Positions 1 through 64,000 of a stretch of DNA of 64,000 nt are shown piece by piece (within the stretch, counting starts at the first letter, position 1; each line of letters starts with the position of its first letter). The notes under the pieces are model-generated. The model was given only the letters and a program-made list of their open reading frames with translations. It was not told where the DNA came from and did no database searches. The stretch comes from Bdellovibrionota bacterium (GTDB lineage: Bacteria > Bdellovibrionota_C > UBA2361 > OMII01). The translations under genes and the position numbers were made by a program. Location: contig JBILFA010000002.1 of NCBI GenBank assembly GCA_044351795.1, forward strand, positions 13,838-77,837, in the 5' to 3' direction.

Positions 1-1
1 G

Positions 2-1228
2 ATTGACGAGGAGGTCACCCATGCCGTACTTCGCCACAACAGCGAGCAAGCGTTGATGTTATCGATCTCCCAGCTGCACTCGAAAACAACGACTGAACAG
101 TACCGTCTCCTGGTCCGACTCATGGACAAGCTAGGATATCTCGATAGGCAACGCGACAATCTCCCCGATGAGTCAGAACTGGACCGACGAGCTGCAAACA
201 AGTTGGGGCTGTGCAGGCCGGAGCTCGCCCTGTGCAGCGCCGCTGTCAAGATGTGGATCAAAGAAGGATTGCGATCTTCGGCTCTGTGCAAAGACGAAGA
301 TGTGATCCCGCTCCTCTTGAGATACTTCCCGCACAAAGTACAGATCGAGCTCCGCGAGTCTGTACTCTCTCACCCACTCAAAGCCGATATCATAGCTAGT
401 GAGGTGGTCAACTCGCTATTACCAGCCGTCGGCATCTCTTACGTCAACTCCATCGTGACCATGCGCGGCGCATCAGTTCCTGCAGTCATGAAGTGCCTTC
501 TAGCAGCCGACCGAATTCTCAACACCGATGTTTTGCGAGAGAAGATTCGTCGGCTCGATACCACCGATAGCTGTGCTGACTTCACCCAATTATGGCTCGA
601 TATCGGAGTGGCGCTGCGAGAGGCCTCAGAATGGCTTTTGCACTACCATGGAGCATCCCTGGCGCTCGGAGAGATGGTGAAACTGTACTCGGACGCATTC
701 GATACACTTGCCCAGCATGCTGTCCGGGTATTTTCGGGAGAGGAGTTTGTCCGGTTTGAGCGTCGTGTAGAGCAGTACCGGCAGCTCGGCGCTTCCCATG
801 AAGAAGCTATCCTCTTCTCGTTGTATCGAAGAATCTTGCCTGTACTTGAAGTGCTATGGGCCGCACGCGAGTACAACCAAGATGTTCAGACCGTTGCATC
901 GGTCTTTTCTCAGGTATTCGACGACCTCGGAGTAAGCAACCTCTTCAAGTTCGAATCGATGATTGAAACCGCAAATAAATGGGAGCAGGAGTTGGTCAAT
1001 GGATCGTACCAGGAGATACGGCGTAACATCTCGCTCATCACCGGCCGGCTTTTGAGCAAGTCTCTTACGGCGAGCGAGGACATTCGAAAAGCCTTATATG
1101 CATCGGAAGGATTCGAAGCGATCCGCTCGACCATGCACGAAGTAAACGAGACTGCTCGTCAACGCAGACCGTTCCAGATAGCAGTACTGCCGGTTGTTTC
1201 TCGCCAGTTGCGCTTACTAGCAGTTTGA
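2..1228 (+). CDS. NAD-specific glutamate dehydrogenase (large Bac_GDH type), C-terminal part; the 5-prime end lies outside the window
   Basis: The frame is open from the window edge (IDEEVTHAVLRHNSEQALMLS...). It is collinear with the C-terminal region of large bacterial NAD-GDHs: VLRxNxxQxLxLS, LPDExELxxRxxxxxGLxRPELA, RYFP, then a helical tail. Confidence 0.8.
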   Translation: MDEEVTHAVLRHNSEQALMLSISQLHSKTTTEQYRLLVRLMDKLGYLDRQRDNLPDESELDRRAANKLGLCRPELALCSAAVKMWIKEGLRSSALCKDEDVIPLLLRYFPHKVQIELRESVLSHPLKADIIASEVVNSLLPAVGISYVNSIVTMRGASVPAVMKCLLAADRILNTDVLREKIRRLDTTDSCADFTQLWLDIGVALREASEWLLHYHGASLALGEMVKLYSDAFDTLAQHAVRVFSGEEFVRFERRVEQYRQLGASHEEAILFSLYRRILPVLEVLWAAREYNQDVQTVASVFSQVFDDLGVSNLFKFESMIETANKWEQELVNGSYQEIRRNISLITGRLLSKSLTASEDIRKALYASEGFEAIRSTMHEVNETARQRRPFQIAVLPVVSRQLRLLAV

Positions 1229-1261
1229 AGCGTGTAACCCTGTCTACGAACCCACGCTGTT

Positions 1262-4200
1262 CTACATGACAGGGTTCGAGGCAATCTGCTGGTCTAGAAT
1301 AATCTTCTGCAACTCCAGAGCACGCTCGTTCTGCGGCTCAAAGAGCAATATCTTTTCGACCTCGAGTCGAGCCTGAGAAACCTTGCCTTGCTTGAACAGA
1401 ACGCCGGCAAGGGAATACAGCATGTCGATGCTCGCTGGGTGAAGCTCGAGGTAGGCATTCAGAAGGTTCTCGATCTCCCCAAAGCGCCGGAGCGGATATC
1501 CAAGCTGTAGAACTCCAAAGATAGCTCTGTGGTTCTCCGGATTCCTCTTGGCTGCTTGCATAAAGAAGTCGAAGGCCGTCTCCTCCTGGTTCCCTACCAT
1601 GGCACACAACCCTAATCCTGCAAGCGCTACGTCGTAGCCGGGCTCGACTCGGAGAGCCTCCTCAAACAAGGCTTTCGCCTCGGGCCATCGTTGGGCGTCT
1701 GCGATGAGGGCACCTTTTCCACACAAAGCTCTGGCGCACGCGGGATTCTCATTGAGAACTCGCTCGTAGATGAGCGCCGCTGCTCCGAGATCACCATCAA
1801 GCACCAAAAACTCTGCTTCGAGACACCTGGCTCGCTGGAGCTGTGACGTGCTCAGACCCGTCGAGGACGAGACCTTGTCTAATTCGGTCTTGGCCTCCTC
1901 AAAGAGCCGTTGTCGCTTGAGGTCCTCGACCTTCTCCAAAATACTCTCAAGGTAGCTATTCCCCTCTACTGTAGCTCTTGCCATCGGCACTGAAGTAATA
2001 GTTCCTGAGGTCGTCGGCACCTCTGGAAGTTTCACGTGCTCGCTCTCATGGACCGCGGTGTGCCTTTGAGGACTCTCAGAGTTAACTTTCCACTCCGTAA
2101 TCCTCTTCGAGAGCTCTGCCAAGGACTCCTGGAGCGGATTAGTCGGGAGCTGAGCGGATTCTGATTTCGCTTCATGAGCCCCACCACTCGGCAACATCCC
2201 CCTTCCGACCTCCACTGGAGATGAAACCGGCACTGTAGGATCTGCCATGGACACCTCAGATTCACGCTCTTTGAGCAGCTTTTGTAGTTCGAGAGCTGCA
2301 CCATGCGTCGGCGTAACATTCAAGACCTTTGTGAGCTCATCTCGTGACTGGCGTAAAAGCCCTTGCTTGAAGAGGCAGCCCGCGTAGCAATAGCGGATCT
2401 CTGTATCATCGCCCTTGACCGCCAGATACCGCTCGAGAACCCGCTTCAGTTCCTCTAAAGAGCCGAGCTGATATGCACATTCCATGAATTGATGTACCGC
2501 AACCAGATGATCAGGTGCGATATTGAGGGCACTGCGTAAGTACGGAACGGCTTCTGAATGCTTGCGATCCAACAACTCGCACATGCCTCGACCCGTCAAC
2601 ACCTTTGGATCTTCAGGATCTATCGTCAAGGCACGCTCGAACATGGCCTTGGCATCTTCTATCTTGGATTGCGCCAAATACACTGCTCCAATCGCCTTCA
2701 GAACACGGACCGACTTCGGATCCATTTTCTCGGCCTTGCGCAGATGCTCGAGAGCGAGATCGAACTCCATACTCTTGGCAGCGAGCTCACCTACCTCAAG
2801 ACTATCCTGAAACTCTGCCGGATTCATGCTCATGTCGTAGACGCCTGTCATTTTTGGACTAGCGTCTTGCCGAGAGATCCCGACAATTCGTTCGTACGCA
2901 AGAATGGTGGAGTCGATCGCTTTTTGCCATGTATGGGACCGCGCCATATCAACCAACCCCGGCTTTATCGGCGCATAGTAAGCGGCCATCACGGCAGAAG
3001 CGATTGAGTCTTCACTACCCGGAAGACAATAAAAGGCTTTATCTCCTACGTAGTCAGCTGTGGTGCCGGTACGGGTCACCACGATATTTTTCCCGTGTGC
3101 TGCAGCCTCGAGAGAGACCAACCCAGGCAGCTCGTACCAACTCGGTAGAACGTGCACTCGCGCGGCGGCATACGCAGATGAAAGCATCTCGGGAGAAAGA
3201 CGATCGAGGATCAAAGTCTTTCCCCTGCGCTTGAAGGAGCGAACAGCTCGCTCGTACTCCGGTTGATACGAAAAACCACCTGCTGCAAGCACTACCGTCA
3301 GATCGCTGTCCTCGAGAGCCTTGAGCAACATTAGCTGGTTTTTACGGCTCTCAATACGGCCGACACACAATACGAAGTCTTTGACTGCATACTCCTTCTC
3401 GAAAGCATCCGAGGTAGAAACAGCCCCTACCTCGTGGCCCAGCGGAATTTCAACTACATTCTTTGCTTCTAGATAATCACGCCGGAGAGCTCGTGCTTCT
3501 CCCGCACCGTTCGCGAAGAGCGCTGCTGCATGCTGAGCGATCCAGTCGCATTGGAAACGAGGAGCCCTGGGAACTGCAGACGAGTCTGTGCACGCGCTCA
3601 ACCACCAATCGTTGTTCTGTCCTCGATTTACGTACTCAACGAGGCGAGACGCTACGGCATGCGACTGGTTATGGAAATCGGGAAGATCTTCATAGAGGGT
3701 AGTAACGACGTATGGAATCCCGGCAGTGTGGGCTCGTTGGGCCAGCTCTCGGGTGTAGTCGACCGTGGCGAAGTTGAAAAGGTGTACGAGGTCGAATTGC
3801 TTCGGGTCTTGCATCGCATCGACATCAACGACTGCGTCCCATCCGCGGCTCATCAAACCGTCCCGCAGCTTTTCAAGAACCACTGTATCCCCTCCTCGGT
3901 GCGTGAAGGTGCTGGGGCGGTTCTGTATTAACACTCGGTTTTTTCTCGACGGTGTGTTTGTTGTGGTTGTCACGGTCTTCTCCTTACTGTGCTCCTCCCT
4001 CTTGAGCTCCCGCGGAGCTAAAGAAAAACCGAGCGATCGATAGATATCAGTTACACGTTCAGCAATTCGGGGCCAACAATTGCGCTCACAATACGCCCGC
4101 GCGGTACGCCCAAGCTCCTCGCGAAGCTGTGGATTTTGGAGTATCAATTCGGCTGCTAATCCCGGACCGTAGCCTGCGGTGAGGTGCCACACGGCATCAC

Positions 4201-5200
4201 CGAACCCCATCATGGACGGCGCAAGCGAGGTCATAACGATAGCTCCTGCGCCCAAAGCCAGCGCACATGCCCCGGAAGCCTCGAAATGCTGTGAGCGATA
4301 GTTCATGACGACTATGTCGGAGGCTGCTAGGTACTCCCCGACTTGCTCATCAGTAACAAACGAGGAAACGAAATCAACACAGTCACCCGCTCCATTGGAC
4401 CGCACTAGGTCTTTCAGAGCCTGTGCATACGCTTGGCTGTGTGGATCATCGGTGCGGGTCTCACCTACGATAAGTCCCCTCACCCGAATTCCCCTTTGCT
4501 TGAGATGGACAACCGCCTCAATTACGGCCTCCATGCCCTTATGAGGCTGAACGAATCCGAAGGCTGCGATAATCGGGGAGTCCTCGCACAGCCCTAACTT
4601 TTTCCGCAACGAACGCTTTGTTTCCTGCACCCCAGGTGCGCGAATAACTACACCGTGAGAAACAACTTCCACGCATGACGGCTCGCAACCGTTGGCGATA
4701 GCTTCCAAGCGGTTCTCGGGTGAGTGAACCAAGACCTTATCGGCGTTCGAGACGAGGTAGCGGAGATCTTCGGTAGACGTAAAGAGATTGTGGATCTGAA
4801 CGATCACCTTCGTTCCCAGACCGCGCACCTCCTTGAGGAATCGGGTGAAGGCGGGCTGAACGAAGAAGCGCGACTGGCAATTGAGGTGCAGGATCCCTAT
4901 CCTTTCTCGAAGGACGACCGCCTTGAGCTCTGAGTAATCGCCCGGTGAGACGCCTGTTCCTGCTCGAGTCCAGCACCGCCTTACGAACGGTTCATCCGGC
5001 TGTGTCGTTTCAATAACCCGTTCTGCTAACACCACAAACTCGTGAGAGGCGAACTGCTCGACGAGAAAGCGCCCATAGGTAGCCAGACCGCACACCTGAT
5101 TCCATGGCGACAAAAACCCTATCTTGGTCGGCACCAAGCCGTCGGTCGTGCTTTTAGGGCCCTTAACGGGCAACTGGCTACCAGCGCAGTGAGAGCTCAT
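1262..5200 (-). CDS. Multidomain glycosyltransferase: two tandem GT4 (group 1) domains plus a C-terminal TPR repeat region of about 490 aa
   Basis: 1312-aa ORF with an ATG start and a GGAGGGAGAAGG Shine-Dalgarno region upstream. There are two GT-B C-terminal signatures: FGFVQPHKG...EASGACALALGAGAIVMTS, and CVGRIESRKNQ...ELPGLVSLEAAAHGKNIVV. The C-terminal half is made of 34-aa TPR-like repeats (A..YLAQSKIEDAKAMFERALTIDPEDPK and similar). Confidence 0.8.
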   Translation of the reverse strand: MSSHCAGSQLPVKGPKSTTDGLVPTKIGFLSPWNQVCGLATYGRFLVEQFASHEFVVLAERVIETTQPDEPFVRRCWTRAGTGVSPGDYSELKAVVLRERIGILHLNCQSRFFVQPAFTRFLKEVRGLGTKVIVQIHNLFTSTEDLRYLVSNADKVLVHSPENRLEAIANGCEPSCVEVVSHGVVIRAPGVQETKRSLRKKLGLCEDSPIIAAFGFVQPHKGMEAVIEAVVHLKQRGIRVRGLIVGETRTDDPHSQAYAQALKDLVRSNGAGDCVDFVSSFVTDEQVGEYLAASDIVVMNYRSQHFEASGACALALGAGAIVMTSLAPSMMGFGDAVWHLTAGYGPGLAAELILQNPQLREELGRTARAYCERNCWPRIAERVTDIYRSLGFSLAPRELKREEHSKEKTVTTTTNTPSRKNRVLIQNRPSTFTHRGGDTVVLEKLRDGLMSRGWDAVVDVDAMQDPKQFDLVHLFNFATVDYTRELAQRAHTAGIPYVVTTLYEDLPDFHNQSHAVASRLVEYVNRGQNNDWWLSACTDSSAVPRAPRFQCDWIAQHAAALFANGAGEARALRRDYLEAKNVVEIPLGHEVGAVSTSDAFEKEYAVKDFVLCVGRIESRKNQLMLLKALEDSDLTVVLAAGGFSYQPEYERAVRSFKRRGKTLILDRLSPEMLSSAYAAARVHVLPSWYELPGLVSLEAAAHGKNIVVTRTGTTADYVGDKAFYCLPGSEDSIASAVMAAYYAPIKPGLVDMARSHTWQKAIDSTILAYERIVGISRQDASPKMTGVYDMSMNPAEFQDSLEVGELAAKSMEFDLALEHLRKAEKMDPKSVRVLKAIGAVYLAQSKIEDAKAMFERALTIDPEDPKVLTGRGMCELLDRKHSEAVPYLRSALNIAPDHLVAVHQFMECAYQLGSLEELKRVLERYLAVKGDDTEIRYCYAGCLFKQGLLRQSRDELTKVLNVTPTHGAALELQKLLKERESEVSMADPTVPVSSPVEVGRGMLPSGGAHEAKSESAQLPTNPLQESLAELSKRITEWKVNSESPQRHTAVHESEHVKLPEVPTTSGTITSVPMARATVEGNSYLESILEKVEDLKRQRLFEEAKTELDKVSSSTGLSTSQLQRARCLEAEFLVLDGDLGAAALIYERVLNENPACARALCGKGALIADAQRWPEAKALFEEALRVEPGYDVALAGLGLCAMVGNQEETAFDFFMQAAKRNPENHRAIFGVLQLGYPLRRFGEIENLLNAYLELHPASIDMLYSLAGVLFKQGKVSQARLEVEKILLFEPQNERALELQKIILDQQIASNPVM

Positions 5201-5273
5201 GCAAAATTTCCGTCCTTCTCCCTCCTGGGGATTAGTGATTATGATGCAGGGTCGCCGCGATTGGCGCCGGGAA

Positions 5274-5345
5274 TTTAAGCTCTTCGTGGATTCGAGTGGG
5301 TAACTTTGGTGCTAGCGGGCCGTGAACGTGAACGTACCCGATAAA
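5274..5345. repeat. Copy A of a repeated intergenic element (TCTTCGTGgaTTCGAGTGGGTA ... CGTGAACGTGAACGTACCCGA)
   Basis: 5281-5302 matches 58984-59005 at 20 of 22 positions. A spacer of similar length and partial similarity follows. Both copies then carry an identical CGTGAACGTG. 5321-5343 also matches 22867-22889 with only 2 mismatches. Confidence 0.7.
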
Positions 5346-5703
5346 TCAGATAGCTTTGGTCGAGGCTTGCAGATGCCCCATCTATCACGGTGCTTATCCG
5401 AAAAGTGAAGAGCCCGAAAGAAATTCAGTTCCTTTTTGAAGCTGCCGACATCTATCTACAAGAGACAAAGTTAGCGGGCAGAATACGCATCAATCTGTTG
5501 ACGCAAGGCGGTCCTTGCTTGAGCAGAGAGAAACGTCGTGAAAGGTTATCGAGGACCATTTCACGTTTTGGAAGGAATCAAGATTCCCCCTTGTTTTTTT
5601 TGTTTTTTAGTTTTTCTCCGTTTTTACTGTTTTGACGAAGATTCTTCTCTGCTCTCCTTTTCTCCTCTTCACTGATACATAACACAGTGGTCTTGAAATG
5701 CAT

Positions 5704-5737
5704 GAGGCCGGGTAGCGCTCTGACGCTACCCGGCCTC
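5704..5737 (-). terminator. Perfect 14-bp stem / 6-nt loop hairpin downstream of the 5876-6487 gene
   Basis: GAGGCCGGGTAGCG-ctctga-CGCTACCCGGCCTC. It lies about 140 nt after the stop of the minus-strand operon. Only a weak U-tract (AUGCAUUUCAA) follows on the minus strand, so its function as a terminator is uncertain. Confidence 0.45.
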
Positions 5738-5875
5738 TCAAGCTGCCTATCTAATACCTCGTGCGCTTCCGGCTTTTGAGCCCGCTGTTGTATTCGCGAG
5801 CGTCGCGGCTACGGCAGCGCTCCGTGCACCTAGTGCGCGAAGCGCTGCCGTACTCGGCCGTTTCTCGATTTGTTT

Positions 5876-6487
5876 CTAGACAGCCGTCGCGGGCGCCTGG
5901 ACATCGCGCGCCACCCGACGGCAAACATCCTCGAGTTTATCGAGCTTGGGCTCGAGATCCTTCTCGAGACTTTCACCGAGAGCCCACCATGACTGGTAGA
6001 GCTGTTGCTGACATATCTTTTTACAGGTTTCCGATATATCTTGAACTTCAGTCGAGATATCAAGCCTATCGCGCTTCATTTCAGGAACGAGCTGCAGCAA
6101 CGTTCCGTACCATTCGAAGAAAGCTCTCAAGGTGTCTACTGCGATCTTCAAGCGCTTATTGCCGACCTGCATATCTCCATCTTGGAAGCCTTTTCGAGCA
6201 TCTCTGAATTCGAGAAAACACGAGCGCACTACCGTTGAAGCGTCTTGAATACGCTCTGCAACATACTCCTCTGGATTCCCAGTTTTCACGTCAAGAATCT
6301 CGCCCGAGATCTGTGCTACGCTTTTGACCCACTCGTCATCCGTCAGCTCGCGATTATCAATCTGGACGAAGGTGATCATGTGCTCAGGATCAATCGATGC
6401 CTTGATGAGCTCGATCAGATCTGCGAAACGAGGCACGTCCATCGCATTGATATCCGTTAATTCGCCATTAATCCTTATCTTCAACAT
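5876..6487 (-). CDS. Hypothetical protein (203 aa), last gene of the fliS-proximal transferase operon
   Basis: ATG at 6487 is preceded by AGGAG at 5-nt spacing; the ORF track begins 2 codons upstream at a GTG. The N-terminal ~70 aa (MLKIRINGEL...ITFVQIDNRELTDDEW...GEILDVKTG) resemble a ThiS/MoaD-like beta-grasp pattern without the terminal GG. The rest is predicted to be helical. No family was recognised. Confidence 0.6.
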   Translation of the reverse strand: MLKIRINGELTDINAMDVPRFADLIELIKASIDPEHMITFVQIDNRELTDDEWVKSVAQISGEILDVKTGNPEEYVAERIQDASTVVRSCFLEFRDARKGFQDGDMQVGNKRLKIAVDTLRAFFEWYGTLLQLVPEMKRDRLDISTEVQDISETCKKICQQQLYQSWWALGESLEKDLEPKLDKLEDVCRRVARDVQAPATAV

Positions 6488-6587
6488 AGCCACTCCTGTT
6501 TCTCAGAAAACCTGCGTTAGGTGCCCAAATCCGTCTATCTGTCTTAAAAGCGTATATCTGAGGAAATCCCCTCACCTTCCGCTCTCC

Positions 6588-8240
6588 TTACGAATCGATG
6601 TAGTACGTCTCGAACTTCCTGCATCGTCGCTCTAGGTCCTGGTAGACTCTATTCATTTGAGATGCGAGGTCGATAGGATCGGATCCCTGTAAATTTTCCT
6701 TGGCGAAGACAAACATACGCGACAGAGGGCCGAGCGATCCGTGGTGAAAGCCCAACTCCTCGATAAATCTATCTAATTCACTCAATTCTTTGTTTACGAC
6801 ACCAAGTTGCGAGGCAGGGGATGCTCTATCATTTACAAGTCGCACGAGCTCATTGATGAGTACTTGCCCTTTTTCGGCGCACTCGGCGATCTTGTTCAAG
6901 CCGTCCACATGGGGCTCGAGTACCTTGAGTGTCGACGCCGAGCTGACTTTCGACTCACGCGACATCTCGTAGCCGCCAAGCTCATCGAGCCACAACTTGC
7001 GGTAGGCGCTCCGATACCGCTTGAAGGAGTCATTTACTCCCTGATTGATGGGAGCGAGATCGCAGAAGCCTCGGTCATCGAAGCACGAGCGATATACGAT
7101 GACTTGATTAGGGTCGGCGACGTCCGGGGAGACAGATACGACATCCCCTGCAAGGCGCTGTATGGTGAGATAAGCCATCAGCTCAGGCGTAATATTGTCG
7201 TGGCAGTCCGGACGTGCACATGATTTGTTGGGATTACACGGCCCACATCCTATTACCGGCTGAAGCACGATATTGCCTTCGCTATAGGGGCCGGTTTCGA
7301 AACCGAGCGCAGAAGCCAAAAACATTGCTACTACGGGGGTATCGACCGCTACCGCCATATGCATCGTTCCGGTATCACCGGTGATCAATATCTCGGCTCG
7401 CTCTACCAAAGCAGCCAGCTGGGGAACAGAGGTCTTACCCGCAAAAGACACCACATCAGGAGATGCACAGCCTGCCACAATAGCGTCAAGGATATGCGCC
7501 TCCTTGGCCGAACCGGTCAGCATCACACGGGCGTTATGCTGGTTTACCAAGATCTTTGCCAGTTGCACGAACTTCTGCGGATCCCATTGGCGTTTGCCCT
7601 GGCTTGCACCGGCTTGAATCGCTATCAATGGGCCGTCATTCGTAAAGCCTGCTTCACGAATCAAGCCATCACAGTATTCACGGGCGGTGGGCTCTACATT
7701 AATGAGCAACTTTCGGGGGTGTTCCTCCACATCCGCAGAACACCTGAAAATATCGACGAGATTCAAAGAGTTGAACTGCCTGTTCTGGTGAAAGACAGAG
7801 GTCGCAAAGAGGCGAGCCCATTCCGACTCTATCACGCGATATCCCTCCTCATCTGCAGTCCACCCTCCACTCCGCGTGATTCCCACTAAATTGAGGAGAA
7901 GCGCGGTATATGCCGAGGATGACATATTGAGACAGTAGTCGAAGTTCTGCTTGCGCAGGTTTTCGACGACCTCGGTGATATACTCGAAGGCATCGATGAC
8001 ACCATCCTGCTCCCGAGCTATTGACCGACAGGTGAAACCAAGATCAATTCCAACGACCTCGTCGATATGCGGGATAACGGAGCACACCTCCGAAAACTGC
8101 TTTTCGACCAACACCGTGATGTGACAATCGGGGTTTTCGGCCTTCAGCCCGGCGATAGTGGGAGTAGCCTGTAACATATCACCGAGACGGGTTATATTGA
8201 CGAGAAGAACCTTCTTCTTGTGAGCATGACGCTTCTTCAT
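6588..8240 (-). CDS. GT9-family (heptosyltransferase-like) glycosyltransferase with a C-terminal helical extension of about 170 aa
   Basis: The N-terminus KKVLLVNITRLGDMLQATPTIAGLK is the typical GT9 opening. The later ITGDTGTMHMAVAVDTPVVAMF matches the GT9 nucleotide-sugar binding region. The start lies 5 nt after the upstream gene's stop. Confidence 0.75.
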   Translation of the reverse strand: MKKRHAHKKKVLLVNITRLGDMLQATPTIAGLKAENPDCHITVLVEKQFSEVCSVIPHIDEVVGIDLGFTCRSIAREQDGVIDAFEYITEVVENLRKQNFDYCLNMSSSAYTALLLNLVGITRSGGWTADEEGYRVIESEWARLFATSVFHQNRQFNSLNLVDIFRCSADVEEHPRKLLINVEPTAREYCDGLIREAGFTNDGPLIAIQAGASQGKRQWDPQKFVQLAKILVNQHNARVMLTGSAKEAHILDAIVAGCASPDVVSFAGKTSVPQLAALVERAEILITGDTGTMHMAVAVDTPVVAMFLASALGFETGPYSEGNIVLQPVIGCGPCNPNKSCARPDCHDNITPELMAYLTIQRLAGDVVSVSPDVADPNQVIVYRSCFDDRGFCDLAPINQGVNDSFKRYRSAYRKLWLDELGGYEMSRESKVSSASTLKVLEPHVDGLNKIAECAEKGQVLINELVRLVNDRASPASQLGVVNKELSELDRFIEELGFHHGSLGPLSRMFVFAKENLQGSDPIDLASQMNRVYQDLERRCRKFETYYIDS

Positions 8241-8245
8241 ATCAT

Positions 8246-11047
8246 TTATCCCTTCAAACCAGCCTCTTCTCTCGTCATGCGAATAATTTGCTTACGAACA
8301 TGGAAGAGAAACAGCAACTTCTGCTCGGTTTCACTGAGCTTTCCGTTACCTGTAACGATATCCGAGATGAGCGCATCGAGCGTAGGCTCCTCTCCCCGGG
8401 CTGCTGCTACTTGGCAACGCTTTTGGAGTTCGGGATAGTTCTCACTACGCTTCTCCATTTTACTCCAAGGGCTTGAATCCTCTCGAGCCCTTAGCTGTTC
8501 GTACTTGGAGGCATAGATTACCGAGAGCATCTCCTCTATGCGCTTGTCATAGGTGTGATCCTTCAAAACTCGAGTACGTGCTTTTCTACTTATTTCTTCT
8601 CGCTCGTGAGGACGGGTCAGATAGTAGTCAATCTTCTCTCTCAAATCCGGCAAATCCTTGAATGTGACTATCTCAGTGCCAACATCAAACGCCTCAGGCA
8701 GCAGCGCTCGCTCATCTACGAGCTGGAAAGCTCCGCAACTCGCGAGTTCGAACGTGCGAGGATTCAAAAAGTCTCCATACGGCTCTACTCCATCTCGCTC
8801 CATACTGGAGTGAAGATTAAGATTGACGTCTGTCGCGTTGAAGATCTTCATGTACTCCTCAGGCGCGATACGGCGTGATTCCTCCTGGACCATCCGATCA
8901 AACGGCTTACAGAGCGGCCACTCACTACCCCAAATCTTGAAGGGATAGCTTGCCAGTGAAGCAAACATCTGTTGTCTATTGTGATAGCCCGCTCCGACAA
9001 ACGATACGGGAGATCCCCACTTTTCACGATCCTCTGCACTGACTACCATCGGGGTGTGAAGATAAGGGTCGCATGCGGTGGGAAGATAGTGAACTTCTCC
9101 GGCACCGGCCCTCTTGATGGCGCTTAAGCATTCACCTTTCTGAATCGTGAAGATAAAATCGTAAAACTGCGCCATCTCACGCCAATAACTGAAGCGTAGA
9201 TAGTCTTCGACGAACCACAACACCGTGATGACTCCACGACGACGGAGCTCTGTCAAAACCCGCGGGGTTATCGGAGCCTGTGCCATGCAGATGAGAATAT
9301 CGACCGGCTTCTCGGTAAAGCTCTCCAACAGTAGTTGCGAGAGCATTTCGACGTACGAATTCCGTATCATTCCCTTACGAATGTCAGTTGAGAGAAATTG
9401 GTCGACGAGGTTGAATCCATCGTTGAAGCCGCTCATATCAAAACGGCGAGTCCGTTGTCCCCAGCGCACAAGCGCATTGTTGGTATATAGACCTGTCGGT
9501 ATCGTGCCGCCTTGAATCGGACCGAGTACGCCGATCTTTGGGTGAAGATTCGAAATACCTCGCTTCCCGTAGAATGCACCCTTCCACTGCTCGATGAGTT
9601 TGGCATCAAGTGCTATGTTTTGCGGTCTCACCACGAGCTCCATACCGGCATCGAGTCTGAGACCGTCGGGAGGGCTGCCAACCTGTAGAGAGTGGATTTT
9701 CGAGAGGACGGTACGAAGATCCCTCGTAGATAGCGCCATCCGAAGCGCTACCATGTTAGGCTCCACACATGAGATAGGGAGTCCGGTTTTCTCGAGAAAC
9801 TTTTCGACGTGGTAGCCCAAACCAAAGCCCACCAGTAGAACGCTGGAGGCTTTCTCGAGTCGCGTCTCTCGCAAGGAGCGCCCGACCCACATCTCCGCCG
9901 CTGCAACAGGTTTATCCGCATGGTCGAGGCAGGTTCCTCGATGCCACAGTACCGGGCCCTGATCCGTTTGCCGAACTTCGAAAGCCGGATCGACGGTCTC
10001 GCCGAACTCTAGCATTTGAGCATACAGCACAGGAAATCGTTCCTGAAGGACTCGCAGATTCTGCTCGAACAGCAGCGCATTACCCTCGAGACGTACGGGC
10101 TCCGGTTTTGCTGAGGCGGGCACCTTACTCTCGGTCTTGCTCAAGATTCGCTCCAGGATATCGCTGATATCGATAGTGGCAGTGCGGCAATTCGAAACAA
10201 CATAATCGAGAGCTTGCCGCGCCCGCTTGTGCTCTCCTGCATCGGCGAGCTCCTCAGCGTAACGAAGGGTCATCCAGGCTTCGAGATCCAATGGCGCATG
10301 CTCCGCAGTAGTATCTGATTCGCCCTCGGGGAGTAATGCCTCTGCGATGCTGTCGGCGGACTGAGCGGCACATTCGGTCGGCTCAAGCGTCACTATGACC
10401 GCCTCCACTCCGTACTCTTTGAACGAGACCTGTATCGGCAGAATGAGCTCCTGTGATGTAACGACCCGCATTCCGGAGCGTTCTACTGCTTCTCGAAAGT
10501 TATCTAGACTATAGCAGCGCAGATGCAAGGTATCGCTTTCCGACACCCCCATGTGCTGTCCAAGGTACACCTGAAGTCGTACTATTCCAGACTGCTTAAC
10601 GACACGCTTCATCTCTAGCAAATATGACGCAATGACCTTGGTAGGCATGCTGGTCAAAGCAGCGTAGCTCCAGAGGAAATCGATCGAATTTGTTTCAACC
10701 GGCTGTAAGTCGAATCCTGATCCGACTACCAACTCTACGCGGGAATCAGGGCCGATGAGCTCGCGCGCTTTATCGACGGCGCGCTGCGAAACATCGAGGC
10801 CGACAACGCGGCCAAACTTCTTGGAAGCCGCTCGAAGCATGCGACCGACCCCGCACCCTATTTCGAGCGCGGTGCGATCTTGGCCAAAGGGAACTCCTTC
10901 GCTGACTATGGTGAAATCGCGCTCTCCCGTGGACCACATCTGCGTATCATCCTGGTATCCATCGCTCATCCAGAATCGGTAATCATGACTGACACGTCGA
11001 TCCCAGTCCTTACGCATCTGTTCCGCGAGTTTCGTCAATTTGCTCAT
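8246..11047 (-). CDS. Tri-domain protein: N-terminal class I SAM methyltransferase, a central Maf-like (motility-accessory-factor N-region-like) segment, and a C-terminal CgeB/DUF3880-type glycosyltransferase
   Basis: Methyltransferase motif I is ALEIGCGVGRML, followed by an acidic GLDVS. The middle contains FEQNLRVLQERFPVLYAQM...LLVGFGLGYHVEKFL. The C-terminus has NLNLHS...NPRTFELASCGAFQLVD...YYL...R..I..KARTRVLKDHTY, typical of CgeB-like Glyco_trans_1_2 domains. Confidence 0.65.
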   Translation of the reverse strand: MSKLTKLAEQMRKDWDRRVSHDYRFWMSDGYQDDTQMWSTGERDFTIVSEGVPFGQDRTALEIGCGVGRMLRAASKKFGRVVGLDVSQRAVDKARELIGPDSRVELVVGSGFDLQPVETNSIDFLWSYAALTSMPTKVIASYLLEMKRVVKQSGIVRLQVYLGQHMGVSESDTLHLRCYSLDNFREAVERSGMRVVTSQELILPIQVSFKEYGVEAVIVTLEPTECAAQSADSIAEALLPEGESDTTAEHAPLDLEAWMTLRYAEELADAGEHKRARQALDYVVSNCRTATIDISDILERILSKTESKVPASAKPEPVRLEGNALLFEQNLRVLQERFPVLYAQMLEFGETVDPAFEVRQTDQGPVLWHRGTCLDHADKPVAAAEMWVGRSLRETRLEKASSVLLVGFGLGYHVEKFLEKTGLPISCVEPNMVALRMALSTRDLRTVLSKIHSLQVGSPPDGLRLDAGMELVVRPQNIALDAKLIEQWKGAFYGKRGISNLHPKIGVLGPIQGGTIPTGLYTNNALVRWGQRTRRFDMSGFNDGFNLVDQFLSTDIRKGMIRNSYVEMLSQLLLESFTEKPVDILICMAQAPITPRVLTELRRRGVITVLWFVEDYLRFSYWREMAQFYDFIFTIQKGECLSAIKRAGAGEVHYLPTACDPYLHTPMVVSAEDREKWGSPVSFVGAGYHNRQQMFASLASYPFKIWGSEWPLCKPFDRMVQEESRRIAPEEYMKIFNATDVNLNLHSSMERDGVEPYGDFLNPRTFELASCGAFQLVDERALLPEAFDVGTEIVTFKDLPDLREKIDYYLTRPHEREEISRKARTRVLKDHTYDKRIEEMLSVIYASKYEQLRAREDSSPWSKMEKRSENYPELQKRCQVAAARGEEPTLDALISDIVTGNGKLSETEQKLLFLFHVRKQIIRMTREEAGLKG

Positions 11048-11483
11048 CGCTCACTATCCTCTCGACAAGCGCAGACTCCACGGCCCGCACCCATCACCTG
11101 CACCCGGTCACTAGGCCATCGGTGAACTTCACCACGACAAATCAACGCACCCTATCTAATTGAAATCTCTGGACTTGAGCATTCCGAGGCATCTGTCGCC
11201 GAGAACACCAGAGGCAGTTCACACTCGATGGGTACGAGGATACGTAAGACTTTTGATGCAACAGGGAACGATAGCGCTGCTAAATAAACGCACAGAAGCG
11301 ACAGCTACTCGGGAATCCGTCGTGGCGGATGTGTAATTACGGCAGGACCTTAGCTGCAACACACACTATCAACAACGAGCGGGAACTGTATATCTTCGCT
11401 CTCGTTGCGATTCTATGACGCTCGCTTAGGAACGCCTAACGCGGCGTCTTACAAGTTCCTTCTCCGGAAATATCAATCGTTCA

Positions 11484-11936
11484 CTAAAGTGATATCTGAA
11501 CTCGGCGGATAGCTTCTCCGATCTTCTCTGCCTCTTCCGGCGTGGAGAGAGCCGTCTCGCTCTTGGTACCTTCGATGATCTCCTTGTATGCAGAGTAGAT
11601 GGTGTCGATAAGCGCTATCACCTTTGCGATACGCTGCGGGTCACGGTACAGATTCGCCTCAGTGAGATAAAAGAGCATGAAATCGTAGAGCCTGTCGAGA
11701 TCGCGAGCAATTGTTCCACCCTTCTCGAAATCGAGGGTGTTCATGAGCTCAGCGATGATGGCCTGACCCTTACTGAGAAATCGACAAAATTTAGCGATGT
11801 CGTTCGCCTCAAGACCGGCCTTAGACTGCTTGAGAAACTTGATCGCACCCTCGTACATCATGAGGAGCAAACGACCCCGATCGGTCGTTGTTACTTGAAC
11901 AGCTTGATACGTGGCATGTGGGTTTTTCCCGTACAT
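11484..11936 (-). CDS. fliS: Flagellar export chaperone FliS
   Basis: YQAVQVTTTDRGRLLLMMYEGAIKFLKQSK...KGQAIIAELMNTLDFEKGGTIARDLDRLYDFMLFYLTEANL is collinear with the FliS family consensus over the whole 150 aa. Confidence 0.85.
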   Translation of the reverse strand: MYGKNPHATYQAVQVTTTDRGRLLLMMYEGAIKFLKQSKAGLEANDIAKFCRFLSKGQAIIAELMNTLDFEKGGTIARDLDRLYDFMLFYLTEANLYRDPQRIAKVIALIDTIYSAYKEIIEGTKSETALSTPEEAEKIGEAIRRVQISL

Positions 11937-12313
11937 AGCGTCCTATATCCTTAACGTTCTTTATCGCTGCGCTTGCCGTCAAATACTGCTCTTGGCCCTT
12001 GCGGCTTCCCGGTACTGCTGTCGCCGATATAGGAGCTATCGGAAATGGCTCAACATCGCTTGAGGTGAAACTTGCGAAGGAGAAATCACTTGAAAGACTA
12101 GATACTTACAGAAGCACTCCCGAGGGAAGCGAGGCGAAACAACGCATTTTAGCGGTGCGCTAGCACCGCTGCTCAACAAAATCACGCGTCAGCGTGGTTT
12201 TGCCTCTCTTCCCGGCGGATTGTTCTCAGCCGTTCGAGCGGACCTGGTAGTGTGGCCACCGAATGAAAACAGCTGTAAAGAAGAACTCACGCAGGCTCTA
12301 AAACAGCGTGAGC

Positions 12314-13117
12314 CTATTGACCTATCTCCTGAGCGCGAGCGAATGCTGCCTTGATAGCATCCTGCACTATCTCATCTGCTTTGCGCTGCTCAAGCACTGT
12401 GAGCGCCGCAGCGGTGGTACCTCCGCGTGAAGTTACGCGAGCTCGAAGCTCTGCGAATGTTTGGTTCGAGCTTTCAAGAGATGAGGTTGTCGCTTTGAGA
12501 GTTTGAAGCACGAGAGCTCGAGCTTCGCTGTCCAGTATTCCCAGTTCGCAAGCTACACTCTCCATCTGCTCCGCGAGCCAACAGATGTAAGCAGGGCCGC
12601 TGCCTGCTACCGCAGTTGCCGCATCAATTAAGCGCTCATCCTGAACTCGCCAGGATGGACCGATACACGACAAGAAATTTTCAATCGTCGCCAGATCGGC
12701 AGGTGTAATCTCAGTGGGAACCAAATACACCGTAGCACTCTGGCCGACAGTTGCTCCAAGATTAGGCATAGCACGCACGACCATTGTGTGATCGAGCAAT
12801 AAGCGCAGCCGCGCCAATGAGACGCCCGCCATAACCGAAACAACCACGGCGCCTGGGCACAAGACACTGCGAACTCCGATGCACGCCATCTCGGCATCCT
12901 GAGGTTTCACGGCCAAAACAAGGAGGTCTCCTGATTCAAGGCGACACTCTCCGGGGGGCCGATCTACGACCTCACACCCTTGGACTTCACAAGTAGTGGC
13001 AACCTCAGCCGGCTTTCTGTCGATCAGGAGTAATTGGGAAGGGTCGAATCCCGAACGAAGCACACTCTTTGCGAGTGCAGAGCCGAGGCCGCCGACTCCG
13101 ACCATGATGATTCTCAT
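12314..13117 (-). CDS. proC: Pyrroline-5-carboxylate reductase
   Basis: N-terminal Rossmann motif IIMVGVGGLGSAL. The C-terminal signature AGSGPAYICWLAEQM...RVTSRGGTTAAAL is typical of ProC. The start overlaps the yggX stop (TAATG). Confidence 0.85.
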   Translation of the reverse strand: MRIIMVGVGGLGSALAKSVLRSGFDPSQLLLIDRKPAEVATTCEVQGCEVVDRPPGECRLESGDLLVLAVKPQDAEMACIGVRSVLCPGAVVVSVMAGVSLARLRLLLDHTMVVRAMPNLGATVGQSATVYLVPTEITPADLATIENFLSCIGPSWRVQDERLIDAATAVAGSGPAYICWLAEQMESVACELGILDSEARALVLQTLKATTSSLESSNQTFAELRARVTSRGGTTAAALTVLEQRKADEIVQDAIKAAFARAQEIGQ

Positions 13118-13401
13118 TACTGCTTGCGGCCCCGCTCGGCATTCTCCACCTCTGCGACCGTCCCCTCTTCAAGGCCCAAAAAACGCATCATCTGGTCTAC
13201 CAGCACCTTGTAATCCTTGGGATCGGCCATATTGAGTCGGTATTCGTTGAGAACTTTTATCTGCACGTCTGCATTCCATTGGCCCCACGCTTCAGCGGAA
13301 ACCCGCTCGAAGATCATCTTTCCGATCTCACCCCCAAAAGGCGGCTTCTCTAATCCAGGGAGCTCGCGTTTGAATTTCGAGCACATGACAACTCTCGACA
13401 T
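13117..13401 (-). CDS. yggX: Fe(II)-trafficking / oxidative-damage protection protein YggX
   Basis: MSRVVMCSKFKRELPGLEKPPFGGEIGKMIFERVSAEAWGQWNADVQIKVLNEYRLNM is collinear with E. coli YggX (MSRTIFCTFL...[20 protein letters not shown]...INEKKLNM). The start was trimmed to the ATG at 13401. Confidence 0.8.
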   Translation of the reverse strand: MSRVVMCSKFKRELPGLEKPPFGGEIGKMIFERVSAEAWGQWNADVQIKVLNEYRLNMADPKDYKVLVDQMMRFLGLEEGTVAEVENAERGRKQ

Positions 13402-13544
13402 AGCACCTCTCAACAAAGAAAAATGGAATTATAGGCCGGATTCTCGCACGGTTCCGACCTCCTGTCATGTCTTTGAGGTGCTCAACATCCTAGTCCAACG
13501 CCCCAAACGCGACTATGCTCGTCGGCCAGATATGAGGTTCCGGC

Positions 13545-13733
13545 ATGTTTACACCGATCGGCGACGGCAATTCCCAACGTCAACGACCTCTATTTATGGT
13601 CTATTTGCTGATTTTCGGCGATCAGATCGAGGACAGACTGGGACATTTCAAGTTTCTGATCTTCTATCTCGTAGCCGGACTAGTCGCTGCCCCTGCACAG
13701 CTAGTCACTACACCTAATTCAGTTTTGCCGTAG
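13545..13733 (+). pseudogene. Relic of a rhomboid-family intramembrane protease
   Basis: The 62-codon ORF reads MFTPIGDGNSQRQRPLF-MVYLL-IFGDQIEDRLGHFKFLIFYLVAGLVAAPAQ. It begins like a rhomboid N-terminus (MFxPxxDxNxxxRxP), then jumps directly to the conserved TM2/TM3 block (L.IFGxxVEDRLGxxxFLxFYLxxGxxA). It stops before the GASGA catalytic-Ser helix. Confidence 0.45.
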
Positions 13734-13871
13734 ATAACCTGAGCCGGTCGCTTTGTACCAACCTTGTAAAAGCGACGAAGGCGGCCCCTACTTTTTACAA
13801 TTCCATGACAATTCCCCTGAAACCGCATGGCACAGTGGCCATCATCGGGTAACGGTTTGGAAGGGGAAACC

Positions 13872-14498
13872 ATGGCAACACGAAAAACTGACATAGAGCT
13901 TGTTAAAGGGGTTACCGCTCGAGACGAGAGTTGCTTCGAGGAGCTGGTTGAACGGTACGGCTCCAAGGTCCTCAACTTGGCACTGAGGATTACCCGCAAC
14001 CAAGAGGACTCTGAGGAGATTCTTCAGGACGTATTTATAACCGTTTTCAGTAAAGTTGGGAGCTTCGAACACAAATCCCAGTTCTCCAGCTGGTTGTATC
14101 GGGTCACCATGAACGCCAGTTTCATGAAGATCCGAGCTCGTAATCGTCGTCGCTCTGTATCCTTGGAAGATATCGAGCCCTCCACCCTCAACAACTGGGT
14201 AGGCAATCGCACTGAGATGTTCGATGTTGATTTCATGTCCTCCAAGCACGAAATCCGCGATGCCATCGAAGCCGCAGTGGATAAACTCCCTGAAGACTAC
14301 CGAGCGATCTTCATCCTTCGTGATATCGATGGGCTCTCGAACGAGTCTGTGAGCAAGATCCTGCAGCTCTCGGTCCCTGCTGTGAAGAGTCGTCTCCACA
14401 GGTCGCGGCTCATCATGCGACAGCAGCTCAAGAAATACTACGAGGGCTACCGCAACGGCGATGCATCGTACGAACTCGAGCCGATGCACGTGGTCTGA
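13872..14498 (+). CDS. ECF-type RNA polymerase sigma-70 family factor
   Basis: Region 2 is LVERYGSKVLNLALRITRNQEDSEEILQDVFITVF...SWLYRVTMNASF. Region 4 is LPEDYRAIFILRDIDGLSNESVSKILQLSVPAVKSRLHRSR. The ATG at 13872 follows GGAAGGGG. No obvious anti-sigma gene lies downstream. Confidence 0.85.
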   Translation: MATRKTDIELVKGVTARDESCFEELVERYGSKVLNLALRITRNQEDSEEILQDVFITVFSKVGSFEHKSQFSSWLYRVTMNASFMKIRARNRRRSVSLEDIEPSTLNNWVGNRTEMFDVDFMSSKHEIRDAIEAAVDKLPEDYRAIFILRDIDGLSNESVSKILQLSVPAVKSRLHRSRLIMRQQLKKYYEGYRNGDASYELEPMHVV

Positions 14499-14505
14499 AA
14501 GAAAC

Positions 14506-14547
14506 GAGAAAGGTATCGGTTGCCACTAAGGCAATCGATACCTTCTC
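14506..14547 (+). terminator. Long imperfect hairpin after the ECF sigma gene
   Basis: GAGAAAGGTATCGGTTGCC-acta-(a)GGCAATCGATACCTTCTC forms a stem of about 17 bp with one bulge and one G-U pair. It starts 8 nt after the stop codon. The downstream U-tract is weak. Confidence 0.5.
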
Positions 14548-14600
14548 GTAAACATCTTTGACTCAAACTTCGTTCGGCGTTATAGGTGCGATCAAGCACC

Positions 14601-15191
14601 ATGTCTTTTGCCGCAGCATTCTACAATTTCACCGTCGAACTGAACCACATTGATAGGCAAGTATTCACTCGTTTTCGCGTTAAAACGGCTCTTCATCCCA
14701 GCGAGAGCCTCGAGCACCTCTACACCCGGATAATCGCCTACGCCCACTGCTACAGAGCTGAGCAATCATTTACCCAAGGGCTCTTCGAACCAAAGGAACC
14801 TACCATCTGGAAAAAAGAGATAACCGGCGAAGTCCTCCTGTGGGTACAGGTCGGAGTACCTGAAAGACGTAAACTGGAGGTTAGTCTTCGATCTGCCCCT
14901 GCGGCAGAGCACATAATATATTTCTATGAGCCTCAACACATTCCGGCATTCTGCCACATGCTACGAGGCAGCAAAACGAACTGGGTCAAGGATATAGAAT
15001 TTTTCAGGATCTCAGATAACCTTCTGGAGAGTTTGATTCCATTAGACCACTCCAGCCCAACATGGCAGCTGACCTTTGTGGATCAGCATCTTTACCTCGC
15101 ATGTGACGGAACTGAGCTCGAGGGCGATATTACACCGGTGGATATCTGGGAAGAGTATCAAGCGTCTCTGGAGCTGCCAGCAGCAGGATAA
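14601..15191 (+). CDS. yaeQ: YaeQ family protein
   Basis: MSFAAAFYNFTVELNHIDRQVFTRFRVKTALHPSESLEHLYTRIIAYAHCY matches the YaeQ N-terminal pattern (ATIYKaxvxlsDlDRxxY...lAxHPSEtxERmm.RllAy). Confidence 0.75.
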   Translation: MSFAAAFYNFTVELNHIDRQVFTRFRVKTALHPSESLEHLYTRIIAYAHCYRAEQSFTQGLFEPKEPTIWKKEITGEVLLWVQVGVPERRKLEVSLRSAPAAEHIIYFYEPQHIPAFCHMLRGSKTNWVKDIEFFRISDNLLESLIPLDHSSPTWQLTFVDQHLYLACDGTELEGDITPVDIWEEYQASLELPAAG

Positions 15192-15264
15192 CCCGAGAGG
15201 AAGAGACTTCACGTGGAGGTTTATATGCATTTTTCGGGTAATGCAGTAGAGTTCCGCCTCGAGC

Positions 15265-16230
15265 ATGAACGCACTGAAACCTCTCTTCATCCGTATATTC
15301 CTCGTTTTGTTCGGAGTCATGCTCCCCTGCCTACTCCTCGAGGCGGCATTACGCATCGAGCACCGGATTCGCAAGGGAACCCCTCTCACGCTCAATCCTA
15401 GTGCGAGGTGGGATGATACGTTGGGGTGGACTGGGAAGGAGCACGTGTTTGACCCGATTTCTGAGAACCCTGTTCTCGTAATCGGAGATTCCTTCACCGA
15501 CGGGTTGGATGTTCCAAGCGATCAGATGTGGTTCGCCGAGATCGCCCGACGATACGCCGATCGCGGGCTTATCGCATATGGAGGGTTAGGCTACGGCACG
15601 TTACAGCAGCTCATGGTACTTCAGAGATATCACGCTCGCGGTATCAAACCGGCCCTTGTAATCCTACAGCTTTGTAGCAACGATATCCTCAACAACTCCT
15701 TCGAACTCGAGAAGGAAAGCCTCCTGCAACGTGCCCCAGGACCTCGTCCCTACTTAGAAGGCGATACCATAAGGGTCAGATTCCCTCGAAGCAACGACTG
15801 GCTCCTGCATCCGCTCGTGTCGATCTCACGCTTTGCGTACCGAACAAGCACACGCTGGGAAGCTTCCATGGCGGAACAGGCGCGTGCCGGTAAAGCCCCT
15901 TCCGTTGAGTTCGAGATTCAAAAAAGGGGGTTCTCCTTTGAACCTTTTCGACGTGGGGCTCGCGTCACTAGAACCCTTTTGAAGCGCTTCAAACAGGAGA
16001 ATGGTACCACTCCGCTCGTATTCATGCTCGTCGACGACATCGAGCCCTACTCCACCGTGTTAAAAGACGCAGCTCAGAAACTCGAGATACCGCTCATTAT
16101 ACCTCCACGAGTTGTACCGCTCGGGCCAACTGAACGGCTCCCGGACGGAACGCACCTGAACGCAAAAGGCAATCAGCTTTTGGGTCGCACGTTCCTCGAG
16201 CTCGCCTCTGAGAAGGGGTCTCTTCCCTGA
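15265..16230 (+). CDS. Membrane-anchored SGNH/GDSL-family hydrolase
   Basis: There is an N-terminal TM segment. Block I is VLVIGDSFTDG, a CSND block follows, and block V is DGTHLNAKGNQ (DxxH). Confidence 0.65.
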   Translation: MNALKPLFIRIFLVLFGVMLPCLLLEAALRIEHRIRKGTPLTLNPSARWDDTLGWTGKEHVFDPISENPVLVIGDSFTDGLDVPSDQMWFAEIARRYADRGLIAYGGLGYGTLQQLMVLQRYHARGIKPALVILQLCSNDILNNSFELEKESLLQRAPGPRPYLEGDTIRVRFPRSNDWLLHPLVSISRFAYRTSTRWEASMAEQARAGKAPSVEFEIQKRGFSFEPFRRGARVTRTLLKRFKQENGTTPLVFMLVDDIEPYSTVLKDAAQKLEIPLIIPPRVVPLGPTERLPDGTHLNAKGNQLLGRTFLELASEKGSLP

Positions 16231-16328
16231 AAAGAAGTTGCCCTCAAAGCGGGAGGACTCTCGACTGCTAACGCACGACTGGATTATAAAAACAGAACCG
16301 CACTTGACCACACATCAAAGGAGAAGGC

Positions 16329-16988
16329 ATGAAGGTAGCGATAGTTGGAGCTAAGGGAAAGATGGGCGTCTTAGCTGACGAGGCGCTGTCCGCTATGCCC
16401 TCAGTTACAGAGATGATCCGTATATACTCGGGTGACGATCTCGCCCAGATCCTCAAAACTACCAAACCGGACATCGCAATCGAACTTACGTCACATCTGA
16501 GTGTAGAGTCCAACGCGTGGTGCATCATCAACAACGGTGTAAAGCCTCTCATCGGTGCGAGTGGATTGACCAAAGTGCAGATAGAAGAGATGAGCCGGCA
16601 CTGCAGCGAGCATAAGCTCGGTGCGCTTGTGATCCCGAACTTCTCGCTTGGCGTTGCATACATGACGAAGCTTACGGCGATGATGAGTCGACACTTCAAG
16701 GACATCTCAATCGTCGAGTTTCATCACGCTCAGAAGAAGGACAAACCTTCCGGCACAGCGACGTACACCGCAAACCTGGTAGGAATATCGCCGGAAACCG
16801 TAGCATCAGTTCGCTCTCCGGGCTTCCTGGCCAAACAGCAGGTGTACATCAACACGGAATATGAACGCCTCATCATCGACCACGAGAGCTTTTCGAGGCA
16901 AAGTTTCTTGCAAGGGATTCAGCTTTGTGTCGAGACGTTGGCGGGGCTTTCTCTCATGGTTACCGGACTCGAAAACATCCTCGAGTAG
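16329..16988 (+). CDS. dapB: 4-hydroxy-tetrahydrodipicolinate reductase (short form)
   Basis: MKVAIVGAKGKMG, then NFSLGV, then the signature EFHHAQKKDKPSGTA (compare EAHHxxKxDAPSGTA). Confidence 0.8.
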   Translation: MKVAIVGAKGKMGVLADEALSAMPSVTEMIRIYSGDDLAQILKTTKPDIAIELTSHLSVESNAWCIINNGVKPLIGASGLTKVQIEEMSRHCSEHKLGALVIPNFSLGVAYMTKLTAMMSRHFKDISIVEFHHAQKKDKPSGTATYTANLVGISPETVASVRSPGFLAKQQVYINTEYERLIIDHESFSRQSFLQGIQLCVETLAGLSLMVTGLENILE

Positions 16989-17044
16989 ACACCGTAGGAG
17001 CCATCAGGAAGTGAGAAGACTACCTAATCCATGCCCGCCTTTGA

Positions 17045-19171
17045 CTAGGCAGCCATCTCCACGTCGTGCTTCGACTTCAAAAGCTCCAGTAGCCCAGCCA
17101 TAGCCTGATCGACCTCTTCGTGCCGGAGAGTCCGGTCAGGTCGCTGGAACGTTACTCGGTAGGTAACACGCCTGAAGTCCTCATCAGGCTTCTTAAAATC
17201 ATCGAGGATTGCGGTAGCACTCAAAGAATCCAGATTAGCGTCCTGAATTAACTTCACGACTCTGCCAGCCTGCTCCTTCGCTCCTACTTTAATAGTCATA
17301 TCGCGACAGATCGGCGGAAAATCACTGACCCCCGGGGTCTCGGTACGGCGTATGACCTTATAAAGAGCCTGCACATCGAACTCACAGTAAAACGCATCGT
17401 CCTTCAACTCGCACGCTTCGCGAATCAGCGGGTGCACCACTCCGAAGAAGCCTATGACCGAACGCCCGACCTTGATTGAGGCTTGCATCCCCGGATGCAA
17501 GAAGGCGGAATCACTCTTGCCGACCGTTAGCTCCCCACCCAAACTTCGCACTACCGCCGCAATAGCCCCCTTGAAGAGTCGCGCAGACTCTTCAAGCGAC
17601 TCCTCCTTACGCCACTCACCTTCAGACCAACGTCCGGCAAATGCCATCGTCAAGACATCACGCTCGTAGCTATACGTCATAGGCTCGCGCGGTCGCGGCT
17701 CATCAGATGGGCTCTGCTCCGGCCTTCCGAATACGTGACACAACTCGAATGCTTTTGCCGAGAGCACGCCACGCTTGCGATTCATGCTGAGCACCTTCGT
17801 CATATGAAGGATATTATTCACCTTCATGTGCGAGTTGCTCTGCTCGAGGGCATTTTTGAGAGCGATGTGCCGCGAAGTGATGCCCTTCTCGAGTGACTCG
17901 AGCACCGCTACCTCAGCAGCAGAATAGAACCCCTTAGTTATCACCTGAGTGAACCCAGTACCGCGCAACGCAGGACGGATCCGAGCAGTGAGAATTTCGA
18001 TCGGATCGGGCTCGGGAAGGTTGTATTCCAGCGCTGGCAACTCGAGCTTGACACGACTAAAACTCAAAGAGCGGGCTACATCCTCGATGATATCGTCTGA
18101 ATTACTCACATCCCACAGACGCCATGACGGCACCGTCAATGCGAATACTTTGTCTTTGCCTGATACAGATGTTTCCACTCCATACCCGAGGTTTTTGAGA
18201 CGGGCGACTATCTCGATCTCCTCTAAGCGAGGCAAGTTAACCTGCGCCCGCAACGTGCTAAGGGCAACTGACACCTTTCGCTTCTCGGGTGCCGCGGCTT
18301 CCGAGTACGTGACACCAAGGGCATGGGCCGCATCCGACACATTCACCGCACCTGCCGAACCACCGGCGAGGTACACCAAGCGCTTGAGCGCTGGCATGAT
18401 ACCCTCAGGATCGCACCCGCGCTCGAAGAAGTGAGAGGCGTCGGTGCCAAGTCCCATCGCTCGCGCAGTTATACGAACACTAACTGGATCAAATACAGCC
18501 GCCTCGACCAAGACCTTACGGGTATTTTCGGTGACCATGCTGTTGGCACATCCGATCACTCCTGCCACTGCAATAATCTTCCTACGATCGCGAATCAGGA
18601 TAGATCCCTCTGCAACCTTGTAGGTTTTACCATCAAGAGCCTCGACCTCCTCAGTCTGTGTCGCGACATCGATAACCACCTCACCATCAACCTTTTCCGC
18701 ATCGAAGGCGTGCATCGGTTGGCCGAACTCCTGCTGCACATAGTTCAAGAGGTCGACGATCGCATGGTGCTTTCCCGGCTCTTCCAAACAAGCCGCCACG
18801 TCGTTCCGCAGCGGCATAGATGACGGCAGCGTCATCTCGAGCAGGGCATACCGTAGGCATTTGTCGGTAATGCGACGAACAGGCACCCCAGCTTTTCGAT
18901 CAGGGAGTTGCCCTGCAACACTCGGCATCTTGATCTGGGCGAGTGTTCGCGCGGATATCTCGCGAGCTGCTCCCAGTGCATAGAGATGGTCTCCCCGATT
19001 AGCGAGACTCTCAATCGTAAATACGACACCGGTCTGTGGGGTGACTTCGACGCCTTTTACCTCGAGCCCAAGATCGTCCAGAAGATGACGAAGAGGAGAC
19101 TTAGCGGCGGATTCGACCGGACACTCGGGAAGCTCGATGAGCTTCTCCAGCATGCGCACATAAAGCTTCAT
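17045..19171 (-). CDS. pheT: Phenylalanine--tRNA ligase beta subunit (lacks the N-terminal OB-fold tRNA-binding domain)
   Basis: Collinear with PheT B1, B3/4, B5, catalytic-like and FDX-ACB domains. It overlaps the pheS stop by 4 nt (ATGA). After EVKGVEV it continues directly into the TIESLANRGDHLYALGAAREI block (E. coli [23 protein letters not shown]). Confidence 0.85.
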   Translation of the reverse strand: MKLYVRMLEKLIELPECPVESAAKSPLRHLLDDLGLEVKGVEVTPQTGVVFTIESLANRGDHLYALGAAREISARTLAQIKMPSVAGQLPDRKAGVPVRRITDKCLRYALLEMTLPSSMPLRNDVAACLEEPGKHHAIVDLLNYVQQEFGQPMHAFDAEKVDGEVVIDVATQTEEVEALDGKTYKVAEGSILIRDRRKIIAVAGVIGCANSMVTENTRKVLVEAAVFDPVSVRITARAMGLGTDASHFFERGCDPEGIMPALKRLVYLAGGSAGAVNVSDAAHALGVTYSEAAAPEKRKVSVALSTLRAQVNLPRLEEIEIVARLKNLGYGVETSVSGKDKVFALTVPSWRLWDVSNSDDIIEDVARSLSFSRVKLELPALEYNLPEPDPIEILTARIRPALRGTGFTQVITKGFYSAAEVAVLESLEKGITSRHIALKNALEQSNSHMKVNNILHMTKVLSMNRKRGVLSAKAFELCHVFGRPEQSPSDEPRPREPMTYSYERDVLTMAFAGRWSEGEWRKEESLEESARLFKGAIAAVVRSLGGELTVGKSDSAFLHPGMQASIKVGRSVIGFFGVVHPLIREACELKDDAFYCEFDVQALYKVIRRTETPGVSDFPPICRDMTIKVGAKEQAGRVVKLIQDANLDSLSATAILDDFKKPDEDFRRVTYRVTFQRPDRTLRHEEVDQAMAGLLELLKSKHDVEMAA

Positions 19172-20223
19172 ACTATCTCCTTAAGAACTCGAAGATCGTT
19201 CTCATAAACCGCCCGAAGGTGCGGGAAATTATACATCTGCGCTGCCAGCCGCGATGTGCCTAATCCGAAGGCGAAGCCAGACACCTTTTGCGGATCGAAC
19301 TTGAACTCCGTGAGCACGTTTCGATGCACCATTCCTGCACCACCCACCGTCGCCCATCCGGCTCCTCCGCACGCTCCGCATCCGTCGCCTTTGCACACGG
19401 AACAATCAATTTGAGGACCGAGGCTCGGTTCCGTATACGGATAGAACTTCGGCACAAATCGCACCTTTCGGCGCTTGCCGTAGAGCTCCTTCAGAATGTG
19501 GGTAATTAGCCCCATCAAATGCGCCAGGGTAAGCCCTGGTTCAATCCAAACCAACTCATACTGATGAAACATCGCCTGATGCGAGGCGTCCTCCGTCTCG
19601 TTGCGATAGACACGGCCGAGCGAAGCCACCTTTATCGGAAGCCGATTGTTCTCAAAGAGTTGTCGTTCCTGGAGCACACGTGCCTGAACCGAGGTGGTGT
19701 GCGTGCGAAGTACGTGTCCGGTTTCAGTGTAAAAAGTATCCTGCATGTCCCGGGCCGGGTGATGCTTGGGGATATTGAGAGAGTCGAAGCAGTAGTAATC
19801 TGTTTCAACCTCTGGACCGCTGATGTTTTGGAACCCGAAGGGACGCAGGATCTCGGTGATGCGCTCCTCGATAATGGTCACGGGGTGCACAGCACCAAAC
19901 CCAGGCGAGGCCTCAGGCAAGGAGAGATCCAAGAACTGCTCGTTGAGCTTGCGCTTGAGTGCAGTGCTCTTGAACACTGCCTCCTTCGAATCGATTCCCG
20001 ATTCCACCTTGCTCTTGAGATCGTTGAGAAGGGCGGCTACTGCCGGCTTCTCCTCGGGTGCCACATCCCGCAAGCCCTTGAAGAGCTCCTTCACGAGCCC
20101 CTCTTTTCCCAACCAATCCCGTCTGAGAACTTCGAGATCTTCAGGCCGATCTACGGCTCCGATCTCCTTGGCAAAACGAGATCCCAGCTCCGCAATATGC
20201 GTTTGTGAGAGGTCAGCCCTCAT
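19168..20223 (-). CDS. pheS: Phenylalanine--tRNA ligase alpha subunit
   Basis: HPVT...FGF...GPEVETDYYCFDSLNIPKHHPARDMQDTFY, plus class II motifs 2 and 3 (FRNE-like YRNETEDASHQAMFHQ; GFAFGLGTSRLA). The start was set at the ATG at 20223 (GGAG 4 nt upstream); the ORF track starts at a GTG 15 codons earlier. Confidence 0.85.
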   Translation of the reverse strand: MRADLSQTHIAELGSRFAKEIGAVDRPEDLEVLRRDWLGKEGLVKELFKGLRDVAPEEKPAVAALLNDLKSKVESGIDSKEAVFKSTALKRKLNEQFLDLSLPEASPGFGAVHPVTIIEERITEILRPFGFQNISGPEVETDYYCFDSLNIPKHHPARDMQDTFYTETGHVLRTHTTSVQARVLQERQLFENNRLPIKVASLGRVYRNETEDASHQAMFHQYELVWIEPGLTLAHLMGLITHILKELYGKRRKVRFVPKFYPYTEPSLGPQIDCSVCKGDGCGACGGAGWATVGGAGMVHRNVLTEFKFDPQKVSGFAFGLGTSRLAAQMYNFPHLRAVYENDLRVLKEIV

Positions 20224-20368
20224 AGCTCTCCATATACACTCGTGTTCGTTTGCGTCTATGCTCGGCACATCCAGCCGAGCAACTGCGCTTTCGGGACGAT
20301 CCCGATTGCACTCCTAGCCGGTAGAATTTAGGCTAAAGCCCTCCTAGGGTAAAGCGTATCATTAGCTT

Positions 20369-21559
20369 ATGAATAAAGTCCCTGTATCCCCCCGTTTAGC
20401 GGTGTTTCTCATAGTCCTCTTGGACATCATGGGGGTTGGTCTGATTATCCCGGTCCAGCCGTTTCTGGCGCAGCATTTTGGAGCCACCACGACCGTGGTG
20501 ACTCTCTTGGGTACCACCTATTCGCTGATGCAGTTCGCCTGGGCACCCTTATGGGGAGGACTCTCCGATCGTCTTGGGCGTAAGCCTGTGCTCCTGTTGA
20601 CTATCGTAACAACCCTCGCAGGCCACCTTGCTTTCGCTGCATCTAACTCACTACTAGCCCTCTTCGCCGCTCGCGCACTCGCTGGCATCGGTGCTGCCAA
20701 CATCGCCACTGCGCAAGCCGTCCTCTCTGACACTCATGCTCCGTCGGAACGAAGCAGAGCCATGGCTCTCATCGGGGTAGCGTTTGGAGTTGGATTCATA
20801 CTTGGCCCTTTGCTCGGAGGACTGTTGAGCCAGCTCGATTACCGAGCACCGGCGATATTCGCTGCTCTCTTGGCGCTGCTAAACACCCTCTTTGTCGCAT
20901 TCAGGTTGCAAGAAACCCGTGTGGCGACTCACCATGATGCCGCCCCACGTCTCAGGCTGCGTACGATGTTTTCAGCCTCTGGGGAACTTCAGCAACTGAT
21001 ACTAACCACACTCTTCACCATGACAGCATTCTCAATAATGGAGCAAAGCATAAGCCTCTACATCGGTATGCACTGGGTCCCGGAAGAGTCGACACAAAGG
21101 ATAAAACTAGCCAGCCGTTTCACCAGCATTTACCTGGTGACCGTTGGAATTACCGCAATCTTCGTTCAGGGCTTTCTCGTTCGGCGGTGGCTAAAATCCA
21201 CAGCCGAACTACCGATCGTTCGTGTCGGCCTCGCTACACTGGTGCTAAGCCTGCTTCTCGTTCCGTTCCTGGGATCGATAGGAAGTTTTAACCTCTTCCT
21301 TGTCTCGGGCGCTGCGCTCGCGCTCGGAAGCGGGCTTTTCAATCCCTCGATGGCGGGACTGGTATCGAAAAGCTGCTCAGAAGAGAATCAAGGACTGGGA
21401 CTGGCTATGAATCAGTCCGCTGTGGCGCTTGGCCGAATCATCGGCCCAACAGTGGCAGGAGCCCTGCTGACTACGAGCTCTGCTGCACCGTTTGTCACAG
21501 GCGCACTCCTGACATCGTGCGCTCTTCTCGTCTCTTTGAAATTGAGCGTCAATCGTTGA
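20369..21559 (+). CDS. MFS transporter (drug:H+ antiporter / Tet-like subfamily)
   Basis: About 12 predicted TM segments. The MFS motif A-like GGLSDRLGRKPVLL lies between TM2 and TM3. Confidence 0.8.
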   Translation: MNKVPVSPRLAVFLIVLLDIMGVGLIIPVQPFLAQHFGATTTVVTLLGTTYSLMQFAWAPLWGGLSDRLGRKPVLLLTIVTTLAGHLAFAASNSLLALFAARALAGIGAANIATAQAVLSDTHAPSERSRAMALIGVAFGVGFILGPLLGGLLSQLDYRAPAIFAALLALLNTLFVAFRLQETRVATHHDAAPRLRLRTMFSASGELQQLILTTLFTMTAFSIMEQSISLYIGMHWVPEESTQRIKLASRFTSIYLVTVGITAIFVQGFLVRRWLKSTAELPIVRVGLATLVLSLLLVPFLGSIGSFNLFLVSGAALALGSGLFNPSMAGLVSKSCSEENQGLGLAMNQSAVALGRIIGPTVAGALLTTSSAAPFVTGALLTSCALLVSLKLSVNR

Positions 21560-22003
21560 CGGCACGCTTCGCAGGAGCTCCCTCTTCTCGGTCTGGATTG
21601 TCGAGAAGGGAGAGAAAGAGTCGTAATTTCACCTCCTCGAAACCGCCCACTACTCTCTCTTCAGGAGCCTGACTTTGTAGACGACGATATTCCTGTTGCA
21701 GATACAAGCGATAGTCTTCAGAGGAATCGTTCTTGGTCCAGCCCAACAGTTTCATAGTATCCACTCACAGAAGCGCCGCTTTCGGCTAATATTTGTAGTG
21801 GCCTCTCATTTGAGGCCTAATTAGTTTAAGTAACCTAAATTAAGCCTACAGCTATCTGTATGAGATAGGTCATTACCTCCACTACGCGGCTTCGTAGCTG
21901 TGGCTACGAACTCGCGATCCGTCCTAGCGAGGTAACAAGACCTCTGAAAGCTCGGCGAGCAACAACAGAACTCGTGTCAACAGACTTTATTATCATCACC
22001 CTA

Positions 22004-22573
22004 TTAGGCAGCTAGATGCTGACCAAGCGCAGTATATTCCGTTGATTGGAGTGACTTCATATTCTCACTCAACTGAGACAACAGGTGCTGTATCGCATCG
22101 AGAGATTCAACTGCCGAACCGTTGAAGGTGAAGCGAAATTGAACGGTATTGATTGCGTTCTCGCTAAAACAGAGCACCACGGGACCGGGGCGCTTTCGCT
22201 CTGGATTCGTCCTCAAAATCAACCGGCGCGCGACCGAGATTCCGCCGGAATCAACACCGAACATCTCGGTCAACCATTCGGGTTGTTTACTCAGGGCATA
22301 ATCGAGAGAGGCCGCAAAGCTTCCCTTACCCCCCACCAACTGATGCCCAATCCCGGCAGAACGAGCCACCTGCACCGATCCGGTCTTGAGAGCCAGTATA
22401 GCGAGAGCTTTTACAGCAGTCGTCCACTGGAAAGACCCGACATTTTTGAAGGCTCCTGCCGTTTTTCCTCTGACGCTCCGCCTTTGGATTCCAAGACGAG
22501 TGTCTGAAAAACAGGCCTCTACCAATTCGATGTTAGTATCTCCGGCAAAATGTAAATTAAACGACCTTTGCAT
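22004..22573 (-). CDS. Uncharacterised protein, member 1 of a three-copy paralogous family in this window
   Basis: 189 aa. The AAGGAGG Shine-Dalgarno lies 9 nt before the ATG. It shares the motifs RGKTAGAf..vGsFqWttAV.A, AASLDYAL(S/T)KQP.W..EMFGV.S.G and N..RKR.GPV with ORFs 59858-60436 and 60557-62095. No known family was recognised. Confidence 0.7.
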   Translation of the reverse strand: MQRSFNLHFAGDTNIELVEACFSDTRLGIQRRSVRGKTAGAFKNVGSFQWTTAVKALAILALKTGSVQVARSAGIGHQLVGGKGSFAASLDYALSKQPEWLTEMFGVDSGGISVARRLILRTNPERKRPGPVVLCFSENAINTVQFRFTFNGSAVESLDAIQHLLSQLSENMKSLQSTEYTALGQHLAA

Positions 22574-22866
22574 AGTATGCAGCCTCCTTGCTCAGACTTT
22601 AACTCTGAGGACTATACCGGAACCCATCAGTCGAGCCGGGGGGATACGTTTTCAGAAACGGAGTCGGAAGTAATAGCGCGCAAGCTTTCAGAAGCCGCTG
22701 TCCGAGCTTGGCAGACTGCAATCAAAAGTCGTTTAACATTTATCCGCGTAACTCAAAGACGGGGGTTCTGTCTGGTTGCTTCAAGACCACATTCGGCACT
22801 CTTCCCCGTCTCTTCGGAGACTGTAACGCAACCTGTGGATGATCGTTCATTGCACGTGAGCATGCT

Positions 22867-22921
22867 CGTGAACGTAAACGTACCCGAAAGTGCTTAGATT
22901 CCGGGTAGGCGCACGTTCACG
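22867..22921. repeat. Copy B of the repeated element core, here as an imperfect hairpin
   Basis: CGTGAACGTaaacgTACCCG-15 nt-CGGGTAggcgcACGTTCACG has a 9-bp outer stem and a 6-bp inner stem. 22867-22889 matches 5321-5343 with 2 mismatches. Confidence 0.65.
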
Positions 22922-23102
22922 TGCAGGTGCACGGTCCATACACACTTTCTGTTACAGCCTCTCTCTTTCGCAGAATGACGGCACCCTATGGGTGACACTT
23001 TAGTCCGATTGCCCCACAAGCTCCCTGCCCACGGGAATGGAGGTCAAATGGCCCTGATGAGGATCAGCCGCTAAAGGTAGCTCTGGAGATATTATTGAAA
23101 TT

Positions 23103-23369
23103 ATGGAAACACAAAGACCTACACCACTCTTCGCCGCTGCCGTATTGTTATTGTTCCTTACCGCAGGATGCGCCAGTAATTCTGCGCTTTCGAAGGTGCA
23201 GAACGAAGCACGCACAGCACAAAGCACGGCGGACATGGCGCTCTCAACCGCTCAAAACGCGCTCTCCACCGCACAACATGCGCAGTCTCTCTCGGATCAA
23301 GCAAACGAAAGAGCCTTGCGGTCAGAGGAGGCCGTCAATCGAGGATTTCGATACTCGATGCGTAAGTAG
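23103..23369 (+). CDS. Braun-lipoprotein (Lpp)-like small outer-membrane lipoprotein
   Basis: Lipobox LFLTAGC|AS. The mature part is an alanine/glutamine-rich heptad coiled coil (SKVQNEARTAQSTADMALSTAQNALSTAQHAQSLSDQANERA). The C-terminus is ...RYSMRK, with a terminal Lys as in E. coli Lpp (...TKYRK). Confidence 0.7.
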   Translation: METQRPTPLFAAAVLLLFLTAGCASNSALSKVQNEARTAQSTADMALSTAQNALSTAQHAQSLSDQANERALRSEEAVNRGFRYSMRK

Positions 23370-23464
23370 CCGCTAACAACAAACGCCGTAGCCCGACTCC
23401 CCCAGTTCCTCGGACTATGTCCACGAACTGCCTGGAATCGTTCTACGGCGTCATAATTGAGGAA

Positions 23465-23487
23465 ATCCTAAGATAAAGACTTAGGAT
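23465..23487. terminator. Hairpin between convergent genes (Lpp-like gene and DEAD-box-like gene)
   Basis: ATCCTAAG-ataaaga-CTTAGGAT (8-bp stem) is flanked by GGAA/TTTCC. It sits in the 127-nt convergent intergenic gap and has no strong U-run. Confidence 0.35.
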
Positions 23488-23496
23488 ACCCTTTCC

Positions 23497-25524
23497 TTAC
23501 GGCTGATCGTCTACCGCAAGCATTGTTGGACCCTCATCACCGCTGTCCTCGTGTGAAGCATGAGCTCCCTCATGTTCTTCGTACGAGGCACCCTCATGAG
23601 CGGAAGATCCTTCTTCTGCCACACCCTCACGAGGAATCGAGAGTGTCACGGCCTTCTTGACGAAGTACTTCTCACCCGAACCTGAAGCTTCGTGTTCACC
23701 GAGCTTGTCAATCACTTGGTTAGCAATTGCCTCAGGCACATCGATGAACGAGTAAAACTCACGAACGCTTACACGGTGAACATCAGAAGCCTCTACTCCA
23801 CAAAGACTAACGACATCCTGAGTCAGCCCGGCATCGGAGACACCGTGGTTCTTTCCTACACCGACATAGAGGCGAGCTTCCTTGTCTACTACCATCGGCT
23901 TACGTGGCTGCCGTGGCTGTCGCTCACGCTGCTCTCCACGCTCACCGTCTCCGCCGCGACGCCCACCACGCCGACCTTGTGTACCCTCTTCGGAATGAGC
24001 CTCGTAACCATCTCCTCCATCCCGATCGTATGAATCGGGCGAGCGTTCCTGAGAACGTCCACCACGGCGCCCACGATTACCCCGCGAATCACGCGAATCT
24101 CTGGAGTCACGCGAATCTCTCGATTCACGGGAATCCCTGTCGCGATCCCGCCCCTGTGGACCACGCCCGCCGCGTCGATCTCCGCCCTGAGGCTGCCGGC
24201 CCTCATCCTCCTCTTCGTCGTACTCCTGCACCTCATCGCGCGATGATGCCGCTGACTTGAGAGCCGGAATGACCGACAGAGTGTTGAAAATCAAGAGGGC
24301 CGCCACATCGCGAACCTTCTCATCGGCAAGTATTTTGTCGACCATGGCTGCGATGCCGGAGTCGTTGATGAGCGCCTTGTCGACCGCTTGCTCACGAAGC
24401 TGCTCAAACTTACCGAGAAAGAGTTGCTCAGGAGCAGGAAGCTCACCCTGTACAAACTCGAGCTTGCCGAGCTTCTTGAGGTAGTGGAAGTTCGAGATGT
24501 CCAGCGCTGCCACCAAGCTGATGACCTTCTTGGTCTGACTCTCCGGGCCCGCCGAATACCGATGAAAGTACACCTCTGGGTCGCTTGGAATGGAGTAGTT
24601 TACAACCACAGCGAAATCGTCGAGAGGAACGCCTCGTGCTGCCACATCGGTTAAAACGAGAACCGTAATCTCCTTCTTCTGAAGCTGCTGTATCGCTTTG
24701 CTCAACTTGAGTTGAGGAACGTACCCAATCAGCTTCATCGAGGCGATACCGCGCTTTCTGAGGATTACATCCGCAAAATCTGCGTCTGATGGCGAGTTAC
24801 AGAAAACTATACATGAATTCCCCCCCTCAAGTTCTATCAGATCACAGAGGGCCTGAGGCTTTGCCAAAAGGGATGTTTCAACTTCGTAATAAACGTGCTC
24901 CATATTCTGCACTGCTACTCCTTTAATCGAACAAGATTGCGGCTCTTTGAGAAATCTCCTGCTCAATGCGGAGATATTCAAAGAGGGCTCAGAACCAATT
25001 AATACAATCTGCGCTTCCGGATTGGACTCTCGGAAACCAAGCAAACACGACTCGAGCTCAGACAGTGACCCGTGCGAAAGAATCGAATCAACGCTGTCTA
25101 CAACACAACGATCTACCACTATCGATGCTGCTTTCGTCTTGAGAAACGCTACTACCGTGGAGGCAGAGGCAATCACACAAGCGCCTTCGGATACGAATGC
25201 GCCTTTGAGATTCTCAGGAGCAGGTGCCACGAGCGCATCTACTGAGAGAGCCTTCAACGAAGCCGCGATCCTTTCACCCTCCTCGGTAGATCCACATACT
25301 ATCAGAGCCTTCCCTGCGACTGCGGATAACCAAGCGCCGTACACAGCGGTACGCTCCGAGCCGGCAGCCGCGTACAGCTGAACGTCTCCTTCCTTTCCGA
25401 GATTCTCCAGTACTGCGATTTTCGCCTCACACGGCTCTTTACCATCGCTGCTCTGAAGTTTCGCTTTCGCTGCTTCGACGATCTGATTGGCTTCGTCGCT
25501 GCTGCGTGCTCCCATTACTGCCAT
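23497..25524 (-). CDS. DEAD-box helicase-like protein with degenerate ATPase motifs, an RG/SRD-rich linker and a C-terminal DbpA-type RNA-binding domain
   Basis: Collinear with DeaD/CsdA, but motif I is AAAGSERT, Ia is GSTEEG, TPGR is SAST, II is VVDSVD, III is GSE and VI is HRYSAGPESQ. Domain 2 (TDVAARGVPLDDFAVVVNYSIPSDPEVYFHR) and the C-terminal RBD (ARLYVGVGKNHGVSDAGLTQDVVSLCG...VSVREFYSFIDVP) are well preserved. The start was set at the ATG at 25524, 4 nt after AGGAGG. Confidence 0.8.
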   Translation of the reverse strand: MAVMGARSSDEANQIVEAAKAKLQSSDGKEPCEAKIAVLENLGKEGDVQLYAAAGSERTAVYGAWLSAVAGKALIVCGSTEEGERIAASLKALSVDALVAPAPENLKGAFVSEGACVIASASTVVAFLKTKAASIVVDRCVVDSVDSILSHGSLSELESCLLGFRESNPEAQIVLIGSEPSLNISALSRRFLKEPQSCSIKGVAVQNMEHVYYEVETSLLAKPQALCDLIELEGGNSCIVFCNSPSDADFADVILRKRGIASMKLIGYVPQLKLSKAIQQLQKKEITVLVLTDVAARGVPLDDFAVVVNYSIPSDPEVYFHRYSAGPESQTKKVISLVAALDISNFHYLKKLGKLEFVQGELPAPEQLFLGKFEQLREQAVDKALINDSGIAAMVDKILADEKVRDVAALLIFNTLSVIPALKSAASSRDEVQEYDEEEDEGRQPQGGDRRGGRGPQGRDRDRDSRESRDSRDSRDSRDSRGNRGRRGGRSQERSPDSYDRDGGDGYEAHSEEGTQGRRGGRRGGDGERGEQRERQPRQPRKPMVVDKEARLYVGVGKNHGVSDAGLTQDVVSLCGVEASDVHRVSVREFYSFIDVPEAIANQVIDKLGEHEASGSGEKYFVKKAVTLSIPREGVAEEGSSAHEGASYEEHEGAHASHEDSGDEGPTMLAVDDQP
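24084..24150 (-). repeat. In-frame 9/18-nt tandem repeat encoding (SRD/SRE)n inside the helicase-like gene
   Basis: On the minus strand: TCGAGAGAT TCGCGTGAC TCCAGAGAT TCGCGTGAT, preceded by CGGGATCGCGACAGGGAT. This encodes RDRDRDSRESRDSRDSRDSRDSRG. Confidence 0.8.
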
Positions 25525-26013
25525 ATTCCTCCTATGCATTTCAGTGGATAACAGACCTTCCGAGCTTATTCCGTCCAACGTATACCGGGCTACGATACGA
25601 ACGAACTCCCATCAACGAGGCTCAAAGGCTATACTCTGAAAAGATTACTATCAGTTAGTGCCTCACTCCGGTTTCCTGCATACGTACCGCTGAAAGAAGC
25701 GGCTGATACAATCATCCCGTTTGGGGCACACATGCTCCAGTACACCATACTCGTAACAGGACACAGAATTGTGCCAGGTCGATGAGATGTGTTTTTATTC
25801 GTTGGACTGTGTACCTACCTCTCAGATTGTAGATAGAGGGTAAATACTTACAGAGCGATACAGTGTCATGGAACCGCTAATCATTCGGTTTACTACCACG
25901 AAACGCACTGGCGATCGTTCTAAATTCCAAGAATGTATTCTATACCATATAGCCACACTTGCGGAAGTTTCGTCACCCGGATACCGCATCCAGGCGATAA
26001 AAATTTATAACCT

Positions 26014-27252
26014 ATGAAATTAACTACGCAAAATATCGCTCTTGGCACCCTGATCCTGAGCCTTACAAGCTTTTTTCTGGTGAGTTGTCAGCTAGTAACC
26101 GACCTAACGGATTCCGTTCGCCCCAAAGCCTTGGGCCAAGTAGAGGGGTCGGAAGAGCTCCCGATATGGTCACCGCTCTCTCTGCACACAGCCCCCCAAG
26201 CTAGCAAGCACGGCGGAGCCGTACTAAACGCTATCGAGAATCCTAGCGCGCCCGGACAACTACTATCAGCGGGCTCCGATGGTTCAATCATCGCATGGAA
26301 CCTTGAAACCTATTTAGGTCACCGGATACTTTCGCTGCCGACCTCCATCTCTCTCGCTGCTTTTGGAGAGCGCACACCGATGCTCGCGTCGTATGGACCC
26401 GACGGTATCTCAATCAGGTGCATCACCGGCTGTGAGCAGACCTGGCTACTCAACCGATTGAAGATCAGACCAACCGCTCTCGCGTTTCAAGGTGGGGATG
26501 CAGCTCTGCTCATCGCCGGAGCCGACGGGCGGATTTACCGCTGGCGTTTCATCGACGAGGCCAAGGTACGATCCGTCCAAGAGCAAGAAAAGCTTCTCGA
26601 GCGCTACGTGGCTCACCAAAACATCGTCAGTTCTGTGGCATCTCACCCGTTCGGTCGAGCTTTTTTCACCGGAGATTGGAACGGCGCTCTGTTCGGTTGG
26701 CTTCCCTACACCGCAGACCCCCACGGCGGTGCCTATGACAGAAATCTGTTTGGGGGTCGTTTTTACTCAGATAAAATCACTTTTGTTCAGGCCCTCAGAA
26801 CGCCGGACAGGGGGATCTCGGCGATGAGTGTGTCCTCCTCAGGGGAACGGCTTGGCTTGGGAAGCGAAGATGGATACGTCGAAGTGTGGGAGGTCAAGGG
26901 ATTCGTCCAATCCGCGCGTGAGGCCCTGCATGCGGGCCGGGTTCTATCGGTTTCATTCGATTCAACCGGCAATCGCATCGCATCCGTGGGTCGCGACATG
27001 ATGGTATCGGTTGCGTCTATGGAGAGAGACCCCAGCTTCCGCATCTCACCCCAAGCGACCCCGTGGAAACTCATTCCCGCCACTCATCAACGGATCGAGA
27101 ATGCTAAAGATGTCATCTTTCTCAAGAGCGGTAATCTGATCGTAACCACAAGTGATGGAGCTGTGGCTGAGGTCAGTGACCTCAAAGCCTCCGTACCTAC
27201 ACCTGTACCGACCCCACACACAGCAAACAAAATTCAGGACTCAGATTACTAA
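26014..27252 (+). CDS. WD40/beta-propeller repeat lipoprotein
   Basis: Signal peptide with lipobox FFLVSC. Repeated WD-like blades: GSDGSIIAWNLET, GADGRIYRWRF, GDWNGALFGW, GSEDGYVEVWEV, GRDMMVSVASM. Confidence 0.75.
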   Translation: MKLTTQNIALGTLILSLTSFFLVSCQLVTDLTDSVRPKALGQVEGSEELPIWSPLSLHTAPQASKHGGAVLNAIENPSAPGQLLSAGSDGSIIAWNLETYLGHRILSLPTSISLAAFGERTPMLASYGPDGISIRCITGCEQTWLLNRLKIRPTALAFQGGDAALLIAGADGRIYRWRFIDEAKVRSVQEQEKLLERYVAHQNIVSSVASHPFGRAFFTGDWNGALFGWLPYTADPHGGAYDRNLFGGRFYSDKITFVQALRTPDRGISAMSVSSSGERLGLGSEDGYVEVWEVKGFVQSAREALHAGRVLSVSFDSTGNRIASVGRDMMVSVASMERDPSFRISPQATPWKLIPATHQRIENAKDVIFLKSGNLIVTTSDGAVAEVSDLKASVPTPVPTPHTANKIQDSDY

Positions 27253-27321
27253 GAGAAGCGAGACAACGCCTGCGCCTGATTGCAGCAAACCGCTGACCAG
27301 GGTATTGCTTGGAATAATTCT

Positions 27322-27864
27322 ATGAGCACGACCCCATACATCCTCGCAAAGCCGAACCTTCCTCTCCGCCTGGTTCTTGTCGTTGCGGTGGGCACAGCAG
27401 CCCTCGATCAACTGACCAAGTACCTGATTCTCATGAATTTCTTGCCCGGTGAGATCCTGCCAATCATCCCGGAATTCTTCAACCTGACCTTGACGTTCAA
27501 TCTCGGGGCAGCCTTCGGCCTGTGGTCTGCGCTCTCTGATGGACTACGGGAAACGGTGCTTGCCCTTACCAACCTCGTTGCACTTGGAGTCGTCGTCTAT
27601 TTCATGCGACAGCCGAGTTACTCGAGCAGAGCAGCTCAGACGGCATTAGCGGGCATCCTTGGGGGTGCAATCGGCAACATCATCGATCGTTTCGTGCGAG
27701 GCTCCGTGGTAGATTTTCTCGATTTTCACATCGGTACCACTCATTGGCCAGCTTTCAATGTGGCGGACAGCGCCATCTGCACCGGAGTGGTAGTCCTGCT
27801 TTTACTCTCTTTTTTAGGGCCGGAAGAGACAGCGTCGAGAGAGATAACGAGCACCTCGGCGTAG
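27322..27864 (+). CDS. lspA: Lipoprotein signal peptidase (signal peptidase II)
   Basis: LDQLTKYLI, FNLGAAFG, GGAIGNIIDR, VVDFLDF...WPAFNVADSAICTG are all conserved LspA blocks. The start was trimmed to the ATG at 27322. Confidence 0.85.
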   Translation: MSTTPYILAKPNLPLRLVLVVAVGTAALDQLTKYLILMNFLPGEILPIIPEFFNLTLTFNLGAAFGLWSALSDGLRETVLALTNLVALGVVVYFMRQPSYSSRAAQTALAGILGGAIGNIIDRFVRGSVVDFLDFHIGTTHWPAFNVADSAICTGVVVLLLLSFLGPEETASREITSTSA

Positions 27865-28203
27865 AGGCTCCAAGAGGAGGCAGGAAAGAGAGATTGGCGT
27901 AAAGCTCGAGCCATGGCCTAGATGATCGCTAGATGATCGATTGTCTAGTTCGGTTACCCGTTGCCCCACCTCTTCGCTCCCTCTACAATCCAAGGCAATT
28001 GTGCTCGGACCGGTGTACGCCCAGCGTCATCTCTAGGGATGCATTCAGAGTAGCGCTCACGTACTCTATAATCGAGCTTTATCGTATCCCTGTGAAGGCT
28101 GGATAAGGAGAGGAAACCCCGCTCCATCCCAGTCGAATCAACAACTCCGACGAGCCGCACTTATGACGCTGCTCAGCGATTTATGTGAAGGAAAATATCG
28201 GCG

Positions 28204-28518
28204 ATGCCTCTCAAATCTCTGCGTATTCTGACTTTTTCAATTCTCTTGGCAACAAACGTGGGCTGCAGCTCTAACAAGGCCGCTAACCCCGGCAGTCCCC
28301 TCGTCGGTGGCACATTCAACGAATCGGAGAAGATCACCGAGCCGAAAACCACCGAAGAGGAGCGCTTCATCGAACTACAGGAAAAGGAGTTGGAGAAGCA
28401 GCGCAAAGAGATCGACGATCTCAAACGACAAAAATTTCATGATGACTATCTCCGCACGCGATATCCCAAGGAGAGCCCGGAAGGAAGTCCATCGCGTGAC
28501 GGTTTTGGAGGCTACTAA
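28204..28518 (+). CDS. Small lipoprotein, charged/coiled-coil
   Basis: Lipobox LATNVGC|SS. The Shine-Dalgarno is GAAGGAAAA. The stop overlaps the next start (TAATG). Confidence 0.6.
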   Translation: MPLKSLRILTFSILLATNVGCSSNKAANPGSPLVGGTFNESEKITEPKTTEEERFIELQEKELEKQRKEIDDLKRQKFHDDYLRTRYPKESPEGSPSRDGFGGY

Positions 28519-29432
28519 TGCTACATGTTCATAACAATCTCGCTCGCGCGATCTTTGTCGGCGCCATTGCCCTCGTTGCTATAACAGGGTGCACAAAACC
28601 CAAAGAGACCACCGCCATAGGCGCCGCAACGGGCGGCGCAATTGGAGCCGGACTGGGAGCGATCATAGGCAACCAAACCGGCGATGCCGGAAGCGGACTT
28701 GCGATCGGCGCTGCAGCGGGGGCTGCGACCGGAGCCCTCATCGGTAATGCGCTTCAAGCGCAACAAGAATCCGTGCGTTCTCAAGACGAGGCGATCGAAC
28801 GCCAGGAGCGTATGATGGCTGCTCAACGCACTGAGATCGCGGAACTCCGTAACCTAAACCCTGACGTCGTAGAACAGAAGCGCCTCGCTCTCCAGAAGCG
28901 CGGACCATCTCCTTCTTCTTATTCCGCCCGTGCTACCAGTACCGGCAGCCCTCAATCTCTATCACGCAACTCATCCGATCCATTAGCTCGCCTCGACATG
29001 AGATCGAAGTCAATCGGAGAGAGGAGTCTTCCTACTCCCAAAGGCAAAGTAGCACCTGTGCGTGCAGTAGAGCAGCCGCGTCGCGTCGCACCGACCCAAT
29101 CCAAGACTGAGCCAGCCGCAGGTGAGCCCGCGGTAGCTAAGCAGGTTTCAATGGCCGCAGAATCCTCTGATTCGTGCGGAGAGGCAGAGAAGGAGCGCGC
29201 TTCGGCACAAAATGCTATGGACAGCTCTGACAAGCTCTTCCACCTCCGACGCGCCCTACGCTTATGCCCGAACAACGCACGCATGCACCACGAACTAGGG
29301 AAGGTGTACGCGTCGATGGATCGCGCGAGCGATGCTGAACAGGAATTCAAGCAAGCGCTCGACATAGACCCATCATATGCTCCCGCTAAGCAGAGCTTGG
29401 ATCAGTCATCACCTACTAATATCAAATTCTAA
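28518..29432 (+). CDS. Lipoprotein with a glycine-zipper segment, a coiled coil, a disordered linker and C-terminal TPR
   Basis: Lipobox AITGC|TK. Glycine zipper: GAATGGAIGAGLGAIIGNQTGDAGSGLAIGAAAGAATGALIGN. The C-terminus carries TPR-like repeats (ALRLCPNNARMHHELGKVYASMDRASDAEQEFKQALDIDPSY). Confidence 0.7.
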   Translation: MLHVHNNLARAIFVGAIALVAITGCTKPKETTAIGAATGGAIGAGLGAIIGNQTGDAGSGLAIGAAAGAATGALIGNALQAQQESVRSQDEAIERQERMMAAQRTEIAELRNLNPDVVEQKRLALQKRGPSPSSYSARATSTGSPQSLSRNSSDPLARLDMRSKSIGERSLPTPKGKVAPVRAVEQPRRVAPTQSKTEPAAGEPAVAKQVSMAAESSDSCGEAEKERASAQNAMDSSDKLFHLRRALRLCPNNARMHHELGKVYASMDRASDAEQEFKQALDIDPSYAPAKQSLDQSSPTNIKF

Positions 29433-29469
29433 CACGAACGGCCGAAAAGATCCGTAGGAGGGACACAGT

Positions 29470-30156
29470 ATGCAGCGCTTGGTACTTTCGATGATTCTCC
29501 TGCTCTCTGCCTGTGAGAACTACAGGTTTGGCGCTACTGATGTGGCAGCGCTGGGTGGCGCTGCAGCAGGTGCCGGTCTCGGGGCAATTATAGGAAACCA
29601 AACCGGCCACACGGGAGGTGGTATCGCGATCGGATCGGCTGCAGGAGCACTCGGCGGCGCCTTGATAGGTTCGCAAATTGAGAGGCAGGACCGAGCGCTC
29701 GAGGATCAGAGCCGCCGAATCGAGGAGAACGACCGAGTACTGGCAGAAAATCGCAGGCTCCTTGAAGAGCTACGCCAACGCGGAATTGACGTACGAGACT
29801 CAGAACGAGGAATCGTTGTAAATCTACCCGACGTACTCTTCGCATTTAATAGCTCCAACCTCACGCCGCAAGCTCGCTCGACGGCCAAAGAGATCGCACA
29901 TGTCATCAATCAAGCTCCAACCCGGAGAATCTCGATAGAGGGTCACACTGACAGTATTGGTTCGATCGATTACAACTATCGCCTCTCGGATACACGAGCC
30001 CGAGCAGTACGCAGCGAGCTCGAGCGCTATCAAGTAGCTCCTCGTCGCATAATGACACGCGCACTCGGAGAGACCGAGCCAATCGCTTCGAACCGAACAG
30101 ATCAAGGCCGTCGTCGCAACAGGCGCGTCGAGGTAATTATCGAAAATGCTCGCTGA
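29470..30156 (+). CDS. OmpA-family (Pal-like) peptidoglycan-binding lipoprotein with an N-terminal glycine zipper
   Basis: Lipobox LLLSAC|EN. GAGLGAIIGNQTG is identical to the preceding gene. The OmpA_C block is NLPDVLFAFNSSNLT...IEGHTDSIGSIDYNYRLSDTRARAVRSEL...NRRVEVII. The Shine-Dalgarno is AGGAGGG. Confidence 0.85.
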   Translation: MQRLVLSMILLLSACENYRFGATDVAALGGAAAGAGLGAIIGNQTGHTGGGIAIGSAAGALGGALIGSQIERQDRALEDQSRRIEENDRVLAENRRLLEELRQRGIDVRDSERGIVVNLPDVLFAFNSSNLTPQARSTAKEIAHVINQAPTRRISIEGHTDSIGSIDYNYRLSDTRARAVRSELERYQVAPRRIMTRALGETEPIASNRTDQGRRRNRRVEVIIENAR

Positions 30157-30555
30157 GAAATTGATTAACGTGCACGTAGAGCTCTATCAAGGACGTAATT
30201 ACCCTACTCTACAATCTCCTCTATCTGTCGGAATTCTCGCATAACAAACAACAGAAAATACAAACTGAGTGGTATATCGCAAAGCTCTCGTTTTGCACCG
30301 CAAAGAGAGGCACCTCGCGTCTAGTGGATTCATAATCAATCTCGCTGCAAAAGATGTTCAGAAGCTCTTTACGTTTAGCCCGAGCACTGCGGGAACTTGG
30401 CGAACCCCAAGAGCTATTACGAGAGCCAAATTCGACGCTGACCCTCATGGTCAACGAAATGAGAAGCGAAGCTGCTTGAAATATTGGGGTTTTCAGGGCT
30501 GGAAGCCCTTCCTTCCCTTGCCAATCCGGACCCGACCCAATAACATCACCCCCGT

Positions 30556-31536
30556 ATGCATAGGCTTAGTCATAGCATCCTTAGTTTGGTACTCTTGGCA
30601 CTCCCACTCACTCAGGGACTGAGTTCCTCTGCCTCGGCCTCTCCCCCCCAAGAGGTCATTGTCGATGCCGTGGTAGCCACAGTCGACGACAAGCCGATAA
30701 CTCTGAGCGAACTGCGCGGTCGACTCGTTCCGCCCAGGCAGTTGAGCCTGACTGAGGCAGGAAAAGACCAAGATGCGCTCAAGGCTCTCGATGCATTGAT
30801 CTTCGAAAGACTCATAGAAGAGGAAGCGACGGCCAAACGAATCTCTGCAACAGACTCCGATATCGAGGAGTACCTAAACGAAGTAGCCAAGCGGAACGGC
30901 CTCTCGAGAAGTGAATTCGAAAAGGCGCTCCTTGCCGAAGGAAGAACCCTATCAGCGTACAAACAACAGGTTCGACTAGACATACTCCGTACCCGCCTCG
31001 CCTCTTCTATGACTCGAGGCGGTGTCAGCATCAGTGATGCGGAGGTCGACGAGTACATCCGCAATCACTCTGAGATAATCCAATCCGAAGGAACAGTAAA
31101 ATTACGACAGATCGTCATCTCGTCTTTCGGGCGAGATCCAACGACCCTTCGAGCCCGTACTTCAGAGATCTTCCAAGCGCTCGAAGGTGGTGAGAAATTC
31201 GCCGACTTAGCCACGCGATTCTCCGAGGGCCCTCAGGCCTCTGACGGTGGGCTGATAGGGGTCGTTGCCGAAAAAGATCTAAGTGAAGATATATCATCTG
31301 CTATTGCTTCGCTGAACACGGGCGAATGGAGTGCCCCTCTGGAGACAGAGGCAGGTGTGCAGATATTTTTCATCGAGCAGCGATTCAAGGGTTCGGAAGA
31401 GGGTGAGACCGATGATAGCGACGCGCTACGCAATGAAGTCAGACAAAGCCTTCAACAGCAAAAGAGCCAAGAGAAGCTCTCCTCGTTCTTTTCGGGCGAG
31501 CTGTACAAGAATCATGCAGTAGATAAAAAGCTGTAA
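30556..31536 (+). CDS. SurA-like periplasmic chaperone / parvulin-type peptidyl-prolyl isomerase
   Basis: Signal peptide, then a SurA_N-like helical region (VATVDDKPITLSEL...), then one PpiC rotamase domain (LRQIVIS...GGEKFADLATRFSEGPQASDGGLIG...W.S.P.ETEAGVQIFFIEQR). Confidence 0.75.
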   Translation: MHRLSHSILSLVLLALPLTQGLSSSASASPPQEVIVDAVVATVDDKPITLSELRGRLVPPRQLSLTEAGKDQDALKALDALIFERLIEEEATAKRISATDSDIEEYLNEVAKRNGLSRSEFEKALLAEGRTLSAYKQQVRLDILRTRLASSMTRGGVSISDAEVDEYIRNHSEIIQSEGTVKLRQIVISSFGRDPTTLRARTSEIFQALEGGEKFADLATRFSEGPQASDGGLIGVVAEKDLSEDISSAIASLNTGEWSAPLETEAGVQIFFIEQRFKGSEEGETDDSDALRNEVRQSLQQQKSQEKLSSFFSGELYKNHAVDKKL

Positions 31537-31616
31537 GGGTGAAATCGCTAGATTTCGAGCGTCACAGCGATGCACAGGGAGGTGCGGAGCTTGGATTTTA
31601 GACAAGGAGTGATTGT

Positions 31617-32993
31617 ATGCAAATAAATCCGGTAATCTTTCGAGAGTACGATATTCGTGGAACGGTCGGTACAGAGCTCAGCCCAGAGTTTGCAAGGGTC
31701 CTCGGTAGAGCTTACGCGACGCTGGCTGTGGAGCACAAACTCAACCGTATCGCTATCGGGCATGACTGCCGACTGAGCTCTCCGGACTACGCTCAATCAC
31801 TCGCCGAAGGTATGGCAGACGAGGGAATCGACGTGGTACTGACCGGCATGGGGCCGACTCCCCAATTGTATTACGCAGTATTTGCAAATGACCTCGGTGG
31901 TGGCATTCAAGTTACCGGAAGCCACAATCCTCCTGACATGAACGGCTTCAAAATCCTGTTGGGAAAGCAGACCCTCTCCGGCTCTGATATTCAGGACATG
32001 AAGAACCGCTGCGAGCGCGTGCTATCAAAAGCCCCGGTATCGAAGCGTGGCGTGATCACGAACCTCGAAGTACGTGAGTCGTACATCCAGAACCTCATAG
32101 AGAATTCCCGCTCTCACATGGGCCCCCGAAAACTCAAGGTAGTCGTAGATGCGGGCAATGGGGTCGGCGGCATGGTCGGTCCGGCCGTGCTCAGAGAGCT
32201 CGGCGTCGAGGTAATCGAGTTGTACTGCGAGCCGGACGGACTTTTTCCGAATCATCATCCAGACCCGACAGAGCTCAAGAACATCACCGACCTCGTTGCC
32301 GCCGTCAAAGAGCACGGTGCTGATTTCGGAATCGGTTGGGACGGAGATGCCGACCGCATCGGAGTAGTCGATGAAAAAGGAGCTCCGATCTTCGGAGACA
32401 TGTTGCTCCTCATCTACGGCAGAGCAATCTTGAACGAGAAGCCGGGAGCGACTATCATAGGTGACGTCAAATGCTCGAGCCTGCTCTTTGACGATCTCGC
32501 TGCACGCGGCGCAAATGCGATAATGTGGAAGACCGGGCATTCCTTAATCAAGGGCAAGCTCAAAGAGACTCATGGAGATCTCGCCGGAGAGATGAGCGGT
32601 CACATCTTCTTCAAGCATCGCTACTACGGTTTCGATGATGCCCTGTATGCCTCAAGTAGGTTGGTGGAGATTGTCAGCAAACACTCTGGGCCGATCTCCT
32701 CACTTCTTTCGGGATTGCCGCCTATGGTATCCACCCCGGAGCTCCGTGTGGACTGCCCGGAGCAGATTAAATTTAGGATCGCACAGGAGGCGCAGTCAGC
32801 ATTCAAAGAGTTCAAGGTTGATACGATTGACGGTGTGCGAGTTACCTTCCCGCAGGGCTGGGGACTGGTGCGCGCGTCGAATACTCAACCCGTTCTCGTG
32901 ATGCGCTTTGAAGCGGAAACCCCTGAACTCCTCGAAAGCTACAAGAGGACCGTCCTCGATCGGATTGAGGATATCAAATCTCGCCTTTCGTAG
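31617..32993 (+). CDS. Phosphomannomutase/phosphoglucomutase (alpha-D-phosphohexomutase family)
   Basis: FREYDIRG; active-site loop TGSHNPPDMNGFK; metal loop GIGWDGDADRIGVVD; GEMSGH. The Shine-Dalgarno is AAGGAG. Confidence 0.9.
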   Translation: MQINPVIFREYDIRGTVGTELSPEFARVLGRAYATLAVEHKLNRIAIGHDCRLSSPDYAQSLAEGMADEGIDVVLTGMGPTPQLYYAVFANDLGGGIQVTGSHNPPDMNGFKILLGKQTLSGSDIQDMKNRCERVLSKAPVSKRGVITNLEVRESYIQNLIENSRSHMGPRKLKVVVDAGNGVGGMVGPAVLRELGVEVIELYCEPDGLFPNHHPDPTELKNITDLVAAVKEHGADFGIGWDGDADRIGVVDEKGAPIFGDMLLLIYGRAILNEKPGATIIGDVKCSSLLFDDLAARGANAIMWKTGHSLIKGKLKETHGDLAGEMSGHIFFKHRYYGFDDALYASSRLVEIVSKHSGPISSLLSGLPPMVSTPELRVDCPEQIKFRIAQEAQSAFKEFKVDTIDGVRVTFPQGWGLVRASNTQPVLVMRFEAETPELLESYKRTVLDRIEDIKSRLS

Positions 32994-33003
32994 CCGATCT
33001 GAG

Positions 33004-33031
33004 AGCGTGGTCAATGCCGTTTGACCACGCT
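33004..33031 (+). terminator. 11-bp perfect hairpin right after the phosphohexomutase gene
   Basis: AGCGTGGTCAA-tgccgt-TTGACCACGCT begins 11 nt after the stop. It is followed by CCATCTCTTC, a poor U-run. Confidence 0.5.
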
Positions 33032-33051
33032 CCATCTCTTCACTATCCAGC

Positions 33052-35154
33052 ATGAAGGAGCACCACCAGACGACGATCTCAATCTCAGTCTTCTCTGCGC
33101 GACTCTTCTATGCCGACTCGCCCGACACTTCGCTCGAAACCGGCGTCCTTCATCACACGACACAAATACCAAGCAAGGGAATGATGAAGGTGTGCGTTTC
33201 CGCAGACGCCCCTGGATCGCTACTATGGATGGATGGACTGGCCATTCAAGCGAGCCGCACGCGATCCTTTGTAGAAGCACTGCGGCGAGGCGAGATCCCA
33301 AAGCCGATCGCTCAGCCCGGCTCTCTTCCTGCTCATATGCGCGTTCGGTATGTATCGCCAGGCACCATCGCTCTGTCCGACGAGACGCTCATCTCTATGC
33401 TCGGGCTAGTCCCTACCCTACTCCATACTATCGATTCCTCCGGCTATCGCACGTGTGACAGTTGCGGAAGCGCCGTGAGAATGTACAAAACCGCGGCGAA
33501 TCTTGCGGAGGAGATCCTGGAAGGACATAGGAATCAAGGTATCGAGATCCAGCTTCGTGCCTCGCCTGATCTCCTCACCCAGTGGGGAGAGACGCGAGGA
33601 TTCCGTCTTCAGGAATCAGGTAATGGATACTGCTTCATCGAGCTCGACTCCTTGGTTGCCAAGCCTGAGGCTTTTGAACGAGTTCGTAAGGTTCTCGACT
33701 CAAGCTGGTCACTTCCCACCGGCAGCGTGTGGTGTCTAAGCGATGATTCGACAACCGCATATGCTCCCTCTGGTTTCTGTATGCAGTGCCTAAGACCGGC
33801 ATCAGCGATTTCTATTCAGAGGCTTACTCACATCTTGCGGAAAGGAGCTGCTGACCCCCAGGCGCCCGAACTTCTGCTCAATGCATGTGGAACAACCGTT
33901 GCAGGGCTTTTGAGCTCATCGCTGTCAGTACTCGAAGAAAAGTTACTTACCGGCAAGATCTTGTCCCCCGCTCTTCGGGAGGAGCTGTGGGCTTTGAATC
34001 TCGAAGGTCTTCTCTTAGGCAGAACCGCTGATAGGCTCTCAGCGTCAGCACTGGCGCGTCTTGCCGTCATTACGGCAGCACTGGACGGCTCAGATGACGA
34101 CACGCTCGTTGTTGTGGATGTGCCGTGTGGTTTGATGTCGCCGAGCAAAAGCTCCAGTGCTGAGCGCATTCTACAGCACTCGGCGCGGCGTCGCACGACG
34201 GTCGTGCTGGAGCAACACAGCGGAGAGTTCCAATCAAGCACGGAAACTCGAACACCGCTCGGTACGGGTGTGAGTTTGGGTACCCTTCGCCTGAGAACGC
34301 CCCTGGAGTCCACATGGAAGGAAACGGATCTAGTCCAGGGATCACTCCACGTCATCCGCCCGCTCGAAACCCACTCGACCGAACCTCTCGCCGCAGACAT
34401 ATTCGCCGCTCTATCGGGGAAAGGAGCTCTCGACCAGCACGAAGCAGAGTACACCACTCGGCACTCTTGTGACGCTCACTTGGTCGACATGCGCCCTATC
34501 ACATCGTTGAACAGACGGATCTTGGCCCAACAGTTCGGCCTGTATGAACCTCTCACTAAACTCTATGCGTCCGCATTGGAAGCACGCATGCTGGGACTCA
34601 CTCCGAAGGATTTCAATCTGAGTAGTCGCGCTAAGCCGAATTACCTGTGTCCGAAATGCTCAGGTTTGGGAATAGTTCTCGAATCAGTACCGGGCTTCGA
34701 GCGTCCCCAGGCGCGCCCATGCCTCATCTGCCTCGGCACGAGATTTCGAACCCCGATCAAGGAGATTGAATTTCGAGGTCGCGCGTTGTGGCAGCTCTTG
34801 AATTCGACGTTTTCGGAGGCGGAGAGCGTTCTTCGTGCTCTTCCAAGAGTTGCGAACTCACTATCTCTTCTCAAACTGCTTGAACTTGATCACCTTCCCG
34901 TCGGTATGCCTGCCTGTTTGTTGAGTTTCTCCGAGCGCAAGCTAACAGCGATCGGTACCAGTATCCTTTCGGGAACAAAGTCTCGTCCGACCGTTCTCAT
35001 TATCGAAGAACCGTTTGCCGGTCTTTCCGAGAGGCAGGCAGCAGGATTGACCCAACTCATAACCAACCACGAGCTCGGTAAGGACGTGACTTGGCTCTTG
35101 GTTGGTCGAGATGCCCGCTTGGCCAAAGTCAGTTCCTCGACGCTCGAGGTTTAG
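33052..35154 (+). CDS. UvrA-like protein with both ABC ATPase sites degenerate (UvrA-fold relic, 700 aa)
   Basis: Collinear with UvrA. Cys pairs are retained (CDSC...CMQC; CPKC...CLIC). The C-terminus CPKCSGLGIVLES...PCLICLGTRFRTPIKEIEFRGRALWQLLNSTFSEAESVL...LLSFSERKL...PTVLIIEEPFAGL aligns to CEACQGDGVIKVE...[22 protein letters not shown]...LSGGEAQRV...LYILDEPTTGL. Both Walker A sites are lost (SADAPGSLL; PLETHSTEPL). NBD-I has signature LSASA and Walker B VVVDVP. Confidence 0.7.
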   Translation: MKEHHQTTISISVFSARLFYADSPDTSLETGVLHHTTQIPSKGMMKVCVSADAPGSLLWMDGLAIQASRTRSFVEALRRGEIPKPIAQPGSLPAHMRVRYVSPGTIALSDETLISMLGLVPTLLHTIDSSGYRTCDSCGSAVRMYKTAANLAEEILEGHRNQGIEIQLRASPDLLTQWGETRGFRLQESGNGYCFIELDSLVAKPEAFERVRKVLDSSWSLPTGSVWCLSDDSTTAYAPSGFCMQCLRPASAISIQRLTHILRKGAADPQAPELLLNACGTTVAGLLSSSLSVLEEKLLTGKILSPALREELWALNLEGLLLGRTADRLSASALARLAVITAALDGSDDDTLVVVDVPCGLMSPSKSSSAERILQHSARRRTTVVLEQHSGEFQSSTETRTPLGTGVSLGTLRLRTPLESTWKETDLVQGSLHVIRPLETHSTEPLAADIFAALSGKGALDQHEAEYTTRHSCDAHLVDMRPITSLNRRILAQQFGLYEPLTKLYASALEARMLGLTPKDFNLSSRAKPNYLCPKCSGLGIVLESVPGFERPQARPCLICLGTRFRTPIKEIEFRGRALWQLLNSTFSEAESVLRALPRVANSLSLLKLLELDHLPVGMPACLLSFSERKLTAIGTSILSGTKSRPTVLIIEEPFAGLSERQAAGLTQLITNHELGKDVTWLLVGRDARLAKVSSSTLEV

Positions 35155-35342
35155 CAGCACTCGTGGCTCGAAGAACATCACCACGTCCAAGCCTCGAGCA
35201 AAGCACTATAATATCAAGCTGTTACAAACAATCTATGCGCCCCTCAGACGTTTTCAGAAGCATATCCCTTCAAGAGCACGAAATATCTATTTCGAACCAT
35301 AACAGAGAAAGAGAACCGAGAGACTCATTACCCGAGGTTACT

Positions 35343-35675
35343 ATGGCGCGGCTTTCCCGAGACAAGCGTTCCCAGAAAGGTGAGGCGGAGATGATGCTAT
35401 TCGGTATCGTCGTCATCCTCTGCGGCATACTCTCAGGCTCTTTGTGGGTCTTAAACTGGGTAAAAGACAGCAAGAACGCAAAGGTACAAGAGCACATGAA
35501 TGCCCGTTTTAAGCGAGGCACACCAGCTCCTGTCACAATCTCAAAAGACCCGGCCGCCTACTACGCGAATTGCCGGAAGTCTCCAGTTTCACTCATCAGC
35601 ACCACCATCAAGTGCCAAGTCATGGATGAATCCTACGGCGAGCTGTACCTTACGCCGTTCGAAACGATAGAGTAG
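35343..35675 (+). CDS. Small single-pass membrane protein (110 aa), hypothetical
   Basis: The ATG at 35343 follows GAGG at 6 nt. There is one TM segment (MMLFGIVVILCGILSGSLWVLNWV). The 5-prime part of the track ORF overlaps the upstream gene and was trimmed. Confidence 0.45.
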   Translation: MARLSRDKRSQKGEAEMMLFGIVVILCGILSGSLWVLNWVKDSKNAKVQEHMNARFKRGTPAPVTISKDPAAYYANCRKSPVSLISTTIKCQVMDESYGELYLTPFETIE

Positions 35676-35728
35676 AAGCACAATCTTCTTTTGAGGCGAA
35701 CTCGCAGAGCGAGGTTTGTGCACTCCTG

Positions 35729-37162
35729 CTAGAGAGTTTCGGTGAAAGAGCGCAATTCGCCAGCTCCAATATCGAATGCACGCCAGCCCTCGAGGCTGGG
35801 TATAATGACGATATCGTTTGCTGTACGTGCTACACCGATAAAATTGCCCTCTAAATCGACGATCTGATCGCCCTTCAATATCTGTTCACCGAAATCTCCA
35901 GTTCCTCGTAATCCCGCTACCGAGTACCGAAGATTACGTTCTCCCTCTTGAGTCAAGCGATCTCGGGGAAAGAGAAAATGTGTGGTAGCAAGCTCTCGAA
36001 TCTTGTCGCCGAATCCCCGAACGGCCCCTGTACGGACGGCCATCAAGGTTGGCATAAAGGAACGAGCATTCGTCTCGGTGACCGGCAAGGCGGCACCACC
36101 CTCAGCAGGAACGACGATGGCTAGTAACTCAGGCAAAAACGAAGCGCGATAGACGCGAGCCACCGATTGTCCCGAGACGCGGATATCCAGCGACTTCAAC
36201 TCCTGAGGATCGTCGATCCCTGACAAACCGAGGTCCGAAATAGGAGCGAATACCACCTGCTCTTGCCCACTTGCAACGGGCAGCAGCGACAAGACAGTTT
36301 GGTTTTTCGAATCACCCAATAGCGCCCGCCGAGTGACCACCACATCGACCTTGATGATCTTGCGCTCGATGTTACGAGCGAATGCCGTCGTAGCGCTCTG
36401 AGTGATCTTTTGCACCCTCTCGCGCGCCTCCGACCGCTCTACATCCGCCTCTCTCGCTCTGCGTAGCGCTACATCCGCAAGGTTTTTGCCAGCCTCCGCT
36501 TGAGATATAGCCTGAGAGGCGACGGAGAGCGCTTGCTCCCGCGCCTGTCGTGCGCTCTGGGCTTCCGCAAGTGCCCGCTCGCGTTCCACGAGAGCTTCTT
36601 CCGCCTTTCGACGTGCTTCATCAGCGAGCGTCTGCTGGCGTTGTACTTCAGATACGAGTTGCAACGACTTCTGCTCTTCAGCTGCAAGCTGTTTGGCCCG
36701 TTCCTCAGCAGTGCTCCTGTGGCGTTCAAGGTCCAACTCCCGCTCGGCAACTCGAGCAGCCAGTCGCGCCTCCCGCTCCTCGAAGGCTTTACGGGCCTCC
36801 TCCTGTATCTTCTCTAACTGCGCCGCTCTCTCTGTCGAGTCTGCCACGGCTTTCTGAAGCTGCTCTTGACTCTTCTTGGTCGAATCGAAATCCAAATCCG
36901 TTTTGCGCTTCTCGGATTCAATGCGCTGTTTGTCGCTCATTAAGGCTGCCAATTTTTTGCGCAAATCAACAGCTTCGCGTTCCTTCGCTTCGAGAGCAGC
37001 CAAACGGCCCTCATCCTGCTTCTCAAGCAGCTCCTTGGATTCCTTGAGCTGAATGAAATCCTGGACCGTCAGTGCACTGACAGGCCGCGCCTCAACTTCT
37101 GCCAGAGCAGTAAGGTACAAAAGCAGGAAAATGTCACACATGCCCACGAGAAACATCCGCAT
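35729..37162 (-). CDS. Membrane-anchored coiled-coil protein: ExbD/TolR/MotB-like Asp-containing N-terminal TM, about 240 aa of coiled coil, and a C-terminal degenerate trypsin-like (?) domain
   Basis: The N-terminus MRMFLVGMCDIFLLLYLTAL resembles the ExbD/TolR TM (tPfIDVmLVLLIIFM), with the Asp at the same relative position. Residues ~35-260 are E/R/K/A/Q-rich heptads. The C-terminal ~215 aa show a Trypsin_2-like pattern without the catalytic residues (ELLAIVVP in place of DLALLKV; GTGDFGEQ...VDLEGNFIGVA in place of GNSGGPL.d..G.viGi). The start lies 9 nt after the upstream gene's stop. Confidence 0.5.
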   Translation of the reverse strand: MRMFLVGMCDIFLLLYLTALAEVEARPVSALTVQDFIQLKESKELLEKQDEGRLAALEAKEREAVDLRKKLAALMSDKQRIESEKRKTDLDFDSTKKSQEQLQKAVADSTERAAQLEKIQEEARKAFEEREARLAARVAERELDLERHRSTAEERAKQLAAEEQKSLQLVSEVQRQQTLADEARRKAEEALVERERALAEAQSARQAREQALSVASQAISQAEAGKNLADVALRRAREADVERSEARERVQKITQSATTAFARNIERKIIKVDVVVTRRALLGDSKNQTVLSLLPVASGQEQVVFAPISDLGLSGIDDPQELKSLDIRVSGQSVARVYRASFLPELLAIVVPAEGGAALPVTETNARSFMPTLMAVRTGAVRGFGDKIRELATTHFLFPRDRLTQEGERNLRYSVAGLRGTGDFGEQILKGDQIVDLEGNFIGVARTANDIVIIPSLEGWRAFDIGAGELRSFTETL

Positions 37163-37171
37163 CGCTTCGAT

Positions 37172-37690
37172 CTACTCCTCGGAAGAGCCTCGATACTCAG
37201 GCATGGGTAGCAGAATAGTCAGCTTTCCCATTACATGCAGAAGGATCCCGCTCATTGTCGTAACATAAGCCAATGGAGCGACCAGAGAGCCTGCTATGAA
37301 TTGGGTGAGACACACGCCGAGTAACGTACCAAAGAGCCCCAGATACATCGGGATCTCCACGAGAAACTGGACAATCTTGAGATCTTCCTTTCTTCGTCCG
37401 GCGTTACTAGCCCTACGCACGGCAAACAGCAATGCAACGACTTGTAATGCAGCGACGGCACCGACATGGGCGAATAGCCAACCGGGAACCGTAGAGAAAG
37501 AGAACTGTTTCGGAGGGGTCTCAGACGTCTCTGCCAGAAGGTGACTTTGATGTGATGGAGGAGCAGGCCTTTCACCGTCGTCATGTCGGACGGTCAGCAC
37601 GGCCGTGACTCCCAGAATAGAGACCAGAAGCACTAGCAGAAGCAGCACCAACGGAATATGAGAACGAGTTGCGGAGTAGCGGTTCGGCAT
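37172..37690 (-). CDS. Minimal MotA/TolQ/ExbB-family-like membrane protein (4 predicted TM)
   Basis: IPMYLGLFGTLLGVCLTQF matches the family hallmark aPllGLlGTviGmi.aF. The following LVAPLAYVTTMSGILLHVMG matches la.gi.eALvtTa.GL..Aip. The ATG at 37690 is preceded by AGAGGA at 4 nt; the track ORF starts at a TTG at 37804. Confidence 0.5.
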   Translation of the reverse strand: MPNRYSATRSHIPLVLLLLVLLVSILGVTAVLTVRHDDGERPAPPSHQSHLLAETSETPPKQFSFSTVPGWLFAHVGAVAALQVVALLFAVRRASNAGRRKEDLKIVQFLVEIPMYLGLFGTLLGVCLTQFIAGSLVAPLAYVTTMSGILLHVMGKLTILLPMPEYRGSSEE

Positions 37691-37880
37691 GACATCCTCT
37701 CGAGAATCCAAGAGGATCTTCTCCCCTCGACTCTCAAGTTGTACCTCGTTTTGCGAGTAAAGCACCACGCCCGGTACAAGGCCCTCTGGAAAGACCGTGA
37801 CCAAAAGCGCCTAGAACTATCCTCGGCCCTGCGTACGCTCTGACAGAGCAGGTCGTTGTCCCGATAATTCTCGATGAGAG

Positions 37881-38120
37881 CTATTTCTTTCGCGAATCCT
37901 CTTCTGCCGCATGCAGGGGATACTCGGCGACATGTCCAAGCGTCGGATCGTAAGCAGCGTCCATAACAGGTTCGACATCGACGGGCTCTAACAACAACAT
38001 TACAAAGGGTAGGCAGCTCATGTCGACTACGGCTATATGTCCACGACTCTCTCGATATGAATTGATGAGCCACTGAAAATCCGGATCCGATAGTTCATGC
38101 GGATAAATCGGTCTTGCCAT
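37881..38120 (-). CDS. Small acidic hypothetical protein (79 aa), first gene of the putative three-gene module
   Basis: A strong Shine-Dalgarno AAGGAGGAG lies 7 nt before the ATG. No family was recognised. Confidence 0.55.
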   Translation of the reverse strand: MARPIYPHELSDPDFQWLINSYRESRGHIAVVDMSCLPFVMLLLEPVDVEPVMDAAYDPTLGHVAEYPLHAAEEDSRKK

Positions 38121-38587
38121 CAGTTACTCCTCCTTGAGTAAAAAGCTTGTGCACCAGGATAGTGGCCAAAAAACTGTGGTAAAAACCTGGTTTTGCAACA
38201 TCATCTCGCCCTCCTTTACGCATCGCCTAATGCCGACACGCGAGCCTTCAACCTACCTCGAATGTTCAGTCAGGTGGGCCGTGCGGAGTAGTTTGCAGAG
38301 CGCTCAAGAAGTCACCTGTTCCGTGGCGACTATCTCGACGTCTCCCTTATAAAGAACAAGTCGGTGCTCCGGCTTTGCAACTTTAGCATCAAAATACCCT
38401 TACACTTGTCGATGCATGCCTATAACCAATTGACTTTACTGTATAAATGCATTAACTTAGCACCACTATTGAAAAGTTGCCGCTGAAAATCCACCAATGC
38501 TTCCACCATCTTCATTAGCAACCGCCGTTTACTTTTACGCGTACGGCTTGTGCGGCTTTAAGCTCTTCAGTTTCCCCGCTCAAGCGC

Positions 38588-40072
38588 TTGAGAAATCGCC
38601 CTAAGCCCCGTAAACTGCCCTGCAATGGCCGGAAGGTCGTAAATGTTGCTTTTCTGGATGAGTTTCCAAAGGCCCGGAAATATGAACCGTCGGCCCAGGG
38701 AGCAACGAGCAGGCCTGTTGGGCCTGCTAAAGTCGTGACAGTCGTTGATAGCCGTATAGAACCCATTCTCATGCCCGCGCCAGAGCAACCCTCAATCAAA
38801 AGTATCGTCGAACATCCTGTTGTTAAAGTGTACGGTCCCACTGAGCACGCTCTCAGAAAGGACGAAGTCGATGACGACGCCCGCAAGGTTGTGTACCGCC
38901 TACAACGTGCCGGTTTCAAAGCTTACATAGTAGGAGGCGGGGTGCGAGATCTCTTGCTTGGTAAGCAGCCCAAAGATTTCGATATCTCCACAGATGCCAC
39001 TCCACGAGAGATAAAGGCCCTTTTTCGAAACTGCAGGATTATCGGACGACGCTTCAAGCTTGCTCATGTGTATTTCGCCCACGGCAAAGCGCTCGAGGTG
39101 TCTACATTTCGCGATGTCGCCGACACACCTGAGCCCGCCGAAGGGGAAGAGCATATTCAGAGTCCTACGGCGAGAGATAACGTATACGGTACGGAAGCTA
39201 CCGACGCAGTTCGCAGAGATATAACTATCAACGGTTTATTTCTCGACGTATCGACGATGGAGATCATCGACTATATCGGTGGTATGGATGACCTCAAGCA
39301 TGGCGTTATCAAGGTAATTGGAGAGCCGGAGGTTCGCTTCAAAGAGGATCCTGTAAGGATGATTCGAGTCGTCCGACACTCCGCGCGTAACGGCTTTCGC
39401 ATTGACCCGCTCTGTTGGGAATCGATCGTGCAGAACGCCGAGCTCATCACTCAGAGTTCGCAGGTCAGGGTGTTCGACGAGATAAAGAAAGATTTTTCGT
39501 CCGGCTGTTTTCTTACAATCCTTTCGCTTCTCGGGGAAACAGGACTACTCGAATTCCTACTTCCCGAGCTGCTTGAAAACAACGCTCGACTACTCTCGGG
39601 CGAGAGCGACTTTAGCCGCTGTCTCGAAAAGCTCGACGACCTGGCAGCACAGGGCGAAGATATCTCTCCAACTGTCGGACTCACGATTATCGCCATGTTC
39701 ACAGCGGGAGACTCTATATGGTTGAAGGATCTGGCCGAAACACTGCCAAACGCTCCTGATCTGATCGAACGCTTGAGTGCGTGCTTCACCAGACTTACCG
39801 TTCCTCGCAAAGAGCGGGAAAAGATCCAAATGCTGCTCTCTCTCTGGGCCCGCGTGCGCTCTACTCCGTTTCGTAACTTCAAACCCGGTATGTACAAACG
39901 CTCATCGCTGCTACACGAACTGATAACGCTCCTTGAAATCTCTCTTCTTTCTCGCGAAGACGAGCAGCGACTCAACCTGTTGCGACCCTTGCTTCACTCT
40001 GAAGACAATAGCGCAGAACACAGCGAGCAAGACGAACCTCGGGATCGAAGGCGATCTCGTCGAAGACGGTAA
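38588..40072 (+). CDS. pcnB: Poly(A) polymerase I
   Basis: [66 protein letters not shown] is nearly collinear with E. coli PcnB ([66 protein letters not shown]). The C-terminal tail is basic. The start is uncertain: TTG at 38588 in the track, first ATG at 38771. Confidence 0.85.
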   Translation: [494 protein letters not shown]

Positions 40073-40076
40073 TTGG

Positions 40077-40802
40077 ATGAACATTCTAGAAACCCACAAC
40101 GTCACGAAAAAGTACGGTGGTAGGAAGGTCGTTGACGGCGTTTCTATATCAGTCAAGGCGGGAGAGATCGTCGGACTACTCGGGCCGAACGGCGCCGGGA
40201 AAACGACGACATTTTACATGTGTGTCGGCCTGGCAGCGCCCGATACGGGTCGGGTATCGCTGAGCGACATCGATATTACGCGCGAGCCGATGTTCGCTCG
40301 AGCACGACTCGGCATCGGGTACCTACCTCAGGAAGCCTCTGTATTCCGCAAACTCTCGGTACGGGAAAACGTCATGGCGATACTCGAGACCATGGATTTC
40401 CCCACTGCAAAAGCAAGAGAGGAGCGACTCATAGAGCTTCTGGAAGAACTGGGCATTCGAGGATTAAGCGACAACCTGGCCAGCTCCCTGTCCGGCGGTG
40501 AGCGGCGCCGGGTCGAAATCACGCGCTGCCTTGCGCGTAACCCACGATTTATCCTTCTCGATGAGCCATTCGCAGGAATCGATCCGCTAGCGATCAAGGA
40601 TATTCAAGGCATAATATCGAAGCTCCAGGACAAAGGAATCGGGGTTCTCATAACTGATCATAACGTTCGAGAAACACTAGGTATTTGTTCCTCAGCTTAT
40701 ATATTGGTCGACGGTAAAGTATTGGAACGAGGCACCCCTGAGCAGATAGCTTCCTCAGAGAAGGCGAGACGATATTACCTCGGCGGTGACTTTCAGTTGT
40801 AA
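40077..40802 (+). CDS. lptB: LPS export ABC transporter ATP-binding protein LptB
   Basis: KKYGGRKVVDGVSISVKAGEIVGLLGPNGAGKTTTFYM, LSGGERRRVEI, ILLDEPFAGIDP, ITDHNVRETL. It lies immediately upstream of rpoN, as in many proteobacteria. The ATG at 40077 is 4 nt after the pcnB stop. Confidence 0.85.
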   Translation: MNILETHNVTKKYGGRKVVDGVSISVKAGEIVGLLGPNGAGKTTTFYMCVGLAAPDTGRVSLSDIDITREPMFARARLGIGYLPQEASVFRKLSVRENVMAILETMDFPTAKAREERLIELLEELGIRGLSDNLASSLSGGERRRVEITRCLARNPRFILLDEPFAGIDPLAIKDIQGIISKLQDKGIGVLITDHNVRETLGICSSAYILVDGKVLERGTPEQIASSEKARRYYLGGDFQL

Positions 40803-40883
40803 CCATTCCACCCACTTTGGTCATCTATAAAACGATAGAGTGTTTTACGATAGCATTCAGAAACGTCGTCGTGGTGTGGGTGT

Positions 40884-42347
40884 ATGGGTTTAGAAACCAA
40901 GCTCGTTCAGAAAATGGGGCAGTCTCTCTTGCTGACTCCCCAACTCCAGCAGGCCATTAAGCTTCTACAGCTTGGTCGACTCGAGTACATGGACGCCATT
41001 GAACGGGAACTCCTTGAAAACCCTGTCCTCGAAGATGTGCGCGAGGAGTTTTTTAATAACAGCATGCCCGCACCGGATCCGACTCCGCTGGAGCCCACCA
41101 TTCTAACCGGCACGTCGACAGCCGAAATCGAGGACACCATCTCAATCTCGGCTACAGGGCCGACGGCTGACTGGGATGATTACATCGACTCCTTCACCGA
41201 CTACCAAGGGTCCGCTTCTGCAAAGGGTGCGGGTGACTTCGAGGATCGACAGCCCCCTGAGGTCGTGTCAACAGTTAACGAGAGCCTCGAACAACACCTG
41301 CTCGAGCAGGTTCGCCTCCATGATTTCTCGGAGCAGGATCGCTACATAGCGCAATATCTGATCGGTAGCCTAAACGACGACGGGTACCTAGTATGTTCTC
41401 ACGAAGAGGTAGCTGCCGCATGCAGCGTCGACGTCGAGGACGTATCTATGATGGCCGACACCATCCGATTCTTCGATCCGGCTGGAGTGTGCACTCGCAA
41501 TCTCCAAGAATGTCTTCTCACCCAACTCGAAGCCAAGGGACTCGCAGATAGACTGGAAACACGCATCATCTCCCAACACATGGACAAGCTCGAAAAGAAG
41601 CGTTTCGACGCGATAGCCAAGGCAGAGGGGGTGGAGATCGAGGAAGTGGTGAGGGCCATGGGGTCAATCCGTACCCTGGACCCCAAGCCGGGTCGCCCCT
41701 TCGCCGGAGAAACCACCCGCTACATAGTGCCGGATGTATACGTCCAGAAGGTTGGGAACGACTACGTCGTTACCATGAACGAAGACGGAATCCCGCGTCT
41801 ACGAATGAATCCGATTTATACCACCATGATCAAGGAAGCCGGACCTTCGGAGGCCTTCAACAAAGCATATCTCACCGAACGAGTGAGAGCTGCAAGCTGG
41901 CTCATAAAGAGCATTCAGCAGCGCCAGCAGACGATCTATCGGGTCGCCGAGAGTATCATGAAGTTTCAGCGCGCTTTTCTGGACCACGGCATCAGCCGAC
42001 TAAAGCCCTTGGTTCTCAAGGAAGTCGCCGATGACATCGGAATGCATGAATCAACGGTGAGCCGAGTAACGAGCGAGAAGTATGTTCACACCCCACGCGG
42101 TGTCTTTGAGCTCAAATTCTTCTTTACCTCAGGAATCAAAACATCAACGGGAGATATCTCGTCGTCATCCGTCAAGGAGCGTATCAAAACGCTAATCGCC
42201 GCCGAATCGAACAAGAATCCCATCAGCGACCAACAGATCGTCGAGATACTTAAGGGTGAAAAGATCGATATTGCGCGGCGTACCGTGGCAAAGTACCGCG
42301 AGACACTTGGAATCCCTTCCTCCTCCCAACGCAAAGCGGCCTTCTGA
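40884..42347 (+). CDS. rpoN: RNA polymerase sigma-54 factor
   Basis: Region I is LLLTPQLQQAIKLLQL. The C-terminus carries the HTH and an RpoN box (ARRTVAKYRETLGIPSS). Confidence 0.95.
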   Translation: MGLETKLVQKMGQSLLLTPQLQQAIKLLQLGRLEYMDAIERELLENPVLEDVREEFFNNSMPAPDPTPLEPTILTGTSTAEIEDTISISATGPTADWDDYIDSFTDYQGSASAKGAGDFEDRQPPEVVSTVNESLEQHLLEQVRLHDFSEQDRYIAQYLIGSLNDDGYLVCSHEEVAAACSVDVEDVSMMADTIRFFDPAGVCTRNLQECLLTQLEAKGLADRLETRIISQHMDKLEKKRFDAIAKAEGVEIEEVVRAMGSIRTLDPKPGRPFAGETTRYIVPDVYVQKVGNDYVVTMNEDGIPRLRMNPIYTTMIKEAGPSEAFNKAYLTERVRAASWLIKSIQQRQQTIYRVAESIMKFQRAFLDHGISRLKPLVLKEVADDIGMHESTVSRVTSEKYVHTPRGVFELKFFFTSGIKTSTGDISSSSVKERIKTLIAAESNKNPISDQQIVEILKGEKIDIARRTVAKYRETLGIPSSSQRKAAF

Positions 42348-42526
42348 GGTCCCACAGTGCGGCCCTGCCTCCTCGACCGAAGCAAACGCCTATCAGAGTA
42401 CCAGTTTCACGCAGATCTTTTCTAAGAGCGCGATAAATATACAGGCCGAGTGAATTAGGTGCTATACTAGGCGTCACAAACGGTCGATTAAAAAAATACA
42501 TCCGAGTATTCAAAAGGAGGGCATAC

Positions 42527-42841
42527 ATGACCGAATCAACTAAGGTTATCAACGTTAGCATCGCGTTTCTCAACATCGACGCCACAGATGCCATCAAGAA
42601 GTATACGACCGATAAGATACGTCACTGCGTCCAGAAGTTTGCTCACCAAGACACCGACGCACACGTTGTTTTAAAAGTAGAGAAAACCAGACAGCTCGCC
42701 GAGGTAACGATGCACCTCTCGGGAGCGGATTTCTTCGTCAAGGAGGAGAGCGAGAACCTCTACGCGTCTATAGATATGGTAGTAGATTCTCTCACTCATC
42801 AATTGCGTAAGCACAAAGAGAAGATTACGAGCCACCATTGA
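42527..42841 (+). CDS. hpf: Ribosome hibernation promoting factor (short HPF/RaiA family)
   Basis: 104 aa with an AAGGAGG Shine-Dalgarno. The position after rpoN is conserved. The pattern is the sigma-54 modulation protein family pattern (I.....L...I..K..K.......V......). Confidence 0.8.
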   Translation: MTESTKVINVSIAFLNIDATDAIKKYTTDKIRHCVQKFAHQDTDAHVVLKVEKTRQLAEVTMHLSGADFFVKEESENLYASIDMVVDSLTHQLRKHKEKITSHH

Positions 42842-43731
42842 GTCTTGTCCTCTCGTTCCAACACATAGACTCGTTGATTATCGTTACCGGTATATCCGGT
42901 GCCGGTAAGTCTACGGCTATGGATTTACTCTCCGACAGTGGATACTACGTAGTTGATAACCTGCCGGTTCCACTGTTGGAGAGTTTTCTCGCATTTTCCA
43001 AGCTTTCAGGTGAACGTTTCAAGCAAACCGCGCTGCTGCTGGACATCGATTCCCAAGAAAGCAGGGCTCAGCTTCTTCCGCTTCTCAAGGAAGGATCCGA
43101 AACACCATCGAATCTGAAGGTCGTGTTTCTCGATGCCGACACCCCGGCTATTGTGCGGCGGTACAGCGAAACACGTCGTCCACATCCTGGATTCGATCCT
43201 TCGAAGGATAAAACTCTAGAGGATACCATTCAACGGGAACGGGCACGGCTTCAGCCAATCAAGGAGATAGCAGACCTTGTGCTGGATACTTCTGCTTTCA
43301 ACGTACACGCTCTCAAGCGAGAACTTCGAGCCTTTCTCTCGACCTTACTCTCGCAGGGGGGGCGAACAATGAGGGTAAACTTCCTCTCCTTTGGCTTCAA
43401 AAGAGGGATTCCGCTCGATTGCGACCTCATCGTAGACGTGAGATTCCTACGAAATCCTCATTTCGTCGAAGAGCTACGAGAAAAAGATGGAAGAGAGTCT
43501 CAGGTCAAGGAGTACGTTTTTCAATCCCCCGACGCACAGGAATTCGTTGAACGCTATGCGGAGCTTCTCAGATTCCTCTTACCAAAATATCAATTTGAAG
43601 GTAAAGCGTATCTAAATGTGGGCATCGGGTGTACCGGTGGTAAGCACCGATCAGTCGCAATCGCGGAATCGTTGAGTAGCGCAGTCGATCCATTGAAGTA
43701 TCTGGTAAGTGTAAAGCATAGAGACATTTAG
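42838..43731 (+). CDS. rapZ: RNase adapter protein RapZ
   Basis: P-loop IIVTGISGAGKSTA; DNLP; C-terminal GIGCTGGKHRSV. The start codon is uncertain: either the TTG at 42838 overlapping the hpf stop, or an in-frame TTG just before IIVTG. Confidence 0.85.
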   Translation: MSLVLSFQHIDSLIIVTGISGAGKSTAMDLLSDSGYYVVDNLPVPLLESFLAFSKLSGERFKQTALLLDIDSQESRAQLLPLLKEGSETPSNLKVVFLDADTPAIVRRYSETRRPHPGFDPSKDKTLEDTIQRERARLQPIKEIADLVLDTSAFNVHALKRELRAFLSTLLSQGGRTMRVNFLSFGFKRGIPLDCDLIVDVRFLRNPHFVEELREKDGRESQVKEYVFQSPDAQEFVERYAELLRFLLPKYQFEGKAYLNVGIGCTGGKHRSVAIAESLSSAVDPLKYLVSVKHRDI

Positions 43732-43908
43732 ACTTCGCTCAAAGCTCCCACATTTGGATATTGTTTCGTCGTTATATTACGGCGTATTCTAAAATAGAGG
43801 GCTGTGTCGTACAGCATCCTGTACATAATTCATCGAAGTAGGCACGTAACGACTGCCCCACCTCATGCTTCGAATAACTTGAGATTAGTTTGCAAGGAGA
43901 GCATACTC

Positions 43909-45081
43909 ATGAGTTCGAAAGATCACCTCTTTACCTCCGAATCAGTTGCCGAAGGACACCCCGACAAAATAGCGGATCAAGTAAGCGACGCCGTACTAGA
44001 CGAATTTCTGCGTAACGACCCGAAAGCTCGGGTCGCGTGCGAAACATTGGTCAAGAACGATGTCGTAATCCTGGCGGGTGAAATCACGTCCAAGGAGATC
44101 GTCAATTACGAAAAGCTGGTTCGCGACGTGGTGAAGGACATCGGCTACGACGATCCTCGCCTGGGGTTTGATGCCGCCGGGTGCTCAGTGATGACCTTTA
44201 TCAGCCAGCAGTCACAAGACATAAGCATGGGAGTAAACGAAGATGAGGGATTATTCAGAGAACAGGGCGCCGGAGACCAGGGGCTCATGTTCGGTTTCGC
44301 GTGCGACGAAACTGCTGAGCTCATGCCTCTCCCTATCTCACTATCGCATCAACTCATGAAGGCACTAGCCAAGGCGCGTAGGAGTGACCCTAACTCCTTC
44401 CTCAAGCCGGACGCAAAGAGTCAAGTGACGGTCGAGTACAGAGACGGGCGACCTCACGCCATTCATACGATCGTGCTATCCACTCAACACAGTGAGGACG
44501 CTTCTCTCAAGGCGGTGGAGGAATACGTTATCGAAAGTGTGGTGAAGAAGGTCATCCCCGAAAAGTACTTAACAAACAAAACTAAATATTTAATCAACCC
44601 AACAGGTCGGTTCGTGATCGGTGGGCCGGTTGGAGATTGCGGTCTCACAGGACGCAAAATCATCGTGGATACCTACGGTGGATACAGCAGACACGGTGGA
44701 GGAGCGTTCTCTGGAAAAGATCCATCCAAGGTTGATCGCTCAGCAGCATATGCCGCGCGCTATATCGCCAAGAACGTGGTAGCGGCAGGTCTGGCCCGAA
44801 AATGTGAGGTACAGGTTGCCTACGCGATCGGCGTAGCTAAGCCGGTCTCAGTATACGTGAACACCTTCGATACGGGGACAGTGGCAGAAGACAAGATCTC
44901 AGCGGCAGTTCAAGAGCTGTTCGATTTGACTCCGAGAGGAATCATTCACAGCCTCAATCTGCTCAAACCTATCTATCGTGCCACCGCAAGCTACGGGCAC
45001 TTCGGTCGAGATCCAGGCAGTGACGGAAGCTTTTCATGGGAACAGACAGACAAAGCCGAGGGTCTCAAGGCAAGCGTGTAG
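43909..45081 (+). CDS. metK: S-adenosylmethionine synthase
   Basis: [68 protein letters not shown]. The AAGGAGA Shine-Dalgarno precedes the ATG at 43909. Confidence 0.95.
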
Positions 45082-45179
45082 CTGCGTGTAGCTGCGTGCC
45101 ACGTCGTCGTCAGATGGCGTGGCATCCCCCCTGACTATGGCCCATTTAACGAACCTGAACATCGAGATAGCGATAGCTT

Positions 45180-45602
45180 TTAGCGGTAGTAATTACCGTA
45201 GGTCGGTCCGTTGTACTGATAATCGCGCAGCCCTTCCTCCGGATCGCCATGAGGTCCTTCATTGCGGATCTTTTCCCGTAAGACATCGATCTCACGCTGT
45301 CGCGCGAAGAGCTCTTCTTGGTTCTCCATGATGAGCTTCTGCTGACGCTCTCGTACACTTTCTTGGCTGTTGTAATCGTAGATCGCCGCTATTGCGAGAC
45401 CTGCCGGTATCCCAATAGCGCCGCCCAGGAGAGCGCTCGCTGCTACATCTCCGTTTGCTATCACTGCTCCGACGATTGCACCCGTCCCGGCTCCGGCGAG
45501 GCCTCCACCCACAGCACCGAAGGCCAAAGGCTTTGCATGAAAACCACAACCACCTAAACAAAGGGAGGCTCCGAGAATAAGAGTAAGTAACGATCTCGAC
45601 AT
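45180..45602 (-). CDS. Glycine-zipper lipoprotein with a C-terminal coiled coil
   Basis: Lipobox LCLGGC|G. Glycine zipper: GAVGGGLAGAGTGAIVGAVIANG...LLGGAIGIPAGLAIAAI. Coiled coil: RERQQKLIMENQEELFARQREIDVLREKI. The GAGGAAG Shine-Dalgarno precedes the ATG at 45602. Confidence 0.7.
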   Translation of the reverse strand: MSRSLLTLILGASLCLGGCGFHAKPLAFGAVGGGLAGAGTGAIVGAVIANGDVAASALLGGAIGIPAGLAIAAIYDYNSQESVRERQQKLIMENQEELFARQREIDVLREKIRNEGPHGDPEEGLRDYQYNGPTYGNYYR

Positions 45603-45765
45603 ATCCAAAACTTCCTCAACCGAACATCTACTGTGATATGACAACTCGAAGCTAGAATGTGCCTTTACTGAAGAAGCTTTCTTGCGAACCCGACGACAAC
45701 AACTTACATTAAAGATACCAGACAGTTAGAGGAGCTCCCAAGATATCTCAGGAGCATCCCTGAGA

Positions 45766-48630
45766 ATGCCGACAGTTAGGAGGGACACAATACATGGGTC
45801 CTCCCTGAATGGGAGCGACACCTTGGAGATATATAAGGACTCCACCTTGAAGCACCGCCCACTCACCTCGACAACTCTCAAAAATACCTCGAGCGCTCGT
45901 AACGCCGAACGCCTTCGTTTGGCCGAAGACGACGACCGACTCAAGAATTGGAAGCGCTGGGGCCCTTACCTTTCCGAACGTCAGTGGGGAACAGTGCGCG
46001 AGGATTATTCGGCTGACGGCTGGGTATGGTCCTATTTCACTCATGATCAGGCACGCAGTCGAACCTACCGTTGGGGTGAGGACGGATTACTGGGCATCAC
46101 TGACCGTCAATGCCGCATCTGCTTCGCACCCGCGCTGTGGAACAAGAAGGACTCAATCCTCAAAGAGCGGCTCTTTGGGCTGAGCGGTGCTGAGGGCAAT
46201 CACGGCGAAGATGTAAAGGAATGTTACTACTACCTCGACTCCACTCCCACGCATTCGTACATGCGAGCTTTGTATAAATACCCCCAGAACGAATTCCCCT
46301 ACGCTCGTTTAGTGGAAGAAAATCGCACTCGGAGTAGGCACGAGCGAGAATTCGAGTTGATCGATACTGGCATTTTCGACAAAAACCAATACTTCGACGT
46401 CTTCATCGAGTATGCGAAAGCGGATCAAAACGATCTTCTTATAAAGATTGAAGCTGTAAATCGCTCGAAACACGCCGCCCCTTTGATGCTCATTCCTACT
46501 ATCTGGTTTCGAAACACATGGGCATGGGGACGCACCGGCGAGGGATACACGATCAAGCCGAGAGTTTCGTTGCTCGGCAACGATAGATTCCTTCTTGTTC
46601 ATCCGCAGCTCGATCCCTTCGTCCTTTTGCTTGATCCTAAAAGCGCAGCACAATCACCTCTGACTCTTTTTACCGACAATGAAACCAATAAAAAGCGCCT
46701 TTTTGGAGGAGAAAACGCAGCGCCTTTCGTTAAAGATGCTTTTCATGAATATATCGTCAATGGAAAAACGGCTGCTGTCGACCCTTCAGGCTCCGGGACC
46801 AAGGCTTGCTTTGCGTTGGACGGAATGGTGCCGCCAGGGGAATCCTTCACGGTCAAGTTACGCCTGAAGCCATTCAGCACACCTCGTCAAGAAGTATTCG
46901 GCGATGATTTTGACGAAGTCATGGAGACCCGGCGCCGCGAATGCATGGAATTTTACGACGAGATAGTTCCCGCCATGGCATCTGCGGAGGAGCGCTCGGT
47001 CATGATTCAGTCCTACTCCGGACTGCTATGGACGAAACAATTTTATCACTACTCGGTCAAGGAGTGGTTGGAGGGAGACCCGACCCAACCGACGCCTGCG
47101 GCCTCTCGTCGTTCTCAGCGCAATTCAGAGTGGGAGCATCTGTACAACAGAGATATCATCTCTGTTCCCGACAAATGGGAGTACCCGTGGTATGCAGCGT
47201 GGGACCTGGCGTTTCATATGGTCGCTTTCGCCCGAGTCGACTCATCGTTTGCCAAGAGCCAGCTCCTACTCATGCTACGGGAGTGGTACATGCATCCGAA
47301 TGGACAGATCCCTGCGTATGAGTTTGAGCTATCGAACGTAAATCCACCTGTTCACGCCTGGGCATGCTGGCGAGTCTACAAGATGACCTCACAGAACGGT
47401 CAGATGGACCACCTGTTTCTCAAGCGATGCTTTGCGAAGCTCCTTCTTAATTTCACCTGGTGGATAAATCGCAAAGATACTCACGGCAAAAACCTCTTCT
47501 CGGGCGGCTTCCTCGGACTCGACAACATAGGAGTCTTTGACCGTAGCGCCCCTCTGCCCAAGGGAGGGACGCTCCAGCAGGCGGATGCCACTGCGTGGAT
47601 GGCATTTTACTGTGGAACAATGCTCGCCATCGCGCTCGAGCTGGCGGAACACGACGAAACATACGAGGACCTGGCTTCGAAGTTCTTCGAACACTTTATC
47701 TCGATCTCGACGGCAATAAATCACTTCGCAGGAACCGGCCTTTGGGATCAACTTGATGGCTTCTACTATGATCAACTTCAACTAGACGACACAACGATCC
47801 CTCTACGTGTTCGCTCCTTGGTCGGTATAATCCCCATTTTGGCAGTTGAAGTTCTCGAGAACCGCACGCTCGAAAAATTGCCGGGGTTCCGTAAACGCTT
47901 CGAGTGGTTCATTGCAAACCAGAGCGAACTGGCAAAACACATCGGTCACAGCGAGCGGAAACAGTCGGGTCGATCAGGCGATAAGGGAGCACCTTCCAGT
48001 GACGGCTCTAGACTCCTTGCCATTCCATCCAAGGAGCGACTCACTCGTATGCTTCGATATGTTCTGGATGAAAATGAATTCCTCTCTCCGCACGGCATTC
48101 GCTCTCTGTCCAAAATTCACGCCGCCTATCCCTATCGTCTCACCCTGGAGAACCGCGACTACGGAATCGACTATTGTCCCGGTGACTCCAATACGGACTT
48201 CTTCGGGGGTAACTCGAATTGGCGCGGCCCGGTATGGTTTCCAATCAACGTGCTTCTGATCGAAGCCCTGGAGCGTTACCACGCCTTTTACGGCGATGAC
48301 TTTCGAATAGAGTACCCAACAGGCTCCCGCAAACAGATGAACCTCGAGCAGATAGCCAATGAGCTCTCACGACGGCTAAGCTCGCTTTTTCTACCGAATG
48401 CTCGAGGTGTTCGCCCTTGTCATGGAACGGATCAGCGCTATGCATCCGACCCACATTGGCGTGACCTCGTGCTCTTTTACGAGCACTTCCACGGCGACAC
48501 AGGCGCAGGCATAGGAGCAAGCCATCAAACCGGGTGGACATCTCTGGTTTCTCTGTGCCTCGAACGCACAATACTGCAGAGGACAGGCCGCGAACAGAAA
48601 AGGGCGCGTAAGGCGACTGTTGCTTCCTGA
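45766..48630 (+). CDS. GH63-like (alpha/alpha)6-barrel glucosidase / mannosylglycerate-hydrolase-family protein
   Basis: The N-terminal hallmark NWKRWGPYLSERQWGTVREDYSADG...W.YF.HDQARSR.YRWGEDGL is typical of this bacterial family of about 900 aa. The start codon is uncertain. Confidence 0.7.
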   Translation: MPTVRRDTIHGSSLNGSDTLEIYKDSTLKHRPLTSTTLKNTSSARNAERLRLAEDDDRLKNWKRWGPYLSERQWGTVREDYSADGWVWSYFTHDQARSRTYRWGEDGLLGITDRQCRICFAPALWNKKDSILKERLFGLSGAEGNHGEDVKECYYYLDSTPTHSYMRALYKYPQNEFPYARLVEENRTRSRHEREFELIDTGIFDKNQYFDVFIEYAKADQNDLLIKIEAVNRSKHAAPLMLIPTIWFRNTWAWGRTGEGYTIKPRVSLLGNDRFLLVHPQLDPFVLLLDPKSAAQSPLTLFTDNETNKKRLFGGENAAPFVKDAFHEYIVNGKTAAVDPSGSGTKACFALDGMVPPGESFTVKLRLKPFSTPRQEVFGDDFDEVMETRRRECMEFYDEIVPAMASAEERSVMIQSYSGLLWTKQFYHYSVKEWLEGDPTQPTPAASRRSQRNSEWEHLYNRDIISVPDKWEYPWYAAWDLAFHMVAFARVDSSFAKSQLLLMLREWYMHPNGQIPAYEFELSNVNPPVHAWACWRVYKMTSQNGQMDHLFLKRCFAKLLLNFTWWINRKDTHGKNLFSGGFLGLDNIGVFDRSAPLPKGGTLQQADATAWMAFYCGTMLAIALELAEHDETYEDLASKFFEHFISISTAINHFAGTGLWDQLDGFYYDQLQLDDTTIPLRVRSLVGIIPILAVEVLENRTLEKLPGFRKRFEWFIANQSELAKHIGHSERKQSGRSGDKGAPSSDGSRLLAIPSKERLTRMLRYVLDENEFLSPHGIRSLSKIHAAYPYRLTLENRDYGIDYCPGDSNTDFFGGNSNWRGPVWFPINVLLIEALERYHAFYGDDFRIEYPTGSRKQMNLEQIANELSRRLSSLFLPNARGVRPCHGTDQRYASDPHWRDLVLFYEHFHGDTGAGIGASHQTGWTSLVSLCLERTILQRTGREQKRARKATVAS

Positions 48631-48691
48631 GAACCACTCGAACTTCGACCACAACGGCGCTTACCCACAGGCAAAAACCTTTTGGTCGAGG

Positions 48692-50170
48692 TTACGAGCG
48701 AGGAGATGGTGCAGCTGGCAGGGATTCCCCCGCCAAGAGCTCCTGATACACCTCAATAGTCTTGGTCGCTGCTGCGTCCCAATGCAGATTTTTTACCTCG
48801 CTCTTTGCCATCTGAATGAGTTCGTCTCGGAAGTCTCGATTGAGCAATACGTTCGCAATCATACCCGCCATACGATCCAGATCCCAGAAATCCACCTTGA
48901 GCGCGTGCTCGAGTACCTCTGAAACTCCCGACTGTTTCGATATAATCACAGGGGTATCAAAACTTATCGCTTCGAGAGCAGTAATCCCGAAGGGCTCAGA
49001 AACCGAGGGCATCACGTACACATCGGCCACCGAAAACATCTCTTCGAGCTCCTCGCCACTCAGGAATCCGGGAAATAAGAAATACTCGGTCAAGCCGAGC
49101 TCCCCTACTCGCTCCCTTACCGTTGGTAGCATATCTCCGGTTCCAGCGAGCACAAACAAGACACCGGGCACGCGTGGAATTACGCGAGCAGCAACTTCGA
49201 CAAAGTAGTCAGGCCCCTTTTGGAAGGTCACCCGGCCTGCGAACAAGACGACATTTCGCGGCCACGTTTTCTTAATTCGATAATCCTGTACTGCTTGGCG
49301 TGGATAGACGCCGTTATGCACGACTCTAATTTTCCTACTAGGAACTTCGTGGAAACGCTCAATCGCCCGCCGCGTATAGTGGCTAACTGCAATTACGCGT
49401 GAGGACGTCTCAAGTCCAAGCTTTTCGAGCTTCTCGATATTTCTATCTACAAACAGACCACTTCGATCCTGCTCGAGACTATGAACGTGCACCACGAGCG
49501 GCTTACCGGTCAGCTGACTCAATGCTACCGCCGCAGGAAAGGTCATCCAATCGTGTGCGTGAATGATATCGAACTCATGGCCGGAGAAATTTGCGACGAC
49601 ATGGGAAGTGAAGCGCTCTACTTCTTCGAAAATCGAATCACCAAGAGGATACAAAGACTCCTTGGCAGATCCAGTATCTTCAGTTGCTATTATCTTGGGG
49701 CTCAGTGCTATCTGGGAGCTCAGTGCGGAATCGAGATCGACTCCGTACACCTCCCCGTCAACCAGGGCATGCTGAAAAGGCTCGGCACTCTCTTCGCTCT
49801 GTAAGGAGAGAGTGCTCCTCTCTGAGAACTGAGCTACCGCCTCCTTGAACCGTTGCGGGCTCCAATACGGAGAGAGAAACGCTGGAATCCTAGCTATACT
49901 AGTCGTAGAGCCGCTGGTGCTACCGTCCGACTCTTCCGAAGAGATCTCAGGGAAGCTAAGTCCGAGCTCGATTCGCTCTCCGTAGGAGTCATCGACCGCT
50001 GTATCTGTTAGTACCATATGGGACGCAGCTTCGTCGCCAAACAGATGAGGAACGACAAAGTGAATCGCTACTCCGCGTTGGGAGAGTGCTCCGGTCAACC
50101 CTTGACAAGCGGTTCCCAGCCCTCCCGCAATGTGGGGTGGATATTCCCACCCAAGCATCAGGATCTTCAT
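48692..50170 (-). CDS. Glycogen/starch-synthase-like GT-B glycosyltransferase (GT4/GT5-like)
   Basis: MKILMLGWEYPPHIAGGLGTACQGLTGAL, HAHDWMT, and the C-terminal FAGRVTFQKGPDYF...MPSVSEPFGITALEAISFDTPVI. An insertion of about 110 aa follows the first beta-alpha units. The start was trimmed to the ATG at 50170. Confidence 0.75.
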   Translation of the reverse strand: MKILMLGWEYPPHIAGGLGTACQGLTGALSQRGVAIHFVVPHLFGDEAASHMVLTDTAVDDSYGERIELGLSFPEISSEESDGSTSGSTTSIARIPAFLSPYWSPQRFKEAVAQFSERSTLSLQSEESAEPFQHALVDGEVYGVDLDSALSSQIALSPKIIATEDTGSAKESLYPLGDSIFEEVERFTSHVVANFSGHEFDIIHAHDWMTFPAAVALSQLTGKPLVVHVHSLEQDRSGLFVDRNIEKLEKLGLETSSRVIAVSHYTRRAIERFHEVPSRKIRVVHNGVYPRQAVQDYRIKKTWPRNVVLFAGRVTFQKGPDYFVEVAARVIPRVPGVLFVLAGTGDMLPTVRERVGELGLTEYFLFPGFLSGEELEEMFSVADVYVMPSVSEPFGITALEAISFDTPVIISKQSGVSEVLEHALKVDFWDLDRMAGMIANVLLNRDFRDELIQMAKSEVKNLHWDAAATKTIEVYQELLAGESLPAAPSPRS

Positions 50171-50702
50171 ATGTGAGCGCACGTTCGGAGCAGGTCTAAG
50201 AGTCACGTGAGTATACGGAGCGAGTACAGGGAAGTCCATCATTAGGGCGCGACCCGGCCTGCTTCATTCAAGTCACGGACAGGGAAGACGGATTGGAATT
50301 TCATACAGTTTTAGAAGTCTTTACATAACAGGCCCGACCTACTTTCCCATGAGCACTATCAGTGCTCCTTGATCAGTATCGTCCCTTTAGAAGGGTGGGT
50401 GCGGCGCCCGCTACGTTATTGCTCTCATACAGATCAATCACCGTAATGGGGCTGTTACTTTTGATCGCCTATCGAGGCGAAAACACTTGAGATTCGACTA
50501 CTCTCTTGCCGCAATATTGCACATTTCATATGAAACATTACGTGCCGGGCGATACGCTAAAACAGCGATTGCTCTCACTGCCGATAGACCCTTGCTTGTT
50601 TGCCGAAAAGTGGGTTTCTTTTATCCCTTTTGAGGCTAGAGTATGGTCTATTGAGCGCTTGTGTCGAGGCGAGCAACTACGACCCACGAGGAGTATGTAC
50701 CC

Positions 50703-51695
50703 ATGATTATTGCTGGAGATGTCGGTGGAACAAAGGCTCGAATCGGCCTGTTCGAACGTCGCGCCGAAAAGGTCGAACTCGTAGTTTCCGAGCAGTACAC
50801 GAGTAGTGAGTTCTCAAACCTTGAATCAATCATTCAACGCTTCCTCGAACGGCACAATTCGGCTGTTACCTCACGACTCGAGGCGGCATGTTTCGGTGTC
50901 CCGGGACCTGTTATCAACGGCAGAGTCAAGGTTACAAACCTTCCTTGGGAAGTTGTTCAGAGCGAGATATCTCACTCGTTGAAAGTTAACAAAGTGAAGC
51001 TGGTCAATGATCTCGTCAGCACCGCCGCAGCAATCCCTACCTTTAGCCCGAGCAGCCTTCACACTATTTACGAAGGTGCCGGGGATGTCGACAGGGCCGG
51101 TTCGAGCGTAGTAGTAGCCCCGGGAACGGGACTGGGACACTCGCTGATTCATCGCGAAGCAGGATGGAGCGTACTGCTCGCCTCAGAAGGGGGCCATGCT
51201 AACTTTGCGCCGACAAACGACATAGAAATCGAGCTCTTGAGATATCTTCAAAAGAAGCTCTCTCATGTCAGCGTGGAATCTGTTCTCTGCGGGCCGGGAC
51301 TGTTGAACATCTACTCTTTTCTGATCGACACCGAGAAGGGCACAGCGCCCTCTGAACTGAAGGAGTCTAAGAGCACCGTAGAGCAGGCTGCATTGATAAC
51401 AAAGCTCGCTCAGCAAGGGGCCTCGGATGTGTGTGTCACGGCACTCGACATGTTCTGCTCAATGCTAGGCGCCCACTGTAGCAACATCGTATTGACCTAC
51501 CTCGCCACCGGCGGCGTATTTCTCGGAGGTGGAATCCCACCGAAGATCATAGACACCCTGACCAAGGGAGCATTCGTTGAAGGCTACCTCAGAAAGGGCA
51601 AACAACGGGAGCGAGTCCAAGCTACTCCGGTGTTCGTCGTCAAAGACGACTACGCTGCTCTCTACGGAGCCGCTGCTATTGCCTCCACCCTCTGA
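50703..51695 (+). CDS. glk: Glucokinase
   Basis: MIIAGDVGGTKARIGLF, ACFGVPGPV, LASEGGHANFAP, and the C-terminal GGVFLGGGIPPKI. The GAGGAG Shine-Dalgarno is upstream of the ATG at 50703. Confidence 0.85.
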   Translation: MIIAGDVGGTKARIGLFERRAEKVELVVSEQYTSSEFSNLESIIQRFLERHNSAVTSRLEAACFGVPGPVINGRVKVTNLPWEVVQSEISHSLKVNKVKLVNDLVSTAAAIPTFSPSSLHTIYEGAGDVDRAGSSVVVAPGTGLGHSLIHREAGWSVLLASEGGHANFAPTNDIEIELLRYLQKKLSHVSVESVLCGPGLLNIYSFLIDTEKGTAPSELKESKSTVEQAALITKLAQQGASDVCVTALDMFCSMLGAHCSNIVLTYLATGGVFLGGGIPPKIIDTLTKGAFVEGYLRKGKQRERVQATPVFVVKDDYAALYGAAAIASTL

Positions 51696-52159
51696 TTTGG
51701 AATAAAGGGGCTCTCAGGTTCATGTTGTGTCAGGCTATAGCACTGCGCCTTCGGGAAAACGTGAGAATGAAGGGGGCACCACGTTTTCTATGCAGGGCAA
51801 ATAATTAATTCCCGTTATTATGCCACAACCAGCCTCAGATCTCTCATGATCTCCTGTACACCCAGGGGGACGTGAGAAGCCTTCGGATCGTACTGAGCTA
51901 CTCTCATCCTGGTTTGGTCTCAAAGGAGAGAGTTCATGCCGTACGATCGCTTTAATTTACTACAGCTATCCAACCGTAACCCACAATCGCGTATGCGACA
52001 TTTGATAGAATCCTCGCTACGGATTTCGCTAAGCGCACTACTCTTGAGCTGGAGCTTCTCTGCCCCCTATCCTGCGCTGCGGATCCAAAGTCTCTTCCAC
52101 AAGGCGGTGGGGAATCGAATGGACAACACAACAAGAAGCCTGAGGATTGCCCACCAGGT

Positions 52160-53023
52160 ATGCATCCGCCTCGGAATTGTGATGATATTGAACGGATGGC
52201 GTACAAACTCGCCACTCAGAAGAACGGGTACCTGGATGGAGGGGAGTACGCGAGAAACGGAATTCCGGACGTGATGGAGCGACCCTATCAAGTGGGTTTT
52301 AACGACTGCAGTACTGGCAACGCTCATGTGGCGTGCATGTTCAACGACGAGTGTACTGCGGAATTCGGCCAGTTAGAGGGCATGCGATCGAACTCAGCCC
52401 GACATGCCACGACTCTGTATAGGGGAGCGGATGGTACTGAATTTGAATGTGACTTTACCCCCGGAAGCTCGGGAATCTTCATCAGAAGCAACGCAGATAC
52501 TAGAGTAGGTCCGGCTTTTCCAGACCCCACTGAAAGTATTGATCCGGCCTACGACTGTGAGAGGAACGGAGCTGGATACTCACCGCTCAATGCTGGTGGG
52601 GCCAGCGGGGGCATGCCTGGCAACCTTGCAACTATGCTTGCGCTACTCCAACTTATGCAAAACAGCCGGAACAATCAGTTGGCTCAAGGTCCACCGAGCC
52701 AAAACGAAGAAGGCAATGGCAGAGGAGATAATGTCATATCGTTCCCGACACCGACACCGACACCGACCCAGCGTCCGCCACTGGTAGGTATACCAACTTC
52801 CGAACCCGCTGCAGGAGAGGAGGACGGTTCTCGTGCCATGCTTAATTCAGAGTTTTCGCCTCTGGACTTTGAAAGGGTTGCTGAGAAGCCCGCCGGGAAG
52901 AGCAAGGCACGCCAAGCTGAAGATATCCCCACCGATGCCGCGAGCGACTCTCTGCTGAGGGGCAAGAAGGCACTAGCTATGTGGGAACAGGACCGCAGTG
53001 ACATATTTGGTTCAGAGAGGTAG
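52160..53023 (+). CDS. Hypothetical protein with a Cys-containing N-domain and a TPTPTPT/acidic linker
   Basis: 287-codon ORF with no family recognised. The same frame is open from 51980 but has no upstream ATG/GTG/TTG, so the start is ambiguous. Confidence 0.35.
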   Translation: MHPPRNCDDIERMAYKLATQKNGYLDGGEYARNGIPDVMERPYQVGFNDCSTGNAHVACMFNDECTAEFGQLEGMRSNSARHATTLYRGADGTEFECDFTPGSSGIFIRSNADTRVGPAFPDPTESIDPAYDCERNGAGYSPLNAGGASGGMPGNLATMLALLQLMQNSRNNQLAQGPPSQNEEGNGRGDNVISFPTPTPTPTQRPPLVGIPTSEPAAGEEDGSRAMLNSEFSPLDFERVAEKPAGKSKARQAEDIPTDAASDSLLRGKKALAMWEQDRSDIFGSER

Positions 53024-53084
53024 AGATATGTTCTATCGGTTAAACAACGAAGAGCTATCGATGCTCGTACAACGAAGGCTGAAT

Positions 53085-53561
53085 ATGAAACCGATTTCAT
53101 ACGTGTGCTTAGTCATGGTGATAAGCTGTGGCTTCGCAAAGATGGCAGCTGCTCAGCACGAGGCTGAGAGCCCAGCGGAACAACAGAAGCTTAAGATCGC
53201 TCAAGCGTTTTGCGGAACGGATGGAAAGATAGCCGAGTGTGTCGGCTATCCCGCGCGTGATTGTGCTGAGCTCGTAAAGCCGCTGGTAAAGACCTGTGCT
53301 GCAAAACCAGCGTCTAGAAAGTTCTCGACTGAGGATGCGTTTGAACGCTGCTTTTGGAACGAGTACATGAAAAAATACGGGAAGCAGATCGATCGATCTG
53401 AACGGTGCATCAAGACCGATCCAGGCAAAAGCCCACTTGACTCTATTCCATCGAACCTGGAGCATCGATACAAGTTGGTCAATACACCGAAACCTGAAGG
53501 CGAATCGAATAAGGAGAGTACGATCGCTCTCTTTCCGGAGAATGTCGAGCCCGGCATGTAG
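53085..53561 (+). CDS. Secreted Cys-rich hypothetical protein
   Basis: The signal peptide is MKPISYVCLVMVISCGFAKMAAA|QHE. The mature part has 7 Cys residues. No family was recognised. Confidence 0.45.
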   Translation: MKPISYVCLVMVISCGFAKMAAAQHEAESPAEQQKLKIAQAFCGTDGKIAECVGYPARDCAELVKPLVKTCAAKPASRKFSTEDAFERCFWNEYMKKYGKQIDRSERCIKTDPGKSPLDSIPSNLEHRYKLVNTPKPEGESNKESTIALFPENVEPGM

Positions 53562-53570
53562 GCGAGAGTT

Positions 53571-54323
53571 TCATCCCTCTTCACCTGTGGAGGCACCTTT
53601 CACTGGCCGGGTCGCCCGCAAGTTGAGCATCTCGACAAACAACGAGAAGCCCATGGCGAAGTAGATGTAGCCCTTCTGGATGTGTTGTCCGAATCCATCC
53701 GCGACGAGAACAAAGCCAACCATCAAAAGAAAGGAGATTGCGAGCATTTTGACGCTTGGATTCTCGTCTATAAATTCAACGATCGAACCCGAAAAGAGCA
53801 GCATCACCAGCACCGAAACAATCACAGCCAAGGACATAACGGGAAGATTGTCGGTCATCCCCACCGCTGTGATTACGGAATCGAGGGAAAAGATGACGTC
53901 GATAATTAATATCTGCACGATTACCGAGCGGAAGGTAATCCGTTTGCCTGGCTCAATATCCAGCTCACTTTCATGACCAACGACCTTCTCGTGAATCTCC
54001 TTGGTCGCTTTGTATATGAGAAAGATTCCTCCAGCGATCAGGATAAGATCGCGCCCGCTAAATGGGTGCTCAGCTATCTGAAAGATCGGAGCAGTCAGTG
54101 ACGCCAAGAAACTCAACGTAAAGAGGAGCATCAACCGAGTGACGATAGCCAAGGAGAGCCCAACCAACCGAGCCTTGTTTCGCTGCTCTCGCCCCAAGCG
54201 GCCTGCTATAATCGCTATGAAGACGATATTGTCGATCCCCAACACGATCTCCAAAGTCGTTAGGGTTATCAATGCGATTGCGTTTTGCAGCGTAAAGAAG
54301 CTCTCTAATGAAAAAAAGTCCAT
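53571..54323 (-). CDS. TerC-family integral membrane protein
   Basis: LEIVLGIDNIVFIAI and IDVIFSLDSVITAVGM are the duplicated TerC signature motifs. About 7 TM segments. Confidence 0.85.
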   Translation of the reverse strand: MDFFSLESFFTLQNAIALITLTTLEIVLGIDNIVFIAIIAGRLGREQRNKARLVGLSLAIVTRLMLLFTLSFLASLTAPIFQIAEHPFSGRDLILIAGGIFLIYKATKEIHEKVVGHESELDIEPGKRITFRSVIVQILIIDVIFSLDSVITAVGMTDNLPVMSLAVIVSVLVMLLFSGSIVEFIDENPSVKMLAISFLLMVGFVLVADGFGQHIQKGYIYFAMGFSLFVEMLNLRATRPVKGASTGEEG

Positions 54324-54403
54324 AAATCCACGTATTCCGGGAAAAGTTCTCTGTCAGGGGTGATCCTTAACATGGACGCCGATTGACGTCGATGGTCATC
54401 GAA

Positions 54404-55291
54404 TTATGCAGATTTGCGTCGGGCCCGGGCTTCTACCCGGTGTATCTCACCTTCGTTGTCCGACTCGATGTACTGCGGTGCCAGGTGCCATAGCCAACAG
54501 GAGGAGCAATTCCTCTCAAAGCACTCTTCGAATACGGCAGTGGTTCGGCCGTGAAGGGCATCTTCTACCTCCCATTCAGGGTGGTCAGTGTCATAGTAGT
54601 AACACTCAGTGTCCGTGACGATGATACGTAACGCCTTCGAATCAGCGATCAGTCCTCTGATGTGCGCACACTGAAGTTCGGCCATGCTGCGATGAAGGGC
54701 TCCGTGTTCCTGATCGGTGAGGGACAACTTCGTATCGAGCACTCTATCACGCCAATACAGGGGGATCTGTCCTGCGATATTGAGGGATATGATGCCATCG
54801 AATCCGGAGCGCGCCCACGTAGGCTCTACTGCTTTGAGCTGGTCGAGGTATTCATTCAATGTGCCCCTTCGAACAACTGATTTGAGTGGTTGCGTCCAAG
54901 CCTCCAAGACGCCTGTGACATCCTCTATATGCGGAACAACACGCCGCCTGAAATGAGAGCCCGCGGCGGCTCTCCATGCGGTCATGCATGCGGGGTCAGC
55001 ATCGAAGAGATGTACCTCGGCGGCATATGTGAGCAAAAGAGCGAGATCAACATCAAGGAGACGTCCCGCTCCAAGAACAGCGAGCCGTGAACAAGTCTGA
55101 AGGTTTTCTCCGATGAATTCCCGAGTACATCGAAGATGAGGCTCCCACCATACCCTGCACCGGGCATAGCGATCCTCAATGCCCCTTCCCATAGAGCTAA
55201 AGTCATTTCCGCCAAGTGATGTCAGGAGTGCTCTCATACGATAGAAGCGAGGTATCCAATGAAGCCTATCGAATTCGTGGTCAACTCTCAT
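54404..55291 (-). CDS. Hypothetical Rossmann-fold protein, possibly a class I SAM-dependent methyltransferase-like enzyme
   Basis: LAVLGAGRLLDVD (motif I-like), EVHLFDADP (acidic motif II-like), FDGIISLNIAGQIP (motif IV-like). The start was trimmed to the ATG at 55291. Confidence 0.4.
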   Translation of the reverse strand: MRVDHEFDRLHWIPRFYRMRALLTSLGGNDFSSMGRGIEDRYARCRVWWEPHLRCTREFIGENLQTCSRLAVLGAGRLLDVDLALLLTYAAEVHLFDADPACMTAWRAAAGSHFRRRVVPHIEDVTGVLEAWTQPLKSVVRRGTLNEYLDQLKAVEPTWARSGFDGIISLNIAGQIPLYWRDRVLDTKLSLTDQEHGALHRSMAELQCAHIRGLIADSKALRIIVTDTECYYYDTDHPEWEVEDALHGRTTAVFEECFERNCSSCWLWHLAPQYIESDNEGEIHRVEARARRKSA

Positions 55292-55452
55292 AGGATTCCC
55301 CTGCGGGACATGCGGTTTCAACTGCTTGAAATTAGGGCGTCAAGAACACAAGTCGGGATGCCAAAGGCTACCGTTTTCCGGGGGCTCGACACTCCGAATC
55401 GCTCCTGCGTGATGGATTTGAGTTACCGTCATACATCGCGTATACCTTGCAT

Positions 55453-56109
55453 ATGGTCTGGCAAAACCAATACATGCAGCTTGTAACTACCAAGCCGGAG
55501 ATTATTCGAGCCGAGGAAGGTCGCGAGATATCCGGCGATTCCGTCGAACTCCTCAGAGCAAAAATGAGTGAGTTCGAAGGTTGTTACGTTGAGCTGGGAT
55601 CGGGATCCGGGATGCATCTCCTGCGCCTCGCACAGCAATCTCCCAAGCATCTGTGTATCGGGTTGGAGCTACGCTTCAAACGAGCGTTCAAGACTGGAGA
55701 GAAGGCCGAGCGTCGCGGGCTGAGCAACGTAATTGTCTTCCGCACCGATGCAAAACAGCTCGCTTCTCTCTTCGAGCCTGGAACAGTAGCCGGTTTTTTT
55801 GTCAATTACCCCGACCCGTGGGACAAACGGCGATGGTTGAAGAATCGGCTATTGAATGCCGAATTGCTTGCGGCAATGCACCGCTGCCTGACACCACATG
55901 GGTTTCTCCGCTACAAAACGGATCATCAAGAGTACTTCGCCTCCACCTGTGAGCTGTTTAAGGCAGATTCGTGGAAAGTGAAGAAGCATACGACAGACCT
56001 CCTATCGAGCCCTTGGACAGAAGGAAATATCTCTACTGAATTCGAACAGCTCTTCAAGTCGCAAGGGAAGCCTTTGTGCATGGTTGAGGTGGAGAAGACC
56101 GCGGCTTAA
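55453..56109 (+). CDS. trmB: tRNA (guanine-N7)-methyltransferase
   Basis: VELGSGSGMHLL...IGLELR, then NYPDPWDKRRWLKNRLL (compare FPDPWxKxRHxKRR), then YKTDHQEYF. The start codon is uncertain. Confidence 0.8.
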   Translation: MVWQNQYMQLVTTKPEIIRAEEGREISGDSVELLRAKMSEFEGCYVELGSGSGMHLLRLAQQSPKHLCIGLELRFKRAFKTGEKAERRGLSNVIVFRTDAKQLASLFEPGTVAGFFVNYPDPWDKRRWLKNRLLNAELLAAMHRCLTPHGFLRYKTDHQEYFASTCELFKADSWKVKKHTTDLLSSPWTEGNISTEFEQLFKSQGKPLCMVEVEKTAA

Positions 56110-56280
56110 GTAACGGTGCGAAAGAGCCTTCTCGTGAACCGTTGTTCATGACCCGCCCTTGATGTAAGCACCTAAAATCATTAGGACGCTTTCCACTCAC
56201 ACATCGAACAGATCCGGGTCTCTCCTGCATCCTAAATCTTGCGTAGGAAGCCGATTTTGCTTTCGAGCTAGAGGAACTGA

Positions 56281-57015
56281 ATGATCACGCTCAAAAACGT
56301 CACCAAAAAGTACGGATCCTTCACCGCAGTGAATGACGTTTCTCTCGAGATTCCGTCTGGAGGGATCTTCGCTTTTCTCGGGGTAAACGGCGCCGGAAAA
56401 ACGACAACAATTCGGATGATGACCGGCATTCTCAGACCTTCGTCCGGCTCCATCTTCTTGGGTGGTTATAACCTTCTGACCGAGCCCCTCAAGGCGAAGG
56501 CGATTACAGGGTATATACCGGATCGACCGAACCTTTATCCCAAACTCACCGGCCGCGAGTTCTTGTACTTTATTTGTGACATTTATCGTATCGCCGCAAA
56601 ACAAGCAGAGCGGCGTATCGATGAAGTATTGGAAGAGTACGGATTGGTAGATTGGCAAGATGAACTCGTTGAGAGCTACTCACACGGCATGAAACAAAGG
56701 CTGGCTACGTGCGCGGCCTTGGTTCACGACCCGAAAGTCCTGATCGTCGACGAGCCGATGGTGGGTCTCGATCCGCATGGAGCCAAAAATCTCAAGGAGG
56801 CCTTCAAGCGGTATGCGCGACAAGGAATCACGATATTCCTGTCGACCCATTCACTGAATGTGGCAGAAGAACTGGCAGACAACCTTGCTATCATCCAGAA
56901 GGGCTCTATTTTAACGACCGGAACTTTGAGCGACATTCGAGCCCTTACCGGTAAGCAGGATGAAGGACTCGAACACATGTTCTTGGAGCTTACATCGTCG
57001 GAGCAGGCCCACTAA
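56281..57015 (+). CDS. ABC transporter ATP-binding protein (ABC-2 exporter type)
   Basis: GVNGAGKTTT, YSHGMKQRL (signature-like), LIVDEPMVGLDP, LSTHSL. Confidence 0.85.
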   Translation: MITLKNVTKKYGSFTAVNDVSLEIPSGGIFAFLGVNGAGKTTTIRMMTGILRPSSGSIFLGGYNLLTEPLKAKAITGYIPDRPNLYPKLTGREFLYFICDIYRIAAKQAERRIDEVLEEYGLVDWQDELVESYSHGMKQRLATCAALVHDPKVLIVDEPMVGLDPHGAKNLKEAFKRYARQGITIFLSTHSLNVAEELADNLAIIQKGSILTTGTLSDIRALTGKQDEGLEHMFLELTSSEQAH

Positions 57016-57079
57016 CATGGGGGCTAATAAGACCTTCGATGGAGCTAAGAAACACTGATTTCTCGGCAGCACAGAAGAT

Positions 57080-58756
57080 ATGCGAGCTCTTCCACTTCTC
57101 ATTCAGCCCCGCATTCTTGCAATCAAAAATCGGTGGACGGGCGGAGGTCGACAAACTCTCAAGGAGGGCGTCTCACTCCTGCTCGGAGCGTTGCTCATGT
57201 ATGGTCTTTATATAAGCACACTATCAGGACTACGAGATACGACTCGTGTCGTACATCATCTTCCCCTGGATCCGCTCGTTCCACTAACAATGATACTTTC
57301 GACTCTTTTCTTCATGTTGTTCCTCTCTGCAAGTGTGAGCGCCCTGAATTCCCTTTTCATGGCTAAGGATCTAGATCTCCTTCTCTCATCTCCCATCTCT
57401 TGGAACCGATATCTATTAGGAAGAACCTGTGATGTTGGATTTGCCAGTAGCTGGATGTTAGTGGTCTTCGGCGCTCCCCTACTCTTTGCATTCGGCTCCT
57501 TTTACGGAGCAGGCCTGAACTTTTTCATAGGTGCCCCGATAGTTTGCCTTATTTTCTTCTCCATCGCGATTATTGCCGGAGTGATTGCGGCTCTGTTGTT
57601 CGGCTGGCTGATCCCGCCTCAGCGCGGCAGAGAGATAGCACTCGCCCTCTTCGTGATTGTGATAGTCGGTACGTATCTCTCGATAGGACGCGCTTCAAAC
57701 GCCAGCCTTGTCACCACGCCACAGCGATTGAACGAGTTGTCGACATGGGTGCGGGAACCCTGGATTCCAACCGGTTATTGCGCTCGTGCACTCTATCAGT
57801 TACTCCAGGGAGCTATCGGCCCCGCGCTACTTGCGTCGAGCGTTCATGTATCCGTGGTAGGAATTTTGTGGCTTCTAGCTCTGACCATCAGCACACTGTG
57901 TTATCAGCGAGCGTATTCCCGCGCTCAATCAGACAGACCGCTGATGCGGATAAACAGTCGTGCCGCCCAACGGATCTCCAGAGCCGTCTTCCCCTTGATT
58001 GAGCCGCCTCGACGGGCCTTGATCACCAAAGAGATTAAGCTCTTTTCGAGGGACCTCTCTCACACTATCCAACTGGGACTCCTACTCGGAATCTGTTTCG
58101 TCTACCTCTATAACTTCCAAGTTCTCACCGGCCCGGAAGATGCATCCCCTACCGTTCTACGGTGGTGGCATGCGTTTTTGATGGTATGTAACATGTGCTT
58201 GAGCTATCTGATTATGACATCGATATGCTCTCGTTTTGTATTTCCGTCAGTTTCCTTGGAGGGACCGGCATTCTGGATCCTCCAGAGCTCCCCTATATCT
58301 CTTGATGAGATGCTGAGAGCAAAATGCAAAAGCTGGTTCGTTCCCGTCTCGATCATGGGCACAGTTATCTTCATGTCGGGTGCGATGGCGCTACGCGCTG
58401 AAGGACCTCTACTCCTTGCGACCTGCATAGCCTCTGTAATTCTTTGTTACGGGCTCGTGCACCTTGCTGTCGGCATTGGAGCCATCTTCTCTCAATTCGA
58501 TTGGGAGTATTCGAGCCAAGTCTCGACGAACGTAGGAAGCTTCGTATTCATGGTTGTGAGCGTGATCTTCTTGGCGCTCAATATGATTCCGATCGGAATG
58601 ATGTTTGGTGCTTATATTATCATGCCCGGAACAGCCGAAGATCCTACACAGGTGGTATGGACACTAGGACTTTCACTTACAGCTCTCTTTCTTCTTAATC
58701 GGATAGTCGCGCATTGGGCCTTGTCCGCAGGAGTCAAGGCTCTCGAGCCGAAGTAG
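57080..58756 (+). CDS. Multi-pass ABC exporter permease-like membrane protein
   Basis: 558 aa with at least 10 hydrophobic segments. It lies immediately downstream of the ABC ATPase. Confidence 0.65.
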   Translation: MRALPLLIQPRILAIKNRWTGGGRQTLKEGVSLLLGALLMYGLYISTLSGLRDTTRVVHHLPLDPLVPLTMILSTLFFMLFLSASVSALNSLFMAKDLDLLLSSPISWNRYLLGRTCDVGFASSWMLVVFGAPLLFAFGSFYGAGLNFFIGAPIVCLIFFSIAIIAGVIAALLFGWLIPPQRGREIALALFVIVIVGTYLSIGRASNASLVTTPQRLNELSTWVREPWIPTGYCARALYQLLQGAIGPALLASSVHVSVVGILWLLALTISTLCYQRAYSRAQSDRPLMRINSRAAQRISRAVFPLIEPPRRALITKEIKLFSRDLSHTIQLGLLLGICFVYLYNFQVLTGPEDASPTVLRWWHAFLMVCNMCLSYLIMTSICSRFVFPSVSLEGPAFWILQSSPISLDEMLRAKCKSWFVPVSIMGTVIFMSGAMALRAEGPLLLATCIASVILCYGLVHLAVGIGAIFSQFDWEYSSQVSTNVGSFVFMVVSVIFLALNMIPIGMMFGAYIIMPGTAEDPTQVVWTLGLSLTALFLLNRIVAHWALSAGVKALEPK

Positions 58757-58976
58757 CACCTTTCGTGCGAGGGTCGAAGATATGTGCGTAGGAGACTCTA
58801 CCCACAACGAAATTGTCGACGGCAAAGCCCTTACCAATCCCCCCGGTTTCTACCTGCATCCCGGGCACAGTCGGGTCAGATGAGAAGGTGCGACATGTGC
58901 TGCTGCTATGAGACTTGTCAACATTTCGACAAAAAAATTCCGCTCGATCTAAAGAATCGAAGTCCTACGTAAAACC

Positions 58977-59055
58977 TTTTGGCTCTTCGTGAAATCGAGT
59001 GGGTATGACTCGGTGTTATTCCTACGTGAACGTGCTCGTTATTACCCACTCGATT
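58977..59055. repeat. Copy C of the repeated element; forms a 13-bp stem hairpin
   Basis: AATCGAGTGGGTA (58993-59005) pairs with TACCCACTCGATT (59043-59055). The 37-nt loop contains CGTGAACGTG (59025-59034). The left half matches copy A at 20 of 22 positions. Confidence 0.7.
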
Positions 59056-59857
59056 CCACGATGAGCCAAATTTGGAAGCGTACAGTCAGCTGCAATAGAG
59101 GCTTGTACCGGGAGCGCCAACTCAGCGAGCACGAGAGGTTAGCCATAGCGACTACTGAAGCAGAGCAGCGCCTACAGGAGTTTGCAAATCGAGATCTGTC
59201 ATTCACTCGTAAAGCACAATCCCCACTGGCGGAGTTTTGCGTTACGCCTCTCAAGTGCAAGCAAGCCGTATGGTGTAGTAATCGGCGCGGTGGCAAACCG
59301 CTGGGTCAGGCAGCTCTACCATGAGCTCAAACTAATTGAACAGTAACCAATAGTGGGAATCGCCGTTCGTTACGGAGTACTATGGCGAGTATCGTGGGGA
59401 GGATAGTGCGCTCGATGCTACGGGTTCACTAGTTCAATAGTTATATGCCTTGATATGGCCGCAACTTTCATAGAAGCAACTATCCGTGATCGTACATAAT
59501 CGCGACTTTTTGAACGTGCGAGGCGCCGCCTGGTTGATGATTGGTTTTCGACCTTCGCGCTCGGGGCGCTACGGCGGACATGCTTGGCCCTTCCGCAAGG
59601 AGGGGGTGGTTCCTTAACTATTGGTACTTTGATCGAAAAAATTTCTACTTTAGTCGATTCCACCGGTCTGCTCCCCTTTGATCGACCTTGGGTAATGACG
59701 GGGCGGCTGAGACCTCCTTGCACCCAAGGGCTGTTCCCACAGGCACGTCAGCCGGACACTTTGAGTCTGAATCCAAACTGAATTCCGCTCAGGAATCAGA
59801 AGTGACTGCAGAGTGGTACTTGTTTCGAGTCACCTATAATTCAGGGAGGCTCTGACT

Positions 59858-60436
59858 ATGTCCAAGATTAAGCTAAGTTTTTGTTCAGGTAGCACGATTG
59901 AGTTGTTTCGAGTGGATTATTGCAATGGATCTGCGGTCGCTCTTACATGCGTGCGCGGCAAAACTGCTGGTGCCTATCGTGGAGTCGGTACATTTCACTG
60001 GTCTTCAGCTGTTCGGGCACTGACGTGTCTATTCCTACAGGCAAAGTTGGTTGATGAATCTTGTCGTTTAGAGCCGCTGTTGAGCGGTGGTGCAAAGTCT
60101 CTTGCCGCATCCCTTGATTATGCTCTCACTAAACAACCAAGTTGGATCGTAGAGATGTTCGGGGTGTCGTCCAGCGGGAAAGCTCAGGCACGAGGATTAT
60201 TTCGGGTGACGAATTCCCACCGAAAGCGGGCAGGGCCCGTCTCGATCTCTCTCAATTCACATGTATGTCCTAGGAGTTGCATTGAGGTCGTATTGGATGG
60301 GCGGCTGATCGATAACCCTGAGATCGTTCGCACTATGCTTGCAACGATAGAGGCGTATGGCAGCTCTGTAGGCAGCGATGGAGGCCCGGGCTCCAGCGCT
60401 GCCTGGCAAGAAGCTTCCGAATTAGTGGCTGCCTAG
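59858..60436 (+). CDS. Uncharacterised protein, member 2 of the three-copy paralogous family
   Basis: 192 aa. The GGGAGGCT Shine-Dalgarno lies 9 nt before the ATG, with the same GGAGGCT core and spacing as member 1. The motifs VRGKTAGAYRGVGTFHWSSAVRA, AASLDYALTKQPSWIVEMFGVSSSG and NSHRKRAGPV are shared with 22004-22573 and 60557-62095. Confidence 0.7.
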   Translation: MSKIKLSFCSGSTIELFRVDYCNGSAVALTCVRGKTAGAYRGVGTFHWSSAVRALTCLFLQAKLVDESCRLEPLLSGGAKSLAASLDYALTKQPSWIVEMFGVSSSGKAQARGLFRVTNSHRKRAGPVSISLNSHVCPRSCIEVVLDGRLIDNPEIVRTMLATIEAYGSSVGSDGGPGSSAAWQEASELVAA

Positions 60437-60484
60437 CGAGAATTCAAGAGTATCTTCAGGTCGTTAAGGGCAGAGAGATATAAG

Positions 60485-60518
60485 GCGCCTAACTTTCTGG
60501 GGTTAGGCGCACTTTTTT
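60485..60518 (+). terminator. Rho-independent terminator after paralog 2
   Basis: GCGCCTAAC-tttctggg-GTTAGGCGC (9-bp GC-rich stem), followed by ACTTTTTT. Confidence 0.8.
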
Positions 60519-60556
60519 CACTACAATGAAGGCAGAACAGGTATAGTGCCCGGCAC

Positions 60557-62095
60557 ATGCATCGGATGTCTTTAAAGTTCCTCAGCAACGACTCAAGTGC
60601 TGAACTCTTTGAATCTGAATTCTCGTGCTCCCTTGTGGGAAGAATTCTTCGGTGCGCTCGGGGGCGACAGGCCTTTGCAGATTCCCTTGAGGGGACATTC
60701 CAGTGGACCTCAGCGGTCCAGAGCATGAGTGCTGCCGCGATAAAGTGCAAACTCGCCGATCTCACCGGTGCTGGCCCGCAAGCAGCGGCTCTCTGTAGCG
60801 ACTCTACCTCTTGGGCTCTCTCCTTAGATTTTGCACTTTCAAAAAAGCCCCGCTGGTTGCTCGATATGTTCGGGGTTGATAGTTCGGGGATGCCGATCAT
60901 TAAGCGTCTCTTCATACGGATGAATCCTGAGAAGAAGCGACCAGGGCCTGCTTGGGTATCGATTAATCCGGCGTTTTTGAACCCGAGCAATATAGCGATT
61001 TTTCTTGATGGCGTAGAGGTTACGACATTATCGGAGCTTAACTCTCTCTTGAAACTCATCGGTTTAGAGGGCGAGCCATCGTCCGATCGTGAGAGCGGCT
61101 CTAGCGTGGTCTATATGCCCAAGCCGCGGAGCACCCTATTCGCAATGATTAAGAGGGAGGTCTTATGTGGACTGAACGATACCGCCGTGTTCTCAAGCGC
61201 CTCTACCAAGGCAACGCTTTCGTTGCTCGCAAACCACAACCTCTTTCGACACATCGGCGGTAAACCATCTCATCTTTTAGGAGATCTAGACCTTGGCTTG
61301 TCCGATAGCGCCCGCCTCGGGCTCGGCATGCCTGAAACGTGGATGTCGAAGCAGCTATGCTCGAAGAAACCTATCCGCATCCTTAGCGGCGTCGGAGCCG
61401 TAACTTCTCTCTGCATCTTCCGGTACCTCACTTCCGTCAAGGGTTACAACTTTGAGGTGTCGCACAATTTTAGCTCCAGTCAGGATATCATTCATTCTCT
61501 GAGATCGTCGGGAAAAGACGAGCTGGTGGACGGTGTGTTAATGGCATTTTGTTGCAGCGTCAGGCTATGTCAGGGACGAAGTAGCTTTTCACCGCTCGTG
61601 ATGATGCCAATTACGACCCATGCGGAAGTCTCGCGCGGAAAAGATGTAGCGCGGTATCTGTTTCTCACAGATGTCGTAACTGGATCTCATTTTCACCTCG
61701 ACGATGAGCTCCATTCGCTTGGGTACCAGCCTAGAGTTGAGCCTCTACCGTTCGCGGGTCTAGAGAAAGAGCTCGCGAAGCATTCAGATGCTCGTTCCAT
61801 ACTGTTTTGGCCCTACTATGAATATGCCAGCGGAAGAAATGAATGGATGATTAATGAGGCATTCAGTCGAGTACCAGCCTATGAACTCGTCACCCTGTGT
61901 GTTAACCACCGAATATCGCGGGATTCCAAATTAGCACTGGCTATCAACATAGCTATCAGAGATGCGTGGCTTACGCTCAGAACGAATCCAGTTGTTGTTG
62001 ATCGGATGATCATATCACTTCTCGATGATCCTAAGTTCGTCTCGGCATTTAGCAGGCTCGGCCCTGACCCTATAAAGCAGGCAGTAGGAGGCTGA
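60557..62095 (+). CDS. Fusion protein: paralog-family domain (member 3, ~175 aa) plus a C-terminal periplasmic-binding-protein-like (NMT1/NrtA/SsuA-like) domain
   Basis: The N-terminal domain has ARGRQAFADSLEGTFQWTSAVQS, ALSLDFALSKKPRWLLDMFGVDSSG and NPEKKRPGPA. The C-terminal ~330 aa show a type-II PBP-like alternation ending in LVTLCVNHRISRDSKLALAINIAIRDAWLTLRTNP..VDRMI.LL, with no signal peptide. A TATAGT -10-like box lies 9 nt before the ATG and there is no Shine-Dalgarno. Confidence 0.65.
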   Translation: MHRMSLKFLSNDSSAELFESEFSCSLVGRILRCARGRQAFADSLEGTFQWTSAVQSMSAAAIKCKLADLTGAGPQAAALCSDSTSWALSLDFALSKKPRWLLDMFGVDSSGMPIIKRLFIRMNPEKKRPGPAWVSINPAFLNPSNIAIFLDGVEVTTLSELNSLLKLIGLEGEPSSDRESGSSVVYMPKPRSTLFAMIKREVLCGLNDTAVFSSASTKATLSLLANHNLFRHIGGKPSHLLGDLDLGLSDSARLGLGMPETWMSKQLCSKKPIRILSGVGAVTSLCIFRYLTSVKGYNFEVSHNFSSSQDIIHSLRSSGKDELVDGVLMAFCCSVRLCQGRSSFSPLVMMPITTHAEVSRGKDVARYLFLTDVVTGSHFHLDDELHSLGYQPRVEPLPFAGLEKELAKHSDARSILFWPYYEYASGRNEWMINEAFSRVPAYELVTLCVNHRISRDSKLALAINIAIRDAWLTLRTNPVVVDRMIISLLDDPKFVSAFSRLGPDPIKQAVGG

Positions 62096-62109
62096 CGTGC
62101 TCAGCCCTA

Positions 62110-62898
62110 TTAGTCAACGATCCCGGCGGTTCTCTCAAGTTTAAAGAGAATAAACAAGGGAAAGCGAGAGCGAAGCTCCCAAAATTGCGGATCTAGTGCT
62201 TGGGCCTCAGCGACCGGCCCAGGCTCTGTGCATTCAACTACGGAAAGTCCCGCATCGCGAAATTCACGGAGCATCCCGGAGAAAGTTTTGTGGTAAAAGG
62301 ACGCCTCAAAGGTGCCACCAAATTTTGAGATAACGGGGCGCTCTTGGAGATAATCTCCAAACAGGGAGAGCTTTCCGCTCGCTTTGTCGACCTCAAAGCC
62401 TAGAAGCTGGCGCTTAGTTGTTTCGTTCTCGTCTTTCAAAGCTGCCCAAGAGGCGGGGTGATGGGTTGATATGACGATGCTACCGCCTGGAGCGAGCACC
62501 CGTCGCATGCCTGTTAACGTTGCGTTCCAGTTCTGTACATAGTGCAGTGCAAGGCTTGAAAACACCACATTGAACGATGCTGCTGCAAAAGAGATTTGCT
62601 CCATGTCCATCTCGTAAAATTCCAGGGCGGGGTATTGCTGCCTCGCCTGTTGAATATTACCCGCGGAAAGATCTATACCGACCACCTTTTCTGCTCCGAG
62701 AGCTACAAGGCGTGCACACTCCTCGCCATACCCACTTCCGACACACAGCACGCGCTTTCCCTCAACTGGGGGCAGGAGGTTATAGATAGCAGGTTTTTCC
62801 AGAAGCTCGTGCCCACTGCCTCGGATCTTGTGCCATGACGAACCCGCCGTGTCGTATTGTCGCATTACCACATCTTTCATTGATTCCAGCTCTGCCAT
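62110..62898 (-). CDS. Class I SAM-dependent methyltransferase (Methyltransf_11-like)
   Basis: Motif I is RVLCVGSGYGEE; the post-I motif is VVGIDLS; then FNVVFSSLALHYV and PGGSIVIST. The ATG at 62898 lies 5 nt after GAGGTG. Confidence 0.8.
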   Translation of the reverse strand: MAELESMKDVVMRQYDTAGSSWHKIRGSGHELLEKPAIYNLLPPVEGKRVLCVGSGYGEECARLVALGAEKVVGIDLSAGNIQQARQQYPALEFYEMDMEQISFAAASFNVVFSSLALHYVQNWNATLTGMRRVLAPGGSIVISTHHPASWAALKDENETTKRQLLGFEVDKASGKLSLFGDYLQERPVISKFGGTFEASFYHKTFSGMLREFRDAGLSVVECTEPGPVAEAQALDPQFWELRSRFPLFILFKLERTAGIVD

Positions 62899-63502
62899 AG
62901 CTACACCTCGACCTTCCGTGAGAGACGCACGGTAGATTCGTTTCACGGTAATTTCAATCGTATAATTGCCTGTACCAACCGGCGTTAACGGGCCTATGGC
63001 TAACGGTAAGGAATCATGGAAAAAAATTGGTTCAAAGTAGTCCGCTGCGGTCTAGCTACTTTCCCCTCTCAATTATCTCAGCTTCGGGAACCTCGGCGGA
63101 ACTTCTCCCGCATGAGATTAATCTTCAGTGTGAACGGATTATTGTCGCAGATCAAAACTCTCGCCTGTTGAGGCTGTATCCGCCGTATCATACGAGTCTA
63201 CTGGTGCTCGGTTACGCTATCGCTTGCCTAGATGCTGTAAATGGAGGCTCGTTCCAATCCGCAGTGCTACTTAAAATGGTGACGAGAGGGCACTGACTCT
63301 TGTTGGGTTCCTCCAAGAAGATCCTGTGCTCATTCATCGCAAGGGCACCTCCTCTGTCTCTGAAGATCATATCGCGCCATACTCAAAGCTCGTTCGGTGA
63401 GAGATGAGGAGACTGGTGCACGTCAATTAGGCCTGGTGGTGAAGTGGAAAGTAGCGACCTTAGACGATAGGCGTTGCTTCCTGAGAATGACGCGGGCAGG
63501 AT

Positions 63503-63796
63503 ATGGGCATCATGGAACAACCGTTGGCATCCCCAGCATACAACCGCACCTTCGAAGATTTTAACGATCGTCTTATGCAGGAGTTTCGAGAGGTGGCATA
63601 TGGTGAGGATATTGGCCAACATTCGTGGACGAGCGCTGCTGAGATTCGCGACTTTTGCGCCTCTATGCAACCGAAGGACAACATTATTGACTTTGGGTGC
63701 GGAGCCAGCGGACCGCTGACATTTATCATTCAGAGCAAAGAGGGGAGCGGTACCGGTTGTACAGTCTTCATCGCAGGCAATTACTCGCGAAACTAG
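63503..63796 (+). pseudogene. Truncated N-terminal remnant of a SAM-dependent methyltransferase
   Basis: YGEDIGQHSWTSAAEIRDFCASMQPKDNIIDFGCGASGP...GCTVFIAGNYS resembles the N-terminus plus motif I/post-I of a methyltransferase family (YGEDIGQxSW...GSGGPA...GCxVTGID). The ORF stops at codon 97 and no continuation is visible in any plus-strand frame. Confidence 0.35.
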
Positions 63797-64000
63797 GAAG
63801 TAGTTCTGATTTAGACGCGTAACAATCGTAGCGTCTACCATGCTGCAACCACTGGTCTATATGAGACGTCCTCGATTTAAGCTTTAAGATTCCGGAGAAG
63901 TTATGTCAGCTGATTTAACACCAGGAGCCAATCAAGGGAGAGAGATAGATCAAGAAGTCGATTTACCAGCAAATCTCACTAGTCGTGCTGCACCTGGGAC

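Follow-up and report, generated by a model that had tools for sequence, protein, structure and literature searches.

To our knowledge, every UvrA form studied so far depends on ATP, used at two sites, when it searches for damage, proofreads it and hands it over to UvrB. Class I UvrA, represented by the TIGR00630 profile and the PDB structures 2R6F, 3PIH, 3UWX and 9GXK, contacts DNA through signature domain II and the Zn3 hairpin (PMC7835731); the insertion domain of UvrA likewise touches DNA at many points, and Ecm16 from which it was deleted no longer bound DNA (PMC10192343). The contact of E. coli UvrA with UvrB is formed by R216 and E222 (PMC3025350, the source of the E. coli residue roles used below). 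Class II UvrA, as defined in PMC10192343, is exemplified by D. radiodurans UvrA2, Ecm16 and DrrC (PDB 2VF7 and 7SH1). Our search of the literature on dead or degenerate UvrA paralogues and on UvrA in Bdellovibrio returned nothing relevant, and the family reported here is not described in it.

The window, by which we mean the whole 64,000-nucleotide stretch of Bdellovibrionota DNA that was analysed, contains the following gene:

33052..35154, + strand: putative ATPase-dead UvrA paralogue (P0001), 700 aa; open ORF, examined with hhalign, AF2, Foldseek and VIA-align

We are highly confident that it encodes a full-length protein of the UvrA fold that has lost its ATP sites and its insertion domain, is restricted to one bacterial family and is kept under purifying selection. 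The ATG at 33052 is taken as the start codon because residues 1-44 are kept among the orthologues and form a confident beta-strand in the AF2 model, and because a conserved hairpin lies directly 5' of it; the public gene call (656 aa, beginning at M45) is probably too short. The GC content of the gene is like that of its flanks.

A preliminary description of the locus had called the ORF collinear with UvrA, and both profile and structure comparison bear this out from end to end. A global comparison of profiles by hhalign, with E. coli UvrA as the anchor, covers 662 columns at 100% and E 9.3e-45, and another hhalign run against UvrA gave 99.7% and E 2e-26. With HMMER, TIGR00630 matches aa 478-669 (E 1.5e-17), PDB UvrA chains match the protein at about E 1e-15, and the family profile matches UvrA in collinear pieces with E values down to 6e-35; the TIGR00630 score of 63.2 bits lies far under the curated cut-off of 729.8, and the protein is not an equivalog of class I UvrA. 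From the family alignment AF2 gives a model of high confidence (pLDDT 91, pTM 0.89), whose superposition confirms the UvrA fold: Foldseek retrieves 3pih_A at E 9.6e-26 and 2r6f_A with a TMq of 0.64, VIA-align places 658 of 700 residues on 3uwx_A (Z 21.6), and ESM Atlas models of UvrA reach TM 0.71-0.77. The ABC fold is thus recognised by Foldseek and VIA-align despite the lack of a PF00005 (ABC_tran) match. Indeed, Pfam yields no UvrA or ABC match for the 700-aa protein or for any member (0/50 family sequences), and public records carry the family as "hypothetical protein" or, wrongly, as a transporter ATPase; this Pfam-invisible family is now open to correct annotation. PADLOC gave two marginal matches only (E 1e-3 and 7e-3), with no qualifying stretch and no assignment to a defence system.

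Every motif pairing proposed in the preliminary description was reproduced by the E. coli-anchored profile-profile alignment:

33199..33228, + strand: degenerate Walker A I, SADAPGSLLW (aa 50-59); GLSGSGKS pairs with VSADAPGS
34036..34050, + strand: degenerate signature I, LSASA (aa 329-333); pairs with LSGGE
34108..34125, + strand: degenerate Walker B I, VVVDVP (aa 353-358); LDEP pairs with VDVP (355-358)
34360..34386, + strand: degenerate Walker A II, PLETHSTEP (aa 437-445); pairs with GVSGSGKST
34921..34935, + strand: degenerate signature II, LSFSE (aa 624-628); pairs with LSGGE
34999..35013, + strand: degenerate Walker B II, IIEEP (aa 650-654); pairs with ILDEP, the Walker B Asp being changed to Glu
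35095..35112, + strand: H-loop site without His, LLVGRD (aa 682-687); IEHN pairs with VGRD

The pairing at Walker A I sets E. coli K37 opposite G55, and at Walker B I D356 and P358 are retained and the catalytic Glu is lost. At both sites, the features that define an ABC site (Walker A, LSGGE, the Walker B D-E, the H-loop His) have given way to other residues in all 50 members, and the pattern [AG]xxxxGK[ST] occurs at the homologous position of neither site (0/50). Judged by sequence, both nucleotide sites are dead.

Unlike the ATP motifs, the cysteines are kept, in and around the following modules:

33454..33465, + strand: first Cys pair, C135-x2-C138 (first pair of Zn1); aligns to the CPxCG pair of UvrA
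33466..33777, + strand: inserted domain of the UvrB/Mfd-binding fold, aa 139-242 (domain model pLDDT 94; Foldseek)
33778..33789, + strand: second Cys pair, C243-x2-C246, closing the inserted domain; invariant
34492..34911, + strand: signature domain II and Zn3 module, aa 481-620; most conserved, basic
34648-34731, + strand: C533/C536 and C557/C560 pairs, inside signature domain II

All four pairs named in the preliminary description are present, the first of them ten residues away from the position given there (about aa 145). The first and second pairs are invariant among 50 sequences. The correspondence of the second pair is ambiguous, HMMER aligning it to the second pair of Zn1 and hhalign to the first of Zn2; topologically it sits like Zn1, at the close of the UvrB-binding-fold insertion. 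Only these two Cys pairs are left in the N-terminal part, indicating that one zinc module has been deleted and that there is no insertion domain bracketed by Zn2. The absence of the insertion domain, suspected earlier from the length of the region, is confirmed by the alignment, in which 0-1 residues fall on E. coli 290-400. Two predicted four-Cys zinc modules have very likely been kept.

The segment between the first two pairs had been described as resembling the UvrB-binding domain, and this holds for the fold: the best Foldseek matches of the aa 139-242 model are UvrB-binding domains of UvrA (2r6f_A with TMq 0.62, 4dfc_D and 3fpn_A; E 4e-3 to 0.1, probability 0.97-1.0). It holds for the contact residues only in the close subclade of the window protein, where R210 and D/E216 correspond to R216 and E222 of E. 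coli; across the family the R216 position is R in 24/50 and the acidic E222 position is mostly R or H.

Plain HMMER finds UvrA similarity in signature domain II with Zn3 alone, which is also the best-conserved region (2.35 bits per column). C533, C536, C557, C560, G538 and R564 are invariant and G540 and G562 are present in 49/50, as expected of a Zn3 module, with a spacing of x20 versus x19 in E. coli. The net charge of aa 481-620 is positive in 50/50 members (+1 to +11, median +6); R512, which pairs with the DNA-binding R722 of E. coli, is R/K in 48/50, K519 is K/R in 45/50 and R575 is R/K in 50/50.

In our reading, the protein is best explained as an ATP-independent, zinc-stabilised scaffold for DNA binding or docking, which we regard as reasonably probable. 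It would work without ATP; it would bind DNA statically through signature domain II and the Zn3 hairpin, with neither ATP-driven proofreading nor release, and a partner would dock onto its domain of the UvrB/Mfd-binding type. Static DNA binding is suggested because signature II/Zn3, the part that contacts DNA in UvrA, is under the strongest constraint and is the one surface that is basic throughout the family. DNA binding as such is nevertheless predicted with some hesitation and is slightly doubtful: of the E. coli DNA-binding arginines R712, R722, R724 and R730 a single one has an exact basic counterpart, the absence of the insertion domain counts against it, and the synteny and the scan for LexA-type boxes described below give no hint of a DNA role. 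Docking, for its part, is weakened by the patchy conservation of the UvrB-contact pair.

The strongest competitor, although rather unlikely, is that the protein acts mainly as a protein-binding decoy or adaptor that adjusts excision repair by binding UvrB, Mfd or the fused UvrA of the same genome, while itself binding DNA hardly or not at all. Binding would occur via the UvrB/Mfd-binding-fold domain or via dimer surfaces of the UvrA type. This would agree with the presence of that domain, which is constrained like the Zn3 region (dN/dS 0.195), with the retention of R210 and D/E216 in the subclade of the window, with the loss of the DNA-contacting insertion domain and with the presence in the genome of UvrB and of a 1249-aa frame with a UvrB-like module that is probably Mfd. 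However, the counterparts of R216 and E222 are not conserved family-wide, and the best-conserved, basic part of the protein is the DNA-facing signature II/Zn3 region.

The neighbourhood of the gene has led us to consider a function away from DNA:

31617..32993, + strand: glmM (phosphoglucosamine mutase), invariant upstream neighbour; Pfam PGM_PMM I-IV
33000..33034, + strand: stem-loop between the glmM stop and the start codon; -24.3 kcal/mol, z -5.2
35343..35675, + strand: 110-aa single-TM protein, usual downstream neighbour; kept in 11/13 loci, 40-77% identity

The glmM gene lies upstream in 13/13 loci, and the stem-loop recurs with compensatory changes at loci L010, L011, L035 and L036. The 110-aa protein has no Pfam or PADLOC match. 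Two LexA-type consensus patterns gave no box near the gene, and consensus promoters and terminators are no commoner than in shuffled sequence. The conserved order of glmM, the UvrA-like gene and the single-TM gene, with SurA-like, OmpA-like and lipoprotein genes upstream, could mean that the UvrA fold serves as a rigid zinc scaffold in the cell envelope together with glmM and the small membrane protein. We consider this improbable, since the synteny comes from one bacterial family only and may be inherited order, a strong hairpin is conspicuous between glmM and the gene in nine loci, and the protein itself bears no hint of membrane or sugar binding.

It is more improbable still that the protein has remained an NTPase by way of a non-canonical nucleotide site, as its retained ABC core, the acidic E652/E653 at site II and D356, the Asp of Walker B at site I, might suggest. 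Both P-loop regions are hypervariable with indels and have no Lys and no Gly-rich loop in any of the 50 members, and the signatures, the catalytic Glu of site I and the H-loop His are lost as well.

The distribution and selection of the gene were also analysed, as the preliminary description had recommended. The protein is full length in 33/35 genomes of one uncultured Bdellovibrionota GTDB family and is missing from all 56 genomes examined in 20 further families of that order; a pattern scan of the genome contigs with a 10-sequence family alignment gave two loci only. A dN/dS of 0.31 at dS 0.35, with intact orthologues, indicates purifying selection (pN 0.10 versus pS 0.28 over 693 codons). 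The comparison genes glmM and surA have values of 0.045 and 0.097, the ratio of the UvrA-like gene being about seven times that of glmM; by region, it is lowest in signature II/Zn3 (0.19), and much the same in the inserted domain. Identities across loci are 27-58% where glmM keeps 80-91%, and a stop or split frame occurs in a few genomes (G072, G015), so that the constraint is modest. The full-length copies go down to about 25% identity, and sixteen columns, including those of all eight Cys, are invariant. We conclude with high confidence that the gene is a vertically inherited, family-restricted paralogue under purifying selection that is real but relaxed. A decaying pseudogene, or a relic yet to gain stops, could be read from the fast evolution and the few disrupted frames, but it is hardly credible, and we reject it, in view of the dN/dS value, the full-length copies in nearly all genomes of the family, the invariant columns and a family alignment good enough for a confident AF2 model. 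None of the findings that the preliminary description had named as speaking against it (no UvrA match, canonical ATP motifs, disrupted orthologues) was made. As far as sequence can tell, the protein fits the definition of a pseudoenzyme, with the catalytic residues lost and the fold and purifying selection kept; from an intact, maintained gene without the ATP-using residues and without one DNA-contacting domain, we infer a repurposed "dead enzyme".

A canonical uvrA does exist elsewhere in the genome, in the form of a fused double UvrA (in the same lineage, L023:668-6094, - strand, 1808 aa), and the genome also encodes UvrB and UvrC. The order also holds short UvrA relatives without the insertion domain that carry two, one or no Walker A motifs. 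The second half of the fused UvrA, L026, L030 and others share a kept UvrB-binding-domain segment and the lack of an insertion domain with the window's family; unlike that family, the fused UvrA, L026 and L030 keep all Walker A motifs (GxxGxGKS/T), and Pfam recognises L026 (ABC_tran, UvrA_inter) and the fused UvrA (additionally by UvrA_DNA-bind). In the tree the window's family is a separate clade (98% SH-aLRT) whose stem is long (1.05). Neither half of the fused UvrA stands out as the parent: the two score alike and branch from a fork that the tree does not resolve. L027, L028 and L031 are scattered in the tree, a hint of independent loss of the ATP sites that we do not raise to a claim, the branches being long and the search quick. 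It is conceivable, though speculative, that the 700-aa protein modulates excision repair beside the fused UvrA, either by reading DNA shape or damage without ATP or by serving as a docking decoy for UvrB/Mfd, and that it is the end point of a series of insertion-domain-less relatives that lost one and then both ATP sites. If this is true, the series provides natural variants in which the role of the proximal site can be told from that of the distal one. The relatives with two, one or no intact sites could in any case help to dissect the contribution of each site, and a conserved relative that has no ATP site but keeps the signature II/Zn3 surface and a UvrB-binding-fold domain runs counter to the ATP dependence of UvrA, the scaffold alone having a selectable use.

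Compared with class I UvrA, the window protein has the same collinear domain order and tandem ABC fold, Zn1-type Cys pairs around a UvrB-binding-fold domain, and signature domain II and Zn3 with the CxxCxGxG and CxxCxGxR motifs. It differs in that both ATP sites appear dead, in having lost the insertion domain and one zinc module, and in being shorter by about 25 residues in the UvrB-binding-fold region and by about 35 in the N-terminal part of NBD-II; nor does the family as a whole conserve the UvrB-contact residues. Like class II UvrA, whose members act outside classical excision repair, it is a shortened UvrA paralogue that stands alongside a canonical UvrA, and its core superposes well on the class II structures (VIA-align Z 21.6 and 18.6). 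The function of class II UvrA is said to need its ATPase. The window protein, with a domain loss opposite to that of class II and with putatively dead ATP sites, falls outside this class.

The UvrA-like gene of the window codes for a UvrA-fold protein, P0001, in which a canonical nucleotide site is absent. The gene and its immediate surroundings comprise:

33000-33034, stem-loop between glmM and the UvrA-like gene (12-bp perfect stem, -24.3 kcal/mol, z -5.2)
33052-35154, + strand, UvrA-like gene encoding P0001 (open frame of 700 codons)
35343-35675, + strand, 110-aa protein with a single N-terminal TM helix and, in the C-terminal part, two Cys

Pfam gives no match to P0001, and TIGR00630 matches aa 478-669 only (E 1.5e-17; 63 bits, where the cut-off is 730), the same C-terminal stretch that is matched by UvrA chains in the PDB at about E 1e-15; plain single-sequence searches detect UvrA likeness in the C-terminal third of the protein only. 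A profile of the family (A2, an alignment of 50 members) reaches UvrA chains at 6e-35, with collinear pieces across the N-terminal half, and hhalign pairs the family with canonical UvrAs at 99.7% (E 2e-26). Global hhalign anchored on E. coli UvrA (100%, E 9.3e-45) sets P0001 17-700 against E. coli 1-904 over 662 columns. Comparison of a predicted structure concurs with the sequence in showing a UvrA fold: the AlphaFold model made from A2 (pLDDT 91, pTM 0.89) has UvrA chains only at the top Foldseek ranks (3pih_A, 9.6e-26; 2r6f_A, TMq 0.64), VIA-align scores UvrA chains at Z 21.6 to 17.6 and aligns as many as 658 of 700 residues, to the UvrA chain in the UvrA-UvrB complex 3uwx, and UvrA models in the ESM Atlas score TM 0.71-0.77.

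The preliminary description, which saw in this frame a UvrA fold with both nucleotide sites dead, is thus confirmed by profile and structure comparison, and each motif replacement it listed is recovered in the E. coli-anchored profile alignment. In Walker A, lysines K37 and K646 of E. coli correspond to G55 and T443, the signature LSGGE reads LSASA at site I and LSFSE at site II, the DE pair of Walker B is replaced by DV at the first site and by EE at the second, and the H-loop His is Arg. A motif survey of the 50 family members (23-58% identity) found a P-loop at neither homologous position in any of them; the Walker A region of site II is hypervariable with indels, and the consensus motifs are LSxxxLA, hhhD-h-P, LSxSE(R)R and hhhE-x-P.

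When P0001 is scored against the domain limits of E. coli UvrA, 0-1 of its residues align within the insertion domain (E. coli 290-400), and its region bracketed by Zn1 counts 116 residues versus 141 in E. coli. Eight Cys (C135, C138, C243, C246, C533, C536, C557 and C560) are invariant in 50/50 sequences, indicating two four-Cys zinc modules rather than three. HMMER aligns the second Cys pair with the second pair of Zn1, hhalign with the first of Zn2; by topology, it shuts the inserted domain and is Zn1-like. Residues 130-250, modelled separately (pLDDT 94), have their best Foldseek matches in UvrB/Mfd-binding domains of UvrA chains (2r6f_A, TMq 0.62, rmsd 3.3; 4dfc_D and 3fpn_A, TM about 0.5 in both directions), with modest E-values of 4e-3 to 0.1 to UvrB/Mfd-binding domains and probabilities of 0.97-1.0.

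The public gene call (P0002, 656 aa) begins at the internal ATG of M45 (window 33184), which adjoins an AAGGGA stretch, and is probably too short at the N-terminus. Translation probably begins at the ATG farther upstream, at 33052, because residues 1-44 are conserved in orthologues (motif QTTIxLSVFSARRFY) and form a confident first strand in the structure model, and because a conserved hairpin lies immediately 5' of this ATG in five loci. This ATG has no obvious Shine-Dalgarno sequence; its context, ATCAGCATG, is common to orthologues.

Of the 35 genomes in one GTDB family, 33 have a full-length match (>480 bits), the two that lack one being 83-84% complete; 56 genomes from 20 further families of the order have none. 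Possible disruptions are an in-frame TAA in one genome and a two-frame split in another. The GC content of the gene is in line with that of its flanks. For one pair (80% identity; dS 0.35, unsaturated) dN/dS is 0.31, compared with 0.045 for glmM and 0.097 for a SurA-like gene, which shows purifying yet relaxed selection; pN is 0.10 versus pS 0.28 over 693 codons, a difference of about 8 standard errors by our own arithmetic.

The genome has UvrB and UvrC, and its own UvrA, a fused double protein in which all four Walker A motifs are intact, resembles the Chlamydia-type UvrA (NCBIfam NF001885):

L023:668-6094:- (window's genome, contig C63:14751-20036, - strand), fused double UvrA, 1808 aa from the first start codon in an open frame of 1826 aa

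Similar frames of about 1650-1940 aa are found throughout the order, and the second half of the fused UvrA shares the architecture of P0001, lacking the insertion domain and keeping the UvrB-binding segment. Short relatives in the order (660-850 aa, likewise without the insertion domain) have both Walker A motifs (loci L026 and L030), the second only (L024, L025, L029 and L032) or none (L027, L028 and L031); G010, a genome of the window's own genus, has L032 besides the dead paralogue. A quick maximum-likelihood tree groups the window's family as a single clade with a long stem (98% SH-aLRT, length 1.05), outside which fall the canonical UvrAs and the two halves of the fused protein; L031 is a possible sister, the deeper relations being unsure because of long branches. 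Similar short UvrA-like proteins also form Atlas clusters in Myxococcota, Pseudomonadota and Thermodesulfobacteriota.

P0001 holds two conserved zinc modules, a domain of UvrB/Mfd-binding fold and a conserved basic signature-II/Zn3 surface. In UvrA, most DNA contacts come from the signature domain II/Zn3 region and the insertion domain, the Zn3 hairpin being the damage-specific contact site (PMC7835731). The corresponding residues 481-620 are the most conserved of P0001 (2.35 bits per column versus 1.3-2.0 elsewhere), have the lowest dN/dS among regions (0.19) and form the only region basic in all members (net charge +1 to +11, median +6). Among the DNA-binding arginines of E. coli UvrA, R712, R722, R724 and R730 (PMC3025350), R722 corresponds to R512 (R or K in 48/50), R730 and R712 have adjoining lysines (K519, 45/50; K503, semi-conserved, 29/50), and R724 has no conserved basic counterpart among the 50 members. 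Two points speak against DNA binding: this contact set is retained only in part, and the insertion domain, whose deletion abolished DNA binding in Ecm16 (PMC10192343), is absent. The repurposed scaffold of the preliminary description is supported, and we infer that P0001 would work ATP-free, as a static putative DNA-binding or docking scaffold. The main alternative is that P0001 would serve UvrB, Mfd or the fused UvrA as a decoy or adaptor; the UvrB-contact pair R216/E222 of E. coli is retained as R210/D216 in the window's subclade, and across the whole family R is found in 24/50 and R or H predominates at the acidic position.

A role linked to glmM and the membrane neighbour is a lesser possibility. 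In the loci where synteny was read, glmM always precedes the UvrA-like gene, and the 110-aa single-TM frame, which has no Pfam or PADLOC match, is conserved 3' of it in 11/13; at the same loci GlmM is 80-91% identical versus 27-56% for the UvrA-like protein. However, this synteny is known from a single family, and a strong hairpin follows the glmM stop in all nine loci where one stands out. In the close subclade (L010, L011, L035 and L036) the window's stem-loop recurs there, its base changes being compensatory, and at least the more distant L014 and L018 have a different strong hairpin at this position. The stem-loop may act as an intercistronic attenuator, stabilise the RNA or be a palindromic site for protein binding.

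Public records name family members 'hypothetical protein' or, in a few cases, transporter ATPase subunits, and a few fragments 'excinuclease UvrABC ATPase subunit'; the literature searched contained no account of an ATPase-dead paralogue of UvrA. Among UvrA-family proteins P0001 is a new and undescribed variant, a pseudo-ATPase restricted to one bacterial family. It is not a class I UvrA, in view of a score below the cut-off, dead sites and the lack of the insertion domain and Zn2. Class II UvrA reportedly requires its ATPase. The class II proteins (UvrA2, Ecm16 and DrrC) lack the UvrB-binding domain and keep the insertion domain (PMC10192343), of which P0001 is the architectural opposite.

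Follow-up and report, generated by a model that had tools for sequence, protein, structure and literature searches.

The closest precedent for the gene pair described here is given by the predicted TPH-vWA/TolQ-like pairs. TPH-vWA proteins are predicted force transducers consisting of an Asp-bearing trans-pore helix fused to a large periplasmic domain; they are paired with a TolQ-like gene alone, with no separate tolR or exbD, and were proposed (Williams-Jones et al. 2025, PMC12204202) to reside inside the pentamer, where their own large C-terminal domain would pass force straight into the periplasm. A preliminary description of our locus had stated that known B subunits end in peptidoglycan-binding or compact periplasmic domains, a view that is out of date since TPH-vWA proteins were predicted before (PMC12204202). 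Furthermore, GldL-GldM and PorL-PorM, which function in type IX secretion and gliding, form a 5:2 motor whose dimeric single-pass subunit is a long periplasmic shaft to the outer membrane (PMC9389320, PMC8986121).

We have analyzed a stretch of 64,000 nucleotides from a Bdellovibrionota bacterium, referred to as the window. We consider it reasonably probable that two of its genes, named A and B, encode a new and very small ion-driven motor of the MotAB/ExbBD/TolQR type, in which the Asp-bearing axle would continue into a periplasmic force transducer of its own. The features of the locus are listed with positions counted from the first nucleotide of the window.

37881..38120, minus strand: acidic ORF upstream, 79 aa; a lineage-specific neighbour outside the conserved module
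37172..37690, minus strand: gene A, candidate pentameric channel subunit; 172-aa ORF predicted to cross the membrane four times and practically devoid of a soluble domain
37172..37804, minus strand: the gene A ORF as read from a TTG, 210 aa
37211..37390, minus strand: TM3-TM4 hairpin of gene A, aa 101-160, carrying EIPMYLGLFGTLLGVCLTQF and LVAPLAYVTTMSGILLH; resembles the pore-lining hairpin of MotA/TolQ/ExbB
35729..37162, minus strand: gene B, candidate dimeric axle and force transducer; 477-aa bitopic ORF composed of TM helix, coiled coil and globular head
37097..37162, minus strand: N-terminal TM helix of B, aa 1-22, MRMFLVGMCDIFLLLYLTAL, with the buried invariant Asp10; candidate trans-pore helix
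37040..37078, minus strand: juxtamembrane motif of B, aa 29-41, SaLTVqDFiqLKE, with S29, T32 and D35 invariant and L39 nearly so
36413..37096, minus strand: helical A/E/R/K/Q-rich linker of B, aa 23-250, taken as coiled-coil stalk
35732..36412, minus strand: C-terminal head of B, aa 251-477, an HtrA/DegP-type two-barrel trypsin fold in the AF2 model

The three minus-strand ORFs of the preliminary description, encoding the 79-aa, the 4-TM and the 477-aa protein, were all found at the positions assigned to them. The length of the 4-TM protein had been left at 172 to 210 aa; the ORF is present, and its start was set at the internal ATG at position 37690, yielding 172 aa, because homologues are mostly 165-190 aa long and this ATG is preceded by the Shine-Dalgarno sequence GAGAGGA. 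Gene B begins 9 nt past the stop codon of gene A, as had been noted, with GAGGAG located upstream. The 79-aa ORF, separated from gene A by 190 nt, is indeed acidic and equipped with a Shine-Dalgarno sequence (AAGGAGGAG; 14 D+E versus 6 K+R). Its occurrence is limited to L001, L009, and L010, all close relatives among the Bdellovibrionota, and it is absent from the remaining loci carrying the A-B pair; the proposed three-gene module was therefore rejected, and the conserved unit consists of two genes only. Scanning all three proteins against Pfam and NCBIfam gave no match above threshold. The family formed by A and B is missed entirely by domain searches at curated thresholds, its homologues are all unnamed and without precomputed Pfam domain, and no published description was found in a literature search.

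In every related locus with upstream DNA, gene A immediately precedes gene B, both being read from one strand with at most a few tens of bases between them, so that the claimed order of A followed by B proved to be conserved; two Thermodesulfobacteriota fragments contain part of gene B only. The related loci come from MAGs labelled as seven different lineages; labels of MAGs with the pair are Bdellovibrionota, Brocadiia (Scalindua, Anammoxibacter), Lentisphaeria, Omnitrophota, and Pseudomonadota. A conserved third partner was rejected since no third conserved neighbour or partner gene was found among the loci examined. The A-B pair is an obligate two-gene cassette. Canonical MotA/TolQ/ExbB genes were found neither in the related loci nor in the window, and TonB and Pal genes are missing beside the pair, as first observed, together with TolA and TolB.

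The taxonomic spread of the pair is patchy, as might be expected if it were a motor-based system for defence against phages or for other conflicts. Zorya is such a case, with its ZorAB, a MotAB-like motor with long coiled coils used in defence (PMC12505986), and the highest Foldseek probability for A (0.75) was obtained with a type II ZorAB chain. However, in the window and its relatives the pair is embedded in syntenic housekeeping DNA (surA, pgm, pcnB, lptB, rpoN, rapZ), adjacent effector genes such as ZorC/D are missing, and the coiled coil belongs to the periplasmic B and not to the cytoplasmic side of A. A PADLOC scan of A and B returned neither ZorA nor ZorB and no defence system apart from coiled-coil noise against JetC. 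We regard a role in conflict as very unlikely. In one Bdellovibrionales MAG, the pair is divergent and adjoins flgB/flgC/fliE/fliF/fliH/fliI/fliJ, which could point to a stator that supplements or replaces the usual one in flagella or a gliding apparatus. This neighbourhood was seen in a single lineage only, with different flanks in the other loci; a cytoplasmic domain for generating torque is missing from A, as is an OmpA-like domain for binding peptidoglycan from B, and a stator appears more doubtful still.

Gene A was analyzed for its likeness to MotA, TolQ, and ExbB. The AF2 monomer model (pLDDT 81) contains helices at residues 12-37, 70-95, 101-132, and 138-160. Basic segments are the N-terminus and the TM2-TM3 junction (RRASNAGRRKEDLK), and this charge pattern is consistent with an N-in and C-in topology as in MotA. 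The TM3-TM4 hairpin holds nearly all invariant residues of the family; invariant among 34 homologues are E112, P114, G118, L119, G121, T129, Q130, A138, P139, Y142, and G148. Both P-x-x-G-L-x-G-T-x-x-G in the first helix and A-x-x-x-T-x-x-G in the second are present and invariant. The motifs originally quoted for A and B are not only present but constitute the most conserved parts of each family.

The preliminary description had assigned the MotA/TolQ/ExbB hallmark to these two helices. The motifs align in register by profile-profile comparison; PF01618 (MotA_ExbB) matched A with 13.4 bits (E 0.066), below the curated gathering cut-off of 22.9 bits. The sub-threshold match covers the stretch of the TM3-TM4 hairpin. 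At E<1, PF01618 was found in only 6 of the 34 A family members; it is the Pfam family matching most of them, and it also matches the remote member P0194. Alignment of the A hairpin by hhalign with 7 and 17 MotA/TolQ/ExbB hairpins gave P-values of 7.4e-5 and 9.3e-5, respectively, with both helices in register and a probability of 59-63%; block-shuffled templates reached the real score in 0 of 600 and 0 of 1000 cases. Pairs in register are GLFGT/GLFGT, VAP/VAP, and TT..G/T..G. With only three E. coli proteins, a comparison of too little power, P was 0.005. Among single-sequence controls, one unrelated DedA decoy reached P 0.01, equal to ExbB alone, and E. coli MotA alone was aligned without significance and in the wrong place.

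Searching PDB sequences with the A family profile retrieved designed helical proteins and noise only, with no ExbB, MotA, or TolQ chain, and 40 matches of the hairpin profile among 1.84 billion proteins all belonged to the own family, providing no bridge to MotA/ExbB. Entries of ExbB, MotA, ZorAB, and TolQ are prominent among the top 30 Foldseek matches of A, none of them significant; for ExbB/MotA, E-values were at least 0.76 and TM scores about 0.2 for full chains. A kinship of A with MotA/ExbB is thus weakly supported by these sequence comparisons. The small size of A has precedents, as Pasteurella ExbB (152 aa) and a Variovorax MotA/TolQ/ExbB-family protein (146 aa) are already annotated.

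The N-terminal helix is the most conserved part of B and is near-invariant (MRMFLVGMCDIFLLLYLT). Residues F4, L5, V6, M8, C9, D10, F12, L13, L15, Y16, L17, and T18 are invariant in 30 homologues, which amounts to 12 of the first 18 residues among sequences with only about 30% overall identity. The family comprises 67 members, all unnamed and none with a Pfam domain; MCD[IVM]FL occurs in 66 of them, the exception being an N-terminally truncated fragment. The helix extends over residues 3-22, with Asp10 close to its cytoplasmic end. The sole charge before this helix is Arg2 and the 20 residues following it contain 3 acidic and 2 basic ones, a pattern compatible with a MotB/ExbD-like N-in/C-out orientation. 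Hence, an Asp is embedded in the sole TM helix of B as originally proposed; the proposed resemblance to ExbD/TolR/MotB did not extend beyond this Asp, since alignment of the N-terminal 45 columns with TolR/ExbD/MotB by hhalign was no better than with shuffles, of which 80 of 200 scored as well. Likewise, B matched no Pfam or NCBIfam family, including PF02472 and PF13677, apart from coiled-coil noise.

In one remote pair, the B helix carries Thr in place of Asp and the partner A carries Glu at both otherwise invariant Gln positions. This swap (n=1) hints at one buried polar site that joins these residues of A and B. The juxtamembrane motif is placed, as a candidate location, on the periplasmic side of the helix, where it may act as a plug or as a contact to the A subunit.

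The N-terminal helix might also be a cleaved signal peptide, making B a secreted periplasmic protein and A functionally unrelated. In the window protein, the Ala-rich AEVEA following the helix is readable as a signal peptidase site, and cleavage there had been named at the outset as an event that would remove the Asp helix. This site is not conserved, with Scalindua proteins having SQVNPF at this position; the sequence around it varies, and positions -1 and -3 are often not occupied by small residues, whereas the helix is near-invariant across lineages, a conservation far above that usual for signal peptides. Signal peptides do not typically have an Asp in their hydrophobic core either, and A and B are always adjacent. 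The cleaved signal peptide was rejected because the helix is invariant and the putative cleavage site variable, and a secreted B is the least probable of all explanations considered here. A lipoprotein signal was also rejected because Cys9 is too near the N-terminus and preceded by Met, with no lipobox.

The linker of B (residues 23-250) contains 18% A, 17% E, 12% R, 9% Q, and 8% K, but one Pro and two Gly only; its composition bears out the long E/R/K/A/Q stretch reported to follow the helix. The stalk is taken to be about 34 nm long if the predicted coiled coil is continuous. Linker length varies from 173 to 337 aa across 66 homologues, and 20 of the 26 distinct lengths fall into two classes modulo 7 (chi-square P 7e-6, for distinct lengths and uncorrected for relatedness). 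Variation in heptad steps is expected for a continuous coiled coil keeping its register. The hydrophobic score at a/d positions was 5.07 as compared to 4.64 +/- 0.21 for shuffles and thus only modestly above.

The AF2 model of the head reached a pLDDT of 89 and a pTM of 0.87. Foldseek found 124 PDB matches at E<=1e-3, the best with E 6e-6; the 50 of these 124 that were listed are all trypsin-fold serine proteases, 48 of them HtrA-family members, and among those listed are HtrA1-3, DegP, DegQ, DegS, and M. tuberculosis HtrA. For HtrA-type structures, the probability was 1.0 with E-values of 6e-6 to 1e-4 and TM scores of about 0.45-0.5. An HtrA/DegP-type fold of the head is thus confidently predicted. 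No invariant His or Ser was found in the head among 20-30 sequences; in the hhalign alignment, the Ser position of DegS is occupied by a variable K/P/R/E/T/M, and the head segment GDQIVDLEGNFIG is aligned with GNSGGALVN..GELIGIN. These data agree with the dead trypsin-like (S1C) head suspected from the first inspection, and the modelled domain is presumed to be a pseudoprotease serving as a binding module. The head profile had no match in Pfam, including Trypsin_2 (PF13365), or among PDB sequences. When the profile of the head domain was used for searching, all matches were fragments of the own family; therefore, no other architecture carries the B head.

A stalk presenting a dead protease may also be read as a membrane-anchored periplasmic scaffold or regulator, with A as its anchoring or gating partner; the role of the buried Asp, like that of the polar residues of A, would then be in helix-helix assembly instead of ion conduction. 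A similar logic applies to EnvC, which combines a coiled coil and a degenerate LytM domain and is held by FtsEX, and buried acidic residues are a general means of driving the association of TM helices. The motor kinship of A below accepted thresholds, the B helix with no detectable ExbD/TolR/MotB similarity, and the remote pair in which the Asp is missing would all suit a scaffold. It leaves unexplained, however, why both helices of the A hairpin agree in register with the pore motifs of MotA/TolQ/ExbB and why ExbB, MotA, ZorAB, and TolQ stand out among the top Foldseek matches; moreover, gene order, tight spacing, and Asp position copy motAB, exbBD, and tolQR. We consider a scaffold rather unlikely.

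Our preference for an ion-driven motor formed by A and B takes into account the strict adjacency of the genes, the invariant Asp10, the in-register hairpin, the topology, the heptad pattern of the linker, PF01618 as the Pfam family most often matched by A, the superfamily entries among the top Foldseek matches, the possible compensating change in the remote pair (n=1), and the TPH-vWA precedent. Weighed against it were the sub-threshold Pfam match, the A profile retrieving no known family member, the hhalign probability of about 60%, the DedA decoy and the misplaced E. coli MotA, the insignificant Foldseek matches, the missing similarity of the B helix, and the remote pair devoid of the Asp. 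By analogy, two B helices would be enclosed by a ring of A subunits, presumably five in number. Asp10 would face the conserved Thr/Ser and Gln of the A hairpin, and its gain and loss of a proton would couple ion flow to rotation of the A ring relative to the B axle. The coiled coil of B could carry rotation or tension about 26-50 nm through the periplasm to the pseudoprotease heads, which may hold on to a partner, either peptide or protein, located in the cell wall or the outer membrane. The coiled coil would be the only mechanical output, because A has no cytoplasmic domain and B neither an ExbD-type nor an OmpA-type domain. A single B protein may thereby unite the jobs split between TolR and TolA or between ExbD and TonB.

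There is nothing obvious in such a motor that would hold the A ring still.

Tentatively, we propose as quite possible that the pair represents a previously unrecognised class of 5:2-type motors, the smallest yet proposed, with a 172-aa ring subunit, a register-locked coiled-coil axle that crosses the periplasm and is tipped with pseudoprotease grips, and all output directed outward to a target in the envelope of Bdellovibrionota, anammox Planctomycetota, and further uncultured lineages. If the motor reading is true, the pair would be a minimal natural MotAB/ExbBD/TolQR machine of about 22 TM helices with no cytoplasmic domain, an attractive object for studying how ion flow turns into rotation. 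It would also be the second case of an axle acting as transducer, after the predicted TPH-vWA proteins, and would lend weight to the view that motors of this kind, as yet unrecognised, power many processes of the envelope. For predatory Bdellovibrionota and anammox bacteria, which are hard to study, a defined envelope question would result, namely what a dead HtrA domain on a stalk of roughly 35 nm grips and why it is energised.

Compared with known systems, the pair shares with the TPH-vWA proteins a single-pass protein with a conserved Asp in its TM helix and an A-type partner gene. There, the partners are recognisable TolQ homologues, usually in heterologous pairs of genes, and the head is a vWA domain, whereas here a divergent 172-aa A below the Pfam threshold accompanies a single B gene with a long coiled coil and an HtrA-fold pseudoprotease head; both cases are predictions. 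Likeness to TolQ-TolR-TolA and ExbB-ExbD-TonB comprises the order of A followed by B, the close spacing, the hairpin motifs GLFGT and VAP...T..G, the Asp buried in the B helix close to the cytoplasm, and an element that crosses the periplasm and terminates in a globular domain for binding; domain II of E. coli TolA is an A/K/E-rich helix like the B linker. However, the Tol and Ton systems consist of three proteins, in which TolA/TonB dock outside the ring via an SHLS/His helix and TolR/ExbD have their own periplasmic domain, whereas B alone carries Asp helix, stalk, and head, and A is devoid of the cytoplasmic domain of E. coli TolQ/ExbB. The B helix has an Asp and no His, its head is predicted to be HtrA-like, and B has no Pfam TonB or TolA match.

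MotA-MotB and PomA-PomB resemble the pair in a 4-TM A protein (N-in, C-in), in TM3 and TM4 as the conserved hairpin, and in the single N-terminal Asp helix of B; they differ in that A lacks the cytoplasmic torque loop and B has neither plug nor OmpA-like peptidoglycan-binding domain, its cytoplasmic tail being 2 residues long. ZorA-ZorB of Zorya likewise has a coiled coil of great length attached to its MotAB-like core, but this tail is cytoplasmic and part of ZorA, ZorB binds peptidoglycan, and effector genes accompany the pair. With HtrA, DegP, DegQ, and DegS (MEROPS S1C), the B head shares the predicted two-barrel fold; it differs in that His and Ser are not conserved, the oxyanion loop is shortened, and a PDZ domain is missing. 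Finally, GldL-GldM and PorL-PorM differ in that the key acidic residue belongs to GldL, a protein with two TM helices, and that GldM consists of globular domains instead of a coiled coil; the pair as proposed here would resemble them in a dimeric single-pass shaft that delivers its output towards the outer membrane.

The three minus-strand open reading frames announced in the preliminary description were all found as described:

35729-37162, minus strand: gene B, 477 aa, starting 9 nt past the stop codon of gene A, with GAGGAG upstream
37172-37690, minus strand: gene A, 172 aa from the ATG at 37690, a protein with four transmembrane (TM) helices
37881-38120, minus strand: acidic 79-aa reading frame with a strong Shine-Dalgarno sequence, 190 nt upstream of gene A

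For A, the ATG at 37690 was the preferred start; the Shine-Dalgarno sequence GAGAGGA precedes it, and most homologues comprise 165-190 aa. The window is ordinary chromosomal DNA of uniform GC content and carries gdh, glycosyltransferase genes, pheST, dapB, lspA, a gene for an OmpA-family lipoprotein, surA, pgm, a UvrA-like reading frame, pcnB, lptB, rpoN, rapZ, metK, and glk. The nearest relatives of the gene pair were found in metagenome-assembled genomes (MAGs) labelled Bdellovibrionota, with 74% and 66% identity and identical gene order.

Several neighbours deserve mention. A 110-aa single-TM protein matching no family is encoded convergently with B (35346-35675, plus strand). Next to it lies a 700-aa reading frame (33052-35154, plus strand) without a Pfam domain; its sole similarity is a weak match of the C-terminal third to the ABC region of UvrA (E 1e-17, far under the cut-off). 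It adjoins the pair in close relatives as well (697-702 aa) and may be a degenerate UvrA paralogue. Envelope genes located 4-8 kb from the pair (27280-31536, plus strand) encode LspA, a glycine-zipper/TPR protein, a glycine-zipper OmpA-family protein of Pal-like architecture (29470-30156), and SurA; this run is suggestive of an envelope role and is conserved in close relatives only. A 412-aa WD40 beta-propeller protein, a type uncommon in bacteria, is encoded beside lspA (26014-27252, plus strand). On the other side of the pair, the reading frames listed for pcnB and lptB (38588-40072 and 39933-40802, plus strand) overlap by 140 nt; the lptB product of a relative has 253 aa, hence the true lptB start is probably located downstream of the listed TTG.

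Neither the 67 homologues of B nor the 94 of A carry a name or a precomputed Pfam domain. A scan covering 185,579 species, each represented by a single genome, revealed 18 loci in MAGs labelled Bdellovibrionota/Bdellovibrionales, Ca. Scalindua, Ca. Anammoxibacter, Brocadiaceae, Lentisphaeria, Omnitrophota, Thermodesulfobacteriota, and Pseudomonadota. In every locus including upstream DNA, an A homologue on the same strand stops a few tens of bases before the B start. An all-against-all comparison of neighbouring reading frames identified no other family common to loci beyond close relatives, and the sole other recurrent cluster consisted of antisense reading frames within gene A. The module therefore comprises A and B. 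The 79-aa reading frame, previously counted as its third member, was confined to close Bdellovibrionota relatives, and the same holds for the 110-aa membrane protein encoded convergently with B. The family lies outside the models of Pfam, NCBIfam, and PADLOC; with neither a PADLOC match nor a conserved third gene family, it is unlikely that the pair constitutes a defence system. A flagellar function also appears unlikely: in one Bdellovibrionales MAG (L004:1-5196, same contig as L011) the pair divergently adjoins a flagellar cluster in the order 135-aa reading frame without Pfam hit (at the flgB position), flgC-like rod-protein gene, fliE, fliF, fliH, fliI, fliJ, but this neighbourhood was absent from the loci of other lineages.

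Residues 1-18 of B, MRMFLVGMCDIFLLLYLT, were almost invariant although the proteins are otherwise only about 30% identical; the motif MCD[IVM]FL was present in 66 of 67 homologues, the exception being a truncated fragment. The region after the helix, containing a putative signal peptidase site, was variable (AEVEARP, SQVNPFH, SQNQGAT). A nearly invariant helix followed by a variable stretch is the opposite of the pattern of a cleaved signal peptide; thus, removal of the helix as such a peptide is unlikely, and this reading was rejected. Ahead of the helix Arg2 is the only charge, as would fit an anchor of N-in, C-out orientation. In a short juxtamembrane motif after the helix, S29, T32, and D35 were invariant and L39 nearly so. 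When the helix was aligned with ExbD, TolR, and MotB by hhalign, Asp met Asp at a score equal to the null (80 of 200 shuffles as good); for a sequence test the segment is too short. Arguments for this relationship come from architecture, from where the Asp lies, from invariance, and from the partner gene.

The linker of B (residues 23-250) is rich in A, E, R, Q, K, and L, contains one Pro, and varied from 173 to 337 aa in 66 homologues. Among 26 distinct lengths, 20 fell into the modulo-7 classes 1 and 5 (12 and 8; chi-square P 7e-6, computed on distinct lengths and not corrected for relatedness). Insertions and deletions thus come in heptads and keep the register, as expected of an uninterrupted coiled coil. 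With a rise of 0.1485 nm per residue, the linker would span 26-50 nm across homologues and about 34 nm in the window protein.

The C-terminal head was modelled using the last 228 residues and an alignment of 20 sequences (pLDDT 89, pTM 0.87). In the PDB, Foldseek found 124 matches with E ≤ 1e-3 (best E 6e-6, probability 1.0, TM about 0.45-0.5). All of the 50 hits listed were trypsin-fold serine proteases, 48 of them belonging to the HtrA family (HtrA1, HtrA2, HtrA3, DegP, DegQ, DegS, M. tuberculosis HtrA). Sequence methods (profile against PDB, Pfam) detected no protease similarity of the head. A weak hhalign match to DegS (P 0.02), placing LKGDQIVDLEGNFIGVA onto NSGGALVNSLGELMGIN, agreed with the fold result; here, a variable residue occupies the nucleophile position and the oxyanion loop is shorter. 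No invariant His or Ser was present in the head alignment. From these data and the predicted HtrA fold we conclude that the head, as modelled, is a pseudoprotease. Its invariant residues (domain numbering R128, D137, R140, G168, R170, G171, T172, G182, D183, V186, D187, G190, G194, W211) may mark a conserved binding surface.

The model of monomeric A (pLDDT 81) comprised helices 12-37, 70-95, 101-132, and 138-160, essentially without a soluble domain. Basic segments are located at the N-terminus and at the TM2-TM3 junction (RRASNAGRRKEDLK), consistent with an N-in/C-in topology like that of MotA. The smallness of A is not unprecedented, as A subunits without the large cytoplasmic domain exist among recognised members, namely an annotated 152-aa Pasteurella ExbB (L040:391-849) and a 146-aa Variovorax protein of the MotA/TolQ/ExbB family (L044:369-809). 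PF01618 matched the EIPMYLGLFGT stretch of A with 13.4 bits (E 0.066) and failed the cut-off of 22.9; it is the Pfam family matching most A members, yet just 6 of 34, and the match of the remote A-like protein P0194 was equally weak. Searched against the PDB, a family profile retrieved no chain of ExbB, MotA or TolQ. A TM2-TM4 profile run exhaustively over 1.84 billion representatives returned only 40 proteins, indicating a small and isolated family.

The A hairpin was compared by hhalign with templates from E. coli TolQ, ExbB, and MotA, PDB sequences of MotA and TolQ, and ten plasmid-borne homologues. Both helices aligned in register, IPMYLGLFGTLLGV with ISPYIGLFGTVWGI and VAP...LAYVTTMSGIL with VAPGIAEALIATAIGL (P 7.4e-5 with 7 and 9.3e-5 with 17 sequences; probability 59-63%). 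Block-shuffled templates (600 and 1000) all stayed below the real score (29.7 vs a shuffle maximum of 24.5; 28.7 vs 24.3), and reversed templates scored 10-12. Among 17 templates in single-sequence controls, TolQ ranked top (P 0.0024); a DedA protein, which is unrelated, came level with ExbB (P 0.01), and MotA alone failed. No Foldseek hit to the A model was significant (best E 0.76), but chains of ExbB, MotA, ZorAB or TolQ entries made up 16 of the top 30, with a type II ZorAB chain reaching the highest probability (0.75; TM 0.61 on target). Hence, A is probably, though not demonstrably, a very divergent member of the MotA/TolQ/ExbB superfamily, formal membership having failed. The stator-type module proposed earlier is thus partly supported: the conserved A-B adjacency, the Asp helix, and the dead protease-like head are solid, kinship with MotA/ExbB is probable, and the 79-aa member falls away.

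Two distant A-like proteins from the exhaustive search had readable downstream genes:

L027:2190-3317: P0194 gene, followed by a reading frame for a 190-aa protein (2745-3317)
L028:622-1667: P0192 gene, followed by a reading frame (1152-1667), on a single metagenomic contig

The 190-aa protein starts with MNKSIVLAMCDILVL, an 'AMCDIL' helix, and continues as a coiled coil without a head domain; immediately upstream of this pair are two DUF4230 genes. In the protein downstream of P0192 the helix is MKPFLFAILTTLTIFYVT, with Thr replacing Asp, and in P0192 Glu occupies the two Gln positions that are invariant elsewhere (Q83, Q130). The ionisable group may have been relocated from B to A in this single observation. 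A combined change of this kind (n = 1) would be expected of residues that together make up a single buried polar or ionisable site common to A and B.

The pair is obligate, the Asp helix near-invariant, the linker heptad-locked, and the A hairpin similar to the pore of known motors. We consider it fairly likely that A and B form an ion-driven motor in which an A ring turns relative to a B axle. A would surround two B helices, and protons (or Na+) passing via Asp10 would cause relative rotation. With A lacking a cytoplasmic domain and B a wall-binding domain, the output would run through the coiled coil, which would pass rotation or tension on to the binding partner of the heads; B alone would unite the tasks that TolR and TolA, or ExbD and TonB, divide between them. 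The main alternative is a scaffold or regulator that is anchored in the membrane and is no motor, with the Asp serving helix packing only; it seems less likely. EnvC acting with FtsEX follows a similar logic.

A literature search found no paper describing the A/B family. What is new about the proposed motor is the combination of a divergent A escaping existing models with a single-gene B that has a two-residue cytoplasmic tail, a long coiled-coil stalk, and a predicted HtrA-fold pseudoprotease head. A published survey of proteins related to MotAB (PMC12505986) describes heterogeneous non-flagellar 'generic ion transporters' in which the B subunits bear compact folds that bind peptidoglycan; the pair does not match them. 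Its closest precedent are the predicted TPH-vWA proteins, which combine an Asp-bearing trans-pore helix with a TolQ-like gene partner and no tolR; the idea of an axle as force transducer has therefore already been published, as a prediction only (PMC12204202).

Follow-up and report, generated by a model that had tools for sequence, protein, structure and literature searches.

A previously undescribed alpha/beta domain of uncultured Bdellovibrionota that probably relays the signals of interchangeable sensor domains

The window analysed here, a stretch of 64,000 nucleotides from a Bdellovibrionota bacterium, encodes three paralogous proteins, M1, M2 and M3, which have in common a domain of about 170 amino acids that we name X, with pairwise identities of about 35% over some 180 residues. 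A profile of the family matches all three at E-values that far exceed chance expectation (7e-76 for M1, 9e-64 for M2 and 4e-60 for M3). A first-pass annotation had placed three proteins with a common domain here and listed the motif blocks that they conserve; the ORFs lie exactly where it located them, and each of its blocks is found in M1, M2 and M3. M1 is encoded as a stand-alone copy with the following features:

22004..22573, minus strand: M1, stand-alone X protein of 189 aa with the C-terminus -HLAA (ORF, family profile)
22583-22589, minus strand: Shine-Dalgarno sequence AAGGAGG of M1
22611..22618, minus strand: GGTATAGT, likely -10 element of M1 and putative promoter, kept in the orthologue at locus L001
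22651..22668, minus strand: direct repeat TCYGAA-N6-TCYGAA, TCCGACTCCGTTTCTGAA, 95 nt 5' of the M1 ATG, kept in the promoters of M1 orthologues

Homologues of M1 (n=289) carry no Pfam domain. M2 and M3 lie together in a cassette, followed by two methyltransferase ORFs:

59766..59800, plus strand: upstream element of M2-type genes, TCTGAATCC-AAA-CTGAATTCC and then inverted GGAATCAGA, invariant in five cassettes
59835..59840, plus strand: TATAAT, likely -10 box of M2, in a CCTATAA/CCTATCA block kept in five cassettes
59844-59849, plus strand: Shine-Dalgarno sequence GGGAGG of M2
59858..60436, plus strand: M2, stand-alone X protein of 192 aa with the C-terminus -ELVAA, a member of the 'short partner' subfamily (ORF, profile)
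60485..60520, plus strand: intrinsic terminator 3' of M2, GCGCCTAAC-loop-GTTAGGCGC, with an 11-bp stem and a T-run (called at 60485-60510)
60540..60547, plus strand: GGTATAGT, -10 element of M3, 9 nt 5' of the ATG and with no Shine-Dalgarno sequence
60557..62095, plus strand: M3, X domain plus C-terminal domain, 512 aa (ORF)
60557..61093, plus strand: M3 residues 1-179, X domain of the M3 subfamily (profile)
61076..61126, plus strand: M3 residues 174-190, disordered linker with pLDDT below 50, variable in length and sequence in the family alignment
61130..62071, plus strand: M3 residues 192-505, cytoplasmic domain resembling type-2 periplasmic binding proteins (PBP2), with a helical segment in front (Foldseek)
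62110..62946, minus strand: class I SAM methyltransferase, convergent with M3 and 15 nt from it (Methyltransf_11/25/31/23)
63503..63796, plus strand: truncated methyltransferase ORF of 97 aa with motif I only (IIDFGCGASG; local methyltransferase profile, E 3e-10)

The pairing of a short X gene with a long one directly downstream is repeated in five divergent cassettes, in which a short X gene encoding an -AA end, a terminator, an invariant -10 element and a long X gene with a swappable C-terminal domain are often followed by a methyltransferase gene. M2 has 63-77% identity with the short X genes located 5' of long ones in the other four (L081, L083, L088 and L089). The block upstream of M2 is invariant in all five, the sequence farther upstream is not kept, and the exact TCTGAATCC-AAA-CTGAATTCC/GGAATCAGA pattern occurs, among 89 loci, upstream of M2-type genes only. 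The intrinsic terminator that the first-pass annotation had read from the window is real, and a hairpin with a T-run lies at the same place in the four other cassettes, with differing stem sequences; the separate -10 box of M3 from that annotation, GGTATAGT, is invariant in 5/5 at an identical 9-nt spacing. As the M3 start has no Shine-Dalgarno sequence and its -10 element is only 9 nt from the ATG, the M3 mRNA is probably leaderless. Neither an Rfam family nor a tRNA was found anywhere in the window, the long non-coding region 5' of M2 included.

Searches for a known relative of X returned none. [quoted passage not shown] The domain is nevertheless predicted to fold well, with an AlphaFold model of M1 at pLDDT 88.4 and pTM 0.85, and the full-length model of M3 gives its X domain the same secondary structure. 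Foldseek searches with the X model (pLDDT 88) found no match, the best E-values being 0.41 in PDB and 0.30 in BFVD with TM<0.25. The earlier statement that this domain of about 180 residues belongs to no assignable family has therefore withstood both profile searches and the modelling and Foldseek comparison proposed along with it, neither of which yields a confident match to a known family or fold. We regard X as a previously undescribed, autonomously folding alpha/beta domain of about 170 residues. The sub-threshold Foldseek matches, none of them significant, are to winged-helix domains and to RNase-H-like or exonuclease domains; we did not file X as RNase-H-like because the strand that carries the catalytic Asp in such enzymes has no invariant acidic residue in X. 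We also rejected the idea that the RGK and DxxG motifs are of PilZ or Walker-A type, as neither spacing nor conservation fits and M3 has RGRQ in place of RGK.

The family comprises 1056 clusters at 50% identity, every public copy is annotated as "hypothetical protein", and a literature search found no account of it. Our census of architecture and taxonomy covers the best 150 of these 1056 clusters, among which X occurs only in metagenome-assembled genomes of uncultured Bdellovibrionota, bacteria of the predatory type, with several copies in each. In IMG/VR viral contigs X was found at 3 loci only, which makes an origin in a phage or mobile element unlikely. Across the 170 residues there are about 20 invariant positions, mostly polar or charged and including Arg, Lys, Asp, Ser, Asn, Glu, Trp and Tyr, and the paralogues keep the polar blocks RGK, QWT, SLDYAxSKQPxW and NPERKRPGP. 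X has an acidic tail and a basic core, the latter with a median pI of 9.4 and a net charge of +4.

The C-terminal domain of M3 could be placed at the level of fold. Its best Foldseek match is TauA (6ssy; E 1.2e-6, probability 1.0, TM(target) 0.52), followed by the effector domains of the LysR regulators OxyR, DntR, CatM, PcpR and MexT at E 2e-6 to 3e-5 with probability 1.0, and by ModA and MqnD; 3un6, 3hn0 and the CcmR effector domain also match. There is no Pfam match, including to LysR_substrate. The prediction of a PBP-like fold without a signal peptide is in this way upheld: no signal peptide is present in the M3 sequence, and the PBP2 domain is internal, after 190 cytoplasmic residues. 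Like TauA, SsuA and NMT1 proteins, M3 thus has a domain of type-2 PBP fold, and like NasS it would hold this domain in the cytoplasm. It differs from the importers of that group in having neither signal peptide nor lipobox and no conserved permease and ATPase genes; M3-type loci have no conserved importer genes adjoining and their neighbours vary. It also differs from NasS-type proteins, which are separate polypeptides, in being fused to X, and no sequence-level match ties it to any of these families. A search with the C-terminal domain alone for fusions to helix-turn-helix (HTH) domains found only close relatives fused to X. MqnD and THI5 are enzymes with the PBP fold, so the domain need not be a sensor and could instead be an enzyme.

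Among the best 150 of the 1056 clusters, X is at the N-terminus of every long protein (98 of 98). The M3-type C-terminal domain follows it in 61 of these 98 and different modules in the others, so that in this sample X stands alone or before PBP2-like, FCD, nSTAND1-FGE-sulfatase, GTP-cyclohydrolase-II/HAD and methyltransferase modules. In P0204 an FCD domain occupies residues 183-304 (E 2e-24), a FadR layout without its HTH and with X in the place of the winged HTH; none of the window proteins has an FCD domain. FCD and LysR-like PBP2 domains normally depend on an HTH, and no Pfam HTH was detected in about 66 long X proteins scanned. The M3-type N-terminal domain remains 77-85% identical among long X proteins with differing C-terminal domains, the pattern expected when one constant output is combined with varying sensors. 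We infer, in line with the first-pass annotation, that X is an output or effector module whose stand-alone versions act in trans, which fits a census in which it precedes PBP2-like, FCD and STAND-FGS sensors; placed before interchangeable sensor domains, X probably relays their signal.

Two properties of the stand-alone genes bear on how such a family might be controlled. At 88-106 nt 5' of their ATG, stand-alone X genes carry the direct repeat TCYGAA-N6-TCYGAA, and those that do so come from at least three subfamilies with mutual identities of only 35-45%. In 2.1 Mb, 12 of 25 exact matches to the repeat are upstream of X genes, as are 19 of the 20 best matrix matches, including sites outside the training set. 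The presence of the repeat before several subfamilies is as expected of autoregulation or of control by X paralogues; the element could instead be bound by an unrelated regulator. The second property is the C-terminus: among short X proteins, 40 of 78 end in -AA, compared with 13 of 753 ORFs of other kinds (p 4e-35), and among long X proteins none of 13 does. Short X tails are disordered and acidic, that of M1 having pLDDT below 50. A C-terminal -LAA or -AA is the ClpXP degradation signal of the ssrA tag and of CtrA, and about half of the stand-alone X proteins resemble such substrates in presenting -AA on a disordered, accessible tail (HLAA in M1, LVAA in M2). The signal is putative, and the family departs from the ssrA-like pattern in that the long forms lack -AA and about a tenth of the short forms end in -(L/M)A(A/S)N(Q/x), an ending that would mask the degradation signal. 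We rejected a reading of the short proteins as RiPP precursors with a conserved leader and variable tail, given that the tails are not rich in Cys, Ser or Thr and the -AA end is conserved.

We tentatively favour a reading of X as a new output module for one-component-type regulators, one that probably binds nucleic acid and whose stand-alone partners would be proteolytically labile. In a lineage-specific signalling family of uncultured Bdellovibrionota, X would be the N-terminal output part that stays constant; a small molecule would bind the cytoplasmic PBP2-fold domain of M3, relatives would sense through an FCD domain or through a STAND NTPase that bears an FGE-sulfatase/lectin-like sensor, and the sensing module would govern X through the flexible linker. 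The most likely output would be nucleic-acid binding, probably to promoter DNA, by which the long forms may regulate nearby genes, often methyltransferases, as well as short X genes. M1 and M2, made of the same module, would act in trans as partners or competitors, and their acidic disordered tails with an ssrA-like -AA may make them short-lived substrates of ClpXP. The output role, DNA binding, proteolysis and X-X partnership are thus steps that we infer; the observations that we count in their favour are a novel domain with a confident fold, its strictly N-terminal position before swapped C-terminal domains, the absence of a Pfam HTH, the LysR effector matches, the basic core and acidic tail, the TCYGAA repeat, the -AA tails and the recurrent short-long pairs.

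On this reading the long forms would be functionally analogous to regulators of the LysR and GntR types, X standing where those have the winged helix-turn-helix. They resemble LysR and GntR/FadR proteins in having an N-terminal output module, a linker and a C-terminal ligand-binding domain of PBP2 fold (LysR) or FCD type (FadR), and in being encoded beside enzyme genes. They differ in that the N-terminal module is a 170-residue alpha/beta domain without an HTH, for which DNA binding is a prediction. M3 has the PBP2 effector fold of LysR regulators, at the level of fold and with no LysR_substrate sequence match, whereas the HTH_1 winged helix-turn-helix is missing from M3 and its relatives; P0204 likewise has the FCD domain of GntR/FadR regulators with X instead of the GntR winged HTH. 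Against DNA binding by X stand the failure to recognise any DNA-binding fold and the non-significance of the structural hints, as well as the invariant polar residues common to all paralogues, which look more like a common ligand, active site or protein partner than like diversified DNA recognition. STAND-FGS systems, moreover, usually have effectors or adaptor domains, and not DNA-binding domains, at the N-terminus (PMC8195603). In long X proteins of the P0139 type an apparent winged-helix-like segment, seen by eye only, follows X, and this too counts against our preferred reading.

The invariant Arg, Lys, Asp, Ser, Asn, Glu, Trp and Tyr residues speak for X as an enzymatic or small-ligand-binding effector (for example one acting on or binding a nucleotide or a SAM-related metabolite), gated by its fused sensor or by oligomerisation like TIR domains, with the long proteins and neighbouring methyltransferases forming small-molecule modification pathways, an alternative that we consider doubtful. 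It gains from fusions of X to GTP cyclohydrolase II and HAD and to an EgtD-like methyltransferase (Methyltransf_33), from the PBP2-fold enzyme MqnD among the matches of the M3 C-terminal domain, and from the finding that, of about 14 long X genes, 6-7 have a methyltransferase directly downstream, where the background is 3.3% (P about 1e-6 to 1e-7); at L040, five X genes lie with five methyltransferases, one of which has a SET domain. The N-terminal position of STAND proteins in conflict systems is also often that of an enzymatic effector (PMC8195603). X nevertheless resembles no known enzyme fold or nucleotide-binding motif, it has many stand-alone copies, for which turnover seems to be the only regulation, and the methyltransferase link is weak over all X genes (4.9% vs 2.2%), being significant for the long forms only. 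To our knowledge FCD fusions have no precedent with enzymatic outputs, so that the X-FCD fusion also speaks against such a role.

It is unlikely that X is a homotypic adaptor domain, analogous to the effector-associated (EAD) or Death-like domains that, together with N-terminal effectors, are described for STAND NTPase-FGS conflict systems (Kaur, Burroughs, Iyer, Aravind 2021, PMC8195603). X-X association would then bring X-tagged proteins (stand-alone X, X-PBP2 and X-enzyme fusions) together or draw them to an activated STAND oligomer, and the M2-M3 cassette would be an obligate heteromer. X does lie at the N-terminus of nSTAND1-FGE-sulfatase proteins (E 1e-95), with a divergently encoded stand-alone X beside it at L012, L023 and L060, and EADs present in several gene copies typically hold that position (PMC8195603). 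Short and long X genes are kept side by side as co-evolving subfamilies, and the many paralogues per genome can be clustered, as with the five at L040. EADs are, however, small, non-catalytic and poorly conserved, whereas X is larger, far more conserved and rich in invariant polar residues, and no Pfam EAD or Death-like model matches it. Copies of EADs are fused to conflict effectors such as TIR, caspase, trypsin and nuclease domains, while the partners of X (PBP2, FCD, GTP cyclohydrolase II) are ligand-binding or metabolic, and most X genes lie amid housekeeping genes with no STAND gene nearby. No single neighbour is conserved across all X genes, each paralogue having its own syntenic context (e.g. 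SMC, ABC exporter, TerB).

It is very improbable that the cassette is a polymorphic conflict or toxin-type system, with X for delivery or activation, variable C-terminal payloads that are either toxic or sensing, a labile short X that neutralises, and immunity or modification encoded downstream: the constant N-terminal and swapped C-terminal domains, the variable downstream gene, the putatively labile short partner with its -AA tail and a phage-type integrase adjoining the STAND-FGS fusion would suit it, but the recognised C-terminal domains (PBP2, FCD) bind ligands and are not toxins, X genes have neither secretion signals nor secretion-system neighbours, PADLOC gives no match, viral contigs hardly ever carry X (3 loci), and the X loci are mostly syntenic chromosomal sites rather than islands.

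Returning to X as an output module, we regard it as quite possible, if short of probable, that X is a new fold and a new signal-output class, either a DNA-binding replacement of the HTH or an oligomerising effector/adaptor akin to TIR or Death logic, with labile paralogues and a cis-element regulon and confined to one lineage. One-component regulators and STAND NTPases draw on a limited, well-catalogued set of output domains, and a family of over 1000 clusters at 50% identity would enlarge that vocabulary, possibly by a new fold. In a group of uncultured freshwater Bdellovibrionota it would let several "hypothetical" genes per genome be recognised as a signalling network for which regulatory sites and proteolytic control are predicted, and the recurrent methyltransferase link offers a concrete handle on what this network controls. 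Both methyltransferases downstream of M3 had been placed on the strand opposite to it, which holds for the SAM methyltransferase (62110-62946, minus strand) and not for the truncated ORF (63503-63796, plus strand). An orthologue of the former occupies the same position at L085, and the latter is present as a 97-aa gene call in the public contig.

Three proteins encoded in the window (M1, M2 and M3) share an N-terminal domain of about 170 residues, here called X, which is undescribed. Their genes and the features adjoining two of them, with the three reading frames taken from the ORF listing, are:

22004-22573, reverse strand: M1, 189 aa
59858-60436, forward strand: M2, 192 aa
60485-60510: intrinsic terminator at the end of M2, an 11-bp stem with a T-run
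60557-62095, forward strand: M3, 512 aa
62110-62946, convergent with M3 across a gap of 15 nt: class I SAM methyltransferase
63503-63796, forward strand: methyltransferase fragment of 97 aa, a truncated gene keeping only SAM-binding motif I (IIDFGCGASG)

The first-pass annotation had proposed the shared domain, and both the ORF listing and alignment bear it out, with a pairwise identity of about 35% over the first ~180 residues and all of its motif blocks (RGK..GA..GSFQWTSAV, SLDYAxSKQPxW..MFGVDxxG and NPERKRPGP) recovered. It had also ended M2 at an intrinsic terminator, as found here, and had placed a methyltransferase and a methyltransferase relic downstream on the opposite strand; this holds for the former, but the relic lies on the forward strand. 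The remaining window looks like ordinary chromosome, with genes for PheT, an MFS transporter, a DbpA-type helicase, glycosyltransferases and an ABC exporter, and neither Rfam families nor tRNAs were found in the window. The helicase ORF (23497-25578, reverse strand) has matches to Helicase_C and to the RNA-binding domain of DbpA, the latter preceded by a long RD/RG/SRD low-complexity insert, and none to a DEAD-box domain at E<=0.01. A 1312-aa protein (1262-5200, reverse strand) has two GT4 glycosyltransferase regions alongside many TPR repeats, and its match to the 'GT4-conflict' model falls below threshold.

That X lies outside known families, as had been supposed, was confirmed by every search made. 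M1-M3 had no match in Pfam or NCBIfam at E<=1, 42 family members gave no recurrent Pfam match at E<=10, PADLOC and PHROGs gave no match for X, and profile searches with X found none among PDB sequences; every public copy bears the name "hypothetical protein". Modelled with AlphaFold2 on a 42-sequence alignment, M1 gave a confident structure (mean pLDDT 88.4, pTM 0.85), with an N-terminal three-strand meander leading through a long helix to a strand, with SLDYAxSKQPxW carried on two short helices and NPERKRPGP forming a conserved basic loop between two strands, followed by a small C-terminal beta/alpha portion and a low-confidence tail. Foldseek matched this model to nothing in the PDB (best E 0.41, TM<0.25) or BFVD (best E 0.30), and X may represent a new fold.

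A word-indexed search returned 289 homologues of M1, while 1.84 billion representatives, searched exhaustively with a profile, yielded 1056 clusters at E<=1e-3, including 644 at E<=1e-30. X is encoded on 145 stretches among GTDB contigs (one genome per species) and on three IMG/VR contigs only. All 79 retrieved loci derive from uncultured, mostly freshwater MAGs labelled Bdellovibrionota, Bdellovibrionales, delta-proteobacterium or just "bacterium", and span 31 assemblies with up to five retrieved copies each. Each paralogue has its own syntenic context beside housekeeping genes (e.g. SMC, an ABC exporter or TerB), and no neighbour is conserved family-wide.

Besides stand-alone (short) forms, X occurs in long proteins with additional C-terminal domains, and its position was N-terminal in all 98 long proteins inspected. 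In the full-length model of M3 (pLDDT 85.6), X is joined by a disordered linker (residues 174-190) to an alpha/beta domain (residues 192-505), which Foldseek places firmly in the type-2 periplasmic-binding-protein (PBP2) fold (TauA, E 1.2e-6, probability 1.0), supporting the PBP-like fold anticipated in the first-pass annotation, as does the lack of a signal peptide its prediction of a domain without one. The domain also matches LysR effector-binding domains (OxyR, DntR, CatM, PcpR, MexT, CcmR), ModA, BvgS VFT2 and the PBP-fold enzyme MqnD, and as modelled may serve sensing or catalysis alike. It has no sequence-level family match, was fused to X in every case found at that level, and is present in 61 of the 98 long proteins. 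Other architectures join X to FCD (P0204, residues 183-304, E 2e-24), in the layout of FadR with X replacing the winged helix; to nSTAND1 (E about 1e-95) and FGE-sulfatase (loci L012, L023 and L060); to GTP cyclohydrolase II and HAD; to TPR; in one relative to an EgtD-like methyltransferase; and to several further domains without family assignment. Pfam helix-turn-helix domains were absent from all ~66 long proteins scanned.

In the window, L081, L083, L088 and L089 a short X gene lies directly upstream of a long one (in L034 the pair is divergent), and the M2-M3 pair is thus a conserved cassette. The short proteins of these cassettes form one subfamily (63-78% identity mutually and to M2) and the N-domains of the long proteins another (77-85% identity to M3), with only 30-35% identity between the two. 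PBP2-like C-domains occur in three cassettes (window, L081, L083), while those of L088, L089 and the group P0137-P0144 are of other, unassigned kinds, so that a nearly constant N-module carries interchangeable C-modules. All five cassettes share one intergenic layout, in which a hairpin of differing stem sequence with a T-run is followed by GGTATAGT, invariant and separated by exactly 9 nt from the M3-type ATG (window 60540-60556), in keeping with the -10 box earlier assigned to M3. No Shine-Dalgarno sequence precedes this ATG in the five cassettes, unlike the upstream short genes with their normal GGGAGG site, and the two features together suggest that mRNAs of the M3 type have no leader or almost none.

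The constant N-terminal position of X, its interchangeable ligand-binding or NTPase-sensor partners, the lack of any other output domain and its high conservation all suggest that X serves as the output module in signalling proteins of the one-component type. The surrounding logic, with swappable sensors, STAND fusions and labile partners, is already known; that the output mechanism itself is new has a somewhat less than even chance.

Conservation upstream of M2-type genes is confined to the last ~95 nt, which hold the element TCTGAATCC-N3-CTGAA...GGAATCAGA (window 59766-59800, forward strand), a TATAAT-like box and a Shine-Dalgarno sequence, while M1-type promoters carry TTCCGA-N6-TCYGAAA at equal distance (window 22651-22668, reverse strand). 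Elsewhere in 1 Mb of related loci the direct repeat TCYGAA-N6-TCYGAA hardly occurs, and of the 25 occurrences of TCYGAM-N5-7-TCYGAM in 2.1 Mb of searched strands, 12 precede an X gene by no more than 200 nt. Of the 20 top-scoring sites in a matrix scan, 19 fell 88-106 nt (one 150 nt) upstream of stand-alone X genes encoding 187-201 aa, including sites outside the matrix-building set (L012, L060, L022). The repeat was found upstream of X genes in the following loci:

L001, L002, L003, L012, L022, L023, L050, L055, L060, L071, L075, L081, L083, L088, L089

It is missing upstream of long X genes and of a 170-180-aa subfamily, and is centred some 55 nt before the inferred start of transcription. 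Since at least three short subfamilies have the tandem-repeat site, their genes are, judged from sequence, co-regulated through it, and a regulator that binds in tandem probably recognises the repeat.

Class I methyltransferases are modestly enriched around all X genes (4.9% among first and second neighbours, 2.2% at greater distance), and at long X genes the enrichment is strong. There a methyltransferase gene comes directly downstream in 6-7 of about 14 contexts (background 3.3%, P about 1e-6 to 1e-7). These are the window, its orthologue L085, L081 with overlapping genes, L089 (Methyltransf_15) and, three times, L040, where one of the three encodes a SET-domain protein. Within 12 kb, L040 (2458-13995) holds five X genes, two short and three long with unassigned C-domains, interleaved with five methyltransferases (two Methyltransf_15, one Methyltransf_11, one Methyltransf_23-like and one SET-domain), together with a cytosine/purine permease gene.

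Proteins of FCD or LysR-like layout normally depend on a DNA-binding domain, and regulators often adjoin the enzyme genes under their control. These two considerations, together with the basic X core (median pI 9.4) and the specific upstream repeat, lead us to favour, tentatively, a nucleic-acid-binding output, in which X would bind promoter DNA. Against it stand the invariant polar residues common to all X paralogues, a possible winged-helix segment seen by eye after X in one subgroup, the methyltransferase link, which it leaves without explanation, and the precedent of STAND-FGS proteins, whose N-terminal position is normally taken by effector domains or multicopy effector-associated adaptor domains (PMC8195603). 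Through these points two other readings stay alive: an enzymatic or ligand-binding effector, which we consider doubtful, and an adaptor acting by X-X association, which seems unlikely. That X proteins form a toxin-type polymorphic system seems very unlikely.

At the three STAND loci a stand-alone X gene lies divergently next door. In L023 (2019-9888) the X-nSTAND1-FGE-sulfatase protein of about 1270 aa, similar in L012 and L060, belongs to an apparent operon whose other products are a SIS-domain protein and a 239-aa protein without assignment, and a phage-type integrase gene comes after the divergent stand-alone X; no DGR reverse transcriptase was seen nearby.

Stand-alone X proteins end in a variable, acidic stretch of ~20 residues, for which model confidence is low. 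The terminus is -AA in 101 of 200 database X proteins and AA, VA or AS in 130, and M1 (HLAA, 22004-22012) and M2 (LVAA, 60428-60433) follow suit; a minority of stand-alone proteins end in -(L/M)A(A/S)N(Q/x). In the retrieved loci -AA terminates 40 of 78 short X proteins against 13 of 753 other ORFs (Fisher p 4e-35), and none of the 13 long ones. C-terminal signals of the ssrA type direct ClpXP-dependent turnover, and by analogy the tails suggest a putative degradation signal of this kind. If X proteins bind promoter DNA, the short -AA-tailed paralogues would act as labile partners or competitors.

Two further gene sets lie near X genes. YcaO and nitroreductase-family genes (L089, 10635-12746), 3.5 kb downstream of a short-X/long-X/methyltransferase cassette, hint at a nearby peptide-modification cluster. 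On the public contig carrying M3, a URC uracil-catabolism-type set (GTP cyclohydrolase II-like, DUF1688, UPRTase and aldehyde dehydrogenase) lies 2-8 kb past the right end of the window, and given the fusions of X to GTP cyclohydrolase II, a link between these genes and X is conceivable.
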